Of a DNA stretch of 64,000 nucleotides, positions 1 through 64,000 are shown one piece after another. A program made the translations under genes and the position numbers. Location: the sequence record LR588166.1. The stretch is one strand, 5' to 3'. The stretch's first letter is position 1, and each line of letters begins with the position of its first letter. The notes beneath the pieces are model-generated. The model saw only the letters and a program-made list of their open reading frames with translations, searched no databases and had not been told where the DNA came from.

Positions 1-2277
1 GATATATTCGGTAATAATGCTAAAGCCATTAAGCCATCTAGCATAAATGAAAAAATGACTCAAATGAAAATGCTAGATTTTTCGCAAACGTGCGAAATAG
101 ACGTCAGGCCAGAATTTAGATGCTTGGAAGTAAACTATAAGAATGCACCTATGCCAGATTTACATGTTGCATTCTTCGATATCGAGACCGCGTTTGATCA
201 AAAACGCGGTTATGCCGACCCGGCTGATCCTTTTAATCCCATTATATCAATATCTGTATATCTGCAATGGATGCAGCAAATGGTTTGCTTAGCATTAGCA
301 CCAGAGACTATATTGCCAGAAGATGCACAACGCATAGCATCAGAAGTAGGCGAAACAATTATATGTAAAAATGAAAAAGAAATGCTAAGTATGTTTATTG
401 ACTTAGTAGAAGATGCAGATATTTTATCAGGTTGGAACTCAGAACGGTTCGATATTCCTTATACTTTTAACAGAATTGTAAAATTATTAGGTAAGAATGA
501 ACTAAGAAAATTATGCCTTTGGGATCTTATGCCCAAGAAGCGCAATATTGAACAAGAAGGCGGCAGTAGTTTTGTTACATTCGAAACGTTTGGTAGAATA
601 CATTTAGATTATCTCCAATTGTATAAAAAATATAATTACGAAGAACGTCATAGTTACTCGTTAGATTCTATTTCGGAAATCGAACTAGGTGAACGAAAAG
701 TTCCATACAACGGAACATTAGACAAACTTTATAAATATGATTTTAAAAAGTTTTTAGAATATAACATTCAGGATACTCGACTCCTAGATAAGTTAGATAG
801 AAAATTAAAATATATAGATCTAGCTTCCACCATTGCACATAGTAATTGCATTCCTATCCCTACTGTTATGGGTGCAGTAGCTACAACCGAACAAGCAATT
901 ATAATCGAAGCACATAATAACGGCATGGTAGTGCCATCTAGGCAACGTTTTAAAAATAATGATACACTTAAAGCTGCGGGCGGTTGGGTAGCATATCCTA
1001 AAGTAGGACTGCATAGAGATATTGGCTCTAGTGACTTGAATTCACTGTATCCTTCTGTGTTAAGGGCACTAAACATGAGCCCAGAAACTATTATAGGACA
1101 GGTTCGATTAACGCTTACTAACCCTGCAATCGAAGAATGGTGTGCAAAAGGCGGAACAAAACATACATTTGCTGCATGGTGGAACGATAGGTTTACCACT
1201 TTAGAAATGGAATATGTGTTAAACAAAGACAGGGGTACTATATTAACGTTAGATATGGCAGACGGGCGCTCGTTTGAACTGTCAGGTGCCGAAATATACG
1301 AATTAGTATTCAACAGTGGTCAGAATTGGCATATCAGTGCTAACGGAACTATATTCACACAAGACAGAGCAGGTGTAATTCCGTTACTACTTACAAGATG
1401 GTATGCAGAACGTAAAGGGATGCAGAAAATTGCATCAGATTATAATTCTTTAGATAAAGAACACCATAGCGACAAAACTGTATTTTTAGAAGATAAATCA
1501 GTATTAGATGGAATATGCGTAGGCGAAGTTGAATTAGCAGACCATTATAATATTAATGATGTATATGTTGCAGCTACATTAAAAAATCTTGTCGAATCAA
1601 AAAATTGGCAAGAAGTAGCAATATATATGAAAAAGTATGGACTAGAAGTGTCGTCTGACAATTCAATTGTTATGTCAGATTCCCATATGCAAAACGAATA
1701 TTACGAATATTGGGATAAAGCCCAGTTAGTTCGTAAAATTGGATTAAACAGCTTATATGGCGGACTACTTAACGAACATTCTAGATTCTACGATAAAAGA
1801 CTAGGACAGAGTACTACACTTACTGGGCGCTGTATCACTAGACATATGGCTTCTAAGACAAACGAAATGTTCACTGGCATTTACGATCACGAAGGCGATT
1901 GTGTAATTTATGGCGATACAGATAGTGTAGATGGATCAACTATCCTAAATACTTCTTTAGGTAAAATAACTATAGAAGAGTTGTTTAATGTGTCTGACAA
2001 GCATGTAGTTCATGCAGAAAAAGAATTTGCTTCGAACGAAGATGTTATGGTAATGTCATGGGACAATTCTGCAAAACAACCGTATATGGGGCATATAAAC
2101 TATGTGTACCGACATGAAGTAGAAAAAGAGTTATTCGAAATAGAAGACAACAACGGAAATAAAGTTATAGTAACCGAAGATCATTCTATTATGGTTATAC
2201 GTAATGCAGAACTATTAGAAGTTAAACCCACAGATTTAACAGACAGTGATATAATATTATCTATTGTATATGAATAA
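1..2277 (+). CDS. Family B DNA polymerase, N-terminal fragment (5'-truncated by the window) fused to an N-intein
   Basis: Frame is open from base 1. ExoI FFDIET, ExoII GWNSERFD, ExoIII YNIQD, region A DLNSLYPS, region B KIGLNSLYG and region C YGDTD, followed directly by intein sequence. Confidence 0.97.
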   Translation, partial: DIFGNNAKAIKPSSINEKMTQMKMLDFSQTCEIDVRPEFRCLEVNYKNAPMPDLHVAFFDIETAFDQKRGYADPADPFNPIISISVYLQWMQQMVCLALAPETILPEDAQRIASEVGETIICKNEKEMLSMFIDLVEDADILSGWNSERFDIPYTFNRIVKLLGKNELRKLCLWDLMPKKRNIEQEGGSSFVTFETFGRIHLDYLQLYKKYNYEERHSYSLDSISEIELGERKVPYNGTLDKLYKYDFKKFLEYNIQDTRLLDKLDRKLKYIDLASTIAHSNCIPIPTVMGAVATTEQAIIIEAHNNGMVVPSRQRFKNNDTLKAAGGWVAYPKVGLHRDIGSSDLNSLYPSVLRALNMSPETIIGQVRLTLTNPAIEEWCAKGGTKHTFAAWWNDRFTTLEMEYVLNKDRGTILTLDMADGRSFELSGAEIYELVFNSGQNWHISANGTIFTQDRAGVIPLLLTRWYAERKGMQKIASDYNSLDKEHHSDKTVFLEDKSVLDGICVGEVELADHYNINDVYVAATLKNLVESKNWQEVAIYMKKYGLEVSSDNSIVMSDSHMQNEYYEYWDKAQLVRKIGLNSLYGGLLNEHSRFYDKRLGQSTTLTGRCITRHMASKTNEMFTGIYDHEGDCVIYGDTDSVDGSTILNTSLGKITIEELFNVSDKHVVHAEKEFASNEDVMVMSWDNSAKQPYMGHINYVYRHEVEKELFEIEDNNGNKVIVTEDHSIMVIRNAELLEVKPTDLTDSDIILSIVYE
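1924..2274 (+). mobile_element. N-terminal half of a split intein (IntN, 117 aa, Ser1)
   Basis: Starts SVDGST right after YGDTD. Block B TEDH (TxxH) is present. Ends at a stop codon with no HN terminus. Contains no Cys. Confidence 0.93.
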
Positions 2278-3952
2278 AGAATATTATCAGTCATACGCAA
2301 AAGAATTAAAAAAGAATAATAAGAAAGAATACAATCGTATTCTTTCTTTGTATGAGCCTGTATTCGATAAATGGGTTGCATTCAAGTATTATATAGAAGG
2401 AATATCGCCGCCTGTATGTAAAGAATGCAGTAATAGAATAACTGTTTCGGCAAAACAAGCAGAATATCACACAGAATGCAAATATAATAAACACAAGTAT
2501 TCATTCGATAAATTTATAAAATGCATAGATGATGACCAATACATATATTGTGTGTGGAATGGATATATTCCGACATCTAACAATATAACATACAGATGCA
2601 CTAAACACGGCATAATTGTTCAAAAACTTAGTTCTAGACTAAAAGGTCACAAATGCCAAAAATGTTCAGCTGAGCGTAAAGTAAGTCTAGATAACTTTAA
2701 TAACTGGAAAACGCAGTGTTCTAAAATACATAATAATTTTTATGATTATTCTGTATCTACTGATTTTACATTCTTAACAAAAGATGTATCTATTAAATGT
2801 CCAATACATGGAATATTTAAACAAAGAGCAAACGTTCATCAATCGGGTCACGGTTGTAAAAAATGCTCGTTCGAAGCCATCGGTCATAGATTATCATATG
2901 ACACAGATTCTTTTATAGAAAGAAGTAACAATGTTCATAATAATTTTTATGACTATACCAAAACTATATACACTAACATTAGAGATAAAGTTATTATAAC
3001 ATGTCCGATACACGGCGACTTTAATCAGATAGCATATTATCATACTGCCGGACACGGTTGTCAGAAATGCGATTTAGATAAAGTAGCAGAAACTACCTAT
3101 AGATCTAAGGCAGAAATAGAAATATTTGATTTAGTTAAATCTTATTGCTCAGATACAATTCATTCATACAATAAATTTGGATTCGAATTAGACATATATG
3201 TTCCTAGTAAAAATCTTGCAATAGAATATAATGGACTTTATTGGCATTCTTCTAAACATATAGAAACTGATCAAAAGTATAAAACATACCATCTTGATAA
3301 AACCACTACATGCGAACAAAATAATATCCAATTATTACACATTTTTGACAACGAATGGCATACTAAAAAAGATATATGGATCTCGGTAATAAAAAATAAA
3401 CTAGGTTTATCTAATAAAATATATGCAAGAAAAACAGAAATTAAAGAAGTTAATTTCGATGATGCAAAGCAATTTGCTGAAACGAATCATTTGCAGGGTC
3501 ATGCACAATTTCGGTATGCATACGGATTGTATTATTTAGATCAATTAGTTTCTTTATTAACAATTGCAAAACCCAGGTTTAATAAAAATGCAAACTGGGA
3601 AATAGTAAGATTTTGTAACCTAAATAACACAAGTGTAATTGGTGGGTTTTCTAAATTATTAAAGGTAGTTTCTTGTAATTTTACAGGCAAGATAGTATCA
3701 TATGCAAATAGGCGCTGGTCCGCAGGAAACGTTTATGAAAAAAACGGATTTGCCAAAACTTCAATAATAGCTCCTGGATTTTATTATACTGACTTCAAAG
3801 ATACATATAATAGATTATCTTTCTCTAAAGACAAGGCAAAAGTTAAATTAAAAAATTATAATAATTCAGTTAGCGTAGTAGAAAATATTTACGCAAACGG
3901 ATATGGCAGGATTTGGGATTCAGGAAATATTGTTTATACAAAGGATTTATAA
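2270..3952 (+). CDS. Free-standing putative homing endonuclease (Zn-ribbon repeats, PD-(D/E)xK-like nuclease, C-terminal domain)
   Basis: Repeated C-[TP]-[KI]-HG and CxxC motifs, ELDIYVPSKNLAIEYNGLYWHS nuclease-like motif. ATG 2270 overlaps the IntN stop, and its own stop abuts ATG 3953. Confidence 0.8.
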   Translation: MNKEYYQSYAKELKKNNKKEYNRILSLYEPVFDKWVAFKYYIEGISPPVCKECSNRITVSAKQAEYHTECKYNKHKYSFDKFIKCIDDDQYIYCVWNGYIPTSNNITYRCTKHGIIVQKLSSRLKGHKCQKCSAERKVSLDNFNNWKTQCSKIHNNFYDYSVSTDFTFLTKDVSIKCPIHGIFKQRANVHQSGHGCKKCSFEAIGHRLSYDTDSFIERSNNVHNNFYDYTKTIYTNIRDKVIITCPIHGDFNQIAYYHTAGHGCQKCDLDKVAETTYRSKAEIEIFDLVKSYCSDTIHSYNKFGFELDIYVPSKNLAIEYNGLYWHSSKHIETDQKYKTYHLDKTTTCEQNNIQLLHIFDNEWHTKKDIWISVIKNKLGLSNKIYARKTEIKEVNFDDAKQFAETNHLQGHAQFRYAYGLYYLDQLVSLLTIAKPRFNKNANWEIVRFCNLNNTSVIGGFSKLLKVVSCNFTGKIVSYANRRWSAGNVYEKNGFAKTSIIAPGFYYTDFKDTYNRLSFSKDKAKVKLKNYNNSVSVVENIYANGYGRIWDSGNIVYTKDL

Positions 3953-4207
3953 ATGCATAATCTAACAAAACACCTTTTAGGTGTATTTTCTGCAAAAACA
4001 GAAGACGAAGAATATAACAGTGCAAAAAGAGCGTTAGAAGAATTAAACAAAAATATAAAAGAAAGAGATCCTAATAAATTTAATGTGTCTTTAGGAAAGG
4101 TATCTAAAGTAACTAATTTAGGAAAAAAGAAACAATATGTATACGATATAGGGATGAAAAATCCCGATAATCCGTATTTCTTTGGAAATAATATATTAGT
4201 TCACAAT
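3953..4207 (+). mobile_element. C-terminal half of the split intein (IntC, ends His-Asn, +1 Ser at 4208)
   Basis: Block F VYDIG and block G FFGNNILVHN. Ligation restores YGDTD-SCYF. Confidence 0.93.
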
Positions 4208-5092
4208 TCTTGCTATTTTACTGCATGGCCTGCAGTAAAAGACCTTGTAGAATCTGGTGAAATGGAATGGGATAAAGATACTGTCATTAAATTATACGAC
4301 AACGTTTCGTCACAAGTAAGTGATACATTTCCAGAATTTTTAAAACAAACATTTAATGTTCCATATAAAAACTCAGAAGGTGTTATTAAGTCAGGTAGGG
4401 AAATTGTAGCTACTTCTGGTCTTTTTATTAAAAAGAAACGTTATGCTGCTATGATGTATGATAAAGAAGGTACTAGATACGACGACGAAAACAGCCCAGG
4501 AAAAGTAAAAGCAATGGGTCTGGACCTACGTCGGTCAGATACGCCTAAATTTGTCCAAACATTCCTTATGGAAATTCTAGTTATGGTGCTAACACATAAA
4601 ACAGAAGATGAAGTAATAGAATATATTAGAGAATTTAAAAAAGAATTTAATAAAATGAAACCGTGGGAAAAGGGAATGCCAAAAGGCGTCAACGGTATCA
4701 GTACATATGAAGATAAATTAGAAGAACACATGAATAAAAAGTTAGCAGGAAGAGAGTCTAGAATCACTGTCCCAGGTCACGTGTCTGCTGCGATGAATTG
4801 GAATAAACTAAAGCTTATCAATAAAGACCTACATACTCCTAAAATCTCAGATGGTCAAAAATGTGTTGTTTGTTATTTAAAAGAAACAGCAGACAATCAT
4901 TTTACTAGTATAGCATATCCTGTAGATGAATTGCACTTACCAGAATGGTTTACGTCTTTGCCATTTGATGAAGATTTAATGAGAGAAAAAGTAGTAGATA
5001 ACAAAGTTAAGAACCTTTTAGGTATTCTAAAATGGGATTTTAGTAAAACAGAAGAAGCTGCTGCACACTTCGATTCGCTGTTTGGTTGGTAA
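3953..5092 (+). CDS. C-intein fused to the C-terminal fragment of the family B DNA polymerase
   Basis: VYDI...ILVHN|SCYF junction, then KKRYA and KAMGLDLRRSDTPK palm/thumb motifs. Confidence 0.96.
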   Translation: MHNLTKHLLGVFSAKTEDEEYNSAKRALEELNKNIKERDPNKFNVSLGKVSKVTNLGKKKQYVYDIGMKNPDNPYFFGNNILVHNSCYFTAWPAVKDLVESGEMEWDKDTVIKLYDNVSSQVSDTFPEFLKQTFNVPYKNSEGVIKSGREIVATSGLFIKKKRYAAMMYDKEGTRYDDENSPGKVKAMGLDLRRSDTPKFVQTFLMEILVMVLTHKTEDEVIEYIREFKKEFNKMKPWEKGMPKGVNGISTYEDKLEEHMNKKLAGRESRITVPGHVSAAMNWNKLKLINKDLHTPKISDGQKCVVCYLKETADNHFTSIAYPVDELHLPEWFTSLPFDEDLMREKVVDNKVKNLLGILKWDFSKTEEAAAHFDSLFGW

Positions 5093-5114
5093 TCAAAAAC
5101 TATACTTTGTACAC

Positions 5115-5143
5115 TTGCATTATGAAAATATTTAATGTATAAT
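5115..5143 (+). promoter_or_regulatory. Sigma70-type promoter
   Basis: TTGCAT-17 nt-TATAAT upstream of the ORF at 5173. Confidence 0.6.
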
Positions 5144-5172
5144 TCACACACATCTTAGGAGAATAATAAGTA

Positions 5173-5919
5173 ATGATTGTAGACAATTTAAAGGACGTAG
5201 TTCGTAACACTCACGGTTTGGGTTTTATAGATACTGTTAAAATTATTGGTTCTGTAAATGAAACTAAATTAGAAGCTATGTCAACCAATAAAACTGTAGT
5301 TATGTACGGTTCTTTAAAAAAATCCATTCCGGGGTTAGACGATACTGTAGGTTTAAGTAGAATGTCTGTACTGAGCGGTATGTTAAATTTCCCACCATAT
5401 TCGGGAGATGATGCTGAAGTTTCTATTAAGAAACAAGAACGTAACGGTGAAGAAATTCCTGCAGAAATTGTATTTTCTTCTTCGACGGGTCATAAATCGT
5501 CGTACCGGTTTATGGCACGAGATACAGTAGACGAAGTGCTAAAAGTTCCGCCGTTTAGAGGAGTTGTGTGGGATATAGTTATTCAACCTACTAAACAAGC
5601 GATGAAGGATCTTCAATATTTCAGTGCTGTATTGGGTTCTTATGAATCTAACTTTTTAGTTAAAGTAACAGACGGTGTTTTAGAATTCCACATAGGTACC
5701 GGTGCTACTAGCGACCGTACTGTTGTACCATTTGCAAAAGATGTAAAGAGCACATTACGCAATAACTGGTCCTGGCCATTACCAGAAGTGTTAGCAATTC
5801 TAAAAAACGCAGATAGTGGCAAATGTACTATGTCTATTTCTAGCCAGGGTGCATTAATGATTGAACTCGATACTGGGTTAATAGAAGTTCAATATATTCT
5901 TCCTGCAAAAAGTGCATAA
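5173..5919 (+). CDS. Probable DNA polymerase sliding clamp (gp45-like)
   Basis: 248 aa, directly downstream of the polymerase, beta-rich repeating pattern, ends YILPA. Inferred from size and context. Confidence 0.55.
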   Translation: MIVDNLKDVVRNTHGLGFIDTVKIIGSVNETKLEAMSTNKTVVMYGSLKKSIPGLDDTVGLSRMSVLSGMLNFPPYSGDDAEVSIKKQERNGEEIPAEIVFSSSTGHKSSYRFMARDTVDEVLKVPPFRGVVWDIVIQPTKQAMKDLQYFSAVLGSYESNFLVKVTDGVLEFHIGTGATSDRTVVPFAKDVKSTLRNNWSWPLPEVLAILKNADSGKCTMSISSQGALMIELDTGLIEVQYILPAKSA

Positions 5920-5922
5920 ATA

Positions 5923-6183
5923 ATGATCTTACCTGCTCGTAAATTAGTTAAATTGCAATACTATATTGTACAGGAATCTTACAATTCTATAGGTAGACCA
6001 ATAACTACAGTTACTCTTGTATACAGAAAATATATATTTTTTACAAAGAAAGAAAAAATTATATTCGAGCGTATTAAGAAAACAGATAATTTGTATTATA
6101 AACAAGAATCCGAAAAAGAGTTGTGTGAACAACTAAGTGTATGGGCAAAAAGAACACTAAAAATATATGATATAGGGCAATAA
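5923..6183 (+). CDS. Hypothetical protein
   Basis: Colinear ORF ending in a hairpin terminator. Confidence 0.55.
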   Translation: MILPARKLVKLQYYIVQESYNSIGRPITTVTLVYRKYIFFTKKEKIIFERIKKTDNLYYKQESEKELCEQLSVWAKRTLKIYDIGQ

Positions 6184-6198
6184 TTGCCCTATATTTTT
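6171..6198 (+). terminator. Intrinsic terminator
   Basis: TATAGGGCAA-taa-TTGCCCTATA followed by a T-run. Confidence 0.65.
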
Positions 6199-6255
6199 CA
6201 TTTATAAATGAATTAACCTAAATACATATGCACTAAAGAATAATTAAGGAATATA

Positions 6256-7878
6256 ATGAAAAATTTATCAAACAGTCAAAAAGATTATGCGATCTATTTG
6301 CCTGCAATTAGTGGGTTTTACACAAAACAATTAGACAGTTCTATTAACGATCCGTCTACAAGAAAAATACCTAGCTTTCCTAATGGATATAATACTCTTA
6401 ATTTTTTAGATCCATCTAGCGATACATTCTTTTACGGGTATGGATTATATTCTGCAGGCCATGCAGAGCTGTCTTTATCTAGAACTGATGCAAAAGAATG
6501 GATGATCCAAGCCAGGGACAAAACACAAACAACAGTTATTGCAGATTCGGGTGGTTTTCAGGTAGCTACTGGTGTAATTAAATTAAACTGGGATGATTTT
6601 AAAGGAGCTAGCGGAGATAAAATAAGAAATGAAATTTTAAAATGGTGTGAACATACCGCCGACTGGTCAATGACACTAGATGTTCCTGCGTTTGCTGCTA
6701 CTCCTCCGTACAGTTCAAAAACCGGTCTTAATAAATTCGAAGATACATTAGATTATTCTCTTCATAATTTACATTATTACATGAAGAACAGAACTCCTGG
6801 CGCAACTAAATTCCTTAGTGTATTATCGGGATCAGATGTAGATACATCTAAAATTTGGTACGACAACGTAAAAGCATTTAGTGACCCCGCTAAAGTAGTA
6901 GAAATGGGATATCCAGCTAGTCATACACTCGAAGGATATGCATTTGCTGGTATAAACATGAGAAATATGTATTGTGCTCTTTCTCGATTCTTAGATCTAA
7001 TAGATGACAATATTATTTCAGATAAAAACTGGATACACTTTCTCGGACTAGGCAGGACTGATTGGGCTTGTTTCTTAACATCTATTCAGCGAAATATAAG
7101 AAAACATTATAATCCCAATATTAACATAAGTTTTGACGCAGCTTCTCCGTTTGTTTCTGTAGCATACGGTCTTGCATATAACTATAATTATTTTAATCCC
7201 AAACGGTGGGGATATAATATGGATTCTGCCCCGGACAGTAGAGAGTTTAGTGATAAAGATATTCCTATGCCGTTTATGAGTCCTATTATGGAAAAATTAT
7301 CATTAAAAGATATATGTCCATATCACAACGGTTATGGTATAATAAATGGTGTTAAAAATGCAAACTTTACAAAAGAAGATGTAGAAACTGCTCTCAAAGA
7401 AGGAAAAGATGCAGAATACGTGCCACCGAGTGCAAATAAAAATGGTAAAGTAGGTAAAACCAGTTGGGATTCACTTAGTTACTTATTAATAATGAATCAC
7501 AATGTTTACAATCATATAGCTGCAATCCAAGAATCTAATAGATTAGTTGATATAGAACGGTTGCGAGTTAAAGTAGATTACCGAGATTGGACTAGAGATA
7601 AAAAGAAAGGTACTATAGAAGTAAGTAATCACGTCCCTAGTTCGATTTTATACTTTGATCATTTTGTAGAAGTATTGCTAGATCCGAGTACTCCTAATAA
7701 GCGACAATTACTAGAAGATTATAGACCTATGCTAGACAGCATTAGTTTCGGTAATTATAACTCAAACTCATTTAACAGTCTTTTTGATGTAGATGCTACT
7801 GCAATTGAAGATGAAAATAAGTTTGCAGACATAAACGACGAAAAACTAACCGAATTAGAACAAGGATTAGACAATTAA
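6256..7878 (+). CDS. TGT-fold guanine transglycosylase (DpdA-like)
   Basis: TGT signature DSGGFQ, then MTLDVP, IHFLGLG and SFDAASP. Clustered with QueD-like and QueE genes. Confidence 0.8.
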   Translation: MKNLSNSQKDYAIYLPAISGFYTKQLDSSINDPSTRKIPSFPNGYNTLNFLDPSSDTFFYGYGLYSAGHAELSLSRTDAKEWMIQARDKTQTTVIADSGGFQVATGVIKLNWDDFKGASGDKIRNEILKWCEHTADWSMTLDVPAFAATPPYSSKTGLNKFEDTLDYSLHNLHYYMKNRTPGATKFLSVLSGSDVDTSKIWYDNVKAFSDPAKVVEMGYPASHTLEGYAFAGINMRNMYCALSRFLDLIDDNIISDKNWIHFLGLGRTDWACFLTSIQRNIRKHYNPNINISFDAASPFVSVAYGLAYNYNYFNPKRWGYNMDSAPDSREFSDKDIPMPFMSPIMEKLSLKDICPYHNGYGIINGVKNANFTKEDVETALKEGKDAEYVPPSANKNGKVGKTSWDSLSYLLIMNHNVYNHIAAIQESNRLVDIERLRVKVDYRDWTRDKKKGTIEVSNHVPSSILYFDHFVEVLLDPSTPNKRQLLEDYRPMLDSISFGNYNSNSFNSLFDVDATAIEDENKFADINDEKLTELEQGLDN

Positions 7879-8939
7879 TGAAAGTTATAATAATCCCAAT
7901 CGAATCAATAGAAACTCGGTATACGTCAGAATGGAATACGTTTCTTAAACCGCAACTAGAAAAGTATATAAACGAATCCGGTCTCGATGCAGAAATAGTT
8001 CAAATTGATGTAGATTATGTTGACGAAGGCACCTCTGCGGGCGCCTTCCTTAACTTTGCAAATACAAACATATTCAAAAGCAATCAATTCATTAAGTTAG
8101 CAAGTATAATAGAAACTTTAAACGATAACGATGTTGTTCTCTATACAGACGCATGGAATCCCACAGTAGTTCAACTAAATTACATGCGATCGTTAATGAA
8201 TAAAAAATTTAAAATAATGGGGTTGTGGCACGCCGGTTCGTATGATCCGCATGATTTTTTAGGAAGGCACTTTGATAAAAATTGGTCATATGAATTTGAA
8301 AGATCATTATATAATATATATGATGTAAATTTCTATGCAACTAATTTTAGTAAAGATCTCATGATAGATAACCTTTTTGGTAAAACAGCTAACGTAAACA
8401 GACACGATATAGTAGGTTGGCCAATGGAATATTTAGTTGACCAACTTACACCTTCTCCTAACAAGACAGATACTATATTATTTCCTCATCGAATTTCTCC
8501 GGAAAAACAACCAAATATATTTAAAAAATTAAGATCATTACTTCCTAACTACGAGTTTGTTTTTGCACAAGAAACTAAATTATCAAAGGCAGAATACCAT
8601 ACACTTCTTAAACGTTCTAAAATTGTCTTTTCGGCTTCGTTGCAGGAAACATTGGGTATAGGTTTCTACGAAGGTGCATTAGTCGGTGCAATTCCATTAT
8701 TGCCTGACCGATTGTCTTATAAAGAAATGACAGAAAATGTAAAAAACAGAAATTTGTATGTATATCCAAATGAATGGACTATTTCGGAAAATCTGGCAGA
8801 CCTAAAAAATTTAGTTACCCTAATAGATTATACTATGCGTAATTATAATTTTATAGTAGAAGAAATGAAACTTAATTTACTGCCCGAATTAAACAAATAT
8901 TATAACGGAACAGAGTTGTATAAAAGAATTTTAAAATAA
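7878..8939 (+). CDS. GT-B fold glycosyltransferase
   Basis: FPHRISPEKQP and FSASLQETLGIGFYEGALVGAIP resemble the GT4-like C-terminal domain. TAATG coupling to the transglycosylase gene. Confidence 0.82.
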   Translation: MKVIIIPIESIETRYTSEWNTFLKPQLEKYINESGLDAEIVQIDVDYVDEGTSAGAFLNFANTNIFKSNQFIKLASIIETLNDNDVVLYTDAWNPTVVQLNYMRSLMNKKFKIMGLWHAGSYDPHDFLGRHFDKNWSYEFERSLYNIYDVNFYATNFSKDLMIDNLFGKTANVNRHDIVGWPMEYLVDQLTPSPNKTDTILFPHRISPEKQPNIFKKLRSLLPNYEFVFAQETKLSKAEYHTLLKRSKIVFSASLQETLGIGFYEGALVGAIPLLPDRLSYKEMTENVKNRNLYVYPNEWTISENLADLKNLVTLIDYTMRNYNFIVEEMKLNLLPELNKYYNGTELYKRILK

Positions 8940-8964
8940 TTTCCATTTAATATTCTGCATACAA

Positions 8965-8993
8965 TTTACATTTTAATACGAAAACATTATAAT
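8965..8993 (+). promoter_or_regulatory. Sigma70-type promoter
   Basis: TTTACA-17 nt-TATAAT. Confidence 0.6.
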
Positions 8994-9023
8994 ATTACAA
9001 AATTAAAAATAAGGATTATTTTT

Positions 9024-9401
9024 ATGGGAATTAAACGATGGATCGAAGTTCCTTTTCAAAAAGAAGGAATTCACATGTACCCTGGTGCAGATAACAACCC
9101 TGCACTAGCTACAAATGATTGGAAAGATGTATCTTTTTTAGGATATCCTCATTTTCATTATTTTTATTTTACTGTTAAAATTGAAGTTTTTCATAATGAA
9201 CGAGATATCGAATTTATTCAATTTAGACGGTTCTTAGAAAGACTGTATAGTGAATCTCTGCTAAAACTAGATGGTAAATCTTGTGAAACTATGGCAGAAG
9301 AATTATATGAACAAATTAACATTGTATATCCTAACAGGGACGTTGTGATTACAGTGGCAGAAGACAATATTAATAAAGCTGTTTTAGAATTTTTCAAATA
9401 A
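9024..9401 (+). CDS. QueD-like (T-fold, PTPS-like) protein
   Basis: 125 aa. His cluster GIH...YPHFH, then SCETMAEEL and TVAEDN, matching the PTPS/QueD layout. Cluster context agrees. Confidence 0.6.
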   Translation: MGIKRWIEVPFQKEGIHMYPGADNNPALATNDWKDVSFLGYPHFHYFYFTVKIEVFHNERDIEFIQFRRFLERLYSESLLKLDGKSCETMAEELYEQINIVYPNRDVVITVAEDNINKAVLEFFK

Positions 9402-9415
9402 GCAAGGATGCTATT

Positions 9416-9676
9416 ATGTATAATAAACAACTGTCAGGAATATATACTACTACAACGATAAACTCTATGCCAGCTAGCTACTCCGGATTAACGGATCTAG
9501 GCATGTATGATACAGAACTTTCGGTATTGAGGAAAAAGATAGAACGGATAGAAAAAATGTTGTGCATGTTAGAAGTAGATAAATTACTTTCAGAAAAATA
9601 TCCTGCATTAAAATCTGCATATGACGAATACGAAGTCATATTATCTGTCATAAACGGTACGGAGAAAAAAGAGTAA
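9416..9676 (+). CDS. Hypothetical protein
   Basis: Colinear ORF with RBS, abutting the next gene. Confidence 0.6.
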   Translation: MYNKQLSGIYTTTTINSMPASYSGLTDLGMYDTELSVLRKKIERIEKMLCMLEVDKLLSEKYPALKSAYDEYEVILSVINGTEKKE

Positions 9677-10195
9677 ATGGCAATGCGTGTCATTATTACT
9701 GGTTGTAACGGTTATGTTGGTAAAACAGTAAGCAAATACTACTATACATTAGGATATAATGTCGTGGGATTTGATTTAATTAATTCAAAAAATAGTTACA
9801 TAACTAATTTTTATCAAACTAGCTATGCATCTAGTATTGCAGAAGATATAATACTCGAATCTGATGCAGACACGCTTATTCATTGTGCTGTAGAAAAAAG
9901 CAATACATTACAACAACATTTCTACCACAATAGTATTCAATTTATAAACTTATTATCAGTATTAAAAAATACTTCTATAAAAGAAATAATAGTATTTAGA
10001 AATAAAAGTGCAGAAAATAATGATGCCCTTTTAAAACTCTCTAATAACACTAATAAAGACTATTTAGAAGAATTTTCTAAATCGACAGGAATTAGTTCAA
10101 AAATATATAATTTGTTAGATAAGAATAATGAACAACACATTATAGAATTAGTACAACCGTATTTAGAATTAAGTAAACACTTTTATATATTTTAA
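9677..10195 (+). CDS. Truncated NAD-dependent epimerase/dehydratase-like (SDR) protein
   Basis: N-terminal VIITGCNGYVG Rossmann motif, VVGFD, LIHCA. Only 172 aa and no clear YxxxK. Confidence 0.65.
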   Translation: MAMRVIITGCNGYVGKTVSKYYYTLGYNVVGFDLINSKNSYITNFYQTSYASSIAEDIILESDADTLIHCAVEKSNTLQQHFYHNSIQFINLLSVLKNTSIKEIIVFRNKSAENNDALLKLSNNTNKDYLEEFSKSTGISSKIYNLLDKNNEQHIIELVQPYLELSKHFYIF

Positions 10196-10206
10196 GGAGA
10201 CATTAT

Positions 10207-10641
10207 ATGTACGATAAAAACTTTGTATCAATGGATCAAATGCCAGTTATTGTCAGTGACTTAGTTAGTGATATAGACGAAGCAGGAATTTCTCCTAAAG
10301 TTATTATTGCTATTAGCAAAGGTGGACTAATTCCTGCCACTATGATTAGCTATTATTATGATTGCCCTATCGTAACATACGATCCGGTAGAAGATTGTTT
10401 TAGTACAAATAATGATATAAGTTCTGAATGCATTATCGTAGATGATGTTATCGATACAGGCAATACTGTAAATTCTGTTATTTCTTTGCTAGAAGACGAA
10501 TTCTTTTTTACGAAAGAAGACATTAGTAAAATTAGAGTAGCATCAATATTTGCAACAAGAAATAATACAATTGTAGATTTTTATCATGACGAAATAAGTT
10601 ACCATGATTCGGTAAGTTTTGAATTTAAACAATTTATTTAA
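10207..10641 (+). CDS. Type I phosphoribosyltransferase (purine PRT-like)
   Basis: IIAISKGGLIPA and the PRPP loop CIIVDDVIDTGNT. Confidence 0.85.
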   Translation: MYDKNFVSMDQMPVIVSDLVSDIDEAGISPKVIIAISKGGLIPATMISYYYDCPIVTYDPVEDCFSTNNDISSECIIVDDVIDTGNTVNSVISLLEDEFFFTKEDISKIRVASIFATRNNTIVDFYHDEISYHDSVSFEFKQFI

Positions 10642-10654
10642 TATAAAGTTATTC

Positions 10655-10683
10655 TTTACTTTTAGTATGATTGCGTTTATAAT
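10655..10683 (+). promoter_or_regulatory. Sigma70-type promoter
   Basis: TTTACT-17 nt-TATAAT upstream of queE. Confidence 0.55.
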
Positions 10684-10711
10684 GTATATTATAAAATAAA
10701 GCGGATTATGT

Positions 10712-11584
10712 ATGAAACACAGATATACTGAAAAGTTTTTCTCAGTCCAGGGAGAAAGCCTACATACCGGAAAACTATGCACTTGGCTTAGATTTTTCGG
10801 ATGTTCGTTGCAATGTAGGGGCTTTGGACAAAAAGAACCCGGAAATCCCGAAACATGGGTAGAACAACGACCGGATTTAATAGATGTAACAAACATTACA
10901 GATTATAAACAATTACCGACTCCTAAGTATGGATGTGATTCAGACTATTCTGTATTTGCTAAATTTAAACATCTTGCAACAGAAGTCGATCCTGTTGTAG
11001 TTGCAAATGAAATAAAACAATTAATTCCTAGTAAAACATTTGGTAAAAAAATAGGTCATGTATTTACGGGCGGAGAACCGTTAGTAAACCAAGAATCTAT
11101 AGTAGATATAGTAAATTATTGGATAGATACTAATGATTATCCTGCATGGATAGGAATAGAAACAAATACAACTAGACCGTTAGAAAAATGCTTAATCGAT
11201 TTAGTTAACAGATGTAAATCGATTGGTGTGCAATTTTATTTTTCTATGTCACCCAAACTACTTCATGTAGCAGGTGAACAACCCAAACGAGCTATCCATA
11301 TAAATTTAATGAAGGAATATATAGATATTGCACCGGATAGCTATCTAAAATTTGTAGTAAATGAAGATCAGCGATCGTGGGATCAAGCAAAAAGTATAGT
11401 AGACACATTAAATGCTGACGGGTATTTACCAGATGTGTGGGTTATGCCAGTCGGAGGCATTTATTCCCAACAAACAGACCCAGTAATTGGAAGACTTGCA
11501 GATAAAGCTATCTTCGAATACGAATGGAATGTTAGTTTACGTGTTCACGTATTAACCTGGGGTGACGATCAACTAGGTAGGTAA
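10712..11584 (+). CDS. queE: 7-carboxy-7-deazaguanine synthase (radical SAM)
   Basis: EKFFSVQGE, LRFFGCSLQC...GCDS, FTGGEP, IETN, SPK, KFVV, VMPVG, SLRVHVLTWG. Confidence 0.88.
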   Translation: MKHRYTEKFFSVQGESLHTGKLCTWLRFFGCSLQCRGFGQKEPGNPETWVEQRPDLIDVTNITDYKQLPTPKYGCDSDYSVFAKFKHLATEVDPVVVANEIKQLIPSKTFGKKIGHVFTGGEPLVNQESIVDIVNYWIDTNDYPAWIGIETNTTRPLEKCLIDLVNRCKSIGVQFYFSMSPKLLHVAGEQPKRAIHINLMKEYIDIAPDSYLKFVVNEDQRSWDQAKSIVDTLNADGYLPDVWVMPVGGIYSQQTDPVIGRLADKAIFEYEWNVSLRVHVLTWGDDQLGR

Positions 11585-11588
11585 AACC

Positions 11589-12008
11589 ATGAACCGTATT
11601 ATCCTTTCTGTAGTGTTTAGTTTAATATCGTTGCATGCAGTATGCGGAGAAAATAAATCCCATATAAATCCATATCTTCATGGAAAATGCGTCGGGATGG
11701 TTACTAAACTGTCTGAATATGCAAATACCGAAGTATTAACTTTAAAATTGTATAATATAGGTCAGGTACTTCATGCATACGGCAAATACACTGCACTAAA
11801 ATCGAATAATGCAGATACAGCACTGTATGATCAAGGATTAGTTGACGGAAGAGAAACAGTTTCTAAAAATATAGAAAATAACAATTTTAATGTTTTAGTA
11901 AAATATTATGAAGATAATTGTCTAGAAATATTTTACAAATCTGCAGACTGGTTATATCATAATAACATACACCAGTTCAATAAATTAACGGATATTTTTA
12001 ATAAATGA
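11589..12008 (+). CDS. Hypothetical exported protein
   Basis: Signal-peptide-like N-terminus MNRIILSVVFSLISLHAVC. Confidence 0.6.
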   Translation: MNRIILSVVFSLISLHAVCGENKSHINPYLHGKCVGMVTKLSEYANTEVLTLKLYNIGQVLHAYGKYTALKSNNADTALYDQGLVDGRETVSKNIENNNFNVLVKYYEDNCLEIFYKSADWLYHNNIHQFNKLTDIFNK

Positions 12009-12616
12009 AAAAAAGATTATTTCCATTTTGGTTATGGCCATATAGCTGGGGATTACCTGCTAAACAGAAAGCTATTGCAAAAGCAGAGTATTATCTCGAA
12101 GGAGAAGAATTAGATAGGGAATTAGTAGCACTATCGAATGCAACAAGCAAAGCCAAAGAAATTGAATTATTACATATTGATTTTAAATATGGTAAAATAA
12201 CAGAATACGAATACGATGTTGCTTTAGCTAAAACTCAATACGATCTGGGCCTGGCTTTAGACTTAAAATTAGCTGATATAGATTTAAAGCATCATAAAAT
12301 AAATGAAAGGGAACATAGCAAACGAATTGCTACCTTAAGAAAGTTACCTTGGGTAGATATAATAAAGATAGGCTTGTCTTCCTCTGATATTTCGACAGGA
12401 GAAATGGAATTAGACTGGAATGAATATTTTATAGAAGAATTGCACGAATACGGATATGTAGGTAGGACTGATGAAGAAGTAGTAAATTTATGGTTATCTA
12501 CTTTATGTAAAAATATTGCATTAGACGAATTCGGTGGAATGGGATCTGTAGACGATCTTTCAGAAGATAATGACAAAATAGATAGCAAAGAAAACTATAA
12601 AAGGGAATTTAAGTAA
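12005..12616 (+). CDS. Hypothetical protein
   Basis: ATGA overlap with the upstream gene, coupled to the RNase H gene. Confidence 0.7.
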   Translation: MKKRLFPFWLWPYSWGLPAKQKAIAKAEYYLEGEELDRELVALSNATSKAKEIELLHIDFKYGKITEYEYDVALAKTQYDLGLALDLKLADIDLKHHKINEREHSKRIATLRKLPWVDIIKIGLSSSDISTGEMELDWNEYFIEELHEYGYVGRTDEEVVNLWLSTLCKNIALDEFGGMGSVDDLSEDNDKIDSKENYKREFK

Positions 12617-13602
12617 TGTCTAAAACTTATATTTTAATCGATACATTCAACATGTTTCATAGAGCAAAACATGTAATCAGGTCCTCCTCGTTAGATGAAA
12701 AAGTAGGCATGTGTCTTCATGTAATGTTTAACAGTATACGCAAAGTATACAGAGACCATTCTGCAGATCATGCTGTGTTTTGCATAGAAGGCAAATCTTG
12801 GCGGAAGGACTTTTATAAAGAATATAAGTTCAACCGAACAGCAGCTAGAATGGCAAGAACAGAAGCTGAAATCGAAGAAGATGCTGCTTTAATGGAAGCA
12901 TATAACGATTTAATTACGTTCATTAATGATAAAACAAATTCTAGCGTACTACATCACCATAAAGCAGAAGCAGATGATATGATAGCTACTTGGATTCAAA
13001 ATAATCCAAATGATAATCATATTATTGTTAGTTCAGACAGCGATTTTTTCCAGCTATTAGCACCTAACGTTAAAATATATAATGGAATTACAGAACAACT
13101 AATTACATTAGAAGGTTTCTTTGATAATAAAGGTAAACCTGTAATTGATAATAAAACAAAGAAACCAAAAGTGGCTCCTGATCCTAAATGGTTATTATTT
13201 GAAAAATGCATTAGGGGAGATAAATCTGATTTTATTTTTGCGGCGTACCCGGGTGCAAGAGAAACTAGTTCTAAAAATAAAGTAGGCATGCGTGAAGTAT
13301 TTGCCGATATGGATAATAAAGGTTACGCATGGAATAATTTTATGTTGACAAAAATTACAGATTCTGCTGGTAATGAATTTGTTGTTCACGATAAGTACGA
13401 ATTTAACAAAACATTAATTGACTTAACTTGTCAGCCAGATGATCTAAAAACAGAATTTAAAACAGTCGCAGATGTAGCTCGTAATAAACCGCCCGTATCT
13501 AACGTAGGCATCCATTTTTTAAAATTCTGTAATAGATGGGCACTAGAGCAAATCTCTAAATATCCGGACGAATTTGCAAAACTTCTTAATGCTAAACCAT
13601 AA
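12616..13602 (+). CDS. rnh: T4 RNase H-like 5'-3' exonuclease/flap nuclease
   Basis: ILIDTFN, EGKSWRK, KFNR, EADDMIA, VSSDSDF, GDKSD. Confidence 0.9.
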   Translation: MSKTYILIDTFNMFHRAKHVIRSSSLDEKVGMCLHVMFNSIRKVYRDHSADHAVFCIEGKSWRKDFYKEYKFNRTAARMARTEAEIEEDAALMEAYNDLITFINDKTNSSVLHHHKAEADDMIATWIQNNPNDNHIIVSSDSDFFQLLAPNVKIYNGITEQLITLEGFFDNKGKPVIDNKTKKPKVAPDPKWLLFEKCIRGDKSDFIFAAYPGARETSSKNKVGMREVFADMDNKGYAWNNFMLTKITDSAGNEFVVHDKYEFNKTLIDLTCQPDDLKTEFKTVADVARNKPPVSNVGIHFLKFCNRWALEQISKYPDEFAKLLNAKP

Positions 13603-13604
13603 TT

Positions 13605-14063
13605 ATGAAATTAAAATCATTAACTGAAACTTCGTGGATTGTGTTAGACAACCAGGGCGATAAAGTAGGTATACTTACTAGAACCAAAGAAAAGCTCAAT
13701 CTAATGACTCCTGGCGGATCTATGTTATTCGATACGCAAGATGATGCAAATACATTCTTCGGTGAAGATATATTCAGTAATATAGTATATGTTAGCAAAA
13801 CAGAAGAAGTGTTCGAATTAGATGGATGGCCAGTATCTACTGCTAACCCTGTCAGGGCACAATCAGTAAATAATCTTCCATGTTACACTAAAACAGAGGG
13901 AGGAAAATCAATACACTGTGCCGGATATTATAGTATTAAATTTCCTGGATCATATATAAACAGTTTTTGTCCTAAACTTTCTACATTAGAAAAATACGAG
14001 TTTAGTGGACCTTTCAAAACTGAACTCGAAGCAAGAGCAACAACCAGTATTAATAAAAAATAA
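13605..14063 (+). CDS. Hypothetical protein
   Basis: Colinear ORF. Confidence 0.7.
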   Translation: MKLKSLTETSWIVLDNQGDKVGILTRTKEKLNLMTPGGSMLFDTQDDANTFFGEDIFSNIVYVSKTEEVFELDGWPVSTANPVRAQSVNNLPCYTKTEGGKSIHCAGYYSIKFPGSYINSFCPKLSTLEKYEFSGPFKTELEARATTSINKK

Positions 14064-14074
14064 GGAAAATAAAA

Positions 14075-14365
14075 ATGCTCGATAACTATGAACTATTAGC
14101 AAAACAAGAATTAGAATCTATGTATAAAAACGTAGTATATGATTTAGGTGCCGACATTCCCACGACATTCTTTAATATTAAGTTATCCGAGCACATAGTT
14201 CCTAACTCAGAAGCAAATAGAACATTTATAAACAAATATACTAACTTAGTGCATGGTGAATGTATGGAATTAGTTTGGTATAGGGCAGTTTGTACAACAG
14301 ATTCCAAAACAAATAATCTAGTTGTATTAAAATTAGAACGTTGCAGTTCTTATCAGGAAATTTAA
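14075..14365 (+). CDS. Hypothetical protein
   Basis: AAGGA RBS, colinear. Confidence 0.65.
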   Translation: MLDNYELLAKQELESMYKNVVYDLGADIPTTFFNIKLSEHIVPNSEANRTFINKYTNLVHGECMELVWYRAVCTTDSKTNNLVVLKLERCSSYQEI

Positions 14366-14367
14366 TT

Positions 14368-14913
14368 ATGAACAGAAGAAGTTATGATCCCGATTTGTTT
14401 AAACAAATAGAAGAAGACGTAGACTGTTATGTGTTTAAACACGAAATATTTAAAGATATCTATTTGTTTATGGATGGTTGGGGTCAAAGTCACAGAACAA
14501 ACGGTCCTGCTCTTATAATTCCTAATGTATGCGAAGTTTGGTATAATCATGGAAAGATACACAGGGATAACGGTCCTGCATTTTTTGAAATTACAAAAGA
14601 CAATGAAGTTAGATATTGTTGGGTTTTAGATAACAATATAATTTCATGCAAGGAACAATATGATAACGTATTAGGCACAGAAGCATATGGTGCTTGGGTA
14701 GAAGCAACATTAATAAATCATCCTAATTTTTTGGTATTTAATACTAACTATATAACTCATGATTATGTATCTACTGCAAAGAATAAGTATATGCTCGGAG
14801 CTATTGATATGAAAGAAGATAATACTAAATGGGCACAGTTGGGTTCGCAACACGATATATATAAAAATTTTAAACCAATTTGGATGTCGGAAGAAGAATG
14901 GATCAATAGCTAA
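14368..14913 (+). CDS. Hypothetical protein with HRxxGPA repeats
   Basis: HRTNGPA and HRDNGPA repeats. ATG 14368 is chosen over the track start. Confidence 0.7.
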   Translation: MNRRSYDPDLFKQIEEDVDCYVFKHEIFKDIYLFMDGWGQSHRTNGPALIIPNVCEVWYNHGKIHRDNGPAFFEITKDNEVRYCWVLDNNIISCKEQYDNVLGTEAYGAWVEATLINHPNFLVFNTNYITHDYVSTAKNKYMLGAIDMKEDNTKWAQLGSQHDIYKNFKPIWMSEEEWINS

Positions 14914-14915
14914 TA

Positions 14916-15116
14916 ATGACGTTAGTAGTATTGTACATAATAATCCAATCTATTTTAGTAGGTATACTGCATCATTTAGCTATAAGAAATCTTGTATTAA
15001 AAGAAAATTGGTTATGTGTATTTATACTATCGACTATATTATGGATATTATGGCCTATAGGTTATCTAATATCGTGTATATACGCAATGTATATTAAATA
15101 TAAAAACCCTGTATAG
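14916..15116 (+). CDS. Small membrane protein
   Basis: Two hydrophobic segments. Confidence 0.6.
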   Translation: MTLVVLYIIIQSILVGILHHLAIRNLVLKENWLCVFILSTILWILWPIGYLISCIYAMYIKYKNPV

Positions 15117-15132
15117 TCTATACAGGGTTTTT
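15102..15132. terminator. Bidirectional terminator hairpin
   Basis: AAAAACCCTGTATAG / CTATACAGGGTTTTT. Confidence 0.75.
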
Positions 15133-15192
15133 ATATACCCAGTAAATTATAAAATCAGATAAATAATACGATGGCTATTACTGGAGATATAT

Positions 15193-15486
15193 ATGGCACG
15201 TCCAAAACCTACTATCCTTGTTGAACATGTAGATCCAAAAACATATAAATCTGAGCAAATACTCGAAGCTGAAGCTGTGTTTGCTGTATTTTATAAAGGC
15301 GAGCCTATCAATATACGGTCACAGAGTGCATTGATAGATTATGCTCCTAAATATAAGAAATCTACATTTGTTAACCCGGGCCATGCACTTAATTTGGCTG
15401 AACGTTTAAATGAAATGTTTAAATGCACTGACTTTACTGTTCATAAATTAATTGCAGGAGAAAAATACACCGGTGAAGAATACTAA
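15193..15486 (+). CDS. Hypothetical protein (late promoter upstream)
   Basis: GGAG RBS, GATAAATA at 15158. Confidence 0.8.
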   Translation: MARPKPTILVEHVDPKTYKSEQILEAEAVFAVFYKGEPINIRSQSALIDYAPKYKKSTFVNPGHALNLAERLNEMFKCTDFTVHKLIAGEKYTGEEY

Positions 15487-15823
15487 GCTTAGAGATTCAA
15501 TTTTCTCTTATTTAAGAGAAAATAACGAATCTTTAACTGAGTTAACAGATATAGAACTTAATCGTTTTATATTTGCACACCCTTCTAGTTTTAGACTGTC
15601 GTATGATGGTCTAAAACTATTTTCAAAACTATTCACTTCTTATACCTACCATATAGATTTTAAAATAACTTTCAGACAAAGATTGCTATTAGGTAGGCAT
15701 CTAAAATTTCCTTATTATTTTAGTGATAAAAGATTAATATTGTTTTCATACGACGATTCTTTATATTTAAATTTAATAGGCGATATAAAACTCTGGTTAG
15801 AATCGTTCGAACATAGTGTTTGA
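15452..15823 (+). CDS. Hypothetical protein
   Basis: Colinear ORF, start uncertain. Confidence 0.6.
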   Translation: MQEKNTPVKNTKLRDSIFSYLRENNESLTELTDIELNRFIFAHPSSFRLSYDGLKLFSKLFTSYTYHIDFKITFRQRLLLGRHLKFPYYFSDKRLILFSYDDSLYLNLIGDIKLWLESFEHSV

Positions 15824-15848
15824 CATATTTTAAATACTTTTATAAAAT
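15820..15848 (+). promoter_or_regulatory. Sigma70-type promoter
   Basis: TTGACA-17 nt-TAAAAT. Confidence 0.65.
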
Positions 15849-15877
15849 TACAGTATATAAAGTGCTGTAAAATTGTC

Positions 15878-16252
15878 ATGAAAAAATCTAAATCTATCAC
15901 TAGAGCCGAAAACAAAAAACATCAACAATATATAACTAATATGAAATTAGGTGGCAATCCTAATAAGTACGGTAAATCTAATACTTATAAAAAACCTAAT
16001 ATAGAACTAAGTCCTAGTATACCTGCATGGGCTACTACACTATCAGAATACAAAAGCATAGAAACAAATAAACCTATAAACAATGCTATTCCAGTCAAAT
16101 ATGAAGACGAATTTGCAATAAGAGAAGAAATTGCATTAAAAGAAAAAGAACGTAAAAAACAATTTGTTGCAGTAGCTTACAACAAGGGCGGATATGTATA
16201 TTTAGGTGAAAATCCACCCGATGAAATTGTTAAATCAATTGGCAAAAAGTAA
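15878..16252 (+). CDS. Hypothetical basic protein
   Basis: ORF downstream of the promoter. Confidence 0.7.
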   Translation: MKKSKSITRAENKKHQQYITNMKLGGNPNKYGKSNTYKKPNIELSPSIPAWATTLSEYKSIETNKPINNAIPVKYEDEFAIREEIALKEKERKKQFVAVAYNKGGYVYLGENPPDEIVKSIGKK

Positions 16253-16262
16253 AGGAACATTT

Positions 16263-16571
16263 ATGTTCTGCACACTACTAAACTTCTTTAAAAAAGATGT
16301 AAAGGTATATGCTGTAGTGGTACTTGCTCCTGGCTTAATTTGTTATCTAAGCAAGTTAAATAATTTCGATTTAAAGATGGCAACAAGAATTTCTGGTTCA
16401 AAATATAAATTAGACGAAAAATTAATCGAAATAATTACTAAAGAAGATGCCATATTAAAAATGATATCGGGAGAAATTACTAAAGATGGTAAAAACTATG
16501 TTCGCTTTGTAGAAATACCAGATCGTCTTAGACAAGTATTAAAATACCATTACATCGCAAATGTGATTTAA
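16263..16571 (+). CDS. Hypothetical protein
   Basis: AAGGA RBS before ATG 16263. Confidence 0.6.
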   Translation: MFCTLLNFFKKDVKVYAVVVLAPGLICYLSKLNNFDLKMATRISGSKYKLDEKLIEIITKEDAILKMISGEITKDGKNYVRFVEIPDRLRQVLKYHYIANVI

Positions 16572-16594
16572 TAGAAAAATATCTAAAAAGGAAC

Positions 16595-17146
16595 ATGAAT
16601 AGTATAAAAATGAAATATTACACTAAATGGTTTTTGATGACACACAGAAATAAAATGTATGATTTTAAGAATCTATCATTTTATATATTACTAGTAGGAA
16701 ATGTAGTTTTTAATCCTATTATAGCGAGTTTCTTAATTATTCTCAAAATAATGCAATTATTGCAAAATAAACCAGAATATTTAGATACTATCCCTGTGCT
16801 TAATGAAGTATTTTATATGTTTGTTGCTGAGTTAGTTTCTATATCTTATCGGTTTATAAATAAAACACCCGATTATGAAATATTTCATTCTTCGTTTAAC
16901 AAAAGAAAACCAAAACAACATAAAAATAATACATGCAAAAAAAGAAATGATCGCTGTATCGGGGAAGAAACAATTAGCAGTAAAAGATCATCATTTTATA
17001 ATACAGGTGTTAAACTATATAAAGACAGCAAAGATAAAAGAAAACGATATGCTTATCCTAGGCATTCCGGTCCGCGTGGCTCCTGCTGGTATCCTACATT
17101 TAGACTTCCTAAATATTTTAAGAGAAAAAAGAAAAAAGGGCTATAA
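16595..17146 (+). CDS. Hypothetical membrane protein with a basic C-terminus
   Basis: Hydrophobic segments, AAGGA RBS. Confidence 0.55.
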   Translation: MNSIKMKYYTKWFLMTHRNKMYDFKNLSFYILLVGNVVFNPIIASFLIILKIMQLLQNKPEYLDTIPVLNEVFYMFVAELVSISYRFINKTPDYEIFHSSFNKRKPKQHKNNTCKKRNDRCIGEETISSKRSSFYNTGVKLYKDSKDKRKRYAYPRHSGPRGSCWYPTFRLPKYFKRKKKKGL

Positions 17147-17348
17147 TTGCCCTTTTTTAATGATTAAAAAATTACGTTTTACTATGTTGACTAACTATAT
17201 AGTTATTTGCTTTAATAACATCCTGCTTTGCAAAACAACAAATAATAGCATTCATAAAAATTGTTAATTATGTGTTGTTTTAAAAGCTACAAGCTGTAAA
17301 ATGTAGGTGTTAAACAGCAAAACATATTCAACCACAGAGGCATTATAG

Positions 17349-18464
17349 ATGGCTAAAAAAGAAAACATCGTAGAAACATATCTTCGTCCGACGGAGTGTG
17401 CTGCAATTATCCGCGGCATGTTCAAGGCGAAGCGTCCTGTGTTCCTCTGGGGTCCGCCGGGGGTAGGCAAGTCGGATATCATCGCCCAGTTGGGTTTCGA
17501 GGCTGACCGTCCGGTCATCGACATGCGTCTGATCCTCATGGATCCCACTGATATTAAGGGCATTCCGTACTACGATCCGAAAACCAATACCATGCGCTGG
17601 GCTATTCCGTCCGATCTTCCGCAACCCGGCGAAACTACCCTGGACAACGCCATCCTGTTCCTGGACGAAATGAACTCGGCGCCGGCGAGCGTTCAGGGCG
17701 CTGCATATCAGCTTATCCTGAACCGTGCCATCGGTTCGTATAAGCTGCCCGATGGCGTCGACATTGTCGCTGCTGGTAACCGCGATACCGACAAGGGCGT
17801 TACTTATCGTATGCCTAGTCCGTTGGCCAACCGTTTCGTTCACTTGCAGATCGAAACCAACTTCGAGGACTGGCAGCAGTGGGCGCTTAACAACACGGTA
17901 CACCCGGATGTAGTCGGCTACCTCACTCAGCACAAGCAGAACCTGTTCTGCTTCGATCCCCAAGATCGTAGCAAGGCGTTTGCTACTCCGCGAGCCTGGA
18001 AGTTCGTGTCCGACATCCTCCAGCTCGCAGGAATCAACAAGGACCACCTGCTACGTGCGACTATCGCAGGAACCGTCGGCGAAAGTCACAGCTACTCCTT
18101 CATGCAGCACATGAAGTATGCTTCGCAGCTTCCGAAGCCGGAAGATGTACTAACCGGCCGGGTAACCGATCTCAAAGTCGAAGAGATCAGTGCTCGTTAC
18201 TCGCTCGTGGTCAGTATGTGCTACACTCTAAAAGAGTGGCTGGCTGACGTAGCTGACGCCGACAAAAAGTACACTACCGAGGATTGGCACAAGTCGGTAA
18301 ACTTGTTCTTCGAGTACATGATGAACAACTTTGCCCAAGAAATGGTCATCCTCGGCGCGCGTACTGCGTTGCGCGAATACCAACTGCCGATCAACAGAAA
18401 GTTGATCCCTTGCTTCACTAAGTTCTTCCAAGAGTACGGCAAGTTTATTGTCGACTCGAACTAA
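17349..18464 (+). CDS. MoxR-type AAA+ ATPase
   Basis: Walker A GPPGVGKS, Walker B LFLDE, AAGNR, PLANRF. GC-rich codon usage. Confidence 0.92.
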   Translation: MAKKENIVETYLRPTECAAIIRGMFKAKRPVFLWGPPGVGKSDIIAQLGFEADRPVIDMRLILMDPTDIKGIPYYDPKTNTMRWAIPSDLPQPGETTLDNAILFLDEMNSAPASVQGAAYQLILNRAIGSYKLPDGVDIVAAGNRDTDKGVTYRMPSPLANRFVHLQIETNFEDWQQWALNNTVHPDVVGYLTQHKQNLFCFDPQDRSKAFATPRAWKFVSDILQLAGINKDHLLRATIAGTVGESHSYSFMQHMKYASQLPKPEDVLTGRVTDLKVEEISARYSLVVSMCYTLKEWLADVADADKKYTTEDWHKSVNLFFEYMMNNFAQEMVILGARTALREYQLPINRKLIPCFTKFFQEYGKFIVDSN

Positions 18465-18472
18465 GTAAGGGC

Positions 18473-18505
18473 AAAATAAAAGGGGCTTAAAGCCCCTTTT
18501 ATTTT
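18473..18505. terminator. Bidirectional terminator
   Basis: AAAATAAAAGGGGC-ttaaa-GCCCCTTTTATTTT. Confidence 0.85.
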
Positions 18506-18533
18506 ATATATTCATAGGATACAGAATTATAGA

Positions 18534-18989
18534 ATGAGAACACTAACTTCATCTTTGTTTGTCATTATAATGACATTAGTAAATATCCTTTCTGTAATAT
18601 ATATGTATGTTACTAATGTGCCATTAATTTATATGCTTGTTGCATTTCCTAATCAGTGTGTTATATTATTAATTTCCTGTGTATACAGAAAAATCATAGC
18701 AGAATTTTTTTATATAAAGAGATTTAGTTTTTATAAACTAGAAGTCGTTTTAGATAAGCAAAGAGGGAGCTCAACAAAATATATTTTAAAATTAAATGTA
18801 TTAGGCGAAACATATTATTTCGATTTTCATGACAATTCTTTTTGCTGTCTTCCTATTTATGCAAATTTATATACTAATTCAGAATCATTGGCACTTAAAA
18901 CATTTCAAAATTATGAAGACCAAGCTGAGCTATATAAAAAGAGCAGCGCCATTACTACTGTAATAAAATCTAGTAAAGGTACTAAGTAG
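18534..18989 (+). CDS. Membrane-anchored hypothetical protein
   Basis: Two N-terminal TM segments. Confidence 0.6.
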   Translation: MRTLTSSLFVIIMTLVNILSVIYMYVTNVPLIYMLVAFPNQCVILLISCVYRKIIAEFFYIKRFSFYKLEVVLDKQRGSSTKYILKLNVLGETYYFDFHDNSFCCLPIYANLYTNSESLALKTFQNYEDQAELYKKSSAITTVIKSSKGTK

Positions 18990-18990
18990 T

Positions 18991-19443
18991 ATGAGACTTC
19001 CGTTCAGTAACATATGTTTAATATTAGTACCTTTATTTGCTGTATTGATTACTATATGTATTATTCTAGAATACCAAGAACATGTAGTACTGGCACTAGT
19101 AATAATACCTTTATTAGTATGTGTACTGTCTGCCAGTATATGCGGGATTGCGATATTGTTTTATTTGATGATTCTCTGCGAAATATCGGAAAATAAATAT
19201 TTTACTTCATTCGAAATAGAAGCTATAAAAAGAAAAGGTAAACCTACATTATATTTTATAAAAAAGATATGGCTGTCCGAAATATTTTATTTTAATACAA
19301 AACAAAATAGATTTTCTATAAGAAGACACATACATAGTTCGTATGATTCATTGGAAGAAGCACTAAACGAAATAGAACATATATATAAACAATACACAGA
19401 GACAGAATATAATAAAGTTGTGTTTAAAAAAGGAAAAAATTAA
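18991..19443 (+). CDS. Membrane-anchored hypothetical protein
   Basis: Two N-terminal TM segments, C-terminus resembles the neighbours. Confidence 0.6.
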   Translation: MRLPFSNICLILVPLFAVLITICIILEYQEHVVLALVIIPLLVCVLSASICGIAILFYLMILCEISENKYFTSFEIEAIKRKGKPTLYFIKKIWLSEIFYFNTKQNRFSIRRHIHSSYDSLEEALNEIEHIYKQYTETEYNKVVFKKGKN

Positions 19444-19444
19444 T

Positions 19445-19798
19445 ATGATCGTCAGCGAGATTATATATTCTATTTTCATAGCTGCATTAATAACAGTTAT
19501 GACTATACTATATATAAGTCTCAGAATAATAACATGTAAGATATTAAATAAGTCATTAAAGATTTCAGCTAATGTAATTATATATGGTACCTCTAATATA
19601 GAATATGTATATATTCCTGAAATAAAATATAAATTTCTTTCTTTTAAAATAACACATTCTGGTTTAGTTATGTTTGACAGAGAGTTTGGATTTAGGACAC
19701 TAAACGATGCCATAAATGCATTAAATATGTATGTAGACACCGATATTATAAAAATAGTATATAAAAAGGTACCCACATTTTATACTTGGCACGAATAA
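19445..19798 (+). CDS. Membrane-anchored hypothetical protein
   Basis: N-terminal TM segment, ATG 19445. Confidence 0.6.
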   Translation: MIVSEIIYSIFIAALITVMTILYISLRIITCKILNKSLKISANVIIYGTSNIEYVYIPEIKYKFLSFKITHSGLVMFDREFGFRTLNDAINALNMYVDTDIIKIVYKKVPTFYTWHE

Positions 19799-21294
19799 TG
19801 GATAATTTTGATATAGAATTAAAAGAACTCATAAAAAATACAAATCCTAACGCATTAGGAAATGTAGTAAAAAGTAAAAAAGAAATATATGAGGAATTAG
19901 TTCGTCGAACTAATTCCTTTCTTCGTGACGACGTTTCTGTAACAGAAAGGATTCATATATACTTAAATCCGGCTGATAATGTTTACTGTAAGTATGATAA
20001 CAAACGGACACTAAAGCGAAATAAAGATACAAAACAAACCCAATACGGATTTTGCGGAAATAAAAGTAAATGTAAATGTCATATGGAATGGTCTTTAAAA
20101 AATCATCCAGGCATGACACAATCCGGAAAAGAAAGTATGAAAACAAAGAGGATAAAAACTTGGATAGAAAAATACGGTGTCGATAATCCATCTAAGTCAA
20201 AAGATATTATTGCAAAACAGCAATTAAGTAAAAAACATATAAAGCCAGATCATAGAACTATAAAGGAACTGGGATATAAAAAAGTAGTAGAACGACTTTC
20301 TAACATACTCACCCCTACGTTTAGTATAGACGAGTACGAAGGGTGCTTTAGAAAAAATGTGTATGACTGGGTATGCAATGCATGCGGAAATATAGTTATC
20401 GGACACGTAGATTATGGGTCTACTCCGAGGTGCAATGTTTGTAATCCTATAACAAAGTCTGCCGGCGAGAATGAAATATCTAACTATATAGTATCGCTAG
20501 GATTTGATGTGATTAACAATGACCGAACTATATTATCTAACAAAGAATTAGATATAGTAATTAAAGGTACAAACATAGCAATAGAATATAATGGTTGTTA
20601 TTGGCATTCTACAAAACACAGAAAAAAATCATATCATGTAGATAAATTTATAGAATGCAGAGATAAAGGAATAAAGTTAATACAAATTTTAGATGTAGAT
20701 TGGATATCAAAACAAGACATAATAAAATCAAGGTTAAAATCTATTTTAGGTTGTAGTGATAGAATATATGCAAGGAATACAACTATAAAAGAAATAACAT
20801 TTAAAGAATCTTTAACTTTTTTAGAAGAAACTCACATCCAAGGTTCTTGTCAATCATCTGTAAGACTAGGCCTATACGACAGTGAGAATATGTTAGTAGC
20901 AGTAATGACATTTGGGAAATCTAGATATACAAAAGAGGAATATGAATTACTTAGATATGCTAGCAAAAATACTGTTGTAGGAGGAGCCAGCAAACTTCTT
21001 AAATATTTCATAAAAACATATTCCCCTAAATCTATTATTACATATGCAGACAGGTGTTGGTCAGATGGAAATTTATATAAACAGCTCGGGTTTACAAATG
21101 TAACTAAGAATGACAGAAATACAGGATATTGGTATATAAAAGACAACATAAAATATCATAGATCTAATTTCATAAAATCTAAGATTTCTAATAAAAATAA
21201 TTTACATCTAAGCGAATCAGAAATAATGGATAGTTTAGGTTATTTAAAATATTACGATTGCGGCAATTACAAATATACATTGCAGGTACGCTAG
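19798..21294 (+). CDS. Putative homing endonuclease, paralog of 2270..3952
   Basis: CxxC motifs, ELDIVIKGTNIAIEYNGCYWHS, RIYARNTTIKE, VVGGASKLLK, ITYADRCWSDGNLY and DCGN all match the first copy. Confidence 0.8.
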   Translation: MDNFDIELKELIKNTNPNALGNVVKSKKEIYEELVRRTNSFLRDDVSVTERIHIYLNPADNVYCKYDNKRTLKRNKDTKQTQYGFCGNKSKCKCHMEWSLKNHPGMTQSGKESMKTKRIKTWIEKYGVDNPSKSKDIIAKQQLSKKHIKPDHRTIKELGYKKVVERLSNILTPTFSIDEYEGCFRKNVYDWVCNACGNIVIGHVDYGSTPRCNVCNPITKSAGENEISNYIVSLGFDVINNDRTILSNKELDIVIKGTNIAIEYNGCYWHSTKHRKKSYHVDKFIECRDKGIKLIQILDVDWISKQDIIKSRLKSILGCSDRIYARNTTIKEITFKESLTFLEETHIQGSCQSSVRLGLYDSENMLVAVMTFGKSRYTKEEYELLRYASKNTVVGGASKLLKYFIKTYSPKSIITYADRCWSDGNLYKQLGFTNVTKNDRNTGYWYIKDNIKYHRSNFIKSKISNKNNLHLSESEIMDSLGYLKYYDCGNYKYTLQVR

Positions 21295-21308
21295 CATAAT
21301 GTTATACT
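21280..21308 (+). promoter_or_regulatory. Sigma70-type promoter for the VWA gene, overlapping the end of the endonuclease ORF
   Basis: TTGCAG-17 nt-TATACT with TG extension. Confidence 0.65.
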
Positions 21309-21349
21309 TGTAACGTAACACAAAACATATCATTTTAACGGAGCATTAT

Positions 21350-22534
21350 ATGTCCACTAAAACCCTAGAAGAACGCATCATCCGCGCCCGTGTTCAGTTG
21401 CTGTTGAACCATCCGTTTTTCGGGACCTTGGCGCTGCGCCTTAAACTAGTCGAGGCGAACGACTGGTGCCCTACTGCCGGTACTGATGGACGCCATCTTT
21501 ATTATAATACCAAGTTCCTCGAAGACTTGGACGATAAGGAACTTATCTTCCTCATCGGTCATGAGGTAATGCACGTCGTCTACGACCACATGGGGCGGCG
21601 CGGCAGCAGAGAGCCTAAACTGTGGAACTGTGCTGCCGACTTTGTTATCAACCTCGAATTGCACGATATGAAGATCGGCAAGCTTATCCACCGTCCGGGT
21701 ACTTGCGAGCCGTGCTTTGATGAAAAGTACCGCGGAATGTCCGCTGACCAGATCTATGAACTAATTAAGAAAGACCCGTCACTAAAAGATAAAGATAGCT
21801 TCGACGTTCACCTCGAACCCGGTGGTGCCGGGAATGAAGACGGCGATGCCTCTGGCAAATCCGGTCCTATCCCTATGTCTGCAGATGAGCAAGCTGCTCT
21901 TCGGGACGAGATCACTGAAGCTGTTCTTCAGGCTGCTAAAGCTGCTGGCGTCGGCAACACTCCGGCAGGTGTGCGTCAGATGATCAGTGACATCACTGAA
22001 CCTAAACTAGATTGGCGCGAATTGCTAAACCAGACTATTCCGTCGCACATTAAATCCGACTATATGTGGACTCGTCCGTCGCGGAAGAGTTGGGGAACTG
22101 GTGCTACTCTGCCGGGTCAGATTGTCGATGACAAGATCGATGTTATCCTAGCACTAGACGCCTCTGGTTCGATTAGCTCTTCTCAGCTAAGGGATTTCTT
22201 AGGAGAAGTGCTAGGAATTATGGAACAGTTTAGTGACTTTTCCATACAAGTGCTAACGTTTGATACTAGAGTGTATGAATTCCGAAAATATACTCCCGAC
22301 AATGCAGACGAAATCTATGAGTATCCCCTTAAAGGCGGCGGCGGTACCGATTTTGTGGCTGTGTTTAACTTCCTTAAGGATACGCTCACTGAACCGCCAC
22401 ATCAGCTAGTATTCTTCACTGACATGGAAGTGTATGACTACGGCGATCCTAACTATTGCGATACTGTGTTTATAAACCACGGTCGCAAAGGTGTAACTGC
22501 ACCGTTTGGTATCACCATCGACTACGACGAATAA
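21350..22534 (+). CDS. VWA-domain protein with an N-terminal HExxH metallopeptidase-like domain (MoxR partner, DUF2201-like)
   Basis: TAGTDG, GHEVMH, WNCAADFVIN, MIDAS-like DASGS and GGGGTDF. GC-rich codons. Confidence 0.88.
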   Translation: MSTKTLEERIIRARVQLLLNHPFFGTLALRLKLVEANDWCPTAGTDGRHLYYNTKFLEDLDDKELIFLIGHEVMHVVYDHMGRRGSREPKLWNCAADFVINLELHDMKIGKLIHRPGTCEPCFDEKYRGMSADQIYELIKKDPSLKDKDSFDVHLEPGGAGNEDGDASGKSGPIPMSADEQAALRDEITEAVLQAAKAAGVGNTPAGVRQMISDITEPKLDWRELLNQTIPSHIKSDYMWTRPSRKSWGTGATLPGQIVDDKIDVILALDASGSISSSQLRDFLGEVLGIMEQFSDFSIQVLTFDTRVYEFRKYTPDNADEIYEYPLKGGGGTDFVAVFNFLKDTLTEPPHQLVFFTDMEVYDYGDPNYCDTVFINHGRKGVTAPFGITIDYDE

Positions 22535-22545
22535 TCGTAGGTTAA

Positions 22546-22579
22546 AACAAAAAAGGGGCTTATAAGCCCCTTTTTTGTT
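22546..22579. terminator. Bidirectional terminator
   Basis: AACAAAAAAGGGGC-ttataa-GCCCCTTTTTTGTT. Confidence 0.85.
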
Positions 22580-22580
22580 G

Positions 22581-22739
22581 ACTAGTTTTAGCTACTTAAA
22601 GCGCTGTAGCATAGCTGTATACAAGCGCTAAATTAGCGCAAATTTGCGTGTTTTTATGCTTTACAATACATAGCTAATACTACGCATGCAAAACGCGCTA
22701 TAGCGCAAATTTGCGTGTTTTAAGCACATCTACTATACT
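22581..22739 (+). promoter_or_regulatory. GA/TC/GG/CC-free tract with a 21-bp direct repeat and a promoter
   Basis: No GA, TC, GG or CC in 22581-22729. TAGCGCAAATTTGCGTGTTTT at 22634 and 22701. TTGCGT-17-TATACT at 22711-22739. Confidence 0.8.
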
Positions 22740-23113
22740 TTTTATTTTGCATTGTATTTAATGCACAAGGACAGTATTGTATGCTTGTTTGTGTCAAATA
22801 AGACAATTAAATGTTATGTTACATTATCTTCCAGTTATACTATTCGTTTATTTTATAGGAAACATATTATCATTGTTTTTATATAATGTAGTATCATACA
22901 GCACACTATTTCCATATAGTATGTTACACAAACAAAACCACAAGCAAACTCTGTTTCATAAATTTATAAAAATGTGGTGGTTTTCTTACTTAAATGTTAT
23001 TGTACTCAGTTGTGCTTGCATATATGTAATAGGCAAAAAATATATAAAGAGAATTTGAAATATTATAAAGATTTTATTAAGATTATGATAAATTTAATAT
23101 AGAACTAATTTAT

Positions 23114-23144
23114 AAAATAAAAGGGCGTTAAGCCCTTTTATTTT
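23114..23144. terminator. Bidirectional terminator between convergent units
   Basis: AAAATAAAAGGGC-gttaa-GCCCTTTTATTTT. Confidence 0.8.
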
Positions 23145-23150
23145 AATCAA

Positions 23151-23471
23151 TTATTCTATTTTTGCATGAATAGTACATAGCATATTGTGATATGCTTCTT
23201 GGTATTCAGATTCTAGTTTAATCATATCTAAGTAGATAAAAATAGCCTCTATTTTGCCTAACTTAGACAACCGTTCATCTTTTTTGCTCTTAATTAGATT
23301 TCCTATAAACTGTCTGTCAAATTTATTAACAGAACCGTTTTCACAAATAACTTCTACATAATCTACATAAGAAAGATGTAAATCGTCTAAGCTTATGCTA
23401 GGCAGAAATTCTTCTATATCAAACGAAATCCCCTCTTGTTCGGGGAGTTTTTTAAGATAGATTTTGGCCAT
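23151..23471 (-). CDS. Hypothetical protein
   Basis: GGAG RBS on the minus strand. Confidence 0.7.
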   Translation of the reverse strand: MAKIYLKKLPEQEGISFDIEEFLPSISLDDLHLSYVDYVEVICENGSVNKFDRQFIGNLIKSKKDERLSKLGKIEAIFIYLDMIKLESEYQEAYHNMLCTIHAKIE

Positions 23472-23637
23472 ATATGCTACTCCGTTCTATGCATATAGAT
23501 ATTTAGCAATTATACAAAAATGCATAGTTTTAATAGCACACACAAACACGATGCAGCGTATTAGTTAGTTTTATTACCAAGCAAAATTGTGCATTTTTTG
23601 CCCAAAAAAACAGCCCTAGCTAGGGCTGTTTTGTTAG

Positions 23638-23877
23638 TTAAAGCTTTTCTAAAACAAGTGTTAGCGCATCTTCTCCTATATTAAAGTGCTGTGTCGCACT
23701 AACATGACAAAACTTGCCATATATATCTAATGCAGATATTACAACATCTTCAATAACTTTTTCTATCATTTCACTAGTATCTTTACATCTACATTTTAGT
23801 GTAATGTTATCCATAGTTTCTTCAATGGATATAATATTAATGCCCTTTACTTCTAAAGCTTCTTTTATTTCTTGCAT
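23638..23877 (-). CDS. Hypothetical protein
   Basis: ATG at 23877 follows the upstream stop, terminator hairpin at ~23604-23632. Confidence 0.6.
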   Translation of the reverse strand: MQEIKEALEVKGINIISIEETMDNITLKCRCKDTSEMIEKVIEDVVISALDIYGKFCHVSATQHFNIGEDALTLVLEKL

Positions 23878-23878
23878 T

Positions 23879-24619
23879 TTACTCCGCGCGAGTGGAATCG
23901 CGCTCAAGTTTTTGAGAAACCTTAAGTTCTAATTCCTCAACGGCCTTAGCTTTGCTTTCTTCTAGTAAAGCTCTAGCCTTTTCTTCTTCTCGTTTCTGCC
24001 TAGCTTCCCTGCGCTTTTCCTTACGTTTTTCTAGGCGCTCTTTGTAACGTTCTTCCAGTTCTTCTTCTGTAAGTTCGCGCTGGCGCCCTGGCGCTGGTTT
24101 TAGTTCAGGACATAAAGAATATGCAAGCTCTAACTTTGCATCAGCCTCTTCTTTAAGCAACCGTGCTTGAACTATAAGACCTTCTGCTCGTTGTTTATCA
24201 GTAATAGATTCTTCAACTACAGGTACTGATGCAGTTTCTGTATGTACAGGGTCGGCACCTGCTAATGCAGCTTCACGTATCTGAGAATTAATAAGTTCTA
24301 AAGCAACATTAGTACCTGGGTACGGTTGCATAAAAACCTGTCTAACTTCCACTTTGCGTAAAAAAGACCGATCATGCATTGTACGAAGTGCAGGCAATCC
24401 GTCACCTAAAAGTTTATTATTCAGGACAGTATACAAATCGACAGAATTTTGTCCTTCTCTACTTTCAACTATAGTTTTTAGGTTATCTTGGTACATGTCT
24501 GGTAGTCTATCTATTTCAACTACTAAACAATGAGTAGGATCATCGGGTAATTCCCGGAACACGACATACACACGTGTTCCGGTATTAGCGATTTTCCCTA
24601 TGTGGCGCTTAAGACTCAT
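23879..24619 (-). CDS. Hypothetical protein with a charged coiled-coil C-terminus
   Basis: 246-aa ORF, GGAG RBS. Confidence 0.8.
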   Translation of the reverse strand: MSLKRHIGKIANTGTRVYVVFRELPDDPTHCLVVEIDRLPDMYQDNLKTIVESREGQNSVDLYTVLNNKLLGDGLPALRTMHDRSFLRKVEVRQVFMQPYPGTNVALELINSQIREAALAGADPVHTETASVPVVEESITDKQRAEGLIVQARLLKEEADAKLELAYSLCPELKPAPGRQRELTEEELEERYKERLEKRKEKRREARQKREEEKARALLEESKAKAVEELELKVSQKLERDSTRAE

Positions 24620-24636
24620 TAGGAAATCTCCGTGTA

Positions 24637-24909
24637 TTATTTGGCTTCAGTTTCAGCTTCTTGCTCTTCTTGTTTAGGTTCAATTGCTGATACAAAAGAT
24701 TTAACTTTACTAAACACTCCACCGACGCTGGCCATTTCTTCTGCGCGGAATGCTCCGCGTTGGCATGCAACATCAACTATGGTTAGTAAATCTTTAATGT
24801 CTTGTACACCTAGACGAGGTTCTTCGCTTGCTTGTTCAGTCATATTCTCTTGATCTACAACTTCTTTTTCTACAACTTCTTTTTCTACAGCTTTAGCTTT
24901 CTTAGCCAT
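24637..24909 (-). CDS. Hypothetical acidic protein
   Basis: GGAG RBS, overlaps the end of the HNH gene. Confidence 0.75.
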   Translation of the reverse strand: MAKKAKAVEKEVVEKEVVDQENMTEQASEEPRLGVQDIKDLLTIVDVACQRGAFRAEEMASVGGVFSKVKSFVSAIEPKQEEQEAETEAK

Positions 24910-25504
24910 TTAACATTTCTCCGTAATTGTGTGTCGGGCTCGATTCAATTTCTGATATACATTTTTTATCAGTAATAATTATTAAGTTTGAATCCCATGG
25001 CAAATAAAATTTCCAATCACTATCTCTTATTAAAATAGGTAATTGTTGCCTACGAGAAACAAGTTCATAATAAGTAGGTCTATGTGGCATTTTAATGGGA
25101 ATAATATTCTTGTTATCGCCTTTTTTGTTATTACAAACTTTACATGCAGTGCATATATTAGTCCAATTTGTCTTACCACCGTATCTCTTAGGTAAAACAT
25201 GATCTAGTGTTAGCTGTTTAACAGGAAACGTTCTAAAACAAAACTGACACTGATAGTTATCCCTTAAATATACGTTGTTTCTGGAAAACTTTGTTTTATG
25301 ATTCCATTTAATGTATTCAGTTGACATTACAATAGACGGAACCTTCATAGTAATACTGGGAGAATTAACTTCCCAATTGTCGTAATTTTTTAAAATTTCG
25401 ACCTTGCCAAGCGATACTAATTTAATACTAGTTTGCCAGTCTACAACAGATAATGGTAACATGCATAACGGATTACCGTCTTTGTTAAGTATCAAAGTAT
25501 CCAT
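24902..25504 (-). CDS. HNH endonuclease (McrA/HNH_5-like)
   Basis: RDNYQCQFC, LTLDHVLPK, GGKTNWTN, ACKVCNNKKG. Confidence 0.9.
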   Translation of the reverse strand: MDTLILNKDGNPLCMLPLSVVDWQTSIKLVSLGKVEILKNYDNWEVNSPSITMKVPSIVMSTEYIKWNHKTKFSRNNVYLRDNYQCQFCFRTFPVKQLTLDHVLPKRYGGKTNWTNICTACKVCNNKKGDNKNIIPIKMPHRPTYYELVSRRQQLPILIRDSDWKFYLPWDSNLIIITDKKCISEIESSPTHNYGEMLNG

Positions 25505-25531
25505 TTATAAACTACACAGTTATTTATCTTT

Positions 25532-25774
25532 TTATTTCATGTATTTCTTTAATTCTTCCGGAAAACCTTTTAATGTTACAAACACTTGATCTTCCTGTTT
25601 TTCGAAATCAATGTTATAAAAAATTTCATTTTTTGTAGGTTGTATTTCTTCTAAAATAGTATACTTTCCATCACAATTAGAGTCTAGCCATACACCTAAG
25701 TAAAGCTTAAATACTTCTCCTAACCCGTTAGCAGATCGTTGTACACTAAACCTAGTCATATTAACAAAATCCAC
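25532..25774 (-). CDS. Hypothetical protein
   Basis: Colinear minus-strand ORF. Confidence 0.65.
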   Translation of the reverse strand: MDFVNMTRFSVQRSANGLGEVFKLYLGVWLDSNCDGKYTILEEIQPTKNEIFYNIDFEKQEDQVFVTLKGFPEELKKYMK

Positions 25775-26009
25775 TTAATATTCCTGGGTCTACATATTGT
25801 GAAAAGTATACAGTAGATCTACCATCTTGTATTTTTATATACCAAGGATATTTTATATTGGTACTAATAACTGCAATGAGTTTTTCTACTTCATCCTCAG
25901 AAATATGAACTACATATTTGTTATAAAGTAAATTAGAATATAGAGTAGTGCCTTTTAATGAATAAAATTCGTCTTCTGTTAATCTATATTCTCGCGTGAC
26001 AGAAATCAT
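25761..26009 (-). CDS. Hypothetical protein
   Basis: AAGGAG RBS, GATAAATA upstream. Confidence 0.7.
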   Translation of the reverse strand: MISVTREYRLTEDEFYSLKGTTLYSNLLYNKYVVHISEDEVEKLIAVISTNIKYPWYIKIQDGRSTVYFSQYVDPGILSGFC

Positions 26010-26129
26010 ATACGTTTCTCCTTTTATTAAAGTATTTATCTACGTATATATTTCCTAAGAAGGGAAATAACGCCTTCCCTAGCTAGTGTGCATATTATAT
26101 AACAGCATATTACCGTTGTCAATATATTT

Positions 26130-26555
26130 TTAACTAGTCTTTGTCAGAAGGTAAGTATGTTCATTATTGGTATTTTTGTTTGACTGTATTGTGTAACCAT
26201 ATTGAGTAGCCATTTTTGTTGCGAGTCTATTGTATAATTTAACTCTAGATGGCTCGGATAGATCGGCAGTAAAATATATTTGGTTAGGTTTTAATTCAGA
26301 AATAGCACGTTTGGTAATATCTAATATAGTAGAGAATACTTTAAATTCATTGCCAGTTCCGGTGACAGTAGTATCATAATAATAATCGTCAACATCGACT
26401 TCCTTTGCAGTAAACGATATTAATAGTCTTCCATTAACCATAGTTTCTATGACTCTATATTTCATATTACCAACAATAAAATATGCATTAACGGTTCCAT
26501 TAGTGTTGGTATACTGATATTTTTCAATCTGATCGAATAGTTCAAATAAGTGCAT
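26130..26555 (-). CDS. Hypothetical late protein with an MxLxE-type leader
   Basis: GATAAATA upstream, AAGGA RBS, N-terminus MHLFELFDQIE. Confidence 0.75.
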   Translation of the reverse strand: MHLFELFDQIEKYQYTNTNGTVNAYFIVGNMKYRVIETMVNGRLLISFTAKEVDVDDYYYDTTVTGTGNEFKVFSTILDITKRAISELKPNQIYFTADLSEPSRVKLYNRLATKMATQYGYTIQSNKNTNNEHTYLLTKTS

Positions 26556-26626
26556 AAAAAATAGTCCTTAATATGGATATTTATCTTATATATAAATTAA
26601 AAGGGGAATTAAATTCCCCTTTAGCA

Positions 26627-27373
26627 TTACTTACCTTTTCTTACCAAAATTGACATACAATGTGCTAATTCGTCATAGTAATTTGGAAATAATTGCTTTA
26701 CTTTTTTATGAAAACTCATAGGCATTGTTTTATTTTTATCTGCTATATAGTAATATTCGGGATCAACTTTCATTAATCTAATAGCATCAGTGCCAGTTAA
26801 TTGTATTTTATTCAATAATGTTTCAGTTTCCCTAGATTTAGGCAATTTATTATTACATATTTCAGAAATTACAAGGCAAGGTTTAATGTTATCTATATTG
26901 TTATTTGCTATAAATTCGATAAATTTTGTTCTAAACGAAATTTTAATTAAATGCTCAGGAATAGGTGTATTATATACTATTGAGTTTAAATCTAAATCTG
27001 TTAATATTTTTGCCATACGTTTTATACAGTCTTTAGAATTATAATAAATTACACGATAGTATGGAGTATTATGCCAGACTTGTATATACTTCATTAACAC
27101 TTTGGGGTGAATACTAACAATAGTTTTTAACCGCTCGGTTGGAATAATATCGCCTAATGTGTGTATATGTCTAGCAACAAACTTGTCTGACATTTTAGAA
27201 ACTAATCTAGTTTTTGCTGCTGTAGATGCATCTACAGCAACATGATACAGTAGTTCGTCGTCATCAGAATAATTATTCTCTATTAGTTTTACGATGTTAT
27301 GTTTTTTGCTATTATACGTATTTAATAAGATTTCCTTCAAATCTTCTTTTTCTATATAAATTTTGTTATTCAT
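26627..27373 (-). CDS. Hypothetical protein
   Basis: 248-aa ORF in a coupled operon. Confidence 0.7.
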   Translation of the reverse strand: MNNKIYIEKEDLKEILLNTYNSKKHNIVKLIENNYSDDDELLYHVAVDASTAAKTRLVSKMSDKFVARHIHTLGDIIPTERLKTIVSIHPKVLMKYIQVWHNTPYYRVIYYNSKDCIKRMAKILTDLDLNSIVYNTPIPEHLIKISFRTKFIEFIANNNIDNIKPCLVISEICNNKLPKSRETETLLNKIQLTGTDAIRLMKVDPEYYYIADKNKTMPMSFHKKVKQLFPNYYDELAHCMSILVRKGK

Positions 27374-28325
27374 TTGTTTTTCTTTTTCCTTTGCCTGTAG
27401 ATAAAATATACATAAAATATTCTTCGTTATTTTTTAATTCAGGATACATCTTAAACATTTCTGACCAACTAGTTTTTGTTAATTTTTCGAGATGCTTAGG
27501 TACTATAGGCTTAAAGGTTGTTGTATATTTCTTAGCAAATGCCACTAAGTTAGCACCTGTAAACGGAGTGCCGTGTACAAATTCTTTAGAAGAAAGTTCA
27601 TCCGATATATCGTTTTCGTTAATTTCAAAAAAGTTAACAATATTGTACACATCAGATTTAGAAATGTACTTATTTTTTATTATATCGTTTTTTATTGTAT
27701 CTAAAGTAAATATTTGCTTAAGATCGTTTACTGTATCTAAAGCATATTTAGGACACAATTTATTAGACTTATTAAAGTCAGATACTGTATGTTTAATTGC
27801 TGGCGGCAAATGGTAATAATACGAAAATGAATTATAAGTAAATACGAGATTTGCCATACTACACAGACGTTTAATATGTTTATCTATTACACTGGCATAT
27901 AATTTATCATAATTTTTATATGTTTTTAAATTATGTAAATCAGACACATCTATTTTATTTAAACACAGCATCAATGGAATACAGTCACTGTATCTAGCTG
28001 CCACATTATTTACAATAGGTTTACTGTTGAATTTAGATTTAAACTCATTAATTATTTTTTCATTAAACAAAATAGAAATGTCTTTTATAAGAAATTCATG
28101 CAATGCTCTGCATAACCCATCAAACTGTGTACTATTTTTAAATGCATAAAGACTAGTAGATAAACTATCATTGTTAAAAAACGATGATAATGCATGGTGT
28201 GCATCCGATGAATGCGCTAGCGGTATGTCATATCTAATAGAACTTTCTAATATATATTCTATATCGTTTCGTTCTACCGAATTCCAGTCAATTTGCGATA
28301 ACATTTGTGATACTGATTTTTTCAT
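27366..28325 (-). CDS. Hypothetical protein
   Basis: 319-aa ORF in a coupled operon. Confidence 0.7.
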   Translation of the reverse strand: MKKSVSQMLSQIDWNSVERNDIEYILESSIRYDIPLAHSSDAHHALSSFFNNDSLSTSLYAFKNSTQFDGLCRALHEFLIKDISILFNEKIINEFKSKFNSKPIVNNVAARYSDCIPLMLCLNKIDVSDLHNLKTYKNYDKLYASVIDKHIKRLCSMANLVFTYNSFSYYYHLPPAIKHTVSDFNKSNKLCPKYALDTVNDLKQIFTLDTIKNDIIKNKYISKSDVYNIVNFFEINENDISDELSSKEFVHGTPFTGANLVAFAKKYTTTFKPIVPKHLEKLTKTSWSEMFKMYPELKNNEEYFMYILSTGKGKRKTNE

Positions 28326-29218
28326 TAGTTTCGGGGACCTTTAAGTTTTGCTAGTACATGTTGTTCTGACCCAGCCAAATGAGGGAAGATCTTTATAAGT
28401 TTGTTCCAGTACGAATACGGCAAAAAATCGAGATTTATATAATCTAAATATTTTATAGAATTACTATGCAACCTATTCCTCGAAAGTATAGTCAATATAT
28501 GTCGTCCTGCTATATAAGACCAATCTATATTTTTAAGAAATGTAATACAACTGTCAGTAGACATTGTCTGACCATTTGCTTTATGCATATAGAATAGCGA
28601 AGACATCCTTTCAAAAAGAAACCAGTGATATTGTTTATTTTTAGAAATAGTATCAAACCCTACAAATTTTACATATTCTTCAAAAACAGAATATCTTTTA
28701 CTACAAAAAAAATTAAATACTGTTTTATCCAACAAAACGTTATGTCGTTTTAATTCTTTTAAAATAAGTCTTACTATGTTTAAATCAGGTAAAGATTGTA
28801 TGGTACACAATTGCGTTATTATATCTTTAGATAATGCTTTTCTCGGTTTTAAATTCTTTAAAACAACATAAAATAATTTATGACATGTTATAGGAACTCT
28901 CATAGGAAACATTGAATTTGAAAATTTTCCAATACATTGTCTAACAAGATATAAATCTTCTTTACTTATAGATCTGTTATATTCACTAACAGAAGACGAA
29001 TAATTACTTGATATAAAGTTTATTAATTTGGGACTTTTAATTTCCATAAGAACATTCAATACAGTAGCATTGAACGGTATATATTCAACATCGATAGAAT
29101 TACAGACTGCAATTAGTGCATCTTTAGCCGAATTATTAGCAATTGTTATTTCTTTATTTTTTCTAAATTTAATAAAATATTCTAATTCGCTTAAAGCTTT
29201 AATATAGCTAATATCCAT
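28325..29218 (-). CDS. Hypothetical protein
   Basis: 297-aa ORF in a coupled operon. Confidence 0.7.
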   Translation of the reverse strand: MDISYIKALSELEYFIKFRKNKEITIANNSAKDALIAVCNSIDVEYIPFNATVLNVLMEIKSPKLINFISSNYSSSVSEYNRSISKEDLYLVRQCIGKFSNSMFPMRVPITCHKLFYVVLKNLKPRKALSKDIITQLCTIQSLPDLNIVRLILKELKRHNVLLDKTVFNFFCSKRYSVFEEYVKFVGFDTISKNKQYHWFLFERMSSLFYMHKANGQTMSTDSCITFLKNIDWSYIAGRHILTILSRNRLHSNSIKYLDYINLDFLPYSYWNKLIKIFPHLAGSEQHVLAKLKGPRN

Positions 29219-29307
29219 ACGTATACCGTAAAAATTTTTACCATACTATAAAATATGTATATTCAATAGTCAACTGTGTTTGGTAACAAAATGTGGTAAT
29301 TAGGCAC

Positions 29308-29336
29308 TTGACATTGGTATTGTCTTTTAGTAAACT
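29308..29336 (+). promoter_or_regulatory. Sigma70-type promoter with no ORF downstream
   Basis: TTGACA-17 nt-TAAACT. Confidence 0.7.
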
Positions 29337-29341
29337 GTGCG

Positions 29342-29972
29342 CTTGCGTAAGAAATGTATATACGATAGTGCTATATGTATATACAGACAAGTGGCTCTGT
29401 TCCATCATTGGATATTGGTAGTAGAAACTATCCCCATCGTGCTGTTATTGTAGTTCCGATAGTGTCGGGTTAACGTTTTAACAGTTATTTAAATTATGAT
29501 TTTGGGTGCCACAGAGATTGTACTTACTAAAAGGACTTAGTAAGAACCGCATATAATCTCGAAACTTGTGTAGGATGTTGGTCTAACCACGGCATAGAAT
29601 ATATGCCTCAACTACTACACGGAAAGGATGATGCTCTGGTTGAAACAGAGTTTCTATAAATCTTTCAGTATAGATTCCGTATGACTGAAAGTTGAAACAC
29701 CAACATCAATGGACTATAGTTTTTGTTAGTGTGGCTATAGTTTATTCCGGCATTGAAAGTATATGCAGTGATGCGAGACAGTAAGCATTAGTAGCAACTG
29801 TATATATGAGTAAGAGGATGCGTTTACAATGAGGAATTACCTATCGGTGCCCGCCTCAGGGATTGCACTTCCCAACGTACACTAAACTTCGTACCATACC
29901 GAAACATACGTTTCTGTTATTACGATTTCCTTCCCAAACGGGGAGGAAATCTTCTCCGCCCGAATATCATAA
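29342..29972 (+). ncRNA. Candidate large structured non-coding RNA (~630 nt), family unassigned
   Basis: ORF-free and more GC-rich than its flanks. More than 12 nested helices by eye, a long-range helix 29494-29506/29959-29972, and G-U wobbles that favour the + strand. Confidence 0.6.
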
Positions 29973-30013
29973 GATCAAAAACATTAATAATTAATATATA
30001 AAATTCGTTTAAT

Positions 30014-30067
30014 TAGTTATTAAGTATATGAGTTGTAGTTTACGAAAACGAATATACTTAATAACTA
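30014..30067. repeat. Perfect 16-bp inverted repeat
   Basis: TAGTTATTAAGTATAT (30014-30029) / ATATACTTAATAACTA (30052-30067). Confidence 0.9.
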
Positions 30068-30183
30068 CCAGTGAAGCTTGCTTCGCTGTTTAAAATTGCA
30101 ATTTGTATTTTCAATTTTATATTTTGAAATGTGTTTTTGAAAATCAATCTATAAAATATAATTTTAAATATTATTTTTAAATG

Positions 30184-30270
30184 TCATTTTGTGATTTTAA
30201 TTTAAAATAATATTTCATGATTTAAAATGGAAATATATTAAACAATATCATTTTGTGATTTTAATTTAAA
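30184..30270. repeat. 23-bp direct repeat in a very AT-rich zone
   Basis: TCATTTTGTGATTTTAATTTAAA at 30184 and 30248. Confidence 0.85.
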
Positions 30271-31039
30271 CAATTTCATATAAAACTATTTTGTCTATTT
30301 CTTTTATAATCTTAAAGTCATTAAAAACCCTACATTTGTAGGGTTTTTATTTGATTATATGGTATATAGTATTCGGTTTTAGACATTCAGATTATTATAA
30401 TTAATAATATCTGTATGATAACTATATTTTATAGAAATACATTTACTAATTACATTTGCCAATAAATGGTTATTTTCTTTATATTTAATACGTCTCGGGA
30501 GTATATAGCAAATATTATAAATCGAGACACATAATATTTGTGTCTATATTTTTTTTAGTTTCATTACTCTACATAATCGATTATTAATGTATACAGTTAT
30601 ATACGCTATATTGTAATAACAAACCAAATTATATAGAGAATATACATTAAACTCTGTTTTGTGTTAAATCGACACTACATATATTATTATGCATTGATAC
30701 TTGCCGTATATAAAACTAATTAGTTATTATGTGCTTTAAAAGAATTCCATTATAATTAGTTTTCTGTGTCATATTCAAATGATGAAAAACATAATTCTTT
30801 CATCTATTTTTATTAAATGTTATTCAAGATTTATAATATAATTTTATAATGTTTGCAATTTATGACACAAGCTATTTTAATAGAATTATACTATTCAAAG
30901 TTTTGACTTATTTTGTGTGTAAACGACAAAAATAGGCATATATATAAAAAGCACACCTGTTTCCTGTATGAAACAAAATAGTATTTTATTAAAAATAGTG
31001 TATAGTAGTAAAAAACATCATTAATCATGCACGCAATTT

Positions 31040-31261
31040 ATGGCAAACGTAATTAAAGAACTTCATCCTATTAAAGGATATTGCATAGTTGTGCGTCATC
31101 CAGGCGATACTAGATTTAGCTGGGTATCGCTAGATAATCAATATATTTTGGTAGACAATCCAGTATTTTTAAATGATGAATTTGACAATTGTAAAAACGA
31201 ATGGCCGGATGCTGAAATAAAAATAGTAGAAGTATATATTGTCCCGGAGAAGGTGTTATGA
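31040..31261 (+). CDS. Hypothetical protein (paralog of the next ORF)
   Basis: YCIVV...SWV...IKIVEVYIVPE. Confidence 0.7.
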   Translation: MANVIKELHPIKGYCIVVRHPGDTRFSWVSLDNQYILVDNPVFLNDEFDNCKNEWPDAEIKIVEVYIVPEKVL

Positions 31262-31476
31262 ATGCTATATCTAAAATATCTCCGTCTAAATGTTATACTG
31301 TCGTAGTTACAGATAATAATTGGAAATCATGCACATGGGTAAATTATCATGATTCTCCGGTTGTAGAATACGATATTTCTAAAATATCACCTATATTGGA
31401 ATCTTGTAAGAAAAAGTTTGGCAATAGTAATGTAAGGGTAATGGAAATATATTTAGTACCGGAAAACTTTTTATGA
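31258..31476 (+). CDS. Hypothetical protein (paralog of the previous ORF)
   Basis: YTVVV...TWV...VRVMEIYLVPE. Confidence 0.7.
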   Translation: MNAISKISPSKCYTVVVTDNNWKSCTWVNYHDSPVVEYDISKISPILESCKKKFGNSNVRVMEIYLVPENFL

Positions 31477-31682
31477 AAATTCGTTATATATTACTATTAA
31501 TATTATCAGACTTACAAACACTAGTAAAGGTACAGGCATTTTTATTTGCATTGCTTCCCTGTGTTATTTTGTTTCTTCCTGCATCGTTCTTTATTACATT
31601 AGTTATAACAATTGCCATAGTATGGATAATAAGTTTACTATCTTATTTGCTTATTAATAAACTGATACAAACGAGGAGCTAA
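31473..31682 (+). CDS. Small membrane protein
   Basis: Hydrophobic, ATGA overlap. Confidence 0.6.
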   Translation: MKIRYILLLILSDLQTLVKVQAFLFALLPCVILFLPASFFITLVITIAIVWIISLLSYLLINKLIQTRS

Positions 31683-31684
31683 AA

Positions 31685-31882
31685 ATGGCAGGTCTAAGAA
31701 AATGCATTGATGAATTCTGCAAAGGATGCATCTATGATCCCGAGTCTTCCGGTAGTTGGCGCCAACAAGTAGAAAATTGTAGTGCTAAATCATGCGAACT
31801 ATGGGAAGTTCGCCCTGTTTCGGTAGGAACTAAACAAGAAAGAATTATTGCAAAACAAAAAAGTTCACAAGAACTTGCGTAA
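31685..31882 (+). CDS. Small Cys-rich protein
   Basis: GAGGAG RBS, CxxxCxxC...CxxxxC. Confidence 0.75.
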   Translation: MAGLRKCIDEFCKGCIYDPESSGSWRQQVENCSAKSCELWEVRPVSVGTKQERIIAKQKSSQELA

Positions 31883-31918
31883 GACAGCTAACCAACCTAA
31901 CTCTAGGTTAACCCTAGG

Positions 31919-31947
31919 TTGACTCATTTGTTGGATAGCACTATACT
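31919..31947 (+). promoter_or_regulatory. Sigma70-type promoter
   Basis: TTGACT-17 nt-TATACT. Confidence 0.7.
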
Positions 31948-31985
31948 TGTAGCATGTTTAAAAAACATAGCTAGGAGTAGCATTT

Positions 31986-33140
31986 ATGAGTCAGATGTAC
32001 GTAACTATCACTAATGGAATGTACCGTAACCAGCAAGTAAACGGCACATTCCTTTTACTCGAAGATGTGAAAGTTACTGGGTCGGGAAAACGAGTTATTA
32101 ACGTATTAGGTGCATTGCCGGAATGGTCTCAACATAAATGTAGAGTTACACTCGGTAATGACGCAACAGTACAGTATTCGAACGAACAAGGAGAGGTTTT
32201 AGATTTGCCTAATGTTATACGTCCTTTTGTGGGCGAAAATAATAATAATGTTCCTGCATCTAGTCGCGGTACAGTGTATGAAGGCACCGCAGTAGAAATT
32301 GACTACGAAAAACAATACCAGCAACTAGAATCCGAAAACGATGCAATGAATCGTATCAAACGGACTTTTGAGATTGTAAATGAACTAACAGAGGCTGCCG
32401 CGGCAGGCGAAATCCGTTCTATGATCATCTCCGGTCCTCCCGGAATCGGAAAAAGCTTCGGCGTAGAAGAAACACTAAACAGGTGTTTCTTGTTGGATAA
32501 AATTAAAGATAATAAAGAACCGTTTGAGATCGTAAAGGGCGCTGCAAGTGCAATTGGTGTTTACCAAAAGCTTTACGAATTTAAAGATAAAGGTAAAATC
32601 CTTATTTTCGATGATTGCGACCGCGTACTATTTGACGAAGATAGTCTAAATCTCCTTAAAGGTGCATTAGATACTACTAAGCGTAGAACTATTTACTGGC
32701 TTAGTGAGTCCCGCGTTTTAAAAGAAAATGATATTCCACCTAAATTCGATTTCGAAGGTAGTGTAATTTTCCTTACTAACCTTAACTTCGAGGATACAAA
32801 GTCCCGAATCGGAAGGCACCTAGAAGCAATTATGTCCCGGTGTCATTATTTAGACATGGAAATTAGTAGTACGAGAGATCAGATCCTTCGTATTAAACAA
32901 GTTGTGCGCGACGGGATGCTTAGTAAATATGAATTTAATAACGGAGAAGATGAAGAAATCCTAGAATATATTATCGATAATCAGAATGATCTGCGAGAAC
33001 TTAGCTTGCGTATGGTAATTAAAATTGCCGATCTGATTAAATTCAAAAAAGATGGTTGGCGAGAATATGCAGAGACAACTGTACTGAAACGGAATGCAAA
33101 ATTCCGGCGGCTGTATAACGAAAAGTACAGTGATATTTAA
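31986..33140 (+). CDS. P-loop (AAA-like) ATPase
   Basis: ISGPPGIGKS and ILIFDDCD. Confidence 0.88.
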   Translation: MSQMYVTITNGMYRNQQVNGTFLLLEDVKVTGSGKRVINVLGALPEWSQHKCRVTLGNDATVQYSNEQGEVLDLPNVIRPFVGENNNNVPASSRGTVYEGTAVEIDYEKQYQQLESENDAMNRIKRTFEIVNELTEAAAAGEIRSMIISGPPGIGKSFGVEETLNRCFLLDKIKDNKEPFEIVKGAASAIGVYQKLYEFKDKGKILIFDDCDRVLFDEDSLNLLKGALDTTKRRTIYWLSESRVLKENDIPPKFDFEGSVIFLTNLNFEDTKSRIGRHLEAIMSRCHYLDMEISSTRDQILRIKQVVRDGMLSKYEFNNGEDEEILEYIIDNQNDLRELSLRMVIKIADLIKFKKDGWREYAETTVLKRNAKFRRLYNEKYSDI

Positions 33141-33183
33141 TACACAATAAAGTAGCAAGGATGCTACTTTCCGGAGATACGGT

Positions 33184-33741
33184 ATGAATCATTGTGTTAG
33201 GTTTGCTTTTTTAGATAGAAATATAAAAAGTTCTATAACAACGTTTATAGTTATACCTTTAATTCTTACTTCTGTAATATATTTCCTTTTTTCAGAACAA
33301 AATGTGTGGCCAGCGTGTTTTTATTTTGTCACTATGCTTATAATTTTGTTTATTGCAGAACTAGCAGCGTGTTCATCTGGAAATTTTTTTAATTGTGCTT
33401 TAAGTATATTCTCTATTTTTAGAAATATTGGTCACTTTGATACAACTTGGAAAATAACAAATGATGGTTTTATTTATTCTTTAAAAGATAACGAAACTAT
33501 ACACATCTTTGTAAATAAAAACGGTGTATATTTACATAATAATGGAAAATTTATTTATGTAGATAATGTTAAAAATACTAAAATAGATTTATCTAAACTG
33601 TCTCACCCGGTATTTATATTAATAACATTTTACCTAAAACATAAACTCAAAGAAGATATGATACTGGCAGATTTATACGGATCAGTAAGTTCTAGTGTAT
33701 TCATGAATGATGAAGATTTTCAAAAATTATACAGACGCTAA
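33184..33741 (+). CDS. Membrane hypothetical protein
   Basis: Two TM segments. Confidence 0.6.
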   Translation: MNHCVRFAFLDRNIKSSITTFIVIPLILTSVIYFLFSEQNVWPACFYFVTMLIILFIAELAACSSGNFFNCALSIFSIFRNIGHFDTTWKITNDGFIYSLKDNETIHIFVNKNGVYLHNNGKFIYVDNVKNTKIDLSKLSHPVFILITFYLKHKLKEDMILADLYGSVSSSVFMNDEDFQKLYRR

Positions 33742-34117
33742 AAAATATCTAAATACGTTTGTTTCTTGTAAACCAGAACAAACAGATATGCATAGTGTAT
33801 TAAATGGATATCAAAATTATTGTATATTCTCGTGTTTAATAGATTCTGCACAAAATTTAATAACAACTAAATTTTCTGATACTAATACTAATTCATACGA
33901 ATGGATTATTTCATACAAAGAAAATAATAAAAATATAACATATTCTGTTGAAAACAAACCAGACATCCTAAAGAATAACGGGTTGTCTGTTGCCTTTATT
34001 GTATGTAGGGCAAAAATAGTGTATACTAATAAATTAACAGAATTTGGTAAAACTAAATTAAAAGAAAAAAGAAATATTCTGTTAATAGACAGAGATAAAG
34101 AAAAACTAAAAATATAA
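33707..34117 (+). CDS. Hypothetical protein
   Basis: Colinear ORF. Confidence 0.55.
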   Translation: MMKIFKNYTDAKKYLNTFVSCKPEQTDMHSVLNGYQNYCIFSCLIDSAQNLITTKFSDTNTNSYEWIISYKENNKNITYSVENKPDILKNNGLSVAFIVCRAKIVYTNKLTEFGKTKLKEKRNILLIDRDKEKLKI

Positions 34118-34119
34118 CC

Positions 34120-34986
34120 ATGAATAGTATAATTATAAAAACAAAAAAAGATCTTTTATACGAAACAACACTGTCGAATTTAGGATTTATAACAACTACT
34201 ATACAAGTAGGTGATATAGTAGAGTTCGATAAAATAGAAGAAGAACTTAATTCTAAAGATTTCTTTACTGCTTTTGTACGTACATCTACTCATTTTCAAT
34301 ACGAAATAGCAAAACTTTGTGCTTCGAGATGTAAAATTGTTTTCATAGACATAAATGGTTTTAGATCGGCACAAGAATGGGAAGATATTAAAAAAGAATT
34401 TCCGTATACTAGATTTATTTTATTAAAAAATAATATGTGGAATTCTAATATTTCTGATTTTAAAAAATTAATGCCAGACACAAAGGCAATTAATATAAAA
34501 TGTCTTAATAAAAACAAATTAAATTCTTTAGATTACTGGAACACAATTAAGGGTTTTTCGTTCGGCGGAACAAGCAGAGATATATTGCCTCATTTACTAA
34601 GTATATTTGTTTTATTAAATGATGATTTTGCAGAATCTGTAGCAACAGAGACAATATTAAAACGTAATTTGTCATTATCAGATATAAAAAAATATATACC
34701 GGGTCCTGGTTTAATTTATGATGTAGACGATTATTTTAATGTGTCGTATCAATCTAAAATAATATGTAATTTAGAAGCTGACTGGAAAAGTAATAAAACT
34801 GATGTAAAAAATATAGAATTCATTTTAAATGACGATACTAGTAGTTTATTCGATATAGATTATAATGAAGAATCATCATACTCTCGGATGATATCTAACT
34901 GTGTACAAAATTTAAGTAACGAAGGATTTTGGAGTTATCATTATTTAATAGATGAATGGATACTTAAACAAATAGAGAATTTATAA
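34120..34986 (+). CDS. Divergent oxidoreductase-like protein (Gfo/Idh/MocA-like)
   Basis: FGGTSRDILPHLLS and LEADWK. No intact GxGxxG. Confidence 0.45.
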   Translation: MNSIIIKTKKDLLYETTLSNLGFITTTIQVGDIVEFDKIEEELNSKDFFTAFVRTSTHFQYEIAKLCASRCKIVFIDINGFRSAQEWEDIKKEFPYTRFILLKNNMWNSNISDFKKLMPDTKAINIKCLNKNKLNSLDYWNTIKGFSFGGTSRDILPHLLSIFVLLNDDFAESVATETILKRNLSLSDIKKYIPGPGLIYDVDDYFNVSYQSKIICNLEADWKSNKTDVKNIEFILNDDTSSLFDIDYNEESSYSRMISNCVQNLSNEGFWSYHYLIDEWILKQIENL

Positions 34987-35888
34987 TGAAGGTCCGTTAT
35001 TTTCATCCCATAAACAATGTATTCGAAGAAACAGTATGGGATAAGCCCGATATAAAAAATACAGAAATTGAAGTTAAAACAAAATATGTAGGTGTTTCCA
35101 ATAATGATTTAAATGTAATTTATAACCAAACACCTTATGCTAGTAACAAATATGGTTGTGAAAGTGTAGGTATAGTAACAAAAGTTGGATCTAAAATTAC
35201 TGACGTAAAAGTGGGAGATTTTGTAGCCACAACTACGAATCATTTATATTCAGATTTTTATAATTGTAAAACAGAAGAATATGTAAAAATCCCTAAATGT
35301 TCTCCTAGATATATTTTAGAACCAATTGCTCGATCATTAAATTTAATAACACAAAATTGGAACAAATTCGTAGAGTTAAATAGAAACGAAGGTAAAATAC
35401 TTATTCTAGGATCTGGTTTTGTTGCATCTGTACTGTATACTGTCTTAACAAAAGAACACGATGTTGATCCTAATAGAATATATGTTGTTGGATCTCATAA
35501 TAAATCTATCTTTAATAAATCGTTGTATAATACTCTACCGATTCACTTGTATGACATAGTGTTTGATCTGCAGGGTTTAAACACACCCTTAACAAATAAT
35601 ATATTGAATACGAATTCCTTATTAATAATAGGTGCCGCAGGTAAACCAACTTTAATAGATTTAAATCTATTAGCACATAAATCTGTTACAATAAATTTCC
35701 CTAGTCCCGATAATAATAAATTTTACGAATCATTAAATGATGCATGTAGAATAGTAGAAACTAAAATCTTTGATCCTAATAAATTTTGGACTAAGGGATA
35801 TAAAAGAGACACTGAATGGAAAAGTGCATTCAGTATAGGGATTAATCGCCCGAAACATTATAATTATGGTTATATTATTTGGAACTAA
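34986..35888 (+). CDS. Divergent Zn-dependent alcohol dehydrogenase (MDR)-like protein
   Basis: GCESVGIVTKVGSKITDVKVGDFVA, LEPIA, ILILGSGF. Confidence 0.7.
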   Translation: MKVRYFHPINNVFEETVWDKPDIKNTEIEVKTKYVGVSNNDLNVIYNQTPYASNKYGCESVGIVTKVGSKITDVKVGDFVATTTNHLYSDFYNCKTEEYVKIPKCSPRYILEPIARSLNLITQNWNKFVELNRNEGKILILGSGFVASVLYTVLTKEHDVDPNRIYVVGSHNKSIFNKSLYNTLPIHLYDIVFDLQGLNTPLTNNILNTNSLLIIGAAGKPTLIDLNLLAHKSVTINFPSPDNNKFYESLNDACRIVETKIFDPNKFWTKGYKRDTEWKSAFSIGINRPKHYNYGYIIWN

Positions 35889-35890
35889 CA

Positions 35891-36403
35891 ATGGATAGAA
35901 AAGAAGTAATTTATTTTATAGGAACAGAAGTCGAACATACTCCAGTATACGGTGAAAAAACACTTTTTGTTGCTGGTCCCCAAGATGGTGACGAAGTAGT
36001 AAGCAATGCACTGAAACATAACTGTAAACATATATATTTCGGTGCTAACCAAAGTTTCCCTCTACACAAAATAGATATAACAGAAGTAATTAAATGGAAA
36101 CAAATGATACTGCATTGTTTAAATAAAGGATTTTGGTGTACTTTAGATTTCGATATATGCAATTCTTCTGCAATTTTAGAAATGGATTTATCTAAGTATG
36201 ATAAATTTATTCCTATTATAAGTGCAAAAATACCAAATATATCCGAATACAATAAAAACACTATATTAAAGATAGATGATATAGGTTTTGATGAAACTAA
36301 CGAAGGCGTATGGTGTCATAAGTTAAACGATTTAAAAGATAATACCGTACATACTAGCTGGGACAAATATACAGGAGATATTTCAATTGACGAAAAAAAT
36401 TAA
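35891..36403 (+). CDS. Hypothetical protein
   Basis: Coupled to the dehydrogenase-like pair. Confidence 0.75.
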   Translation: MDRKEVIYFIGTEVEHTPVYGEKTLFVAGPQDGDEVVSNALKHNCKHIYFGANQSFPLHKIDITEVIKWKQMILHCLNKGFWCTLDFDICNSSAILEMDLSKYDKFIPIISAKIPNISEYNKNTILKIDDIGFDETNEGVWCHKLNDLKDNTVHTSWDKYTGDISIDEKN

Positions 36404-36692
36404 TTATAGCAAAGTATATGAACCGAAAGGCGCACTATATAGAATTCGTCGCATTTCTGACGGTGCATTTAGCACAGGGTCTTCCAGTCCGGCGTTTGTA
36501 ACTTCTGGTCCGGGAAAAGTATTCAATACTTTAGGTAAACTTAGATCTCATCTTACTACTATTCGTAATAACCCGGTTTTACAAGACATATACAACGAAT
36601 GTGAAATTGTTCAGTATGTAGAAGCTGACCAGCCAACATACACTCTAGCTGAACACACAGAATTACTTATACTTAAAAAGTTAACACAATAA
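36387..36692 (+). CDS. Hypothetical protein
   Basis: TTG start, overlapping the upstream gene. Confidence 0.6.
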   Translation: MTKKINYSKVYEPKGALYRIRRISDGAFSTGSSSPAFVTSGPGKVFNTLGKLRSHLTTIRNNPVLQDIYNECEIVQYVEADQPTYTLAEHTELLILKKLTQ

Positions 36693-36796
36693 CGCGCTTT
36701 ACTGCGCGTTAATTTGCGCGTATGCTGCAAAAACATGTAACACTAGAGCTTATATACGCTTATGCTTAAAAAGCTGTATAACGCAATTTATGCGTT
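36661..36796. promoter_or_regulatory. GA/TC/GG/CC-depleted tract with hairpin
   Basis: Single GA (36746) in 136 bp. AACGCGC/GCGCGTT hairpin at 36691-36710. Confidence 0.7.
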
Positions 36797-37232
36797 CCTT
36801 AACGAAGTTGCTTATATAAAATATATAAGATTCTATGTCTTCTTTAAATGTGTTCATAAACATCATCTATCGGAAATACTTCTGTTAAGTAATTTAGCAG
36901 GTACAACTATAGGAGCATATAGATTTGAACGTCTCTTAAGCATGGATTATTGCACTATATCGATTGACATGCCACTCGACGAGGATTATTTTATTGCCTG
37001 TAATACAAAAGGAATTATTTCTGTAGCAAAATGTAATCTCATATCAATGAATTTTTATGATTTTTGTACACAATTATCAAACTATTACTTTTTTAAATAC
37101 GACAATACACTGAATGGTTCGTTTTTTGTGTATCCATCCAAAAATTATTTAGTACATCCAGAAGTAATATCTTATATAAAGAAATATAATAATGAGAGTT
37201 TATATAAAAGAACAACGTATTTGCCGGGGTAA
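36762..37232 (+). CDS. Hypothetical protein
   Basis: ORF, start uncertain because it lies in the biased tract. Confidence 0.45.
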   Translation: MLKKLYNAIYAFLNEVAYIKYIRFYVFFKCVHKHHLSEILLLSNLAGTTIGAYRFERLLSMDYCTISIDMPLDEDYFIACNTKGIISVAKCNLISMNFYDFCTQLSNYYFFKYDNTLNGSFFVYPSKNYLVHPEVISYIKKYNNESLYKRTTYLPG

Positions 37233-37431
37233 TGCCGAAATATATGATATTGTTATCAGACAGGAAGGTTATTTAGAATTTCTAGAAGAAACAGAAACAG
37301 AATACACAGGATTTCTAAATGTTGTTAACATATACAAATGCTCTGATGGGTATCAAAAACGAATTCATACAACAAAACAGAAGTTTTCTTTTCCGAAAGA
37401 TTCTGACGAAATACTTATAATAGAATTATAG
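37192..37431 (+). CDS. Hypothetical protein
   Basis: Colinear ORF. Confidence 0.55.
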   Translation: MRVYIKEQRICRGNAEIYDIVIRQEGYLEFLEETETEYTGFLNVVNIYKCSDGYQKRIHTTKQKFSFPKDSDEILIIEL

Positions 37432-37441
37432 GAATTTCTGC

Positions 37442-38008
37442 ATGACTACAACTGAGGCAACTCTACTTAGTCTCGCTATCGCTGTAAGTTGTATGGTAGC
37501 AGACATAATGTATTCTAAAGAATTTGAATACATTTCTAACCTTAAACTAAAAGAAGAAAAACTAAAAGAAGAATTTGCTATAAATGATGAAGATAAAATA
37601 AAATCATATATAGCGCTGTGTAAAAGAAGAAAGAATTGCAGGGCAGTAGCAGAAGCAATATATTATGAAGCGCGTAGTGAATCTAGGATCGGAATGCAAG
37701 GTGTAGCATTTACGATATTAAATAGAGCCATGAATCCTACTAGATGGCCCAACACTCCGTACAGCGTAGTTTACTATAAATGCCAATTTAGTTATACCTG
37801 CGACGGCAGTAGAAAACAAGGTTTTAAAGAAAAAGATAAATGGGATTTAGCTAATATAGTAGCATATAGGGCTATAAATAGACTATCTAGTGACCCAACC
37901 AACGGCGCCGATCATTATTATGCACCGCACAGAGTAAGTAAACCGTATTGGGCAAAGAAAATGAGAAAAACTGCCAAGTTAGGTAATCATGTGTTTTATA
38001 AATCGTAA
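37442..38008 (+). CDS. SleB-like cell wall hydrolase (Hydrolase_2)
   Basis: AIYYEARSE, GVAFTILNR, WPNT, QFS, DPTNGADHYY, LGNHVFY. Confidence 0.9.
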   Translation: MTTTEATLLSLAIAVSCMVADIMYSKEFEYISNLKLKEEKLKEEFAINDEDKIKSYIALCKRRKNCRAVAEAIYYEARSESRIGMQGVAFTILNRAMNPTRWPNTPYSVVYYKCQFSYTCDGSRKQGFKEKDKWDLANIVAYRAINRLSSDPTNGADHYYAPHRVSKPYWAKKMRKTAKLGNHVFYKS

Positions 38009-38252
38009 TGAGGATTATACCATGGTATGTAAAACAATAACAAAAGAAATGTTTGAAATGCAATATAATATAAGAAACTATTCTACCATTGCTCATATAT
38101 ATATTAGCACAAGAGCAAATATAATAGAAATATATTATAAAACCCCGTTTAACCAGGGCATAGTATTGCAAAATTATTACGTTAACGAAGAATGCGACCA
38201 ATATATACAGTCTTGTAGATTATATAGGGAATATGAAAAAAATAGAATATAA
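37989..38252 (+). CDS. Hypothetical protein
   Basis: GAGGA RBS suggests an internal ATG near 38022. Confidence 0.55.
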   Translation: MCFINRNEDYTMVCKTITKEMFEMQYNIRNYSTIAHIYISTRANIIEIYYKTPFNQGIVLQNYYVNEECDQYIQSCRLYREYEKNRI

Positions 38253-38535
38253 AATAAATCTTTTAATTGAAGAAATAAAAGAGTTTAAAAGAACAAAAAA
38301 GGAACTCAATGAAGACCTAATGCAACATTATACAAAGTTCTATTCAGAACAAGTTAAAGATGTTTATTTTAGATCTTTAAATTTTAGACGAAATTCTGTA
38401 AAACAACTTATTAAACAATTGCATACCGTATGCAAACAAGCTAAAATAAAATTACTTTATATTAAAGCTAAGTCTTCAACTAAACAGCAGCAGAGGCAAA
38501 AATGTAATAAAGTAAACGTAACTAGACGAACATAA
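38233..38535 (+). CDS. Hypothetical coiled-coil protein
   Basis: Colinear ORF. Confidence 0.55.
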   Translation: MKKIEYKINLLIEEIKEFKRTKKELNEDLMQHYTKFYSEQVKDVYFRSLNFRRNSVKQLIKQLHTVCKQAKIKLLYIKAKSSTKQQQRQKCNKVNVTRRT

Positions 38536-38551
38536 TATTTTGCGCTATACT
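38523..38551 (+). promoter_or_regulatory. Sigma70-type promoter
   Basis: TAGACG-17 nt-TATACT. Confidence 0.6.
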
Positions 38552-38609
38552 GTATATCAAGCTAAGAAGCTTAACAAACAACATTAATACAACCGAGAGG
38601 TAATTTGCA

Positions 38610-38969
38610 ATGGCAAAAAGCTACGAAGAAGCATGGGCACTGGCAGAATTTCCCGAGCACTCGAAGGTCGTCGATGGTCAAGTCGGCGGCGTGACCGAAT
38701 ACGTTCTCCAGGAAATCGACTCCTACTGCATCGTCGACAAGGACGGCAACAAGGTGTGGCTGAACATTCAGGGCAACATGCACCGCTTGCTCGGTCCGGC
38801 CACCCACATCAACGGGAAAAAGAAAAACGCCTGGGCAGTGGACGGTGACATCATCCGCACCTGGGATGAATACGAAAAAGCCGTCGGCGACCGGGTGCCG
38901 AAAGAGCACATTATGATGCTCAAGCTTCAACACGGCGACGATCAGTTCGAGTTCGACACCGACGACTAA
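38610..38969 (+). CDS. GC-rich early protein with an HRxxGPA motif
   Basis: GAGGT RBS, HRLLGPA, own promoter and terminator. Confidence 0.85.
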   Translation: MAKSYEEAWALAEFPEHSKVVDGQVGGVTEYVLQEIDSYCIVDKDGNKVWLNIQGNMHRLLGPATHINGKKKNAWAVDGDIIRTWDEYEKAVGDRVPKEHIMMLKLQHGDDQFEFDTDD

Positions 38970-38992
38970 ACCGGCGGCGAGTGCGCTCGGTT

Positions 38993-39031
38993 TATATAAA
39001 ATAAGGGACTTTATGTCCCTTATTTTATATA
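38993..39031. terminator. Bidirectional terminator
   Basis: TATATAAAATAAGGGAC-tttat-GTCCCTTATTTTATATA. Confidence 0.8.
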
Positions 39032-39155
39032 AGAAATAAACAATAAATGACATTTTTAGTTGAATGTTGCTTGCAATCATGTATTTTTGAATATAATAAT
39101 TAATGTAAAATATTAGTCGTTTCTGTAATTATATTTTCATAATAGGATATATAGT

Positions 39156-39764
39156 GTGTTCAAAAATGAATGTTTATTAGTAGGTGTGACTGAAGTTATT
39201 GCGAATATATTTTTATTTTCTAAATGTGTTTCTGAATGCAAACCAGCTGGCACATATGTAAGTAATCAATCTATAATCTTACGATGGTACTCAACTGGTA
39301 TAGTAAGTGAAGTTATATATAATATCAAAATAGTGCCTTCTGTAAATAATAAATTATTTTTAAATACGATAACATGGTCTGATGGTCATTATGCCTACCA
39401 AGACATTAAAAAACAGACCAAAGTATCAGATGTATTACATACTAATAAATATGAAACTTCGTTTGCTATCCATTTTAAAAACATATCGTTTGATATGTTT
39501 ATTCCTTTTATAGTAAAGGAAGTAAGAGAATGTCAATTTACAATACACGATCTACGGTACATAACAACGATTCCCATAGGATCGCGAAATACCAATTATA
39601 AAATAATATCGTATGTAAATGATACAGATTTATGTAATGTACATTTTAGTGCCAGGAATTACCTGTACTTTTCATTGACCACATATAATTATAATACTAT
39701 ATATAAACACACATTCAAAATATCAGAACAGTTTAGTATATGGGATATTGATGAAATATGTTAA
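39156..39764 (+). CDS. Hypothetical protein
   Basis: AGGA RBS, GTG start. Confidence 0.6.
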   Translation: MFKNECLLVGVTEVIANIFLFSKCVSECKPAGTYVSNQSIILRWYSTGIVSEVIYNIKIVPSVNNKLFLNTITWSDGHYAYQDIKKQTKVSDVLHTNKYETSFAIHFKNISFDMFIPFIVKEVRECQFTIHDLRYITTIPIGSRNTNYKIISYVNDTDLCNVHFSARNYLYFSLTTYNYNTIYKHTFKISEQFSIWDIDEIC

Positions 39765-40366
39765 ATTTAAAAGAAATAAGAAAGTCTGAATACGGGAATA
39801 TATTTGGAGTTAGCTATCTTATATATAACTGCAGACTTTCTAGTTTCGATGTAGTTAGAGATTCGTGCATAATAGGTTTCGAGAGCAATTTTTATAATTG
39901 CATAATTCATTCGTGCGAATTGGATTTATTTTATTATAAATACGGATCATTAAATGACGATCCAGAAAATAATATCTATCCCACTGAAATTAAATTATTA
40001 AATTCAAACAAATTAAAGAAGAATAGAATTTTTTATTCTTATATATCTATAATATCCAAAGCAAATGAGTTATACAAATATATTCCCTATATACTATCTA
40101 GGATTGCATCCAATTCTATCGTACTTCATAATTACAAAAACTTGAATATAGGTGATTACGGCGGTTTTATACGTGTATGGACATACTGGACTAATTCACA
40201 CATACTCGGAGGACCTAATGTAAGTGTAAATAATTCGGCTATAACTGTTATATTTCCTAAGATCAATAAAACAGAATACAGCATACCTGTAATAGAATCC
40301 TATAATTTGGTATTAGAAATAGATAAAAACTCTAATATAATTTTTCCGGTATTAATAAATGAATGA
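39758..40366 (+). CDS. Hypothetical protein
   Basis: Overlapping colinear ORF. Confidence 0.6.
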   Translation: MLNLKEIRKSEYGNIFGVSYLIYNCRLSSFDVVRDSCIIGFESNFYNCIIHSCELDLFYYKYGSLNDDPENNIYPTEIKLLNSNKLKKNRIFYSYISIISKANELYKYIPYILSRIASNSIVLHNYKNLNIGDYGGFIRVWTYWTNSHILGGPNVSVNNSAITVIFPKINKTEYSIPVIESYNLVLEIDKNSNIIFPVLINE

Positions 40367-40838
40367 AACCATACAATCTCTCCGAAGAGAAATAGAATTA
40401 TTAAAAGATCAAGGTCTAAAATTAAGACATATAAAAAATCCTTGTAAAAAATGTATGGGCTACGGAATTATTTGTTATGGATCTACTGCTATGTGGAACA
40501 GAGGTGCAGTAGGAGGGAATGCAATAACACCCGGCCGGTGCGATTCTTGCTGGGGTTCTGGTGATGAAGATAACCCGTGGGAAAATTTATTAGAATTAAC
40601 AATTCAAAAAAGAACAATAGATACAATCTACAACTCTCTTAAATTGGACGGTTGGATAGAAGTAACGTCCGATACTGTGTTTTTTAAAGGAAGTAACCGA
40701 GTTGTTACTAAATCTGGAAATATTTTATATGGATATAGAAGTTATTATAATGACAAACAATTAATCTGCTACATCGAAGAACCTAATACTTCAATTAATT
40801 TAAAAATAACTAGTTGTGTTTTTATACAAAAGTGTTAA
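40359..40838 (+). CDS. Protein with a DnaJ-type CxxCxGxG zinc finger
   Basis: CKKCMGYG and CDSCWGSG. Confidence 0.75.
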   Translation: MNETIQSLRREIELLKDQGLKLRHIKNPCKKCMGYGIICYGSTAMWNRGAVGGNAITPGRCDSCWGSGDEDNPWENLLELTIQKRTIDTIYNSLKLDGWIEVTSDTVFFKGSNRVVTKSGNILYGYRSYYNDKQLICYIEEPNTSINLKITSCVFIQKC

Positions 40839-40860
40839 AATGTAATATATTTAAAAACTT

Positions 40861-41250
40861 TTGAGATTACCAATGTATAATTTCGAAAAGTTTATAACCG
40901 AGTATCTGTATAATAAAAAAGAGACAGAGCATTACGGGTATTTTTCTATATATAATTCTATTATTTTAAAGTGTATTTCTGGATGTTCAGATGAGCACTA
41001 CGAATTTATTTCTAATTCTTTTATATCATATAAATGTAAAAAGAAATTAATAATAGAATTTTCTGTTAAATCGAAAGATAACATATACCATTCCATTAAA
41101 CTTGCAGCAAAATATCACTCTAAAACAAAAGAAAAGTTAGACACTATTACTAATGTGGATAATTTATTTTTGTTTGAAACAAAAATAGGAATTATAGGTA
41201 ATAATTTGTCTGTATATGTAGATTTAGGCGAAGTAGAATATATTGTATGA
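40861..41250 (+). CDS. Hypothetical protein
   Basis: Colinear ORF. Confidence 0.55.
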   Translation: MRLPMYNFEKFITEYLYNKKETEHYGYFSIYNSIILKCISGCSDEHYEFISNSFISYKCKKKLIIEFSVKSKDNIYHSIKLAAKYHSKTKEKLDTITNVDNLFLFETKIGIIGNNLSVYVDLGEVEYIV

Positions 41251-41873
41251 TATACAGTTCGCATGCAAACATATTTAGGTCTGTTGCAAATTCTCTTATT
41301 TTAGAAATTTATAAAATAAACATCTCTTTAGAAAAAATGATAGACGATGGACACGGCGACATATTAGATAGACAAGTAGTTTGCAGGAAAGGAACTTGGT
41401 TTTCTAAAAATTATTATATAATTTCTTCTTCTGCAAAAGAATTAGTTTCTCTTTCACCTGCATTTGTAGAAATATCAAACATTACTGTATCTGCATATAC
41501 TTCTGGCGCATTAAAAAATAACCCTTTATCTAAAATGAAGGGATTCGACAAATATATGCATAATGTAGGTGATGCGCTAACTGCAATTAATTCGTCTAAG
41601 CTTGCAAACAAACTATTTAAATCTATAGAAGAACAAAATATAATTGTTGCTAAAGGCAGGGAAGAATATGCTTTATCGCAAAGTTTAATAAAAGAAAATT
41701 GTCATACAAACAAAGGAATACAATATAAACAATTAGAAGAAATAATTAATACCTATATACGTCAATTACCAGAACACTTACAACACGAAGCAAGAAACAG
41801 AATAAGAAAATCCGATAAGAAACTTAAATCTTTAATTAGTTACGCACAAGAACATAACATAACTTTTATATAG
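41247..41873 (+). CDS. Hypothetical protein
   Basis: ATGA overlap. Confidence 0.65.
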   Translation: MIYSSHANIFRSVANSLILEIYKINISLEKMIDDGHGDILDRQVVCRKGTWFSKNYYIISSSAKELVSLSPAFVEISNITVSAYTSGALKNNPLSKMKGFDKYMHNVGDALTAINSSKLANKLFKSIEEQNIIVAKGREEYALSQSLIKENCHTNKGIQYKQLEEIINTYIRQLPEHLQHEARNRIRKSDKKLKSLISYAQEHNITFI

Positions 41874-41883
41874 TGGAAATATA

Positions 41884-42213
41884 ATGAAAAATATAATTAA
41901 ACATATTTTAGATTTTTATAACGGATTTTCCTATATAGTTCTGTCAAACGTTATATTTCTTTTTAGTTGTATAGTAACTACAGTATTTCTGTGTTATGTG
42001 TCTAAATTAAATAATGTACAAAATTTGGTATCCGACTCGGTTTATACAACTATAGTAGTTTTGTATTGTATTATAGGTCTTCTATGTGGATTAAAAAGTT
42101 GTAAAATAATAGAATTGATAAAACCAGAGAAAAATATTGCAACTACTGTAGGTGTTATAACCGGCATCGCCGTAGTGTTAGTTGCTATGTTGGGATGGAT
42201 ATATGCGGCGTAA
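41884..42213 (+). CDS. Membrane protein (3 TM)
   Basis: Three hydrophobic segments. Confidence 0.65.
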   Translation: MKNIIKHILDFYNGFSYIVLSNVIFLFSCIVTTVFLCYVSKLNNVQNLVSDSVYTTIVVLYCIIGLLCGLKSCKIIELIKPEKNIATTVGVITGIAVVLVAMLGWIYAA

Positions 42214-43630
42214 TAGAAATCTTTCATCTTCTCATAGATTGATATCAAAAGTAGCCGTTAAGATTAAAATTCCCCATATGATGAGCGGGAAATTAAATGG
42301 AGCATTTGATCACTATTTTAGTAAGAATATAATAGCAGAGGATGCTGCTATCTGTAGATGGGCAGGAGATAGCAAATATGCAGGAAGATCGTCGATATAT
42401 TCTGACGATATACCCCGTCAATTAATACGCAACACTGCAGGAAATGTCTCAGGTTGCACATCTTACACTAACAAAGTTATTATGAATTATAAAGAGGATG
42501 CCGGAATGACTCAAGTTAACAGAACCTACACACGTAATAGTAACGATATTGAGTTTTCTCTGGAAGAAGAATTCTCTAATGTCTTTAATGAATCGCCTAT
42601 AAGAAAAACGTGGGTAGCATTTATAGATTGTAACACAAAGGCAGTAGAAGAAGCATTTAAAACTTGCCTAAGTAAAGAATCGTTTGATATAATCTCCAAA
42701 AAATATACAAATATAACATCTTATTCGTCATCTGATGCAGAGCGAGATGCAGACGTTGCATCTGAGGAAATTTGGGTAATAGGAAACGAAAAAGCAGCTA
42801 TTTCTAGAATTACAGATATTTACGATAGTGTACGGTTTATGGTAATTTCTGCAAATGATAGTTGTAATGTAGCTAGGTTTGTAGAAGAATTTGGAAAAGT
42901 ATATGCAAATGCATATCCTAAAGTAAAAGAAGAAAAACCGGAAATTAATATTATTGTGGCCGATTCCCACGGTTATGATTTAGAGTCGTTTGACATGACT
43001 CCTCTGCAAAACATAGATGCCTTTATTGAAGAAAATTATAACGATGATTTTAAAGACACATCTGAATATATAGTAGAAAAAATTATTAGTTCTAGTAAAG
43101 GTATAACACTCCTTCATGGCGAACGAGGAACTGGTAAAACTAATTTCATCCGATACATTGCAAATAAAGCTAAAAAGAAGAAACTCATATATGTTCCTTC
43201 TGATATGGCTCCGGAGTTAGCCAGACCTCAGTTTGTCTCGTTTGTTATGAACCACAAAGATAGTGTGTTTATAGTAGAAGACGCAGAAAATATTCTCCGT
43301 CCTCGGGAAGGCGGCGGCAGTTCAGCAGTGTCTAACCTTCTTAACATGAGTGACGGTATCCTAGGTGATGCTGTTCGGTGTCAGTTTATTTGTACGTTTA
43401 ACTGTAAAATTTCAGAAATTGACAGTGCATTGACTCGTAAAGGTCGGTTAAATGCAGAGTATGAATTTAACAAATTAACAAAAGAAAAATCCCAAAATCT
43501 TTTAGACAAAAAATACGGAACAGGAACATATGTAGCAAAAGGCGAAATGACGCTAGCAGACATTTACAATATGGATAATCCTGACTTTAAAGTCCAACTT
43601 AAGAAACAAAAAATTGGTTTCGGGAACTAA
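42182..43630 (+). CDS. AAA family ATPase (true start probably at 42482 or 42506)
   Basis: LLHGERGTGKT, VFIVEDAE, NLLNMSDG, RKGRL. Confidence 0.88.
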   Translation: MLCWDGYMRRNRNLSSSHRLISKVAVKIKIPHMMSGKLNGAFDHYFSKNIIAEDAAICRWAGDSKYAGRSSIYSDDIPRQLIRNTAGNVSGCTSYTNKVIMNYKEDAGMTQVNRTYTRNSNDIEFSLEEEFSNVFNESPIRKTWVAFIDCNTKAVEEAFKTCLSKESFDIISKKYTNITSYSSSDAERDADVASEEIWVIGNEKAAISRITDIYDSVRFMVISANDSCNVARFVEEFGKVYANAYPKVKEEKPEINIIVADSHGYDLESFDMTPLQNIDAFIEENYNDDFKDTSEYIVEKIISSSKGITLLHGERGTGKTNFIRYIANKAKKKKLIYVPSDMAPELARPQFVSFVMNHKDSVFIVEDAENILRPREGGGSSAVSNLLNMSDGILGDAVRCQFICTFNCKISEIDSALTRKGRLNAEYEFNKLTKEKSQNLLDKKYGTGTYVAKGEMTLADIYNMDNPDFKVQLKKQKIGFGN

Positions 43631-43635
43631 ACAAT

Positions 43636-43899
43636 ATGCGTAGATATTTCATTGCATATTTTTCACTGGTATTCATATTAGCTATATCCGGAATTATATA
43701 TGCGTTGACATATGGATTTATATTTGCCGGAAAAGAAAACTCTCCAGGGTATTCTAATAGTAGGGATAATCTTATTAAAAATATGAATGAATTATTGGAA
43801 CAACAAAAAGCACTAAATTTGGAAATAAAGGAATTAAACAAAGAAATTAATTCTACTAAAACTGAAATATCAACTAAATTACAAAATGTAGACACCTAA
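43636..43899 (+). CDS. TM plus coiled-coil small protein
   Basis: N-terminal TM segment, heptad-like C-terminus. Confidence 0.65.
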   Translation: MRRYFIAYFSLVFILAISGIIYALTYGFIFAGKENSPGYSNSRDNLIKNMNELLEQQKALNLEIKELNKEINSTKTEISTKLQNVDT

Positions 43900-43916
43900 T
43901 AGTAGTTTCTATATAA

Positions 43917-43945
43917 TAAAACAGGAGCATTAGGCTCCTGTTTTA
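43917..43945. terminator. Bidirectional terminator between convergent units
   Basis: AAAACAGGAGC-attag-GCTCCTGTTTT. Confidence 0.8.
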
Positions 43946-44682
43946 TTTTTTGAAATTTTAGTCATTATAGTATTATATAAATCATATGCACGTTTGATTA
44001 TGCGTTTGTATGCTCTGGGGTTTTCATTTTTAAGAAACATAATATAATTTATGTGTGCATTTTCTATAAATGCATTTATAAATTCTTCTTTTGTTAAGAC
44101 AGTTCCTTTTTTGTATAAAAAACTAAATTGATCTACAGTTTGTTCTAAAGCTTGACTTATTCTTGCATTTATTTCGTATGATTGTCTATAATATGTATCT
44201 GAAGATGCCGGATCGTATCTTTTTATTTTTTCATTCTTAAACGGTTGTCCTTTATTTTTATCTAGTGCATGCCTTAACTCATGTACTATAGTTGAAACTA
44301 CACTCTTGTTATTACTAAAAGAATTACCATAATAATGAGTATAAACATATATCGTATTAGATACTAAGTTGTATTCTCCTTTCTTTGCACTGTGTTGTCC
44401 AGAAATGTCAAACACTATCTGAATATCTTTAAATTCATTGTACAAACTATCGAATATATCATCGGGAATTATATTTTTTAAAACAACACTATAGGTATTT
44501 AACATTATTTCTATAGTAGGCCAATCGTAGTTTTTCAACAACAATTGATCTTCTATTTCTTCTCTGTGTTGCTTTAAATTGTTGAAATATGATATAGCGT
44601 TTGCTACACACATTTTTGCAATATTTTGAATAATCAGTTCTTCGTCTGAAGTTTCGATTAAATTAATTTCGTTTAGTCGCAC
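43930..44682 (-). CDS. HExxH zinc-metalloprotease-like protein, paralog B
   Basis: STIVHELRHALD and YEINARI, leader MRLNEINLIE (GTG start). Confidence 0.8.
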   Translation of the reverse strand: MRLNEINLIETSDEELIIQNIAKMCVANAISYFNNLKQHREEIEDQLLLKNYDWPTIEIMLNTYSVVLKNIIPDDIFDSLYNEFKDIQIVFDISGQHSAKKGEYNLVSNTIYVYTHYYGNSFSNNKSVVSTIVHELRHALDKNKGQPFKNEKIKRYDPASSDTYYRQSYEINARISQALEQTVDQFSFLYKKGTVLTKEEFINAFIENAHINYIMFLKNENPRAYKRIIKRAYDLYNTIMTKISKNKTGA

Positions 44683-45352
44683 GATTTTCTGCCCTTTTCT
44701 TTAATGTAACATACAATTCGTAACATCTAGATACTATTCGTTTCCATACTTTTGGATTTTCTTTCTTTAAGTATGTAAGCTGATGACCTTTTGCAAATTT
44801 TTCTATATTATCTAGAAACCATTCTTTGGATGGTATTTCTTTTGAAGATCCCCAATACTGCAAAAATATAACCTTAAGATCATTTAATAATTCGGCTATT
44901 CTTGCATTTATTTCGTATTTTTGATTTAAATATTCTTTATGTTTATCTGAATTGTTTGTATGTTTATATGATAATGGATTACCCTTAGAACTATCTAATG
45001 CATGTTGTAATTCGTGAACTAAGGTATTTGTGTATGTTATATTATTTTTATATGAATCTGGACCTATATCAAAAAGTGCTATGAGATTTTTGCCATCGGT
45101 TCTTTGAATAAAAGCACCGTTGTATTGTTCTGGATGCTCACTTGCATACGGACGTATTATTAAATCGGAAATATTATTTAAAATAGGATACTTATCGAAA
45201 TATTCTTGTTTTATTAAATCTTTTAGTTTGTATGAATTGTATATTTTATTTTCTGCATTCTTTTCTATAACAAACCATATTATTTTTGCAATAGTAGATA
45301 ATATTATACTTTCGCTTGCCTTTTCTGTTAGATTAAATTCTAAAATTTTCAT
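44663..45352 (-). CDS. HExxH zinc-metalloprotease-like protein, paralog A
   Basis: TLVHELQHALD and YEINARI, leader MKILEFNLTE. Confidence 0.8.
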   Translation of the reverse strand: MKILEFNLTEKASESIILSTIAKIIWFVIEKNAENKIYNSYKLKDLIKQEYFDKYPILNNISDLIIRPYASEHPEQYNGAFIQRTDGKNLIALFDIGPDSYKNNITYTNTLVHELQHALDSSKGNPLSYKHTNNSDKHKEYLNQKYEINARIAELLNDLKVIFLQYWGSSKEIPSKEWFLDNIEKFAKGHQLTYLKKENPKVWKRIVSRCYELYVTLKKRAENRATKRN

Positions 45353-45358
45353 TATATC

Positions 45359-45553
45359 CTATCCGTTATGTTTCCAATACTGGATAGATTTTTCTTGTTT
45401 AGAAACCCAGTCTTTAGAAGGTTTTCCTTTACCCTCGTAATATCTAAGGGGCTTCCCTGTCTTTTTAGAAACAAGTGCCCATTTTCCATTTATATGTTTT
45501 AATTCTTCGTCTAATTCTGACGATTCTAGTATGCATATTTCGGAAAGTTTCAT
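45359..45553 (-). CDS. Small late protein with the leader MKLSEICILE
   Basis: First gene after the minus-strand GATAAATA. Confidence 0.75.
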   Translation of the reverse strand: MKLSEICILESSELDEELKHINGKWALVSKKTGKPLRYYEGKGKPSKDWVSKQEKSIQYWKHNG

Positions 45554-45584
45554 AATCTTTAATCCTGTATTATATGTATATGCT

Positions 45585-45610
45585 TATTTATCGCATTATA
45601 TAACTAAATA
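45585..45610. promoter_or_regulatory. Divergent pair of T4-like late promoters
   Basis: GATAAATA on the minus strand (45585-45592) and CTAAATA on the plus strand (45604-45610). Confidence 0.6.
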
Positions 45611-45638
45611 GTGTTATCTTGTAAAGGAGGAGTTTTCC

Positions 45639-46619
45639 ATGGGAAGACCTATTAAAAGCGATTGGTTTGGTGAAAGCGAAACGGGCCAACCTAAGTTAAG
45701 TATATATGCTAAGTTACCTGGCATGACTAATGCTGCCGAGGGTTTTATAGTAGCACAAAAAGGTACTCGTAAATATAGAGTAAACGTTAACGACACTATA
45801 GGCGATGTCTTTCTAGTTAATTCTAAATTAGCTGATTTAAACGAAGGCGAAGGGGTTATATTCGTAGGCGAAGTAGATAGTGACATAACTGTTTCTAAAA
45901 TACAACAATACGGATTAGTAGCAGTTAATTCCACTGGCGAAATTCAATTCGGTGGACAAACACAGTGGGTAGTAAACGAAGAAACAGGATTACAACCTGA
46001 TACTAGTTCTGTTCCGCAACCAAATAATCAAACGTTGCTTGCAAATGCCAGTACTGCATTTAAGAAAGAAAACGGAACATTATGGACTGGTTCGGGAATA
46101 CCGGCATCAGGAATGTTAGTATCTAAAAATAATATAATTGAACTTGCATTGTCTGCACACTTGCGCGGTTCTGTTATTAACAGAAAAATAAACGACGACG
46201 GTTCGTATGATATATCTCTAACTTCTTCAACACAAGATTGGGCGTTTGACTATTGTGTAGGTATTGTATCGCCGGCAGTAACAGATATAACTACAGAATA
46301 CGACGTTGTTCTTACTGCATATTGCAATTCAGAAGGTAAAGAACAAAACCCGGCTGTATTTACTTTAGCAAAAGAAGATACATATGTATGGAAAAATACA
46401 GTTCTAGACGGAGATATTACTGACAGTGCATCCGATCCCGATAATCGGTGTGTTCAAAATACTCTTAGATATACGTTCTTTAAAGATAATGTTGTGCCTC
46501 CAGTAGGTGAAGAAGATCCTATAGTAGGTACATTTATTATCAAATTAGAAGCAACCCATAAAACTAACTTTAATACTGTTAGTGCAAAAATGATAGTTCG
46601 TGTAACAAAAGATTTTTAA
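45639..46619 (+). CDS. Probable virion structural protein
   Basis: Late promoter, AAGGAGG RBS, beta-rich T/S/V/D composition. Confidence 0.6.
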   Translation: MGRPIKSDWFGESETGQPKLSIYAKLPGMTNAAEGFIVAQKGTRKYRVNVNDTIGDVFLVNSKLADLNEGEGVIFVGEVDSDITVSKIQQYGLVAVNSTGEIQFGGQTQWVVNEETGLQPDTSSVPQPNNQTLLANASTAFKKENGTLWTGSGIPASGMLVSKNNIIELALSAHLRGSVINRKINDDGSYDISLTSSTQDWAFDYCVGIVSPAVTDITTEYDVVLTAYCNSEGKEQNPAVFTLAKEDTYVWKNTVLDGDITDSASDPDNRCVQNTLRYTFFKDNVVPPVGEEDPIVGTFIIKLEATHKTNFNTVSAKMIVRVTKDF

Positions 46620-46662
46620 TAAAATCTAAACAAAGAAAAGCGCTTTTATATGCGCTTTTCTT

Positions 46663-46691
46663 TTGACACAGTTACTGTTTAATTGTATTAT
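46663..46691 (+). promoter_or_regulatory. Sigma70-type promoter
   Basis: TTGACA-17 nt-TATTAT. Confidence 0.7.
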
Positions 46692-46722
46692 GCAACAACA
46701 AACCGTACAGTAGGATACTATC

Positions 46723-46965
46723 ATGCAAGAAATTATAGTGTACAGAAATCCGGTAGAAGCAGCGTTTTGGTCGAGCATGCAAGACGGAAATATTGTACTT
46801 TTTCTTGTGACATTTATGATTATGGCAGTATCATTAGTGGTAATGTTAGTAGCTCTGTATAACACATTTGTTGTTAATAAACGGGTTCGCAATAAATGGA
46901 TTTATGTTCCCGTTGTGTTAGGAATTTTAATTTCTATGATAACATGCTACAATCTATTTTTGTAG
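46723..46965 (+). CDS. Small 2-TM membrane protein
   Basis: AGGA RBS, two hydrophobic helices. Confidence 0.75.
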   Translation: MQEIIVYRNPVEAAFWSSMQDGNIVLFLVTFMIMAVSLVVMLVALYNTFVVNKRVRNKWIYVPVVLGILISMITCYNLFL

Positions 46966-46975
46966 AACGAAAATC

Positions 46976-47003
46976 AATAAAAAGGGCTTAAAGCCCTTTT
47001 TAT
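46976..47003. terminator. Bidirectional terminator
   Basis: AATAAAAAGGGC-ttaaa-GCCCTTTTTATT. Confidence 0.8.
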
Positions 47004-47081
47004 TTGTCTGCGCATACCTTTAGCACAAAAATATTGTTTTATGCTATAATGTCCTTACTATAATGTATTGAGAATATATCT

Positions 47082-48167
47082 ATGAATATTAATATATGGT
47101 ATACTGACGTAGAACTACAAACAAAAACAAAGAAACAAGTACAGATTTGGCCTAAAAAAATTACTAGCCCCGAACCTTCCTACAGTTTTACAAATTGTGT
47201 AAGAAATGTACAAAACGTATTTGACGAAATACATATTTTAAAGGATATATCTATTAGACACGGAAGTGCGAAAGTAATGCAAGCAGCAATATATATAAAA
47301 GAGATAGATATGTATGGCAGATTTGATCTGAGGGCAGAATCTCTTGTAGAACTTTTACATACAAAAAACATTTCTGTTTCGGAAGGTGTAATTAAAGGTA
47401 AGTTTTCATTTGATTTTAGTTCTAGTAGTTATAGAATTATTCCGGCAGATAATGTAATTTCTGCCAGCGCAAAGAAAACTGCAAAAGAACTAATTCCATT
47501 TAGGGCATATAAAGATAAAGTAGGAAATTCCGTTATATACCTAGGGAAGGCATCAACTGAATGTGGCAAACAATTATTTTTGACAATCGACTTGCCTAAT
47601 CATCAAGAAGAAAAAGGTCTAGCAAAAATGGCAGTAGATCTTGTAGGCGGAAGATATGCATGGTATATAAATTCTGATCATAATGTGTATAAGAACGAAT
47701 TTGAAAAACTAAAATCATATGACGAAGACATGTACAATGTTATACTAAAATTAAAACAATTAGATGTAGGTGATCTATCAAGTATATATGAAAAGTATTT
47801 CTTAAAGGCGTTTTATTATTGCACAAAAGAAGGACATCGTGTATTTGACCGCAGATTTGATGTAGCAACCGGGCGGACGCTAGGCACCGGAAGTTATCTA
47901 TATAGACTGCAATATACAGTAGGTGTTCCTCCGTTGTATCAAGAAATTGACGATATTAGCGAAATGTTTGTTAGTAGCGGAATTCCCGGAACATATGTAG
48001 CTATTCCCAAGAAATGGCTATCTTACAAATATATCAGTGCTAGCAACGCATTACCCTTATACGTAGACTTTAAAAATAAAATCGTCCGTAAAACAACTGT
48101 AACTGACGAAATTAACCCGTATGAATATGATGATAGTTTTATAAATGAAGTATTAAATCATATATAA
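47082..48167 (+). CDS. Hypothetical protein
   Basis: 361-aa ORF. Confidence 0.8.
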   Translation: MNINIWYTDVELQTKTKKQVQIWPKKITSPEPSYSFTNCVRNVQNVFDEIHILKDISIRHGSAKVMQAAIYIKEIDMYGRFDLRAESLVELLHTKNISVSEGVIKGKFSFDFSSSSYRIIPADNVISASAKKTAKELIPFRAYKDKVGNSVIYLGKASTECGKQLFLTIDLPNHQEEKGLAKMAVDLVGGRYAWYINSDHNVYKNEFEKLKSYDEDMYNVILKLKQLDVGDLSSIYEKYFLKAFYYCTKEGHRVFDRRFDVATGRTLGTGSYLYRLQYTVGVPPLYQEIDDISEMFVSSGIPGTYVAIPKKWLSYKYISASNALPLYVDFKNKIVRKTTVTDEINPYEYDDSFINEVLNHI

Positions 48168-48231
48168 TTTATTTAATACGATACTAGACTATATATGGTA
48201 TTCTTTTGTATGATATACAACGACAGTTGGG

Positions 48232-48391
48232 AATTTAAATGCTTTTTACAGTTGCTGCAAAGCATGCAAAATAACGCATACGTAAACAGCACAAAACACG
48301 CGCATAATGCGTTGTTTGTGTGCTTTGTGTATACTGCACTACTATGCAAACTAGCATGCAAAATAACGCATTTTTGCAGCTATAACGCTAG
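48232..48391. promoter_or_regulatory. GA/TC/GG/CC-free intergenic tract
   Basis: 160 bp without these dinucleotides. AGCATGCAAAATAACGCAT occurs twice. TG-TATACT at ~48328. Confidence 0.8.
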
Positions 48392-48610
48392 GGGTACGTA
48401 TTCTTACAAATATAATAATTTGCTAGAATGATGTATATTTTTAAATTCTAAATTTAACCTATCTTATAATATACATTACGGAAATGTTACAATTAAAAAT
48501 TTTATTATCTCAGACTTTATGCACATTCAATCTTATAATACTATATTAAATACAAGTAAAAATATATTTATTGATTTGCAAGTAACATTTAACAAACGGA
48601 GTATATTTTA

Positions 48611-48934
48611 ATGGTCTCTGTTAATATACCGTTAATTGTATCTAATAAAATATATAAAATGGAATTTGAATATAGCAAGGATGATGTGTTATATTTGTGT
48701 ATGTATAGTGACAATAATACATATCTACATAATATAATAGTCAATACAGAATTCACTATGCTTTTTGTTCAATGTATGGGTAAAACTATACCACTAGAAT
48801 CAATATTATATATCCAGTCAAATATAAAAACAATAACTGTGACTGATGACTATGGCTGTATAATCCTACATAACGATACATTTTGTTTAGGTACTGGATA
48901 TTTTCAGGAAAAAGTTAAATTTTTTGCAGATTAA
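48611..48934 (+). CDS. Hypothetical protein
   Basis: GGAG RBS. Confidence 0.6.
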   Translation: MVSVNIPLIVSNKIYKMEFEYSKDDVLYLCMYSDNNTYLHNIIVNTEFTMLFVQCMGKTIPLESILYIQSNIKTITVTDDYGCIILHNDTFCLGTGYFQEKVKFFAD

Positions 48935-48936
48935 AT

Positions 48937-49263
48937 ATGAATGAACAAATTATATTATGTTTCCAAGCATGCGTTAATAAATTTTCCTACTTAGGAAACC
49001 CAAAAATAAGATTATTTGGAATAGGTAAAAGTGTCAATATATCTGCACGGAATTATAACAATATGGATATAGGTTCGTTTAGCATTAATATGAAATTTTT
49101 ATTATATATCGATAGTATCCAAGATATCGGAATATATGATGAAAATTTTATATTTTATATATCAATGAATTCAGACGAAATATCATTTTTAGGTTCTACA
49201 GGTACAGCACAAGTAGATACTGAACTTGGAATTACTATATTCTTTACCCGCCCCAAAACATAA
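48937..49263 (+). CDS. Hypothetical protein
   Basis: Colinear ORF. Confidence 0.6.
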   Translation: MNEQIILCFQACVNKFSYLGNPKIRLFGIGKSVNISARNYNNMDIGSFSINMKFLLYIDSIQDIGIYDENFIFYISMNSDEISFLGSTGTAQVDTELGITIFFTRPKT

Positions 49264-49272
49264 TCTTAAATT

Positions 49273-49530
49273 ATGATATTCATTGCACAGCGACTGTTAC
49301 ATAAAATAACATATAATAAAAATGCAATACTGTTCGGTTGTTTTAACAGTGGATATTTTTTAATTAATAGAAAAAGTGGTATTGGATTCTTATTTACAGA
49401 TATATGTATGAAACGAATAAAATGCATTTATTTCATATTATATATTTCGCGTAATACTAATACTATAGGCAAAGATGCAATCTATATTAAAGATTTAGAA
49501 CTACTCAGAGCAATGCACATACTTCGATGA
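49273..49530 (+). CDS. Hypothetical protein (resembles the next ORF)
   Basis: FLFTDI...LYISRNTNTI. Confidence 0.55.
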   Translation: MIFIAQRLLHKITYNKNAILFGCFNSGYFLINRKSGIGFLFTDICMKRIKCIYFILYISRNTNTIGKDAIYIKDLELLRAMHILR

Positions 49531-49835
49531 ATATAAATTTAATACTGATACTTCAACGATGTACGTCTGTAATAGGAGGATTCCAACGCGCCGGCGCGAC
49601 ACTTATTCATATTTATAGTGATTTTAATTTATCTGCTATAATGACGTTATACAAAAGAAGATGCAAATGCATTTTATTTACTGACATTTTGTTTAACGAC
49701 ATTAAAGACGGTTCTATAGATATCATTATCTACATAAGTAAGAATGCAAACCGAATACACTATAACTTTGCCTACATAGAAACATCTGTTACAGATGAAT
49801 CTTCTGTTCCTTTACACGATATGACAGGAATATGA
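49527..49835 (+). CDS. Hypothetical protein (resembles the previous ORF)
   Basis: ILFTDI...IYISKNANRI. Confidence 0.55.
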   Translation: MNINLILILQRCTSVIGGFQRAGATLIHIYSDFNLSAIMTLYKRRCKCILFTDILFNDIKDGSIDIIIYISKNANRIHYNFAYIETSVTDESSVPLHDMTGI

Positions 49836-49842
49836 CAGGAAT

Positions 49843-50328
49843 ATGAATAATCCTATATATAATTTTATACTTGCAAGACGAATATGCAAACGGTATAGAA
49901 TAAAATTTAATCCTTTTGTAAAATTAGATACAGGAAGTTTACAAATAGATAACGCAGATAAAATAACAGTTAGCGTAAATGTATTTAATAGTAATTTTAT
50001 ACCTATATTTTGGCACGAAATAGGGCATTATATTCATCATACATTAGTTAATTATAAAATTTATTTAGATTACTATACTCCTATTTGTCCTACACACGGG
50101 TATCTTTTATATAATAAGACACAAGATTTTTATAAATGTCTTTATTCCGAAATGTTTGCTAGTAGATTTGCACTAAAGGTATGCGGAGCAAAACATAAGA
50201 AATACCTCATAAAATGTTTTCACACATACACTTCTGCTGCATTTAAAACCAACATCGCCAGCCAATCTAAATTTACAAGATTTGTAGATTTTGTAGAAAA
50301 ACTTTCTAGAAAATTAGATAGATATTAA
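49843..50328 (+). CDS. HExxH metallopeptidase-like protein (ImmA/IrrE-like motif layout)
   Basis: FWHEIGHYIH followed by SEMFASRFA. Confidence 0.6.
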   Translation: MNNPIYNFILARRICKRYRIKFNPFVKLDTGSLQIDNADKITVSVNVFNSNFIPIFWHEIGHYIHHTLVNYKIYLDYYTPICPTHGYLLYNKTQDFYKCLYSEMFASRFALKVCGAKHKKYLIKCFHTYTSAAFKTNIASQSKFTRFVDFVEKLSRKLDRY

Positions 50329-50613
50329 TATATGAACACTTATGATTATATAAGACAGAATAACGACAAAATAGTTACATTTGAAACTATATTACATATA
50401 AGCAGTAGAAGTAGAGTTGTAAGACTGCATTACAATTTTAATTATATTTTACAACGAATGTCTCTAATTCTACCAGATAAACGCGGGAACCTGGTAATTA
50501 AATACTTTTATTACCGAAGTGTATGAAATATATTTCGTGTATATTATATAACTTTCTGTTCACTACTTATATAAAAGTACATTCCAAAAATATTGTAAAT
50601 ATAGTATAGTTTT

Positions 50614-50829
50614 CATATAAAAGTATGCGTATAATTTGCACATATAACGCAATAACACAGCAACAAACAAAACGTAATAAAAAATGTTGCAATAGCTTAA
50701 AAGTTTTAGTATAATAAGCACATAACAACGCAATACAGTTTACAAACAAAACGTAATAAAAAATGTTGCAATAGCTTAAAAGTTTTAGTATAATAAGCGT
50801 ATAATGCAGCATAGCTAACAAGTTAAAAC
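50614..50829 (+). promoter_or_regulatory. GA/TC/GG/CC-free tract with tandem duplicated promoters for the tRNA cluster
   Basis: 216 bp free of these dinucleotides. 57-bp direct repeat (50663-50719, 50742-50798), each copy with TTGCAA-17-TATAAT. Confidence 0.85.
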
Positions 50830-50906
50830 CCCTCGGTAGCTCAGTTGGTTAGAGCGCGCGACTCATAATCGCTAGGTCACTGGTTCGAATCCAGTTCGAG
50901 GGACCA
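50830..50906 (+). tRNA. tRNA with CAT anticodon, Ile2 (lysidine)-like, copy 1
   Basis: Cloverleaf with CCA. Anticodon arm GCGA-CTCATAA-TCGC resembles bacterial tRNA-Ile2. Elongator Met is not excluded. Confidence 0.9.
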
Positions 50907-50928
50907 ATTTTAAGATGTTGTGCTTTTA

Positions 50929-51013
50929 GCCCGAGTGGTGAAATTGGTAGACACAGGAGACTTAAAATCTCCCGCTTCGCAGCGTACCGGTTCGAGTCCG
51001 GTCTCGGGTACCA
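50929..51013 (+). tRNA. tRNA-Leu(TAA), copy 1
   Basis: GGAGA-CTTAAAA-TCTCC, long variable arm, CCA. Confidence 0.95.
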
Positions 51014-51063
51014 AACAAAAGATATAAATACTTAACAAGATAGGAAACTATTCTAAAATTAAA

Positions 51064-51139
51064 TGGCTAGTAGCTCAGTTGGTAGAGCAAATGACTGTTA
51101 ATCATTGGGTCGTAGGTTCGAGTCCTACCTAGCCAGCCA
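51064..51139 (+). tRNA. tRNA-Asn(GTT)
   Basis: AATGA-CTGTTAA-TCATT, G73, CCA. Confidence 0.95.
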
Positions 51140-51165
51140 ATTACACTTTGTTGTATATTCAATAT

Positions 51166-51241
<76 letters not shown>

Positions 51242-51310
51242 ATTTTAAATAACAGTTGTATCTAAAGAGATACAATAGTCTAAATAAAATATTCATATAA
51301 TGTTTCAAAC

Positions 51311-51387
51311 GGGACTTTAGCTCAGTTGGTTAGAGCGCGCGACTCATAATCGCTAGGTCACTGGTTCGAATCCAGTAAGTCCCACCA
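51311..51387 (+). tRNA. tRNA with CAT anticodon, Ile2 (lysidine)-like, copy 2
   Basis: Identical to copy 1 except the acceptor stem (GGGACTT/AAGTCCC), CCA. Confidence 0.9.
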
Positions 51388-51437
51388 ATTTTTATATACA
51401 AATCAAACTATACTTAAACTATATAATGAATGAATAT

Positions 51438-51522
51438 GCCCGGTTGGTGAAATCGGTAGACACAGGAGACTTAAAATCTCCCGACGAAAGTCGTGCCAGT
51501 TCGAGTCTGGCACCGGGCACCA
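51438..51522 (+). tRNA. tRNA-Leu(TAA), copy 2
   Basis: Same anticodon arm as copy 1, CCA. Confidence 0.95.
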
Positions 51523-52388
51523 AACCCCTAAAAAAGGAACATATTATAGTATGTTCCTTTTTTATTATGATATTTTTATTATGAATGAAATAATGCATAT
51601 ATCTGCCAACACATACGTAATAGAATATCGCGTATTAAACAAGTTAGTAGTTACTATAAAAGATAATAGATCTTTCACATTATGGATACATTTTGATATC
51701 GGTGCATTTTCTATAGCATGGAAATACAATGCAATATAGAATTAAAAAATGAAATACATTATTAATTTACAATACTCAACAGAAGTAATATACATGCCTT
51801 GTTTCAACATATTATCGCTATGCGATAATAGATCTGTTACTATCCTTTCTATTACTATGATATTTAAGATAAGATATTATTTGCATCCGATGTACCGTTA
51901 TATTCTATAATACATAATATTTTTATTGTAACAAATACCAGAAGTGCTTAGATAATATATAGCAATTCTGTTTATTATCGATATTATGGTATACTTAGTA
52001 TTCTTATTAACCTTATTACATAGAATAAAGAATGGAAAAAATTTTAACTATTTCGCATAAAACATTGATATGTGAACTGTCGTTATTAAAATGGTCGAAA
52101 TCCATAGTTTGTGTTTATTCTGGCGAAATAGTATGGTATGCTCGGCTAGATAAGAACTGTTATGTTGTACGGATAAGATGATGATAATGAACTGTATTTT
52201 TTCCTATTCGTATTATTTAGAACGCATCGTATGTCATGCAAAAATCTACAAAGGGTTTGTAGTCAGTAAAAATACTTTTTGTGAGAAATCCGTAATAGCT
52301 TTATACTTAATAAATAGTGGTAGTTATTTTCATAAATGTTACGTCGATCATTACTTAATTGTATAGATATATATTTTAATAAAAATAG

Positions 52389-52417
52389 TTGACCGAACAA
52401 ACAAAACAGTATATAAT
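52389..52417 (+). promoter_or_regulatory. Sigma70-type promoter for tRNA-Arg
   Basis: TTGACC-17 nt-TATAAT. Confidence 0.7.
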
Positions 52418-52468
52418 GTTACGCATACAAAGCATTATTACAAAGCTATCATTAGTTGCACAAGATAT

Positions 52469-52545
52469 GCGCTCGTAGCTCAGCTGGATAGAGCATCCGC
52501 CTTCTAAGCGGATGGTCGGGGGTTCGAATCCCTCCGGGCGCGCCA
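52469..52545 (+). tRNA. tRNA-Arg(TCT)
   Basis: TCCGC-CTTCTAA-GCGGA, CCA. Confidence 0.95.
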
Positions 52546-53084
52546 ATTTTAAAGAGTGTTGTGTTATGCAAACAATAAGATTTGACATAAGACTTCTTCG
52601 TTATAGTATGAAACAAGGTTTCTGTTGTATAGGTAAAGATATATTTGAAGTGTGCAGAAAAACTCGGATCAGTCCAGGTCAGCTAAACTTACGAAAAAAT
52701 TATATAGGACGAGTATTAATCGGAATTGATTCGAACTATAATCTGCACAATACCTGTTTAGTAGGCTGGACTCGGTATAAAAATATTATAGTATAAAAAT
52801 TTATATTAATAATATGAATAGATGCAAAGAACATCTACAATACAGAACAATCAAAAAGCATACATCGACTTGTAGGAAATGCAAAGAGTTATCGTTACAA
52901 ATAAAATTATTTTGGCTTCAACAACAAGCATTCAGTATTAGAACCGATACTAGCGGAATATACATATTCGATATTAAATATAATTCTATTTACGTATACT
53001 CTGTAGCTTGGTATAATACAGAATTATACGGTAAAGGGAAAATAATTTTAGAATAAACATGTATATATAAGAGTACCTCAAATA

Positions 53085-53417
53085 ATGAATAATTATTCTA
53101 ATGATACAGATATTCTAAAATGGATAAAGCGTAACAATAGAAAAAATGCACGTCTAATTTCATATATAGACGGAATATATAATATTGTTTATTTTGATGG
53201 CGGAAAAGCAAGAGTTGGCATAGTAAAAGACAATATGCACTGCAGATACGGAATACATAGTCGTGGATCTATGTATTCGAAAGATATAATGAGCCTGTGG
53301 CAATCTAGTACAGGTTCGTGTTCGCCTGATGATGTAAAGATTATGCAAGATTATCTAGACGATAAATGTATGCTTCCGGAATTTGATTTTTCTCAGATTA
53401 AAAATTTAAAATGGTAA
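53085..53417 (+). CDS. Hypothetical protein
   Basis: 110-aa ORF. Confidence 0.7.
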   Translation: MNNYSNDTDILKWIKRNNRKNARLISYIDGIYNIVYFDGGKARVGIVKDNMHCRYGIHSRGSMYSKDIMSLWQSSTGSCSPDDVKIMQDYLDDKCMLPEFDFSQIKNLKW

Positions 53418-53440
53418 ATAATATAACAATATAGTTTTAT

Positions 53441-53517
53441 CGCAGGGTATGCAAGAGGTCTAAGCAGAAAGGCTCATAACCTTTTTATCGTGGGTTCGAA
53501 TCCCACCCCTGCAACCA
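53441..53517 (+). tRNA. Initiator-type tRNA-fMet(CAT)
   Basis: C1:A72 mismatch, AAAGG-CTCATAA-CCTTT, CCA. Confidence 0.88.
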
Positions 53518-53526
53518 GTTTTATAT

Positions 53527-53603
53527 CTAGGCATAGCTCAAGTAGGTAGAGCACTTGCTTTGGGAGCAAGAGGTTGGGGATTCGAGGTCTCCTGCCTAGA
53601 CCA
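53527..53603 (+). tRNA. tRNA-Pro(TGG)
   Basis: CTTGC-TTTGGGA-GCAAG, CCA. Confidence 0.9.
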
Positions 53604-53612
53604 ATTTACTAT

Positions 53613-53685
53613 GCAGTCCTAGCTCAATTGGTAGAGCACTGTCCTTCCAAGTCAGATGTTACGGGTTCGAGTCCCGTGGGCTGCT
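53613..53685 (+). tRNA. tRNA-Gly(TCC), no encoded CCA
   Basis: CTGTC-CTTCCAA-GTCAG with one T:T mismatch, ends T-CAA. Confidence 0.85.
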
Positions 53686-54430
53686 CAATATTCTAATATA
53701 ATTGATTGGTATATCTAATCGATGATTCATGTAGTGGATAAATATGGAAGTATAGTTATACCATCTAATATAACGGTGCTGGAAATACAGGCATACACAA
53801 CAGAGTTATTGTATGTAAGAAAATCTCATTGTTTATGTTTATACATTCCTAATATAGGAAATTATGCTTTATGGTTTTTAGACAGATAGGATAAAAATAT
53901 AAATTGTTCTGTTTAAGGAACCAACATTAAATGGCAGGTTGCATATTTAGGCTCGATTTGTCTATTTTTCGTGAAAATGTATATAGTATTTCTAGGTTGT
54001 CTTATACAAAATCTATATGTGTTTCAATAAAAACTAAACCGACAAGCAATAGAAGACAATTAGAAATATATGTTGTAGATAAAACAACTGATTTTTTAAT
54101 TGCATGCAAATATTTTTAGCTTATCTATTATTTTATAAATTGACTTACCTTTAAATAACCATTATATATCTGTTATAATAACTATTCTAAATAGAAATAA
54201 AACCATAAATACACATAATAACGGTGTGGATTTATGGAAAACATATTTAGGATATCTATTAATGCTAACGAAGGTATTATACGAATATCCCCTACTTACT
54301 TTTTTAATGGTGTTTTTTATTCAAAGCATTTGAATATTTTTATAATAGATCCCGACGGATATTTAATAAGAAAAATATATACTTGTAGTACATTCTTATG
54401 ATGATTTCTTTTAAATATACAAAATAGCAT

Positions 54431-54459
54431 TTGACACAAGTATAATTATTTCGTATAAT
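54431..54459 (+). promoter_or_regulatory. Consensus sigma70 promoter
   Basis: TTGACA-17 nt-TATAAT. Confidence 0.8.
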
Positions 54460-54490
54460 AAGTGTATAAAATAACAAAAGAGAATTTTAA

Positions 54491-54850
54491 ATGATTTCCA
54501 AAATTCAAATTGTATACGGAATATATCTTCCTACTGCCGATGCAAAAATTATATACGAAGACTTGGAATACGAATCTAATAAAATAAATAAAAATATTAG
54601 ATTATTTGCAAATGATGCATATTTAGAAGATAAGATTTTAGAAAATAAGGAATTCGAAGATAATCCCTATGTTCCGCACTTTTATGGTATCTTTTGTAAA
54701 GAATTCGATAATGACCAAAGTGCATACTTATATAATGTTCCTAAATCTTTTATAGATGAATATAATAATGTAGCTCCAGCTATTTTAGCTAGACTTGGTT
54801 ATTTAGATAGAGTTGCAGGAAAACAACATTGTAGAATAATTTACGAATAG
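54491..54850 (+). CDS. Hypothetical protein
   Basis: ORF downstream of the consensus promoter. Confidence 0.75.
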   Translation: MISKIQIVYGIYLPTADAKIIYEDLEYESNKINKNIRLFANDAYLEDKILENKEFEDNPYVPHFYGIFCKEFDNDQSAYLYNVPKSFIDEYNNVAPAILARLGYLDRVAGKQHCRIIYE

Positions 54851-54864
54851 AATTAACTAGTTTT

Positions 54865-54954
54865 GGAGAGGTGATAGAGTCTGGTTTATTATACTAGTCT
54901 TGAAAACTAGCGGATCGAAAGGTCCCGTGGGTTCGAATCCCACCCTCTCCGCCA
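54865..54954 (+). tRNA. tRNA-Ser(TGA)
   Basis: CTAGT-CTTGAAA-ACTAG, long variable arm, G73, CCA. Confidence 0.93.
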
Positions 54955-54959
54955 AATAT

Positions 54960-55049
54960 AGATACTTGACCGAGTGGCTTAAGGTGCTTCCCTGCTAAGG
55001 AAGTGAGTTTGAAAAAGCTCCGTAGGTTCGAATCCTACAGTATCTGCCA
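54960..55049 (+). tRNA. tRNA-Ser(GCT)
   Basis: CTTCC-CTGCTAA-GGAAG, long variable arm, G73, CCA. Confidence 0.93.
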
Positions 55050-55052
55050 ACA

Positions 55053-55080
55053 CAAAAGCGGAACAATTGTTCCGCTTTTT
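55053..55080 (+). terminator. Terminator after the tRNA-Ser pair
   Basis: AAAAGCGGAAC-aatt-GTTCCGCTTTT. Confidence 0.8.
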
Positions 55081-55390
55081 ATTAACCTAATAAATGTTAT
55101 TTTATAATGTTACTCATTATAAAACATATCTTATAATACTAGTTTTGAAATTTCTAAAATAATTTGTAATAATATTAGTTTAGGTATTATATAGAAAAAG
55201 ATTACTAGACAAAGTATTATTGCAGATGTCAAATGCAATCAACTATTATCTAATTTAGCAAAATCAGAAAATACTCATTTAAATCAGTATAGTATTACAT
55301 TCTGGTATTTTCCATTAAAACAATAAATTTACAATTTTATTAATACACAGAGTATAGTATATTAAATATAAATCACACGAGGTCACAGTT

Positions 55391-55606
55391 ATGAACAAAC
55401 ATTTCGATATAATTGCCGAACTCGAATATCCTACTTATACTGTACAAGTAAGGAAATATCGCGACGATGGTAGATATGAGGTTGGCCAACAACCTAACGA
55501 GGGCGAGTATGTTGCACGCCACGAAAATTGCACTGCCGACGACGCCATCCGCGTACTATCTCACTACTGCACAGCAGCCCTTTATAAAATAAAGAAACAA
55601 TACTAA
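55391..55606 (+). CDS. Hypothetical protein
   Basis: GAGGT RBS. Confidence 0.75.
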   Translation: MNKHFDIIAELEYPTYTVQVRKYRDDGRYEVGQQPNEGEYVARHENCTADDAIRVLSHYCTAALYKIKKQY

Positions 55607-55610
55607 TTAA

Positions 55611-56591
55611 ATGAGAATATTTGTTATGTGTACAGATGCCGGTCCTTCGCCGGCATTTTGGCAAGAACCAAACTGTGGAATAACCTATGACACTAAAGAT
55701 GCGTATGGCGATTTCAGTGTTAATGACATATTCAAAGTATTAGTAAAAAAAGTAAACATAGTGTTATGTGCGAATGTATCCAACTACGAGATATTAAGCT
55801 ATTCTAGGTTCTTAAAATCATGCACATAACTAAACTATGTTCCATGTATCAATATCTCGAAATCATCATGGAACATCTGCAGGACAAAACAACATCAATT
55901 ATAATTAGATTCGAAGTACCGACAGAGTATGGTAGTATTTCATCTTTCATATTTCATTTTAAAATACATAAGAAAACAACTAAAATAACTAATAATCTAA
56001 ATGATTATTCTAATAGAATAAATCATTTACATAACAGTTATATCAGATGGATTAATAATCCAAGAATGAAACTTTATAAATGATAAACATATTTAAAATA
56101 CAGATGCACTTAGCACATATGATATATTATCATTTATCTATATATACTATAGATTCATCATCATCACCCATCGTTTTTATTAATTTAAATAATCCTAAAC
56201 CCATATGGAACAGTCATTATGAAATTAAAGAGTATAATGAATGAACTTTGAGTATGTATTTAAATTAATCAATCTACTAAAAGTTTCTAGTTCGATAGAA
56301 CGTATTTCGTTATCTAAATTTTATAACGACTACGGCGTATATATAGAATACAAAAATAATAAAAAACTGCATCGCTTGTTAGACCATAATATTACTAGTC
56401 CAATCAACATCATAGAAGAAGAACTAGAACGCATAATTAGAATTTCTGCATCTAATGTGAAAATATCACCAGTGTACAATCGTGCTACCCAGGCAGAAAT
56501 ATTAAATATGTGGATAAATTATACATTAATTTGGCGAAGAACATTTTATTCCAGTGCATATACAATGCAACCGTATTTGAAGGTAAAGTAA
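55611..56591 (+). other. Run of small hypothetical ORFs (55611-55829, 55820-56083, 56241-56591)
   Basis: Colinear, overlapping starts and stops, no recognisable motifs. Confidence 0.5.
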
Positions 56592-56771
56592 ATGACAATA
56601 GACGAATTTCTAGAACAATTAGATTGTGCATGTACTGATGGCAATTGTATATTTCGCCCATCGCATTGGAAAGGAATAGTAACTAACGGCGGTTGTAAGT
56701 GTCTGTCAGACAGAAATAAACACACCAATGTACTGAGGTATATTAATTTCTTAAAATCTAAAATAAAATGA
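56592..56771 (+). CDS. Small Cys-rich protein (59 aa, absent from the ORF track)
   Basis: GAAGGT RBS, MTIDEFLEQLDCACTDGNC...TNGGCKCLS. Confidence 0.7.
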   Translation: MTIDEFLEQLDCACTDGNCIFRPSHWKGIVTNGGCKCLSDRNKHTNVLRYINFLKSKIK

Positions 56772-56982
56772 TAGATTACATCTTTAAATTAAGTTCCTAT
56801 TGTTTAATTTTTATAGATTCATCACGCCATTATGGTGTACACTACGATCTGGCAGAATATTTTTCAGACGGTTCTATATGGTATAAATGGTCTTATGAGA
56901 CCACTTCGCACAACGATACTCAGTATAATAAAGGAAAATACACAAAAAGTTTTATATACTTAATGGAAGGAAAATATTCAGC

Positions 56983-57501
56983 ATGAAAGGGTATGATTTA
57001 ATTAAAGAATATTATGGTACCCGGGTTGCTAAACGTTCCGGGATTCCGTTAATGAACCATATAGATGAAGGTCTAAAAATTTTAGATACAATAAATTCTT
57101 CATACGAAGTAAAAGAAGCATTTTGTTTACATCCTTTGCTCCAAAATAACGAAGAATTTGAAAATAACTATGATTTAGTAGTAAGCACAGGCGGTCTGGT
57201 AACAAAAAGTATTCTTCTTGCTATGGAATATAGACATAAAGCAAATACATATTTGTGTAAAAAAGAAACAGATCATTGGACAGTTGAATATGCATCTAAA
57301 AAAATAGGTCATATTATTCATCCTGTAAAAGAAATGCTAATAGCAGATAAGGTTCAAAATTTCAAAGATTTTAAAATATATCATAAAGACACCCACAAAA
57401 GATCTCATCAATTATCTAAATATTTTAAAAATTGGTTAACAATCTTAGAAATATCCGACGCTGACGCCAAAGATTTAGAACAAGTGTGTTATAAAGATTA
57501 A
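56983..57501 (+). CDS. Hypothetical protein, weak HD-domain resemblance
   Basis: NHIDEG...LHPL...ADKVQN. Confidence 0.6.
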   Translation: MKGYDLIKEYYGTRVAKRSGIPLMNHIDEGLKILDTINSSYEVKEAFCLHPLLQNNEEFENNYDLVVSTGGLVTKSILLAMEYRHKANTYLCKKETDHWTVEYASKKIGHIIHPVKEMLIADKVQNFKDFKIYHKDTHKRSHQLSKYFKNWLTILEISDADAKDLEQVCYKD

Positions 57502-57562
57502 CACACATTAGATTTATAAATGCAATGCCACTAAATATCTTTAATTATGTAGGAGATATATT

Positions 57563-58201
57563 ATGTGGCAACAGCGTTGGGCATTAGTTGGAGACTCTAT
57601 CCAAGCATGGGTATTAGAAAATAGTAATAGTGGTATTATTCCGAGGGCAGATAAACTCACTGCATCTATGATACCGTTTAAAGTAAACGCATCTATACAG
57701 AACGTGTCTGTCCCGGGTATGCGTTTAGCAAAAGGAACTGATCCTAGTGATCCGTTTGATATTTCTTCATTAAGCAAATTACATGGATTTTTCGGTTTAA
57801 ACGGAGTTGTGTGTACATTAGGTACAAACGACTACGGAAGTCCATACGTAACTACAGTCGATTATTTTTATGCTTTAACTGATTTTTTGAATGCAGCAAT
57901 ATCGTTAACTATACCTGTTGTAATTGTTTCGCCTATATGGCGACAAGATAAGGATACATCTGTGTTAAAATACGACGGAACGACTAATGTACTTGCAGAT
58001 TTTCAAAATACAGCACAATGGGTTACTTCACTTGTTTCTGCTAATAATAGTAATGTCTATTTTATAGATGGGAAACAAGCACCTGTCCAAAATGCAACAT
58101 ATTTTGGTGATGGATTGCATTTAAATGCTGCCGGACATGCTAAATTTTGCACATGGTTAGTAAATGAAATGAAATCTAAAAATCTTTGGCAACAATATTA
58201 A
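57563..58201 (+). CDS. SGNH/GDSL hydrolase (esterase)
   Basis: Block I LVGDS, block III LGTND, block V DGLHLNAAGH. CTAAATA upstream. Confidence 0.88.
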   Translation: MWQQRWALVGDSIQAWVLENSNSGIIPRADKLTASMIPFKVNASIQNVSVPGMRLAKGTDPSDPFDISSLSKLHGFFGLNGVVCTLGTNDYGSPYVTTVDYFYALTDFLNAAISLTIPVVIVSPIWRQDKDTSVLKYDGTTNVLADFQNTAQWVTSLVSANNSNVYFIDGKQAPVQNATYFGDGLHLNAAGHAKFCTWLVNEMKSKNLWQQY

Positions 58202-58236
58202 TAAAACATTGCCCGCTAATGCGGGCAATGTTTTAT
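58201..58236. terminator. Bidirectional terminator
   Basis: ATAAAACATTGCCCGC-taat-GCGGGCAATGTTTTAT. Confidence 0.85.
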
Positions 58237-58307
58237 TGTATTTTTATTTTTCTTATGCTATTATACAAATAATAAATAATGGACGTTTAATAACAAGGAA
58301 ATGTTTT

Positions 58308-58538
58308 ATGAGTTCAGAATTTGATATAGATGACAGCGGACTTGCTGAAACCCACGAACAAATTGTAGAAAAAGCTGTAAGTAAAATACGAAAAGAAATG
58401 GCAAGAAATTCTGGCTATACCGAATGTATAGATTGCGGAGAAGAAATAGGAGAAGAAAGAAAACGTATACTGCCAAGCGCAACAAAATGTGTGGAATGCC
58501 AGTCGTTGTTTGATCTAAGAAATAAGTTATACAAATGA
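58308..58538 (+). CDS. DksA/TraR-type C4 zinc-finger protein
   Basis: CIDCGEEIGEERKRILPSATKCVECQ, AAGGA RBS before ATG 58308. Confidence 0.85.
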   Translation: MSSEFDIDDSGLAETHEQIVEKAVSKIRKEMARNSGYTECIDCGEEIGEERKRILPSATKCVECQSLFDLRNKLYK

Positions 58539-59361
58539 ATCTATCATTATTATGTAAATTATCTAGAATAGTTAGAAATAGTACAATCGTTATTTCTACT
58601 ATTAAATATTCTAATTTTTTTATTTCCATTTTTAATAAAATATATAGTTTAATAAGAATTGACATTGCTTCTAATTTAGTTACATGTTGCTTATCACCGA
58701 CTGTTATAAACCTATTATCATTTTGTATAGAAGAAAGAAATGAAAATAAATCTAAAAAAGATAATAACACTAAACAAACTTAGTGGAACATTATAAGATT
58801 ATATTTAGAAAACAAATATAACCCGAATGTCTCTAATTACATCATAACGTATTAATAGATATAATATATTAAGAATCTAGGCAATAAATATTTGCATATA
58901 AGAAGGATTCTAATATGTCATATAATCCAAATTTCAATACCTCTATTATAGGATTATCGTATAATTCTATAAAATTACATATAGTAGAACATGTACAAAA
59001 AGACATAAAAGGTAATACAGTTTACATTATATCATTTGTAAATGATTTTGGATTTATTTTTGCTAAGGTAAAAACTAAATATGATCCTAAAACTGTCTTA
59101 TAATGCACGCGAAATATGCATAGAACTAAGTACCATATATACATGTATATGGATCCGGAGAGAAAAAGGGATAGTTTTGTATAGACGTATGATTTATGAT
59201 ACAAAATTGATGAATATAGGTAATTATGATTATACAACTTATATTTCGCATGAAATAGGAGGCTCAGGCTGGACCAGTTATAAGAATTTAAAAAAATGCT
59301 AGATTTCGTTAGTATAAAACAGTATACTAAACACTCAACACATTAACTAGCAGAGGTAAAC

Positions 59362-59511
59362 GTGGATAATATCAAATCGTGCAAATGCGCACATGATTTC
59401 CAGGACAGTGTGTACGGCAAAGGTAATCGTGTGCATAACGTGTTTACTAAGGGATATCGTTGCACCGTTTGCGGTAAAGAAATTATTACTTCTTCCACTG
59501 GCAAGAAGTAA
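59362..59511 (+). CDS. Small Zn-binding protein (49 aa, absent from the ORF track)
   Basis: GAGGT RBS and GTG start, MDNIKSCKCAHDFQDSVYGKGNRVHN...RCTVCG, terminator right after. Confidence 0.75.
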   Translation: MDNIKSCKCAHDFQDSVYGKGNRVHNVFTKGYRCTVCGKEIITSSTGKK

Positions 59512-59633
59512 AATATAAAAAAGGGCACACTGTGCCCTTTTTTAATAGTAAGAAACAAAGTAAGTCATGCATTCAACTATCCATATTATACACTGTGAAT
59601 TCTAATACACAGTGTATTGTTGCGAGTAATTAA

Positions 59634-59855
59634 ATGTCAACGACGCCTAGGGGAAAGAAAACTAAAATAACATGCAATAATATAGAATGTAATAATGTAT
59701 TCGAAGTAAGAATTGCCGATGTTAAAAGAGGTTGGGGACTATATTGTTCTAAGTCTTGTAAACAAACTGCACAAGAGCAGCAACGGCAAATGATAAAAAA
59801 ATTATCCGGAGAACATTTGTTACCGAAGAATAAACGAAGAAAAAAATATTGGTAA
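59634..59855 (+). CDS. Small Cys-rich zinc-finger protein
   Basis: CNNIEC...YCSKSC. Confidence 0.7.
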   Translation: MSTTPRGKKTKITCNNIECNNVFEVRIADVKRGWGLYCSKSCKQTAQEQQRQMIKKLSGEHLLPKNKRRKKYW

Positions 59856-60029
59856 GAGGTATAGTATGAGTTTAATACTAAACTATTCAATTTGTGCAAA
59901 TACTACAACCATAACTTTTTATATTTTCGGATTAAACATTAAAAAGGCATGGGTATATGTTACAAAGTCAGATAAGTATGGTAGGTATTTGTACGTATCT
60001 CAAGACGGATGTATGGGTGTCTTTCCTGA

Positions 60030-60326
60030 ATGGCAAATATAATTAAAATGAAACCGGTATTGTATTATGTAGGTGATAATCCCGAAGGGGCATTTCTTTG
60101 CGAAATTTATGGCAAGGAATACCCATTTATCAATAATGAAACTAGATTTATTAAAGTTAATTCTATTTTTTATATATCTTTTATATCTGTTAAGTATACA
60201 TATATAAAATTTCTAGTTAGATATAGATTTGTTGTATGGAGGTTATACGACACTGACATTTATATTTCCTTTAGTAGAGCTATGACATCTGTTGAGCGAG
60301 AAATTAATAAAATAAGAGGAATTTAA
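60030..60326 (+). CDS. Hypothetical protein
   Basis: Colinear ORF. Confidence 0.5.
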   Translation: MANIIKMKPVLYYVGDNPEGAFLCEIYGKEYPFINNETRFIKVNSIFYISFISVKYTYIKFLVRYRFVVWRLYDTDIYISFSRAMTSVEREINKIRGI

Positions 60327-60462
60327 AAAATGCGTTATTTTGCACGTTTGCATTATGCTATACGCAAGTTTGCAATAACGTGCAAACGCATGTATAACGC
60401 TAATACAGCTAACAATACAGTGCATAAAAACATGTACAGCATACTAGCGTTACAACGCATAT
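60320..60462 (+). promoter_or_regulatory. GA/TC/GG/CC-free tract with promoter upstream of tilS
   Basis: 143 bp free of these dinucleotides. TTGCAA-17-TATAAC at 60370-60398. Confidence 0.8.
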
Positions 60463-60631
60463 CGTTGAACTATAAATGTATATATATCTGGAGCAATATG
60501 GTATTCTTGTCAGTCACTACTGATGATACCTTAACTACATATCATATATATAGAAAAAGTTTAAGAACTGGTTTAGAATCGTGTAATTTTTCTTATGTAC
60601 TTGGATTAGTTATGAAGGAAGGATATTAGGT

Positions 60632-61243
60632 TTGATTAAGTTAGTAAAACCCATTGCATATTATGGACAGAAATTTGGTATCGCTGTTTCGGGCGGTATT
60701 GATTCTATGGTTGCATTGTCCTTCTTAAAGAAATATCCACAAAATAACTTCGATGTCTTTCATGTAAACCACGGATCGGAGTATGATATCAAAGCAGAGC
60801 AATTTGTGAGAGATTATTGCAGCGACAATAAAATAAATTGCCATGTATACTGCATTAACACAAAAAAACCAAAAGGTTGCAGTTGGGAAGAACATTGGCG
60901 AAACGAACGATATAAATTTCTGCACTCTCATGAATTAGAAATCATGACTGCACATACACTAGACGACAACGTAGAGACGTGGTTGTTTTATAGTATGCAC
61001 GGTTCGCCTCGTATCATTCCGTATCGGAAAAAAAATGTCATCCGACCGTTTATGCTTACTACAAAAAACGAATTTAAAAAATATGCGAAAAGTAATGGTG
61101 TACAATGGTTAGAAGATCCTAGTAACCGAGACACTAATTTTAATAGAAATCAAATTCGACATAATATAATTCCTCAAGCACTTAAAGTAAATCCAGGATT
61201 GTTTAAAGTGATTGCAAAAAAAGTAAGAGAAGAGAATGAATAA
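60632..61243 (+). CDS. tilS: tRNA(Ile)-lysidine synthetase, catalytic domain only (203 aa)
   Basis: PP-loop IAVSGGIDS, HVNHG, RNERY, TAHTLDDNVET, IRPF, EDPSNRD, RNQIRHNIIP. Confidence 0.88.
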   Translation: MIKLVKPIAYYGQKFGIAVSGGIDSMVALSFLKKYPQNNFDVFHVNHGSEYDIKAEQFVRDYCSDNKINCHVYCINTKKPKGCSWEEHWRNERYKFLHSHELEIMTAHTLDDNVETWLFYSMHGSPRIIPYRKKNVIRPFMLTTKNEFKKYAKSNGVQWLEDPSNRDTNFNRNQIRHNIIPQALKVNPGLFKVIAKKVREENE

Positions 61244-61351
61244 ACGTTTACTTCTAATAATGTTTGTTATTTCTATTCAAGCAAGGAATTATCATATAAT
61301 ACCATATGTTGGTATTAAAAATAAACTTGTGTTTATTTTATCTAGTAGCAA

Positions 61352-63406
61352 ATGAATACTATAATAACGCTAAGTGCTTTGCAGGAAACAATACAAAGAG
61401 ACGAATGGTCAGACCGCTATCATTTTGTTATTAAAGATAGGTATGGTAGTGATATATTGTATTGTATAGAATACGAAAATTCATTACAGTCGTGGTTTAT
61501 AGACCATACATATAACAATAGTTTGATATACTTAGATATATTTAAAATTCAGCTATTAACACAAAAAATATCATCTTATACTAGTAACAGAACAGTAGTA
61601 TTATTATCGGATAGTATCTCGAATGTAATTTTATATTACGAAATAGCAAATGATAGTATTAGTAGTAAAAATTATTCATCCGAAATAGTATTAGCATAAC
61701 TGAATGTATTTTAGTATAAGACTATAACACATCATTTGCATTTAAATTCCAAACTAAAAAATGTAACTTCTTTATGTATATTCTTATTATTGCAATTCTA
61801 GTAAAATCTGTACAACTATTACTGAGTTAGATGTACAGGACAAAGAACAGCAAAATGCTTGACTATCCATTCGTGTTAGGTTAATTTAACAAAATTATAT
61901 AAGGTATTTTAAGTGTTTATCATTAAATTACAAAGCAATTGTGACAAAATAGAAATAGATAACTCAAAATACAATTACGGGGTTTTTATTGTTAACTCAG
62001 AAAACATGAAAGTATTCCATTACAGTAACAAAGAATCGTCTTTGTATTCTATGTTTGCAAAAAATCTACATATCAATGTATTTTTAGTGTCTACCTTGTG
62101 TTGTATTATATGTTTCGACTATCCTACTTTATACTTAGAAATGGAATCAAACCGTGCAGTGACATTAGGTATAAATCCATGTTTCTTAAATATAGATGTA
62201 CAAGGTTCTCGGTTCCATAATTGGGATCCGATGTGTTTTGTATAAACATGTGATATAATTTGTGTTTAGTCATTTCTTTTAAATAAGGTTTTGAAATGAA
62301 AGAAAACAATATACTAGAAATGCAAGCAGGATGCTCAAACGTGACTGTTATAGGTAACAGTGTTATAAGTATAGAAGGATTATATGACAAACCAACAAAA
62401 ACATTAAACTTTTTTGTAAGATATAATTTAAACCATGATTCAGAGTACTTATCATACATTTACACATTTAAAAATGATATATGTGTACTGTCTTTATCTA
62501 GTAAATGTTTTATGATTAAAATGGCCTCAGAGATGTATTATAAAACTAGATCTGTATGTATTATTAATAATAAAGGAAACGGATTGTTATATAGTTACAA
62601 AAATCACACATGGGCTCGGACATGCATTCTAATATAGAAAAAATTTATTATATTTCTAAAAATACACGAAGTATAAAGGTAATGGACCATACAATCACTA
62701 TATGGTCGTTATATATTTCACCTAATATTACTATAATTTTATGGGCAACTAATTTAACTACAGGATTATGTACCTTAAAATATAAAAATGAATTCAAAAT
62801 AGATTTATTTAAATTAGTCAATACAGTGTATTATATAGAAAACAAATATAGAAACAGCACATATGTATTAAATGATGTATTGCACAATACTATATGCTCT
62901 GTGGGTATATTAAGACCCCGTATTGCAGATGAAGTATATTGCAGATATAGAATATCGTATGTCAGCTAGCATTACATATATTGTATCAGTTACTGCTAGA
63001 TGCACATCTATATCTGAAGATGCGTATAGTGATTTCGTTACATTTTGTATAGCAGATGTATTTGGTAATTATATAATTCAATATATAACAGAACGCAACA
63101 ATAGGTTTATAGCTGTATATGAATATACATTTTCTACAATATGATATGTCTGATTCAAGTATATTATGCAATATAACAAGATATTCGTATACAATAAGAC
63201 TGAGTAATTATACATCGTTTCATTTTGTTATATCCGGAATGGGTAGGCCTATAACAAAAGTTGTATCCAAGATACTGTGTAATCCTATTCATATAATAGA
63301 TGTGTGTGTAATGTTTCGCATCATGCAAAAGATACGATTTTTTCGTACAATGACACTCAATTACACAGTTCTTTGCATTTGTTTACTATATCATTTTGGA
63401 AGTTAA
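61352..63406 (+). other. Run of small AT-rich hypothetical ORFs (61352-61699, 61913-62245, 62296-62637, 62610-62969, 62923-63144, 63119-63406)
   Basis: Colinear ORFs with no recognisable motifs. Confidence 0.45.
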
Positions 63407-63935
63407 AAGCATATACTATGATAAACGTATCCTACATAATATGATATTTCAAAAACCATTTATAGAATTGAATAGTATCCCAGATTACACTCATCCGGGC
63501 GGATTTGCATACCAACGAAAAAATCATATACACGAAGGCGTAGACCTTTATTGTAAAAATAAAGAACCTGTGTTTACAATGTTAACGGGTAAAGTAGTTA
63601 ATATAATAAAAGATTTTACAGGTCCGGGTTGTGGAACACCTTGGTGGAATAAAACAAGTGCAATAGTAATAGAAGACGTATTTGGTGTATGGGTATACGG
63701 CGAAATATTAGTAGGAAATTGGATTAACATAGGAGATACCGTACCAGCCGGAACATGTATCGGCAGAGTAGAACAAGTGTTAAAAAAGAACAAAGGACGT
63801 CCTATGTCTATGCTTCATGTAGAACGATATACAAAAGGAACTACAAATTCTATTGGTTTATGGCAATTAAACACCAGTAGACCTGAAAATTTATTAGATC
63901 CAACACCTTTGTTACGGCGTATCATAAATGAATAA
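63396..63935 (+). CDS. M23 (LytM-like) peptidase
   Basis: HIHEGVDL (HxxxD), YGE, GDTVPAGTCIGRV, MLHVE. Start probably an internal ATG. Confidence 0.8.
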   Translation: MEVKSIYYDKRILHNMIFQKPFIELNSIPDYTHPGGFAYQRKNHIHEGVDLYCKNKEPVFTMLTGKVVNIIKDFTGPGCGTPWWNKTSAIVIEDVFGVWVYGEILVGNWINIGDTVPAGTCIGRVEQVLKKNKGRPMSMLHVERYTKGTTNSIGLWQLNTSRPENLLDPTPLLRRIINE

Positions 63936-64000
63936 TATATTATATATTCAGAATTTTATAAGAAGTAGAAAATTAGAAGCAGAATACGGATGTATAGTTA

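Follow-up and report, generated by a model that had tools for sequence, protein, structure and literature searches.

The DNA analysed here, referred to as the window, is a 64,000-nt stretch of record LR588166.1, which was 100% identical to its source, the Pseudomonas jumbo phage vB_PaeM_MIJ3, and 99% identical to the sister phage PA5oct. Gene strands switch at the locus described below, with - strand genes to its left and + strand genes to its right. Positions 29342-29972 on the + strand matched ncRNA004 of phage PA5oct over its full length, with 99.0% identity over 631 nt. In PA5oct, ncRNA004 occupies 246116..246734 of MK797984.1 (locus tag EST35_0353), which maps to 29355-29973 on the + strand of the window, and its neighbours and strand are the same in MIJ3 and PA5oct. 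The GenBank entry labels it a "putative lncRNA" with the remark 'Annotation based on RNA-Seq data', and it is listed among the RNA-seq results in Table 1 of Lood et al. 2020 (PMC7318152), which gives coordinates and read shares only and reports that a known promoter is absent. The MIJ3 record carries no annotation of a counterpart. Judged by its sequence, 29342-29972 is the MIJ3 orthologue of PA5oct ncRNA004, a non-coding RNA of approximately 620-630 nt. The transcript itself has thus been known since its publication in 2020; what is new here is its fold, the selective constraint on it and the assignment of a promoter.

The initial annotation had placed a sigma70-type promoter, TTGACA-17-TAAACT, at 29308-29336 on the + strand. 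The promoter is present there and matches the consensus at 10 of 12 positions; our promoter scan predicted a start at approximately 29341-29345, and the RNA-seq 5' end mapped from PA5oct (29355) lies about 12 nt downstream of that start. Promoter-like sites as a class were not enriched in the AT-rich region (26 found versus 20.5 +/- 5 expected), and the call counts only because the RNA-seq 5' end follows the site at a short distance and because its -35 and -10 hexamers were invariant in ten genomes, whereas two spacer bases varied (in Cassandra). The scan also identified a sigma70-like promoter on the - strand, TTGACT-17-TATAGT at 29245-29273, which is predicted to drive the 297-aa gene at 28325-29218, so that the two promoters form a back-to-back divergent pair. 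No column was variable between 29222 and 29313 in the ten genomes. One copy of a 16-nt motif, ATGTATATWCRATAGT, overlies the leftward promoter and a second lies at +12 of the RNA; the sequence was rejected as a genome-wide motif. Infection by PA5oct is sensitive to rifampicin and dependent on the host RNA polymerase, and PA5oct promoters carry TTGAC and TATAATA boxes (PMC7318152).

In PA5oct, ncRNA004 accounted for 0.08, 0.03 and 0.02% of phage reads in early, middle and late infection, when phage reads made up 21, 69 and 92-93% of all reads, respectively (PMC7318152). Our arithmetic from these published shares places ncRNA004 at approximately 0.02% of all reads at each time and at approximately 0.1-0.4 times the average phage coverage per base. 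The same RNA-seq study reported ncRNA001-003. Of these, ncRNA003 resembles ncRNA004 in being annotated at about 600 nt, weakly expressed and located at a divergent junction, whereas ncRNA001 and ncRNA002 are highly expressed and located in the terminal repeat. None of the three resembled ncRNA004 in sequence (best E = 0.05 over 12 nt).

The core of the structured non-coding RNA was placed at 29343-29973 on the + strand on the basis of identity, the RNA-seq annotation in PA5oct, fold z-scores, low variation and its non-coding character. The stretch had been described as free of open reading frames and relatively GC-rich, and both descriptions held. On the + strand no ORF exceeds 43 aa; on the - strand the longest has 56 aa and overlaps only the first 66 nt. 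All six frames contain all three stop codons, with 9-19 stops per frame, and a recoded gene was rejected on this ground. The GC content in 200-nt windows was 0.36-0.415, compared with 0.125-0.25 in the flanking non-coding DNA; a raised GC content in this AT-rich genome is a feature that the stretch has in common with the phage tRNAs.

Comparison with dinucleotide shuffles, a check proposed with the initial annotation, gave a minimum free energy (MFE) of -184.5 kcal/mol for the + strand against -150.5 +/- 6.7 for the shuffles (z = -5.1), versus -154.1 kcal/mol for the - strand, with z between -1.6 and -3.2. Among 300-nt tiles the background of the window was z = -1.2 +/- 1.3, and tiles inside the RNA reached -2.2 to -5.5; the region is an outlier but not unique, as other tiles in the window also had z <= -3.5. 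G-U wobbles had been said to favour the + strand, and the finding that 27 of 194 predicted pairs are G-U supports that choice of strand. All helix pairs listed in the initial annotation are present in the sequence and most of them are in the MFE fold; the local hairpins had ensemble probabilities of 0.66-1.00. A long-range helix, 29494-29506/29959-29972, had also been proposed to close about 480 nt; its 13-bp complementarity is real, but it is a minority conformer with an ensemble probability of only about 0.24, and it competes with 29499-29510/29749-29760. The RNA is predicted to be strand-specifically folded and multi-branched, with at least ten stable hairpins.

The predicted + strand elements begin with a 5' hairpin, UGUAUAUAC/GUAUAUACA, at 29355-29385 (mean pair probability 0.72). 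Its core, GUAUAUAC, is its own reverse complement, and related copies at 29759-29768 and 29798-29807 permit alternative long-range pairings; in the consensus fold, 29355-29363 pairs with 29759-29767 in place of the local hairpin. A three-tier hairpin follows at 29441-29485 (GCUGUUA/UAACAGU, UGU/ACG and UCCGAU/GUCGGG; probabilities 0.96, 0.77 and 0.95), all pairs of which are invariant, and then a 17-bp extended hairpin at 29514-29560, in which GAGAUUGUA and CUUACUAA pair with UUAGUAAG and UAUAAUCUC around the loop AAGGAC (0.98-0.99). The hairpin at 29568-29620 consists of GUGUAG/CUACAC around GGCAUA/UAUGCC, with probabilities of 0.66 at the base and 1.00 at the tip; it contains a disruptive T>G at 29569 in two genomes and an A>G at 29572 in a metagenomic scaffold that retains the pair as G-U. 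Next are the hairpins GCUCUG/CAGAGU at 29633-29651 (0.98) and UUUCAGU/ACUGAAA at 29663-29690 (0.76), in the latter of which position 29684 switches between A and G opposite U among genomes (U-A/U-G), and a 14-bp hairpin, AAUGGACUAUAGUU/GGCUAUAGUUUAUU, at 29708-29746 (0.95), in which two one-sided A/G changes retain pairing. The branched 3' domain at 29819-29879 comprises UGCGUU/AACGUA around UGAGG/CCUCA (with UACC/GGUG inside) and GGGA/UCCC (0.77-0.97), and A>G changes at 29858 and 29874 keep their pairs as U-G. The last element is a 12-bp 3' hairpin, GAUUUCCUUCCC-AAAC-GGGGAGGAAAUC, at 29924-29951 (0.99), with one T>G mismatch at 29926 in a metagenomic scaffold. No intrinsic terminator was called by our scan at the annotated 3' end of the RNA. 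Since this last hairpin is followed by UUCUCC and not by a U-run, a protective role at the 3' end is more likely for it than that of a canonical terminator.

We counted variation in ten Wroclawvirus genomes. In the RNA, 18 of 631 columns were variable (2.9%), compared with 70 of 901 third codon positions in six flanking genes (7.8%; Fisher P = 3e-5) and with 15.8% of the columns in the intergenic stretch 30350-31039 (P = 7e-17). Constraint on the RNA locus equalled that on codon positions 1 and 2, the non-synonymous ones, in the neighbouring genes. The RNA stretch is under selection.

Seventeen of the 18 variants were compatible with the consensus + strand fold, mostly as A-U/G-U switches, compared with 10 of 18 when the same helices were read on the - strand; random relocation of the same base changes gave P ~0.01 for the + strand fit. 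With the fold of MIJ3 alone, 16 of 18 variants were compatible (P = 0.034). At the true register, 9 extra pair types were found, versus 0-3 with the partners slid. The MFE version of an energy-based test of the natural variants was marginal (P = 0.07), and two T>G variants (29569 and 29926) broke predicted pairs. Cluster members in Logan and ENA assemblies contributed one metagenomic genome and a few contigs, yielding only two new variants of the RNA, one compatible with the fold and one disruptive. No pair with compensatory double changes was found among the known copies, and the shuffle control is uninformative because all copies are at least 98.7% identical.

Searches for relatives were made at several levels. 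Searching 50,697 phage records with blastn (word size 11) returned 11 records with 98.7% identity or more, all from Wroclawvirus, and otherwise only chance matches of 25-35 nt; an apparent three places per record were rejected as paralogues, being inverted repeats within the RNA itself. A plasmid search gave no match, and scans of IMG/VR, for which two flanking proteins and two RNA motifs served as queries, yielded no relative. A metagenome scan with the GC-rich 18-mer CCTATCGGTGCCCGCCTC, a motif ill suited to the purpose, gave 36 loci, each of them a chance match in a contig of 52-68% GC. The adjacent 297-aa protein was an orphan among 5.8 billion proteins. The RNA thus appears to be confined to the genus Wroclawvirus, since homologues outside the genus were not found in these searches. 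With all known copies at least 98.7% identical, a level that leaves no room for compensatory changes, the labels 'ornate' and 'new class' given to the RNA by the initial annotation cannot be established.

Downstream of the RNA lies a conserved AT-rich block (29974-30321; GC 0.125-0.20) recognised by its composition, repeats and low variation. It contains a hairpin with 26-nt arms (30014-30067) and two perfect 23-nt direct repeats (30184-30206 and 30248-30270), and its fold z-scores were -3.5 to -5.9 on both strands. Only 4.0% of its columns were variable, compared with 15.8% in the next intergenic stretch. A CRISPR-like mini-array formed by the two 23-nt repeats was rejected, the only match being a chance-level one to CRISPR-DR39 (E = 4.1); the repeats presumably bear no resemblance to those of P. 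aeruginosa CRISPR arrays. The block may belong to a longer transcript as its 3' tail, or it may act as DNA, for instance as a candidate unwinding or binding region. The conservation of these approximately 350 bp after the RNA implies that the functional unit may be larger than the RNA or may act in cis. A bidirectional intrinsic terminator, AAAAACCCUAC-NNNN-GUAGGGUUUUU, follows the block at 30322-30349, and no canonical terminator lies between it and the RNA promoter. The terminator stem was invariant in the ten genomes and all four loop bases were variable, which indicates that neutral sites have diverged appreciably within the genus.

The proposal of a large phage ncRNA on the + strand with its own sigma70-type promoter is supported by the PA5oct annotation, the constraint and the fold statistics, and we consider the locus very probably a functional non-coding RNA locus. 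What was observed comprises sequence features, fold statistics, constraint, a lack of coding signal and identity with a transcript annotated by RNA-seq; the model that we favour goes further. Host RNA polymerase would start at the 29308-29336 promoter, the exact start being a prediction, and transcribe rightwards to give an RNA of approximately 620-630 nt, the stable part of which would end near 29973, just after the 12-bp hairpin, by a putative mode of 3'-end formation. The selected product would be the RNA itself, present at a low and roughly constant level from early infection onwards and working in trans as a scaffold for, or a decoy of, a phage or host protein. To the existence of a stand-alone, structured non-coding RNA gene, made by the host RNA polymerase and acting as RNA, we give even weight; that such an RNA works in trans as a scaffold or decoy is more tentative, at somewhat less than even confidence. 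Against this model, the abundance of ncRNA004 is poorly suited to a stoichiometric scaffold like GOLLD or ROOL, and its annotated 3' end has no canonical terminator. It is conceivable, although we think it unlikely, that a new kind of large structured phage RNA is represented here for the first time. It would work either through its three-dimensional fold (for example as a ribozyme, as a particle that assembles itself, or by decoying an RNA-binding or defence protein of the host) or as a ColE1-like origin pre-primer.

The low, constant abundance would suit a primer better than a scaffold, and the promoter and folded RNA might instead serve, in cis, a replication origin in the AT-rich block at 29974-30321. 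The RNA would prime the leading strand through a persistent hybrid, as ColE1 RNA II does, or its transcription would open the AT-rich element, as at T4 oriE, oriF and oriG. The architecture of promoter, non-coding transcript and AT-rich block would fit an origin: the locus lies at the transcription strand switch, a sigma70 promoter of the early type is directed towards a conserved block (GC 0.125-0.20) with direct and inverted repeats, and the GC/AT boundary coincides exactly with the annotated 3' end of the RNA (29973). A gene 2 kb downstream encodes an AAA ATPase weakly similar to DnaC and to clamp loaders, and PA5oct ncRNA003 is likewise at a point of divergence. A review of T4 replication places oriE, oriF and oriG at transcriptional divergence points, with the unwinding element directly after the promoter, and states that R-loop formation is independent of specific sequence. 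At the MIJ3 locus, however, 630 nt separate the promoter from the block, and a T4-type origin does not account for so long a folded RNA under constraint, unless the mechanism is ColE1-like. For a ColE1-like origin, in turn, a consensus scan of the - strand across 29343-29973 found no promoter for an antisense regulator, and the composition of the transcript, C-rich in the last 200 nt of the RNA and T-rich on the RNA-like strand of the AT-rich tail, would be unfavourable for an RNA-DNA hybrid. The 23-nt repeat has only two copies, and GC skew follows gene orientation and therefore provides no independent evidence of an origin. We regard an origin transcript as an unlikely explanation, though as the main rival of the favoured model.

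Conservation is unbroken from the divergent promoters to the terminator (29219-30321), AT-rich DNA included, as would be expected if selection acted on the DNA, for example on a protein-binding or architectural site such as the regulatory region of divergent operons, with the RNA as a by-product. The low expression and the placement of ATGTATATWCRATAGT at both promoters fit such an element. However, the variants fit the + strand fold (17 of 18) much better than the - strand reading of its helices (10 of 18), most of them are A/G changes opposite U, which are relevant only in RNA, and the 27 G-U pairs make the fold strand-specific; moreover, the raised GC content and the z-score of -5.1 are unexpected for an array of binding sites. 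We consider a DNA-level element with incidental transcription quite improbable.

The RNA might also be the 5' portion of a transcript of approximately 1 kb ending at 30322-30349, or a long leader of the genes that lie on the + strand from 31040 onwards, with the 630-nt species as a nuclease-resistant product of processing. No canonical terminator exists at 29951-29973 before that at 30322-30349, the intervening block is conserved, and RNA-seq coverage may easily lose AT-rich tails; however, the authors of the PA5oct study placed the 3' end at 246734, which corresponds to 29973 in the window. The strong terminator and 690 nt of hypervariable DNA with small - strand ORFs that intervene before 31040 make a leader role unlikely, and we regard this explanation as a whole as distinctly doubtful.

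Small hypothetical CDSs are annotated inside the stretch in the records of Deifobo, Paride, Cassandra, Ettore and PAC2. These automated annotations of 30-50 aa imply a small-protein gene or a decayed gene, as might the GC content of the stretch, which is similar to that of coding DNA. Coding by the small ORFs was rejected, however, as none matched a PHROG, natural variants in them were almost all non-synonymous, and one ORF was interrupted by a stop in 9 of 10 genomes; the density of stops argues against it as well. A pseudogene would be expected to drift almost neutrally, but this stretch varies less than third codon positions do. A gene of either kind is very improbable.

Finally, membership of a described family, as a divergent ROOL, GOLLD, OLE, HEARO, group I/II intron, RNase P RNA, tmRNA or 6S RNA, is hardly credible despite a size near that of ROOL and the phage setting, since Rfam and ARAGORN gave no match and the RNA is not near tRNAs and interrupts no gene. 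The cmscan check proposed at the outset was run with all 4227 Rfam 15 models over 29100-30400 under permissive filters and gave no match to the RNA at E <= 10, the only matches in that interval being weak and terminator-like (30201-30383). The covariance models of ROOL, GOLLD, OLE, HEARO and raiA gave no match at the gathering score or at E <= 10, and no tmRNA, tRNA-like, RNase P RNA or 6S match was obtained with ARAGORN or covariance models. Nor did any group I or II intron model of Rfam match, and both flanking ORFs are intact, one on each strand, with no interrupted gene. The statement in the initial annotation that signatures of tmRNA, RNase P and group I/II introns were absent agrees with these results. 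A role as an RsmA/CsrA sponge was rejected, because a hand count gave approximately 10 GGA motifs versus approximately 8 expected. No target, partner or motif was identified for the RNA, which had neither an Rfam match nor any long complementarity to the rest of the window.

PA5oct-like phages, MIJ3 and Paride among them, serve as model jumbo phages and are also therapy candidates, and the greater part of their genome is without assigned function. Only four non-coding transcripts have been reported for the group, including ncRNA004, and the constraint and strand-specific fold of its locus offer a defined target to deletion and structure-probing work. If the RNA does act in trans as an ornate RNA, such RNAs would extend to Pseudomonas jumbo phages. 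If it is an origin transcript, it would provide the first handle on the start of replication in PA5oct-like phages, and a ColE1-like folded pre-primer would have no precedent among origin RNAs of jumbo phages, the phage here being related to T4.

Two groups of known systems invite comparison. The initial annotation had likened the RNA to ROOL and GOLLD, and the analogy stands in that all are large (about 0.6-0.8 kb), ORF-free, highly folded and carried by phages. It does not extend to family membership: ROOL and GOLLD belong to Firmicutes and their phages, whereas the RNA here has a proteobacterial host, is of low abundance, and lacks both a covariance-model match (no Rfam match at E <= 10) and a structure supported by covariation. 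ROOL and GOLLD are also frequently adjacent to tRNA genes, whereas the nearest tRNA here starts at 50830, approximately 20.9 kb downstream of the RNA. The second group comprises ColE1 RNA II and T4 oriE, oriF and oriG. The MIJ3 locus differs from ColE1 in having no antisense promoter and a 3' composition unfavourable for a hybrid, and from T4, in which the unwinding element directly follows the promoter. It nevertheless resembles them in that a non-coding transcript from a host-type promoter would lead into an A+T-rich element, and the T4 origins in its location at a divergence point, and the length of ColE1 RNA II and its dependence on folding recall the RNA described here.

The RNA on the + strand at 29342-29972 of the MIJ3 window (window coordinates are LR588166.1 coordinates minus 124000) is the counterpart of a transcript that is already known. 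In the sister phage PA5oct (MK797984.1), positions 246116..246734, corresponding to 29355-29973 on the same strand, are annotated in GenBank as 'putative lncRNA; ncRNA004; Annotation based on RNA-Seq data'; the large + strand phage ncRNA proposed in the initial annotation therefore coincides with a feature published in 2020 and is not a discovery. The MIJ3 record carries no feature at this locus, and a search of the later literature returned nothing further on ncRNA004. During PA5oct infection, ncRNA004 accounted for 0.08, 0.03 and 0.02% of the phage reads at 5, 15 and 25 min, respectively (Lood et al., PMC7318152), when phage reads made up 21, 69 and 92-93% of the total (PMC7318152). From these published shares we calculated that ncRNA004 represents approximately 0.02% of all reads at every time point and that its coverage per base is approximately 0.1-0.4x the phage average. 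Beyond this, our analysis assigns the promoter, maps the helices and their probabilities, gives folding statistics for each strand against the genomic background and provides evidence of purifying selection; it also rejects the small ORFs and links a conserved AT-rich block and a terminator to the RNA.

A promoter scan located TTGACA and TAAACT with a 17-nt spacing at 29308-29336 on the + strand, in agreement with the sigma70 promoter initially proposed. Promoter-like sites as a class were not enriched in the AT-rich region (26 found versus 20.5 expected). This promoter is credible because the RNA-seq 5' end lies approximately 12-19 nt downstream, both hexamers are invariant in 10/10 genomes (two spacer bases are variable), and PA5oct infection needs the host RNA polymerase, with promoters of the TTGAC/TATAATA type (PMC7318152). 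Back to back with it is a leftward promoter (29273-29245, - strand) for a 297-aa gene. One copy of a 16-nt motif, ATGTATATWCRATAGT (82% identity over 22 nt), lies over the leftward promoter at 29255-29270 and another at approximately +12 of the RNA (29354-29369); the two, 99 nt apart, are the only exact copies in the window and may either mark an operator common to both promoters or be fortuitous.

All of the complementary pairs listed in the initial annotation were found in the sequence and most were in the minimum-free-energy (MFE) fold; the local hairpins had ensemble probabilities of 0.66-1.00. The helix 29494-29506/29959-29972, proposed to close about 480 nt, is a genuine 13-bp complementarity, but its probability is only approximately 0.24, and it competes with 29499-29510/29749-29760. 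The MFE of the + strand was -184.5 kcal/mol, whereas dinucleotide shuffles averaged -150.5 +/- 6.7 (z = -5.1); the - strand folded more weakly (-154.1; z from -1.6 to -3.2). G-U pairs account for 27 of the 194 predicted, which makes the fold specific to the + strand, as the wobbles had indicated at first reading. Control tiles of 300 nt over the whole window had a mean z of -1.2 +/- 1.3 and those within the RNA ranged from -2.2 to -5.5; thus, the region is a clear folding outlier, but not the sole one in the window. A perfect 19-bp hairpin, ATATAAAAACCCTGTATAG/CTATACAGGGTTTTTATAT, at 15098-15136, where the surrounding 631 nt fold at z of approximately -7 on both strands, is probably another bidirectional terminator.

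The window matches Pseudomonas phage vB_PaeM_MIJ3 at 100% identity and, at 98.4-99.3%, nine other phages of Wroclawvirus, the single genus of Arenbergviridae (PA5oct, phi30-2, phi30-3, Deifobo, Paride, Cassandra, Ettore, Callisto and PAC2). Alignment of 4.9 kb from the ten genomes showed that 18/631 columns of the RNA were variable (2.9%), compared with 3.8%, 2.1% and 7.8% of the first, second and third codon positions in six flanking genes. The RNA was less variable than third codon positions (P = 3e-5) and than the intergenic DNA at 30350-31039 (15.8%, P = 7e-17), and is thus under selection; the constraint extends through the AT-rich block at 29974-30321 (4.0%). The bidirectional terminator hairpin at 30322-30349 offers an internal measure of the rate of neutral substitution: its 11-bp stem, AAAAACCCTAC/GTAGGGTTTTT, is invariant across the ten genomes, whereas the loop differs at each of its four bases (ATTT, GTTT, AAAT, AGAC, AAAC), which indicates appreciable divergence of neutral sites in Wroclawvirus. 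The hypervariable stretch directly after the terminator contains several indels, while the kilobase to its left is conserved.

In the consensus fold, eight of these 18 columns fall at unpaired positions. A further nine exchange A and G across from U (A-U <-> G-U), and the last, T>G at 29569, disrupts its pair. When the 18 base changes were relocated at random, at least 17 were compatible in approximately 1% of trials, and only 10/18 variants fit the same helices read on the - strand. With the MIJ3-only fold, used to avoid the circularity of the consensus fold, 16/18 variants fit (P = 0.034); an energy-based test was marginal (P = 0.07). One further metagenomic genome added an A>G change that keeps its pair and a T>G change that breaks a pair in the 12-bp 3' hairpin. 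No two-sided (compensatory) changes occurred among the aligned copies, whose high identity also makes the shuffle control uninformative. Overall, these results are suggestive of a selected RNA fold, not conclusive. Five Logan short-read contigs from several independent samples end at 29384-29436, in the 5' part of the RNA, near palindromic GTATATAC repeats and variable sites at 29404-29418; the breaks probably arose during assembly, from repeats or a mixture of strains.

No copy or syntenic relative of the RNA was found outside Wroclawvirus in phage records, plasmids, IMG/VR, metagenome contigs or the protein collection, and it has no similarity to PA5oct ncRNA001-003. A cmscan search of 29100-30400 (Rfam 15, E<=10) returned only terminator-like matches at 30201-30383, with no family in the RNA, and ARAGORN had no match at the locus, consistent with the initial failure to see tmRNA, RNase P or group I/II intron signatures. 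The RNA might found a new structural class, as initially suggested, but this is speculative.

The RNA lies where an 11-gene - strand block meets + strand genes, and is relatively GC-rich, as first noted (0.36-0.415 versus 0.245 just upstream and 0.125-0.22 downstream). The AT-rich block directly after it (GC 0.125-0.20) contains a hairpin with 26-nt arms (30014-30067) and a perfect 23-nt direct repeat, TCATTTTGTGATTTTAATTTAAA, in two copies 64 nt apart (30184-30206 and 30248-30270), where none is expected by chance; it could be an unwinding or binding region, or the 3' tail of the RNA. At 31040-31476, neighboring small ORFs of 73 and 72 aa, both ending ...E(V/I)Y(I/L)VPE..., look like tandem paralogues, and neither has a Pfam or PHROG match. 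Two kb downstream, the gene at 31986-33140 is labeled 'thioredoxin' in PA5oct and many T4-like phages; its product is a P-loop AAA ATPase (Pfam AAA_16; phrog_1250) with homologues in T4-like phages and weak DnaC-like helicase-loader and clamp-loader similarity, and the label looks like a propagated mis-annotation. Twelve + strand tRNA genes are clustered at 50830-55046, approximately 21 kb downstream of the RNA.

It is very probable that the locus is functional, non-coding and transcribed from the + strand. We favor a stand-alone structured RNA, made by the host polymerase from early infection and acting as RNA, and give this reading about an even chance; it is supported by a fold specific to one strand, by variants patterned as in an RNA and by a discrete RNA-seq feature. 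More tentatively, we propose that it works in trans, as a scaffold or decoy for proteins; the low abundance of ncRNA004 counts against a stoichiometric role. The main alternative, a cis role of the RNA at a replication origin, seems unlikely. The length of folded RNA ahead of the AT-rich block recalls ColE1 RNA II. The layout resembles that of T4 oriE, oriF and oriG, which lie at points of transcriptional divergence (PMC3016281). However, the GC skew merely tracks gene orientation, the 3' part of the RNA is C-rich with a tail that is T-rich on the RNA-like strand, and the promoter scan found no antisense promoter. A DNA-level element is improbable, as is a longer transcript ending at 30349, which would be a variant of the stand-alone RNA.

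Coding or decayed coding sequence is rejected as highly improbable, given stops in all frames, no PHROG family match for the small ORFs, and variants within them that are almost all non-synonymous (one ORF has a stop in 9/10 genomes). The stretch had been called ORF-free; its longest + strand ORF is 43 aa, and the only longer one (56 aa, - strand) covers just the first 66 nt. All three kinds of stop occur in each of the six frames (9-19 stops per frame), ruling out a recoded gene. The 30-50-aa CDSs placed here by several automated annotations of relatives are probably over-predictions.

PA5oct ncRNA003 (103065..103668) ends at 103668 in GenBank versus 103368 in the paper's table (PMC7318152). 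It has no sequence in common with ncRNA004. Its layout is similar: ncRNA003 likewise lies at a divergent junction, is weakly expressed, and has a GC-richer 5' part (approximately 250 nt) followed by AT-rich sequence.

Follow-up and report, generated by a model that had tools for sequence, protein, structure and literature searches.

A late-type three-gene operon of the Pseudomonas jumbo phage MIJ3 that probably encodes head cargo with a T4-like leader, including two predicted zincin-like metallopeptidases

A stretch of 64,000 nucleotides from the record of the Pseudomonas jumbo phage MIJ3 (LR588166.1), a PA5oct-like phage, was analyzed and is called the window in the following. It contains three closely packed open reading frames (ORFs), all on the minus strand, which encode proteins of 64, 229 and 250 amino acids (aa) and are named genes 1, 2 and 3 here (Table 1). 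The window matches MIJ3 with 100% identity, and the sister phage PA5oct is 98.7% identical over this locus. Gene 3 begins within gene 2, with 20 nt in common. The GTG start of gene 3 is the same in the annotations of MIJ3 and PA5oct, and its orthologue on contig L009 has an ATG at the equivalent position. The operon ends at a hairpin with a 14-bp stem (dG -19.3 kcal/mol, z-score -7.65). In both phages it is found away from the head genes, amid small non-structural genes and tRNAs.

Table 1. Features of the operon and its flanks; positions are those of the 64,000-nucleotide window.
Feature	Position	Strand	Remarks
Gene 1, 64-aa small basic protein	45359..45553	-	ATG; MIJ3_00221 / PA5oct gp382
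Gene 2, 229-aa zincin-like paralog	44663..45352	-	ATG; MIJ3_00220 / PA5oct gp381
Gene 3, 250-aa zincin-like paralog	43930..44682	-	GTG; MIJ3_00219 / PA5oct gp380
Gene 1 leader, codons 1-10	45524..45553	-	MKLSEICILE
Gene 2 leader, codons 1-10	45323..45352	-	MKILEFNLTE
Gene 3 leader, codons 1-10	44653..44682	-	MRLNEINLIE
Gene 2 HELQHALD (HExxHxxD)	44993..45016	-	residues 113-120; predicted active-site motif
Gene 2 E-I-N-A-R	44900..44914	-	residues 147-151; E147 candidate third metal ligand
Gene 3 HELRHALD (HExxHxxD)	44260..44283	-	residues 134-141, within helix 125-143
Gene 3 E-I-N-A-R	44161..44175	-	residues 170-174, opening helix 168-191; E170 invariant
GATAAATA, late-type promoter motif (predicted)	45585..45592	-	39 nt 5' of the operon's first ATG
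Bidirectional terminator hairpin	43915..43947	.	between the operon and a convergent 87-aa gene

Seventeen of the 32 copies of GATAAATA in the PA5oct genome are situated 27-61 nt upstream of genes for virion proteins detected by mass spectrometry (MS), in the same orientation, and one further copy precedes the operon. GATAAATA is the predicted late-type, structural-gene promoter motif of the phage. The exact T4 late consensus TATAAATA was not found upstream of the operon, and an exact T4 late promoter was thus rejected. The same is true for a sigma-70 promoter, because a consensus scan was at chance level (17 sites versus 15.3+-4.3 expected). A preliminary description of this DNA had placed the operon under a late promoter; the phage's own predicted motif agrees with this, and the exact T4 sequence is absent.

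The N-termini of the three ORFs are exactly those quoted in the preliminary description (MKLSEICILE, MKILEFNLTE and MRLNEINLIE). The strict motif M-[KR]-h-x-E-h-x-h-x-E was present at 3 of the 946 ORF starts in the window and at 3 of the 5666 ORF starts in the whole PA5oct genome, in both cases only at these three genes; the genome-wide search that had been proposed thus showed the strict motif to be unique to the operon in PA5oct. In all three leaders, residue 8 is I or L and residue 10 is E. Over their first 30 nt the genes agree at just 17-19 of 30 positions, which excludes a recent gene conversion as the source of the leader identity. The leader reaches beyond these phages. Of 44 representatives of the zincin family described below, 36 combine a start M with h-x-E ending at positions 7-13, and, as read from the sequences, the leader is ancestral to the family. 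In the AF2 models the mean pLDDT of residues 1-10 was 66 (250 aa) and 52 (229 aa), with values above 90 afterwards, and the first helix begins at residue 12 in both cases. The models thus predict a flexible leader that extends in front of the first helix. The resemblance to T4 leaders claimed earlier was borne out, in that the N-terminal leader ends in [LI]-x-E and its Glu10 is invariant in the family.

The product of gene 1 is a small protein with a pI of 9.6-10 for the predicted mature form and a second L-D-E site at residues 14-16. Outside the leader, no similarity to the proteins encoded by genes 2 and 3 was detectable, in agreement with the earlier statement that the bodies are unrelated or diverged. 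A word-indexed protein search with the 64-aa protein yielded no match, and the sole detectable orthologue is encoded on contig L009 (71% identity).

The 229-aa and 250-aa proteins are 28% identical (BLASTP, E=4e-21), and all three common blocks quoted for them are present, verifying that they are paralogs. They are members of a family with 44 representatives among 1.84 billion proteins. An alignment of 38 family sequences with about 25% identity revealed that Glu10, the H, E and H of the HExxH motif, E170, A173, R174 and R231 are invariant, while near invariance was seen for a Tyr, an Asn and the Asp that follows HExxH. The HExxH residues are H134, E135 and H138 in the 250-aa protein and H113, E114 and H117 in the 229-aa protein. 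Both AF2 models had high scores (pLDDT 92 and pTM 0.89 for the 250-aa protein, pLDDT 90.5 for the 229-aa protein), and the motif is in a helix comprising residues 125-143 and 100-122, respectively. The invariant E170 or E147 opens the following helix, as seen in the alignment and in the models. The tandem arrangement of HExxH paralogs described earlier was thus confirmed, together with the conserved downstream Glu helix. The predicted topology of both proteins is a three-stranded sheet, the HExxH helix and the Glu helix, which are the elements of the zincin-like metallopeptidase core (Iyer et al. 2017, PMC5512222). In addition, the paralogs have an Asp three residues past HExxH, as has been described for a clade of phage polyvalent proteins (Iyer et al. 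2017, PMC5512222). That the three HExxH residues and the Glu further along are invariant at about 25% identity argues for catalysis. From the motifs and the predicted topology we infer that the paralogs are zincin-like metallopeptidases with a gluzincin layout, and the domain is, with fair likelihood, a catalytically active metallopeptidase.

Comparisons with databases gave weak matches. No family of Pfam, NCBIfam or PHROGs reached the threshold for the window proteins. The Pfam matches were below threshold (M91, E=0.02; M90, E=0.03), and a weak profile match to WLM was obtained (E=0.005). DUF6782 matched 5 of the 38 family members (best E=2.5e-5) and SprT-like matched 3 of 38; other weak matches among the family members were to M91, M90 and MPTase-PolyVal. 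The matches in BFVD were uncharacterised phage proteins, polyvalent-protein domains, IrrE-N and SprT-like proteins, with E values from 5e-5 to 0.1. The weak matches all indicate minimal zincins. The preliminary description had proposed zinc proteases. The order of secondary-structure elements in both models fits a zincin core, but in Foldseek searches of the PDB neither model matched a solved structure at E<=1e-3, and thus no significant match to a solved zincin was obtained.

The presence in virions was analyzed using the annotation of PA5oct. Both gp380 and gp381 are annotated as 'structural protein; ESI-MS/MS', while gp382, the product of gene 1, is not among the PA5oct virion proteins detected by ESI-MS/MS. 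The list comprises 93 proteins, most of them labelled just 'structural', and it also contains ribonucleotide reductase, thymidylate synthase, DNA ligase and ClpP. These non-structural enzymes make MS detection alone a weak proof of specific packaging. The proteomics of MIJ3 was restricted to four major bands. The earlier expectation that the proteins occur in virions therefore agrees with the PA5oct list for both paralogs, within a list that includes non-structural enzymes, and does not for the 64-aa protein.

The genes of the head machinery are located outside of the MIJ3 window and were read in PA5oct. The protein gp152 is a Peptidase_S77 protein (E=5e-24), i.e., a prohead protease of the T4 gp21 type, gp153 is a gp22-like coiled-coil scaffold, and gp154 is a Gp23-type capsid protein (E=1e-96). 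The order of the head genes is the same as in T4, namely portal, small protein, protein, protease, scaffold and capsid protein. The tripeptide [LI]-x-E was found 19 times in the PA5oct scaffold (9.1+-2.6 in shuffled sequences) and 8 times in the protease (2.6+-1.4). The T4 proteins deviate in the same direction (gp22, 16 versus 5.7; gp21, 7 versus 2.6). In a coiled-coil scaffold part of the excess could be due to the heptad composition.

The closest known system is the set of internal proteins of T4. Their capsid-targeting sequence is a 10-residue leader that is removed by a single cut (PMC8442874), and its processing is governed by residues 8 and 10 (PMC9026906). As in MIJ3, the leaders of IPI, IPII, IPIII and Alt have about 10 residues, starting with Met and Lys/Arg, acidic in the middle, hydrophobic at residue 8 and with Glu10. 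In T4, replacement of this Glu by Asp prevents processing but leaves targeting intact. Also as in MIJ3, the bodies of these proteins are unrelated and have just the leader in common, and the genes lie outside the head cluster behind a late-type promoter, which is a predicted one in MIJ3. T4 and PA5oct share the Peptidase_S77 protease, an [LI]-x-E-rich gp22-like scaffold and the gp23-type capsid protein. The types of cargo also correspond, i.e., one protein is small and basic like the internal proteins, and the others are predicted enzymes like Alt. In several T4 proteins, read from the T4 DNA, [LI]-x-E ends at residues 6-10 (gp21, gp22, gp67, gp68 and Alt). The start of T4 gp24, MAKINELLRE followed by S, has a pattern nearly identical to MRLNEINLIE followed by T in gene 3. 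According to the annotation of the T4 record gp24 is cut by gp21, and it loses an N-terminal propeptide of 10-20 residues (PMC5694885). However, gp24 is a shell protein, unlike internal cargo, and the bodies have no homology to the MIJ3 proteins.

Several differences to T4 were also apparent. The lineage is different, i.e., Arenbergviridae jumbo phages that infect Pseudomonas, together with uncultured relatives. The register of the leader deviates: MIJ3 has the acidic residue at position 5 and a hydrophobic one at position 3. In contrast to the T4 proteins, the leader is fixed over an entire enzyme family. The proposed cargo includes a predicted zincin instead of an ADP-ribosyltransferase or a nuclease inhibitor. 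A related principle has been described for phiKZ, 201phi2-1 and SPN3US, in which a gp21-related protease cleaves head-internal ejection proteins behind a Glu (PMC5694885). Paralogs among these ejection proteins have identical N-termini and diverged bodies (PMC5694885). The propeptides of the giant phages are mostly longer than 100 residues and end in (S/A/G)-x-E, whereas the MIJ3 leader has about 10 residues and ends in [LI]-x-E, as in T4.

Taken together, the three leader proteins are probably head cargo, and it is somewhat more probable than not that the late operon as a whole is a counterpart of the T4 system of internal proteins and Alt. The following course of events is proposed. The sequence pattern would represent a propeptide of about 10 residues with M, a basic, a hydrophobic, any, an acidic and a hydrophobic residue, followed by [LI]-x-E. 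By analogy with the T4 capsid-targeting sequence, the propeptide would direct the proteins into the scaffolding core of the prohead. The serine prohead protease of the gp21 type would then cut after the Glu, just ahead of the first helix, and the mature proteins would remain in the DNA-filled head; the MS data report the two large proteins in PA5oct virions as a whole. These four steps are jointly regarded as reasonably likely. In the zincins, the metal would be held by the His pair of HExxH together with the invariant Glu of the next helix, while the HExxH Glu would serve as the base. The third cargo would be a small, very basic protein, like the basic internal proteins of T4. Finally, the cargo would be ejected together with the DNA, and the zincins may cleave host proteins ahead of phage gene expression. 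This last step is the weakest of all, and the host-directed action of the zincins after ejection is put forward tentatively, as a possibility with less than even chances. The preliminary description had proposed head-packaged zinc proteases, for which the leader, the T4-type head machinery and the paralogs listed by MS speak, while the significant match to a solved zincin is missing.

The zincins might also be packaged and act in the particle or during assembly, i.e., they could be morphogenetic accessory peptidases that trim cargo, scaffold fragments or themselves. In phiKZ-like jumbo phages, a conserved zincin has been proposed to act in maturation (Iyer et al. 2021, PMC7824862), and autoprocessing has been proposed for metallopeptidase domains of packaged polyvalent proteins, e.g., P1 DdrB (Iyer et al. 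2017, PMC5512222). In addition, at the loci L046, L022 and L025-L029 the zincin gene is within a structural module or directly after the capsid gene. However, a complete T4-type system of protease and scaffold is already present in the phage, and the operon is distant from the head genes in MIJ3 and PA5oct, as are the ip and alt genes of T4. Moreover, the genes are duplicated and diverge fast, as the low identity of the paralogs shows, and they were undetected in cultured phages outside the PA5oct group. A word-indexed protein search with the 229-aa protein retrieved only orthologues of this group, and tblastn with three family members against 50,697 records of cultured phages retrieved only the 11 records of the PA5oct group, or none. 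A scan of 185,579 species genomes with a DNA pattern for [VIM]HELRHALD yielded 69 stretches and no full-length family member; the best stretch had 24 bits, another architecture and no leader. Duplication, fast divergence and the restriction to the PA5oct group fit conflict genes better than core genes of morphogenesis, and a role in assembly is considered unlikely.

A second alternative is that the decapeptide is not a signal for capsid targeting or processing, but an intrinsic part of the proteins, e.g., an inhibitory pro-segment of the zincin, a signal for another destination or the translation-start context of late genes, and that the MS detection was adventitious. In this respect it is important whether the leader occurs on other proteins. 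In PA5oct, 10 annotated genes have the start M-[KRH]-[LIVF]-x-[DE]-[LIVMF], namely gp75, gp150, gp175, gp205, gp230, gp238, gp349, gp380, gp381 and gp382. The products of 8 of the 10 are MS-positive, compared with a base rate of 93 of 445 (hypergeometric P 8.8e-5; P 3.4e-4 when paralogs are counted once). One of these genes, gp150, is located between the portal and the protease genes, which is the position of T4 gp67, and the scaffold gp153 starts with MTVKFEHILNE. At 48 distant loci, i.e., uncultured jumbo-phage contigs with zincin genes, the motif was found in 48 of 3118 ORFs at the first start, versus 16 of 7800 internal Met. The motif ORFs at these loci form about 19 families, of which one or two have HExxH; about 18 unrelated families carry the motif next to zincin genes. 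A leader family of 76 aa is recurrent there and is related to the MS-positive gp175 of PA5oct, and at L010, L019 and L033 clusters of leader genes are found beside the zincin gene. The leader is thus not a peculiarity of the zincin family.

The alternative is consistent with the conservation of the leader together with the zincin body throughout the family, which could be intrinsic to the enzyme, e.g., as a pro-segment. It also agrees with the evident contaminants in the MS list and with the two motif-bearing PA5oct proteins that are MS-negative, gp75 and the 64-aa protein gp382. However, the same leader is present on many unrelated proteins, and virion proteins carry it more often than expected (P about 9e-5). 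It is similar to the starts of three T4 substrates of gp21, namely gp24, gp21 itself and gp22, and its terminal [LI]-x-E is over-represented in the scaffold and the protease of the phage itself. Furthermore, the leader is kept at the protein level across loci of 31-55% G+C, which argues against an effect at the mRNA level. A leader without a role in capsid targeting or processing is seen as quite improbable.

It is more improbable still that the HExxH domain is not a peptidase, but another metal enzyme, e.g., an HExxH oxygenase, or a structural component inside the head without catalytic function. The 250-aa model has its best PDB match in the HExxH domain of the alpha-ketoglutarate oxygenase ChlB (E=0.04, probability 0.97, TM 0.34), but this match is weak and gone for the 229-aa paralog. 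No curated peptidase family was found at threshold, but the zincin catalytic set, consisting of the three HExxH residues and the Glu downstream, is invariant in the family, and the hints from sequence profiles all lead to zincin peptidases.

The closest known zincins are the domains in polyvalent proteins of phages and plasmids and the standalone SprT-like zincins of group 2.2 jumbo phages, with which the MIJ3 proteins share the Asp and, as predicted, the order of sheet, HExxH helix and Glu helix. Like the MIJ3-type family, they are described as phage-restricted and variable in copy number (Iyer et al. 2017, 2021; PMC5512222, PMC7824862), and it has been predicted that they accompany the DNA and may cleave host proteins (PMC5512222, PMC7824862). 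The similarity to the MIJ3 zincins is limited to the fold and weak profile matches. The MIJ3-type zincins are single-domain proteins of 220-280 aa, in contrast to the giant, multidomain polyvalent proteins, and they have a T4-type leader, which has been described for none of the polyvalent or SprT-like zincin families.

The operon would add zincin cargo to the known T4 kind of capsid targeting and internal proteins. If the leader marks head cargo, virion proteins could be sorted into shell, core and cargo by sequence alone, and the T4 paradigm of capsid targeting would extend to a distant family of Pseudomonas phages that are candidates for therapy and to many uncultured relatives. Few enzymes have a known or predicted entry into the cell alongside phage DNA, among them T4 Alt, the virion RNA polymerase of N4 and polyvalent proteins, and packaged zincins would add proteolysis to this set. 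They are natural candidates for counter-defence. The most far-reaching version, in which a portable decapeptide tag loads a fast-evolving cargo including phage-only zincins, which are co-injected and cut host proteins before gene expression, is rather doubtful as a whole. If it is true, the phages would have a proteolytic counter-defence that acts before expression, e.g., against host defence proteins or DNA-bound proteins, and the tag could be used as a tool for the delivery of proteins into laboratory strains of P. aeruginosa.

The 3.1-kb stretch at the operon matched Pseudomonas phage vB_PaeM_MIJ3 with 100% identity and vB_PaeM_PA5oct with 98.7%. The latter is the type phage of Wroclawvirus (Arenbergviridae); these phages are P. 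aeruginosa jumbo myoviruses with genomes of 285-288 kb. Three adjacent genes had been described as carrying a common ten-residue leader, and all quoted N-termini were indeed found in ORFs (see the table). The first two genes are separated by 6 nt, and the GTG-started third gene overlaps the second by 20 nt, which suggests translational coupling along the operon. The two larger proteins were confirmed to be paralogs (BLASTP, E=4e-21, 28% identity), and all blocks listed for them were present, i.e., HExxHxxD, Y-E-I-N-A-R-I and the C-terminal K-R-I..R. The 64-aa protein had no detectable similarity to them outside the leader. Its only detectable orthologue (71% identity) is encoded on a contig with the same three-gene arrangement. 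The predicted pI was 9.6 without the first 10 residues and 10.0 without 16, and thus the protein resembles the small, basic internal proteins of T4.

The operon ends at a terminator hairpin, which is shared with a convergent gene for an 87-aa protein that is hydrophobic at the N-terminus and ends in a coiled coil. All matches of this protein were weak (TssO, E=0.006; ATP synthase B', E=3.5e-4). Beyond this single gene lies an AAA+ ATPase gene (PF00004, E=3.8e-9), whose product is named a BCS1-domain protein in the MIJ3 annotation. A role of phage BCS1-like ATPases in the transfer of folded proteins into heads has been a matter of speculation (Iyer et al. 2021, PMC7824862), but the adjacency to the candidate cargo operon may be a coincidence.

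Positions of the features discussed (window coordinates unless another sequence is named)
Feature	Sequence	Position	Remarks
64-aa gene	window	45553-45359(-)	MKLSEICILE; MIJ3_00221, PA5oct gp382
229-aa gene	window	45352-44663(-)	MKILEFNLTE; MIJ3_00220, PA5oct gp381
250-aa gene	window	44682-43930(-)	MRLNEINLIE; GTG start; MIJ3_00219, PA5oct gp380
Paralog overlap	window	44663-44682	20 nt
Terminator hairpin	window	43915-43947	14-bp stem; dG -19.3 kcal/mol, z -7.65
87-aa protein gene	window	43636-43899(+)	
AAA+ ATPase gene	window	42203-43630(+)	
141-aa protein gene	window	26130-26555(-)	MHLFELFDQIE
GATAAATA copies	window	45585-45592(-), 26578-26585(-), 26033-26040(-), 25521-25528(-), 15158-15165(+), 53737-53744(+)	
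GATAAATA copies	PA5oct	loci L003-L008	
76-aa family genes	contigs with zincin relatives	L017:16135-16365, L023:9953-10183, L028:15501-15731, L033:14259-14489, L036:16589-16819, L045:15633-15863	
Listed with 76-aa family	PA5oct	105688-105900, 230334-230792	gp175, gp326
Clustered leader genes	contigs with zincin relatives	L019:923-9131, L010:51-2773	
[LI]-x-E-rich protease and scaffold	PA5oct	L004:35079-36830	gp152, gp153
[LI]-x-E-rich protease and scaffold	T4	L126:8449-9927	

A genome-wide search for the leader, as had been proposed, was performed with the strict motif M-[KR]-h-x-E-h-x-h-x-E, which was limited to the three operon genes both in the window (3/946 ORF starts) and in the whole PA5oct genome (3/5666). 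The leader codons of the three genes are only 17-19/30 identical, and therefore the likeness is kept at the protein level. The capsid-targeting sequence (CTS) of T4 internal proteins is a leader of about ten residues that is removed by one cut, and foreign proteins fused to such a leader can enter the head (PMC8442874). Targeting is influenced by residues 4 and 7 of the CTS and processing by residues 8 and 10; Asp at position 10 stops cutting, while targeting is unaffected (PMC9026906). In MIJ3, position 8 of the leaders is occupied by Ile or Leu and position 10 by Glu, and the next residue is Ser, Lys or Thr. T4 gp24, which sheds a short N-terminal propeptide (PMC5694885), starts with MAKINELLRE followed by S, and T4 gp21, gp22, gp67, gp68 and Alt have [LI]-x-E ends at residues 6-10, as read from the T4 DNA.

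Zincin relatives were searched for exhaustively with phmmer among 1.84 billion representative proteins, and 44 were found at E<=1e-3. When 38 of these were aligned (about 25% identity; numbering of the 250-aa protein), E10, H134, E135, H138, E170, A173, R174 and R231 were invariant, and M1, L140, D141, Y164 and N172 nearly so. The start of 36 of the 44 proteins consists of Met, a basic and a hydrophobic residue, with h-x-E ends at positions 7-13; the others look truncated, fused or mis-started. Judged from these sequences, the leader was already present in the ancestor of the zincins. AlphaFold2 gave confident models of the two paralogs (pLDDT 92.0 and 90.5, pTM 0.89 and 0.88), except for residues 1-10, where the block averages were 66 and 52. 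In both models the first helix starts at residue 12, and thus the putative cut would be at the exact boundary of the folded domain.

The head genes lie outside the 64-kb window and were analyzed in the sister genome. PA5oct gp152 matches Peptidase_S77 of the T4 gp21 family (E=5e-24), and gp154 matches Gp23 (E=1e-96). The gene order, i.e., portal, 73-aa protein, 270-aa protein, protease, 368-aa coiled-coil protein and capsid protein, is that of T4 (20, 67, 68, 21, 22, 23). The scaffold candidate gp153, which starts with MTVKFEHILNE, contains 19 [LI]-x-E sites of the gp21 type, compared to 9.1+-2.6 in shuffled sequences, and the protease gp152 contains 8 (2.6+-1.4). The same excess was seen for T4 gp22 (16 versus 5.7+-2.0) and T4 gp21 (7 versus 2.6+-1.4), suggesting that the cleavage specificity is retained in PA5oct, although coiled-coil composition may add to the enrichment. 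This two- to three-fold over-representation is a cheap signature of gp21-type processing and could help to spot scaffolds in other phages.

In the PA5oct GenBank record (MK797984) gp380 and gp381 are labelled 'structural protein; ESI-MS/MS', as is gp383, the divergent neighbour of the operon, and gp382 is unlabelled. Purified lysate had been subjected to methanol/chloroform extraction, SDS-PAGE and ESI-MS/MS, yielding 93 virion-associated proteins (PMC7318152); the MIJ3 proteomics covers four major bands only. The PA5oct list also holds ribonucleotide reductase, thymidylate synthase, GTP cyclohydrolase, DNA ligase, ClpP, FtsH and RNase H, and because of these non-structural enzymes MS detection alone is not a strict proof of packaging. 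They represent either carry-over of lysate proteins or a capsid with many enzymes, which bears on the reading of the label. A small, Lys-rich protein such as gp382 is also readily missed in tryptic MS.

Leaders were also present on unrelated MS-positive proteins of PA5oct, including gp150 (MKINDIITE; 73 aa, between the portal and protease genes), gp175 (MKILEMAES), gp205 (MKLFEVFTLYE), gp230 (MRLDEI), gp237 (MFLKDVKITE), gp238 (MKIKDILVE) and gp349 (MHLFELFDQIE). The six-residue motif M-[KRH]-[LIVF]-x-[DE]-[LIVMF] occurred at 13/4920 ORF starts, ten of which are annotated gene starts. Eight of these ten genes were MS-positive, compared to a background of 93/445 (hypergeometric P 8.8e-5, or 3.4e-4 with paralogs counted once); these statistics are based on a simple ORF model and on regular expressions that were built from the consensus of the family. 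The window encodes a 141-aa homologue of gp349 without a family match, with GATAAATA about 30 nt upstream; from its sequence it is a candidate for further leader-tagged cargo.

Outside the PA5oct group, family members were found in 46 IMG/VR loci and two metagenome contigs, many of 100-520 kb, and in several loci the zincin gene has PA5oct-type genes for sheath, tube and capsid proteins nearby. The motif was present at 48/3118 first-start ORFs versus 16/7800 internal Met positions. The 43 distinct motif-bearing proteins form about 19 families, including the zincins (18 proteins), a 76-aa family (6) and many singletons. The recurrent 76-aa family is related to MS-positive gp175 (tblastn E=6e-7); in uncultured jumbo phages its genes and the zincin gene are a few kb apart, and the leader is followed by E-S-x-W-I and H-N-R-P-N motifs. 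On three contigs leader genes cluster beside the zincin gene, with three consecutive ones on L010 and three in addition to the zincin on L019; the third contig is L033. On L019 and L010, three to four successive or nearby genes encode different bodies that all start with MRL-x-E or M-x-I-x-x-L-L-E. The variable internal-protein loci of T-even phages were described with the same layout, i.e., clustered genes with diverse bodies and one leader (PMC3012670, PMC9026906).

The operon had also been described as driven by a late promoter. The exact T4 late box TATAAATA was not found upstream of it, and a generic sigma-70 scan gave sites at chance level only. Inspection of the DNA upstream of MS-detected PA5oct virion genes revealed GATAAATA, which is one base apart from the T4 box. 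It occurs 32 times in PA5oct, less often than permuted 8-mers (median 52), and 17 of the copies are co-oriented and 27-61 nt upstream of such genes. The operon itself has a further copy, 39 nt upstream of its first ATG (64-aa gene). GATAAATA appears to serve as the late promoter box in PA5oct-type phages, and the late-promoter reading is reasonable in substance, resting on the phage's own motif variant. The part of the PA5oct paper that was available gives only sigma-70-like motifs (TATAATA/TTGAC); Gp23-type ('group 2') jumbo phages have been reported to carry genes for a T4 gp33 orthologue and for sigma factors of their own (PMC7824862).

The paralogs matched no curated family at threshold. 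Weak profile matches were all to minimal zincins: WLM (5jig, E=0.005) and, among family members, DUF6782 'putative metallopeptidase' (5/38), SprT-like (3/38), and then M91, M90, M76 and MPTase-PolyVal. In both models a three-stranded sheet is followed by the long HExxH helix and, after a loop of poor order, by a helix starting with the invariant Glu. This arrangement agrees with the core that Iyer et al. 2017 (PMC5512222) defined for zincin-like metallopeptidases. The Asp three residues after HExxH in one phage polyvalent-protein clade (same study) is also present in HELRHALD of the 250-aa protein. From the motifs and the predicted topology, a His/His/Glu geometry of the putative metal site would be expected. 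Foldseek matched neither model to a solved structure at E<=1e-3; for the 250-aa protein the best were the ChlB oxygenase HExxH domain (E=0.04, TM 0.34) and, weaker, two gluzincin peptidases. Among predicted viral structures, uncharacterised phage proteins were best (4.5e-5 to 3e-3), followed by polyvalent-protein domains, IrrE-N and SprT-like proteins. No family member was seen among cultured phages other than those of the PA5oct group, and scanning 185,579 species genomes for the motif yielded none either.

The leader would bind the scaffolding core of the head, the S77 protease would cut it after Glu10, and the mature proteins would stay in the head and exit with the DNA. The most tentative step is that the zincins would be active peptidases with host proteins as substrates. 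That they work inside the particle is a serious rival; a maturation role was proposed for a conserved zincin of phiKZ-like jumbo phages (Iyer et al. 2021, PMC7824862). Host-protein targeting was proposed for the standalone 'SprT-like' zincins of group 2.2 jumbo phages (PMC7824862), which resemble the proposed MIJ3/PA5oct cargo, as do the metallopeptidase domains of polyvalent proteins. Since the features of the T4 CTS/internal-protein/Alt system were found here at the sequence and genome level, and no paper linking PA5oct-type phages to a capsid-targeting leader or propeptide was found in the searchable literature, the operon would represent a T4-CTS-type system in a new lineage and with new cargo. 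As a by-product, a sequence rule was obtained that would predict head cargo in PA5oct-type phages.

Follow-up and report, generated by a model that had tools for sequence, protein, structure and literature searches.

The genome of a Pseudomonas jumbo phage carries long stretches of DNA from which the dinucleotide steps GA, GG, TC and CC are missing. These islands are a real, selected feature of the genome and not the product of chance. On balance, we lean towards the view that they are hard-wired, modification-free, non-coding regulatory islands of the PA5oct-like phages. They would consist only of sequence contexts spared by the base modification of the phage itself.

G-purine-free islands in the MIJ3 genome

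The window, i.e. the whole stretch of 64,000 nucleotides analysed here, corresponds to bases 124001-188000 of phage vB_PaeM_MIJ3 (LR588166.1; 100% identity). MIJ3 is a PA5oct-like member of the genus Wroclawvirus with a 288-kb genome. Ten other records, among them PA5oct, Cassandra, Paride, 30-2 and 30-3, are 97-98% identical to it. Genome-wide controls used the MIJ3 genome from the public record, minus its final 170 bases. DNA is called GR-free here when it is devoid of GA, GG, TC and CC, that is, of the G-purine steps and their complements, so that both strands are covered. Islands are designated by their first position, and Table 1 collects their coordinates with those of neighbouring features.

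Table 1. Islands, promoter elements and genes discussed in the text (window positions unless MIJ3 numbering is indicated)
Feature	Position	Strand	Details
Longest GR-free island (tRNA island)	50614-50829		216 bp; from upstream side of promoters to first base of tRNA-Met
GR-free island	48232-48391		160 bp; 37.5% G+C; intergenic in MIJ3; top score of the genome
GR-free island	22581-22729 (strict); 22581-22769 (with one GA)		149 bp; 189 bp
GR-free island	60320-60462		143 bp; 170 bp upstream of a tilS-like gene
GR-free island with one GA	36661-36796		GA at 36746-36747; 36661-36746 (86 bp) plus 36747-36796 (50 bp)
GR-free island beyond the window	MIJ3 221805-221909		48% G+C
Tandem repeat, copy 1	50663-50719	+	57 bp, exact; period 79 bp
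Tandem repeat, copy 2	50742-50798	+	57-bp promoter unit
Promoter P1 (predicted)	50687-50715	+	TTGCAA 50687-50692, 17-nt spacer, TATAAT 50710-50715
Promoter P2 (predicted)	50766-50794	+	TTGCAA 50766-50771, 17-nt spacer, TATAAT 50789-50794
Third, overlapping -10	50800-50805	+	TATAAT
First tRNA block	50830-51522	+	Met, Leu, Asn, Thr, Met, Leu; downstream of island 50614
Promoter before tRNA-Arg (predicted)	52389-52449	+	TTGACC 52389, 17-nt spacer, TATAAT 52412
Intrinsic terminator hairpin	22546-22579	+	15-bp stem; directly upstream of island 22581
Promoter-like pair	22711-22739	+	TTGCGT 22711-22716, 17-nt spacer, TATACT 22734-22739
ncRNA001 (PA5oct)	annotated from 8263		GR-free run 8186-8271; TTTACA-17-TATACT
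ncRNA002 (PA5oct)	annotated from 21951		GR-free run 21901-21967; TTTACA-17-TATTAT
GR-free run at gp34			directly upstream of gp34
GR-free run before gp450	MIJ3 190410-190462		start at 190473; sigma-70-type hexamer pair
GR-free run before frd/folA operon	MIJ3 12404-12455		TTGCAA-16-TATACT
Phosphoribosyltransferase	10207-10641	+	adjoins queE
QueE-like radical SAM enzyme	10712-11584	+	7-carboxy-7-deazaguanine synthase; annotated
Doubtful ORF MIJ3_00262	60330-60629		overlaps island 60320
Doubtful ORF PA5oct gp386	over 48195-48407		overlaps island 48232

A sequence-only reading of the window had singled out five tracts as lacking the four steps. A recount agrees with it to the letter: absence is complete in islands 50614, 48232, 22581 (strict extent) and 60320, and island 36661, which straddles the junction of genes homologous to PA5oct gp365 and gp366, holds a single GA. 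G and C were also said to be frequent in the tracts, and their G+C content is indeed 27-38%, with 27 G and 31 C in the 216-bp tract. The genome-wide scan for maximal GR-free runs that the reading had proposed as a check returned the tracts at 50614, 48232, 22581 and 60320 as the four longest of the 288-kb genome, whose run lengths have their 99.9th percentile at 46 bp. The next longest run in the window (40792-40863; 72 bp, 15% G+C) is merely A+T-rich and has no significance under a Markov model.

The four dinucleotides account for 15.0% of the steps in the window and 15.8% of those in the genome, within the 12-17% that had been assumed. From that share the chance of a 150-bp run had been put at about 1e-9 to 1e-12. 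For the four long tracts, a first-order Markov model of the window gives 1.6e-15, 1.1e-11, 6.4e-11 and 1.7e-10. Multiplied by the 64000 start positions, these values are still 1e-10 to 1e-5. When one copy of the 79-bp tandem repeat is removed from the tRNA tract, its chance is 4e-10.

A second genome scan scored the contexts of G and C only, and the highest score reached in 200 permutations was 15.0. Eight islands exceed this maximum, five of them with scores of at least 30, and a ninth equals it. Islands scoring at least 8 number 42, against 12 expected. Among the 18 islands scoring at least 10, 16 or 17 are intergenic according to our reading of the MIJ3 annotation tables. Moreover, when all 45 pairs of unique dinucleotide steps are compared, the pair {GA/TC, GG/CC} has the highest ratio of observed to expected longest run (3.47). 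The permutations, the comparison of pairs and the Markov probabilities rule out a chance origin of the islands.

In island DNA, enrichment is 3.5-fold for GC steps and 1.7-fold for CG steps, and AG/CT steps are near normal (0.83). Thus, G is kept in the islands, solely before C or T. Purine-pyrimidine alternation is 0.61-0.71, as compared with 0.51 for the window, and AA/TT steps are found at the expected level. A tract of the Z-DNA type was considered and rejected, since AA/TT steps are abundant and strict alternation is absent.

Independence, conservation and selection

Apart from the repeat of 79-bp period within the tRNA tract, the longest stretch common to any two islands is 26 bp, so duplication of a single ancestral tract is no explanation for them. 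In PA5oct, 30-2, Cassandra and 30-3, all five islands of the window are GR-free with 0-2 exceptions. Across 13 islands and these four relatives, only 2 of 28 substitutions create a GR step, against 38% expected from the observed mix of transitions and transversions (P = 2.8e-4). Judged from these sequence comparisons, the avoidance of GR steps in the islands is maintained by selection. Compared with their flanks, part of which is coding, islands 36661, 48232 and 60320 evolve 3-4 times more slowly.

The two annotated ORFs that run across islands (Table 1) are doubtful because GR-free DNA bars TGA stops and because relatives carry frameshifting indels just downstream of the places where these ORFs overlap islands 60320 and 48232. 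MIJ3_00262 is probably spurious.

The missing steps might be ascribed to mutation. TC and CC, absent here from both strands, form the context of APOBEC- and DddA-like cytosine deaminases, which attack C after T or C, and the islands could be the footprint of such an enzyme, at work on both strands of DNA that is single-stranded much of the time. This is barely conceivable, given that the islands have 27-48% G+C as against 30.5% in non-coding DNA, that GC steps are enriched rather than depleted, and that the islands change more slowly than their surroundings.

An exceedingly unlikely alternative is the avoidance of CRISPR PAMs or of other host defence motifs. P. aeruginosa has type I-F and type I-C CRISPR systems, and both CC/GG (the type I-F PAM) and TTC/GAA (type I-C) are missing from the islands. 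However, GA/TC steps are missing outside TTC/GAA as well (1 seen where 46 were expected), and the type I-E PAM AAG/CTT shows no depletion (25 copies against 25.8 expected). Furthermore, shielding patches of 150 bp in a 288-kb genome would bring no gain in immunity.

Probable link to DNA modification

The excluded steps can be compared with what is known of DNA modification in PA5oct, whose sequence is 97% identical. According to a 2025 preprint (PMC12191111), PA5oct DNA resists EcoRI, BmrI, ApaLI, XbaI as well as BsaI, and is cut by BsgI, FspI, HindIII, NdeI and DraI/DraIII. The preprint's authors propose that G is modified in GA and/or GG, and they report that END nucleases, which sense modified G, restrict the phage (PMC12191111). 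In the MIJ3 genome, EcoRI has 97 sites, XbaI 103, BmrI 65 and BsaI 20, and every one of them contains GA or GG. In the sites of the cutting enzymes, internal G always stands before C or T. ApaLI is the only resistant enzyme whose site is without GA or GG, and its resistance is uninformative because it has a single site in the genome. The nine informative enzymes, a small set, are split perfectly by the GA/GG content of their sites, a partition that distinguishes neither the strand nor the base. On the strength of these digests, the virion DNA is probably modified in 5'-GA/GG-3' (equally TC/CC on the opposite strand), and the modified base is likely a 7-deazaguanine derivative. Alternatively, the modified base may be the C of TC/CC or the A of GA.

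The gene content accords in part with a deazaguanine pathway. FolE is recognised by PF01227 (E = 6e-60), two QueD proteins by PF01242 (E = 2e-30 and 2e-21), and the QueE-like enzyme, which presumably belongs to the modification pathway, is 60% identical to QueE of phage pf16. QueE, QueD and FolE are the only modification genes, among those compared, that MIJ3 and pf16 share. The sequence-only reading had gone further and attributed the modification of G in GA and GG to a transglycosylase of the phage. The context half of that claim fits the PA5oct digests; for the enzyme half, searches for DpdA/TGT and QueC found neither. Pfam searches of 30 single ORFs, 10 of which were also run against PHROGs, yielded no DpdA/TGT match. 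A batch of 61 ORFs (200-520 aa) matched 39 Pfam families, of which the best 25 did not include TGT and the remainder had E > 1.9e-7; these searches mostly covered ORFs in that size range. In tblastn against the MIJ3 genome, DpdA of CAjan and iggy gave only E > 1. QueC is annotated in neither MIJ3 nor PA5oct, and pf16 QueC has no tblastn match in MIJ3.

According to Iyer et al., PA5oct has a deazaguanine system along with five Mom-like, adenine-modifying enzymes. A specificity of the Mu Mom type, in which the target A is flanked on both sides by G or C, was examined as the source of the excluded steps and rejected: the islands hold CAG and CAC, and BsgI, whose site includes CAG, cuts.

It could be argued that we are dealing with ordinary arrays of promoters or protein-binding sites, in which DNA shape or the motifs themselves account for the lack of GR steps, and that the modification context is matched by coincidence. 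Short motifs do recur in them, such as ATAACGC (11 of its 36 genome copies within 1.5 kb of islands), purine-pyrimidine alternation is raised, and the modification context rests on ten restriction enzymes. Nevertheless, this explanation is improbable. The islands have no long sequence in common, the spacers between motifs are as GR-free as the motifs, and substitutions steer clear of exactly the GR steps. In addition, the excluded pair of steps, one of 45 possible pairs, is the very pair implied by the digests.

Relation to transcription

A stretch with no GR step on either strand would be unmodifiable, whatever the enzyme, the base or the strand concerned. Such stretches occur at about ten or more places in the genome. 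In the explanation that we favour, proteins that read the major groove would bind the islands alike on the modified, just-injected DNA and on newly made DNA. The main candidate reader would be the host sigma-70 RNA polymerase, and further regulators are possible. In structures of sigma region 4 with the -35 element, region 4.2 is said to contact N7 and O6 of G. The -35 elements that the islands appear to use (TTGCAA, TTGCGT, TTGCTA and TTTACA) are free of GA. Going by their positions and by coarse RNA-seq statements, the islands would drive the tRNA operon, two abundant ncRNAs and early genes.

The tRNA island is the clearest case. In each of its 57-bp repeat copies, a -35 and a -10 separated by a spacer follow an A-rich UP-like stretch, and the resulting tandem sigma-70 promoters P1 and P2 match the consensus at 10 of 12 positions. 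The tract stays GR-free until tRNA-Met begins at 50830. This longest tract had been proposed to drive the tRNA operon, and the clearest promoters inside the tracts to use -35 hexamers that avoid the GA of TTGACA. The hexamers named, TTGCAA at 50687 and 50766 and TTGCGT at 22711, are all in place, and the two TTGCAA-17-TATAAT promoters predicted inside the tract agree with that role. At the predicted promoter before tRNA-Arg, a GR-free run (52396-52449) begins just past the -35, which itself holds GA and CC.

PA5oct needs the host RNA polymerase, and rifampicin abolishes its progeny. Its ncRNA001 and ncRNA002, whose 5' boundaries derive from RNA-seq, make up 2-5% of phage reads (PMC7318152). 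Both begin at the 3' ends of GR-free runs, and their bodies have a normal GR content. The gene gp34 is the first of the reported early cluster, gp450 is the sole early gene named outside that cluster, and the frd/folA orthologue is reported to peak early. Going by coarse published statements on timing, each unit described as early or very highly transcribed has a shorter island immediately upstream. Nearly all islands precede plus-strand transcription units in the annotation tables, and none lies at the terminal-repeat boundary.

Overall, the islands would cover about -40/-100 to +10/+40 of promoters. Where promoters are recognisable, the GR-free runs reach from about -40/-60 to +10/+40, an extent roughly that of an RNA polymerase footprint together with the region transcribed first.

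Not all promoters are GR-free. At least 21 promoter-like sites of the TTGAC type occur elsewhere in DNA of normal GR density; most of these lie between 28 and 156 kb or between 265 and 273 kb, where they precede dnaG, folE, the gene for a late sigma factor and others. Average promoters show merely a mild GR depletion. The GA-free -35 variants prevail in the early and tRNA region (160-240 kb). The contrast between the two kinds of promoter region prompts a reading in terms of timing, which we regard as a long shot: two promoter classes would be set apart in time by the phage's own modification. GR-free promoters (TTGCAA, TTGCTA, TTTACA) would be readable on the injected genome and fire at once or throughout infection. 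Perfect-consensus promoters of the form TTGAC(A/T)-17-TATAAT, which precede dnaG and folE/queD, the gene for the late sigma factor and further genes of the replication phase, would carry a modified G in the -35 and stay silent until unmodified daughter DNA appears. Hypermodification would then be both a restriction shield and a replication-coupled transcription timer, installed by an enzyme not recognisable as DpdA.

Islands with and without recognisable promoters

The tracts had been described collectively as promoter windows. That fits the tRNA tract, the only island in which a consensus sigma-70 scan finds good promoters. It is less secure for islands 48232, 60320 and 36661, where there is no convincing sigma-70 promoter, and in part also for island 22581. 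In the latter, the TTGCGT-17-TATACT pair at 22711 surfaced in a relaxed scan, and the next feature downstream is a small ORF at 22816, homologous to PA5oct gp341. Islands 48232 and 36661 gave only weak candidates in the relaxed scan, and island 60320 and the island at MIJ3 221805 gave no sigma-70-like promoter even there.

Some islands have repeats of their own. Motif A (AGCGCAAATTTGCGTGTTTT) occurs twice in island 22581, at 22635 and 22702. Motif B (GCATGCAAAATAACGCAT) occurs twice in island 48232, at 48262 and 48354, and once, inverted, in island 60320, at 60330. Neither motif has a copy elsewhere in the MIJ3 genome. Short dyads are numerous in the G+C-rich islands. Binding sites or hairpins are probably present as well in the long ones among these, 48232, 60320 and 36661.

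These observations raise the question of whether the islands are kept unmodified for some other DNA transaction, such as replication origins, R-loop priming, recombination or packaging, or operators for phage regulators unable to read modified DNA. The islands without good sigma-70 promoters (48232, 60320, 36661 and MIJ3 221805), the abundance of dyad symmetries and island-specific repeats, and a conservation exceeding that of adjacent genes all speak for it. We nonetheless think it unlikely. For origins or pac sites the islands are too numerous, with eight above the permutation maximum, one equal to it and 42 at a score of at least 8. Their placement, nearly always before plus-strand units and never at the terminal-repeat boundary, also argues against it. 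The confinement of motifs A and B to these islands means that there is no regulon. The dyads are largely a by-product of the restricted alphabet, since shuffled sequences fold almost equally well (z = -0.7 to -3.2).

The same folding data bear on the idea that the islands are genes for small structured RNAs. In two cases the minus strand of an island does fold better than its shuffles (z = -2.9 and -3.2), and islands 48232, 60320 and MIJ3 221805 are each followed by a gap of 170-250 bp. Yet most of the folding z-scores are weak, the constraint is strand-symmetric, Rfam finds tRNAs only, and the bodies of ncRNA001 and ncRNA002 are GR-normal and start only where the tracts end. Small RNA genes are therefore a very unlikely explanation.

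The proposal that the tracts are kept modification-free so that host sigma-70 RNA polymerase can use incoming DNA thus survives in part. Selection against GR steps, dependence on the host polymerase, and the position of islands before early and abundant units are in its favour, whereas the GR-normal TTGAC promoters and the islands without a convincing promoter do not fit it.

Relation to known systems

The earlier statement that CAjan modifies GA and GGC is correct (PMC7544227). CAjan and Pseudomonas phage iggy, for which a strict GA motif has been reported (PMC10484667), are DpdA-type systems. MIJ3 has in common with them FolE, QueD and QueE, as well as resistance limited to G-purine contexts, and iggy shares with MIJ3 its P. 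aeruginosa host. MIJ3 differs in that DpdA and QueC were not found and in that a phosphoribosyltransferase gene adjoins queE. The CAjan genome has no GR-free or GA-free islands. In iggy there are GA/TC-free runs of 150-171 bp, mostly low-complexity, G+C-rich coding sequence. The absence of islands in CAjan and the ambiguity of the iggy runs indicate that the principle is not a general one. No islands were seen in 19 kb of pf16, nor in 26 loci (~170 kb) from distant relatives, taken around homologues of the TilS-like protein and the ATPase with 38-47% identity. The IMG/VR and JGI metagenomes gave no match to a gp391-like protein, the tRNA-Met sequence or the promoter unit. It seems that target-free islands are peculiar to the Wroclawvirus phages.

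The unmethylated CpG islands of vertebrates are likewise promoter patches that are free of a genome-wide modification and open to transcription factors. However, they are rich in the target and protected in trans, whereas in the phage islands the target is absent and the state is written in the sequence. The likeness is one of analogy, not homology. In the avoidance of restriction sites and palindromes, too, selection purges short words because of an enzyme that acts on them. That avoidance is classically genome-wide and directed against host enzymes, whereas the islands are regulatory patches of 50-216 bp, directed apparently against the phage's own modification.

The tRNA island resembles the rrn P1/P2 promoters and the early promoters of T5 and T4 in its tandem -35/-10 elements with 17-nt spacers, its A-rich upstream DNA and its position before stable RNAs. 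It differs from them in having TTGCAA instead of TTGACA as the -35 and in that the whole unit, with its leader, lacks the four dinucleotides. Classical T5 promoters are reportedly not GR-free. Our searches of the literature turned up no phage for which modification-motif-free islands had been described. As far as these searches and the sequence comparisons go, the islands would be a new variant of motif avoidance combined with unmodified promoter islands.

Significance

Work on partial, sequence-specific hypermodification has dealt almost exclusively with protection from restriction and CRISPR, and its bearing on the expression of the phage's own genes has been little addressed. If the favoured explanation is true, MIJ3 would be, according to our literature searches, the first phage with sequence-written exclusion zones for its own modification motif. 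The context of modification, G before a purine, would have been predictable from the sequence alone, with no need to know the enzyme. A scan for long runs devoid of small sets of dinucleotides could likewise expose modification motifs in other phages. The islands offer a direct experimental handle on whether bases of the 7-deazaguanine type block sigma-70 recognition. For a phage that serves both as a candidate for therapy and as a model of jumbo phages, they would also provide a ready list of candidate immediate-early or constitutive promoters.

Promoters inside and outside the islands

Near-perfect promoters of the form TTGAC(A/T)-17-TATAAT are found at MIJ3 28-156 kb and 265-273 kb, where they precede dnaG, folE, the gene for a late sigma factor resembling gp55, and others of that kind. 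Genes such as these are middle or late in published descriptions. Such timing is surprising for promoters with the sigma-70 consensus, except if incoming DNA carries a modified GA in the -35 element.

In several promoters of the GR-free islands (runs without GA, GG, TC or CC), the -10 element reads TATACT or CTATACT. These hexamers and heptamers are similar to the preference of sigma-S. The relative Paride reportedly requires RpoS and (p)ppGpp for replication in dormant hosts.

Coordinates of promoter elements, ORFs and pathway genes (window numbering or whole-genome MIJ3 numbering)
Feature	Window	MIJ3
TTGAC(A/T)-17-TATAAT promoters, examples	31919-31947	53119, 75614, 265811
TATACT or CTATACT -10 elements	22731-22739	12432, 202319, 209678
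ORF MIJ3_00262, crossing a GR-free island	60330-60629	
ORF PA5oct gp386, crossing a GR-free island	48195-48407	
QueE and adjoining phosphoribosyltransferase	10207-11584	
FolE and two QueD		75713-79235

Islands, annotated ORFs and the tRNA block

Motif B, a short repeat with the core TGCAAAATAACGCAT, is confined to two islands. It occurs twice (window 48262-48279 and 48354-48371) ahead of the gene block that runs into the tRNA operon, and once, inverted (60330-60345), in the island preceding a tilS-like gene. Motif B may be a control element common to translation-related genes. The tRNA block itself (window 50830-51522) has the order Met, Leu, Asn, Thr, Met, Leu and opens with a duplicated Met-Leu pair; this duplication parallels the tandem-duplicated promoter unit directly upstream.

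Two ORFs annotated across islands, MIJ3_00262 and PA5oct gp386, look spurious: TGA stops are impossible in GR-free DNA, and relatives carry 5- and 6-bp indels immediately downstream.

Other features of the genome

Divergent gene blocks flank a 1.8-kb stretch without annotated genes (window 29219-31039), into which PA5oct ncRNA004 falls (approximately window 29369-29987). The family-B DNA polymerase gene (window 1-5092) is interrupted by an HNH homing endonuclease gene (2270-3952), and several further HNH genes are dispersed across the MIJ3 genome. Beyond the window, a 133-bp run without AT or TA steps (MIJ3 ~203627-203759), inside the span of the minus-strand CDS MIJ3_00305, ranks second among step-pair exclusions genome-wide.

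Deazaguanine pathway and comparison with iggy

The deazaguanine-pathway genes for FolE and two QueD lie away from that for QueE, and neither QueC nor DpdA/TGT is recognisable in the MIJ3 genome. The route of a deazaguanine-type base into MIJ3 DNA may be non-canonical. In the Pseudomonas phage iggy (sequences L043/L044), the motif of DpdA has been proven to be strictly GA (PMC10484667), and two intergenic runs are free of GA and TC, at 60074-60225 (152 bp) and 3179-3286 (108 bp). They may represent a weaker form of the MIJ3 island phenomenon.
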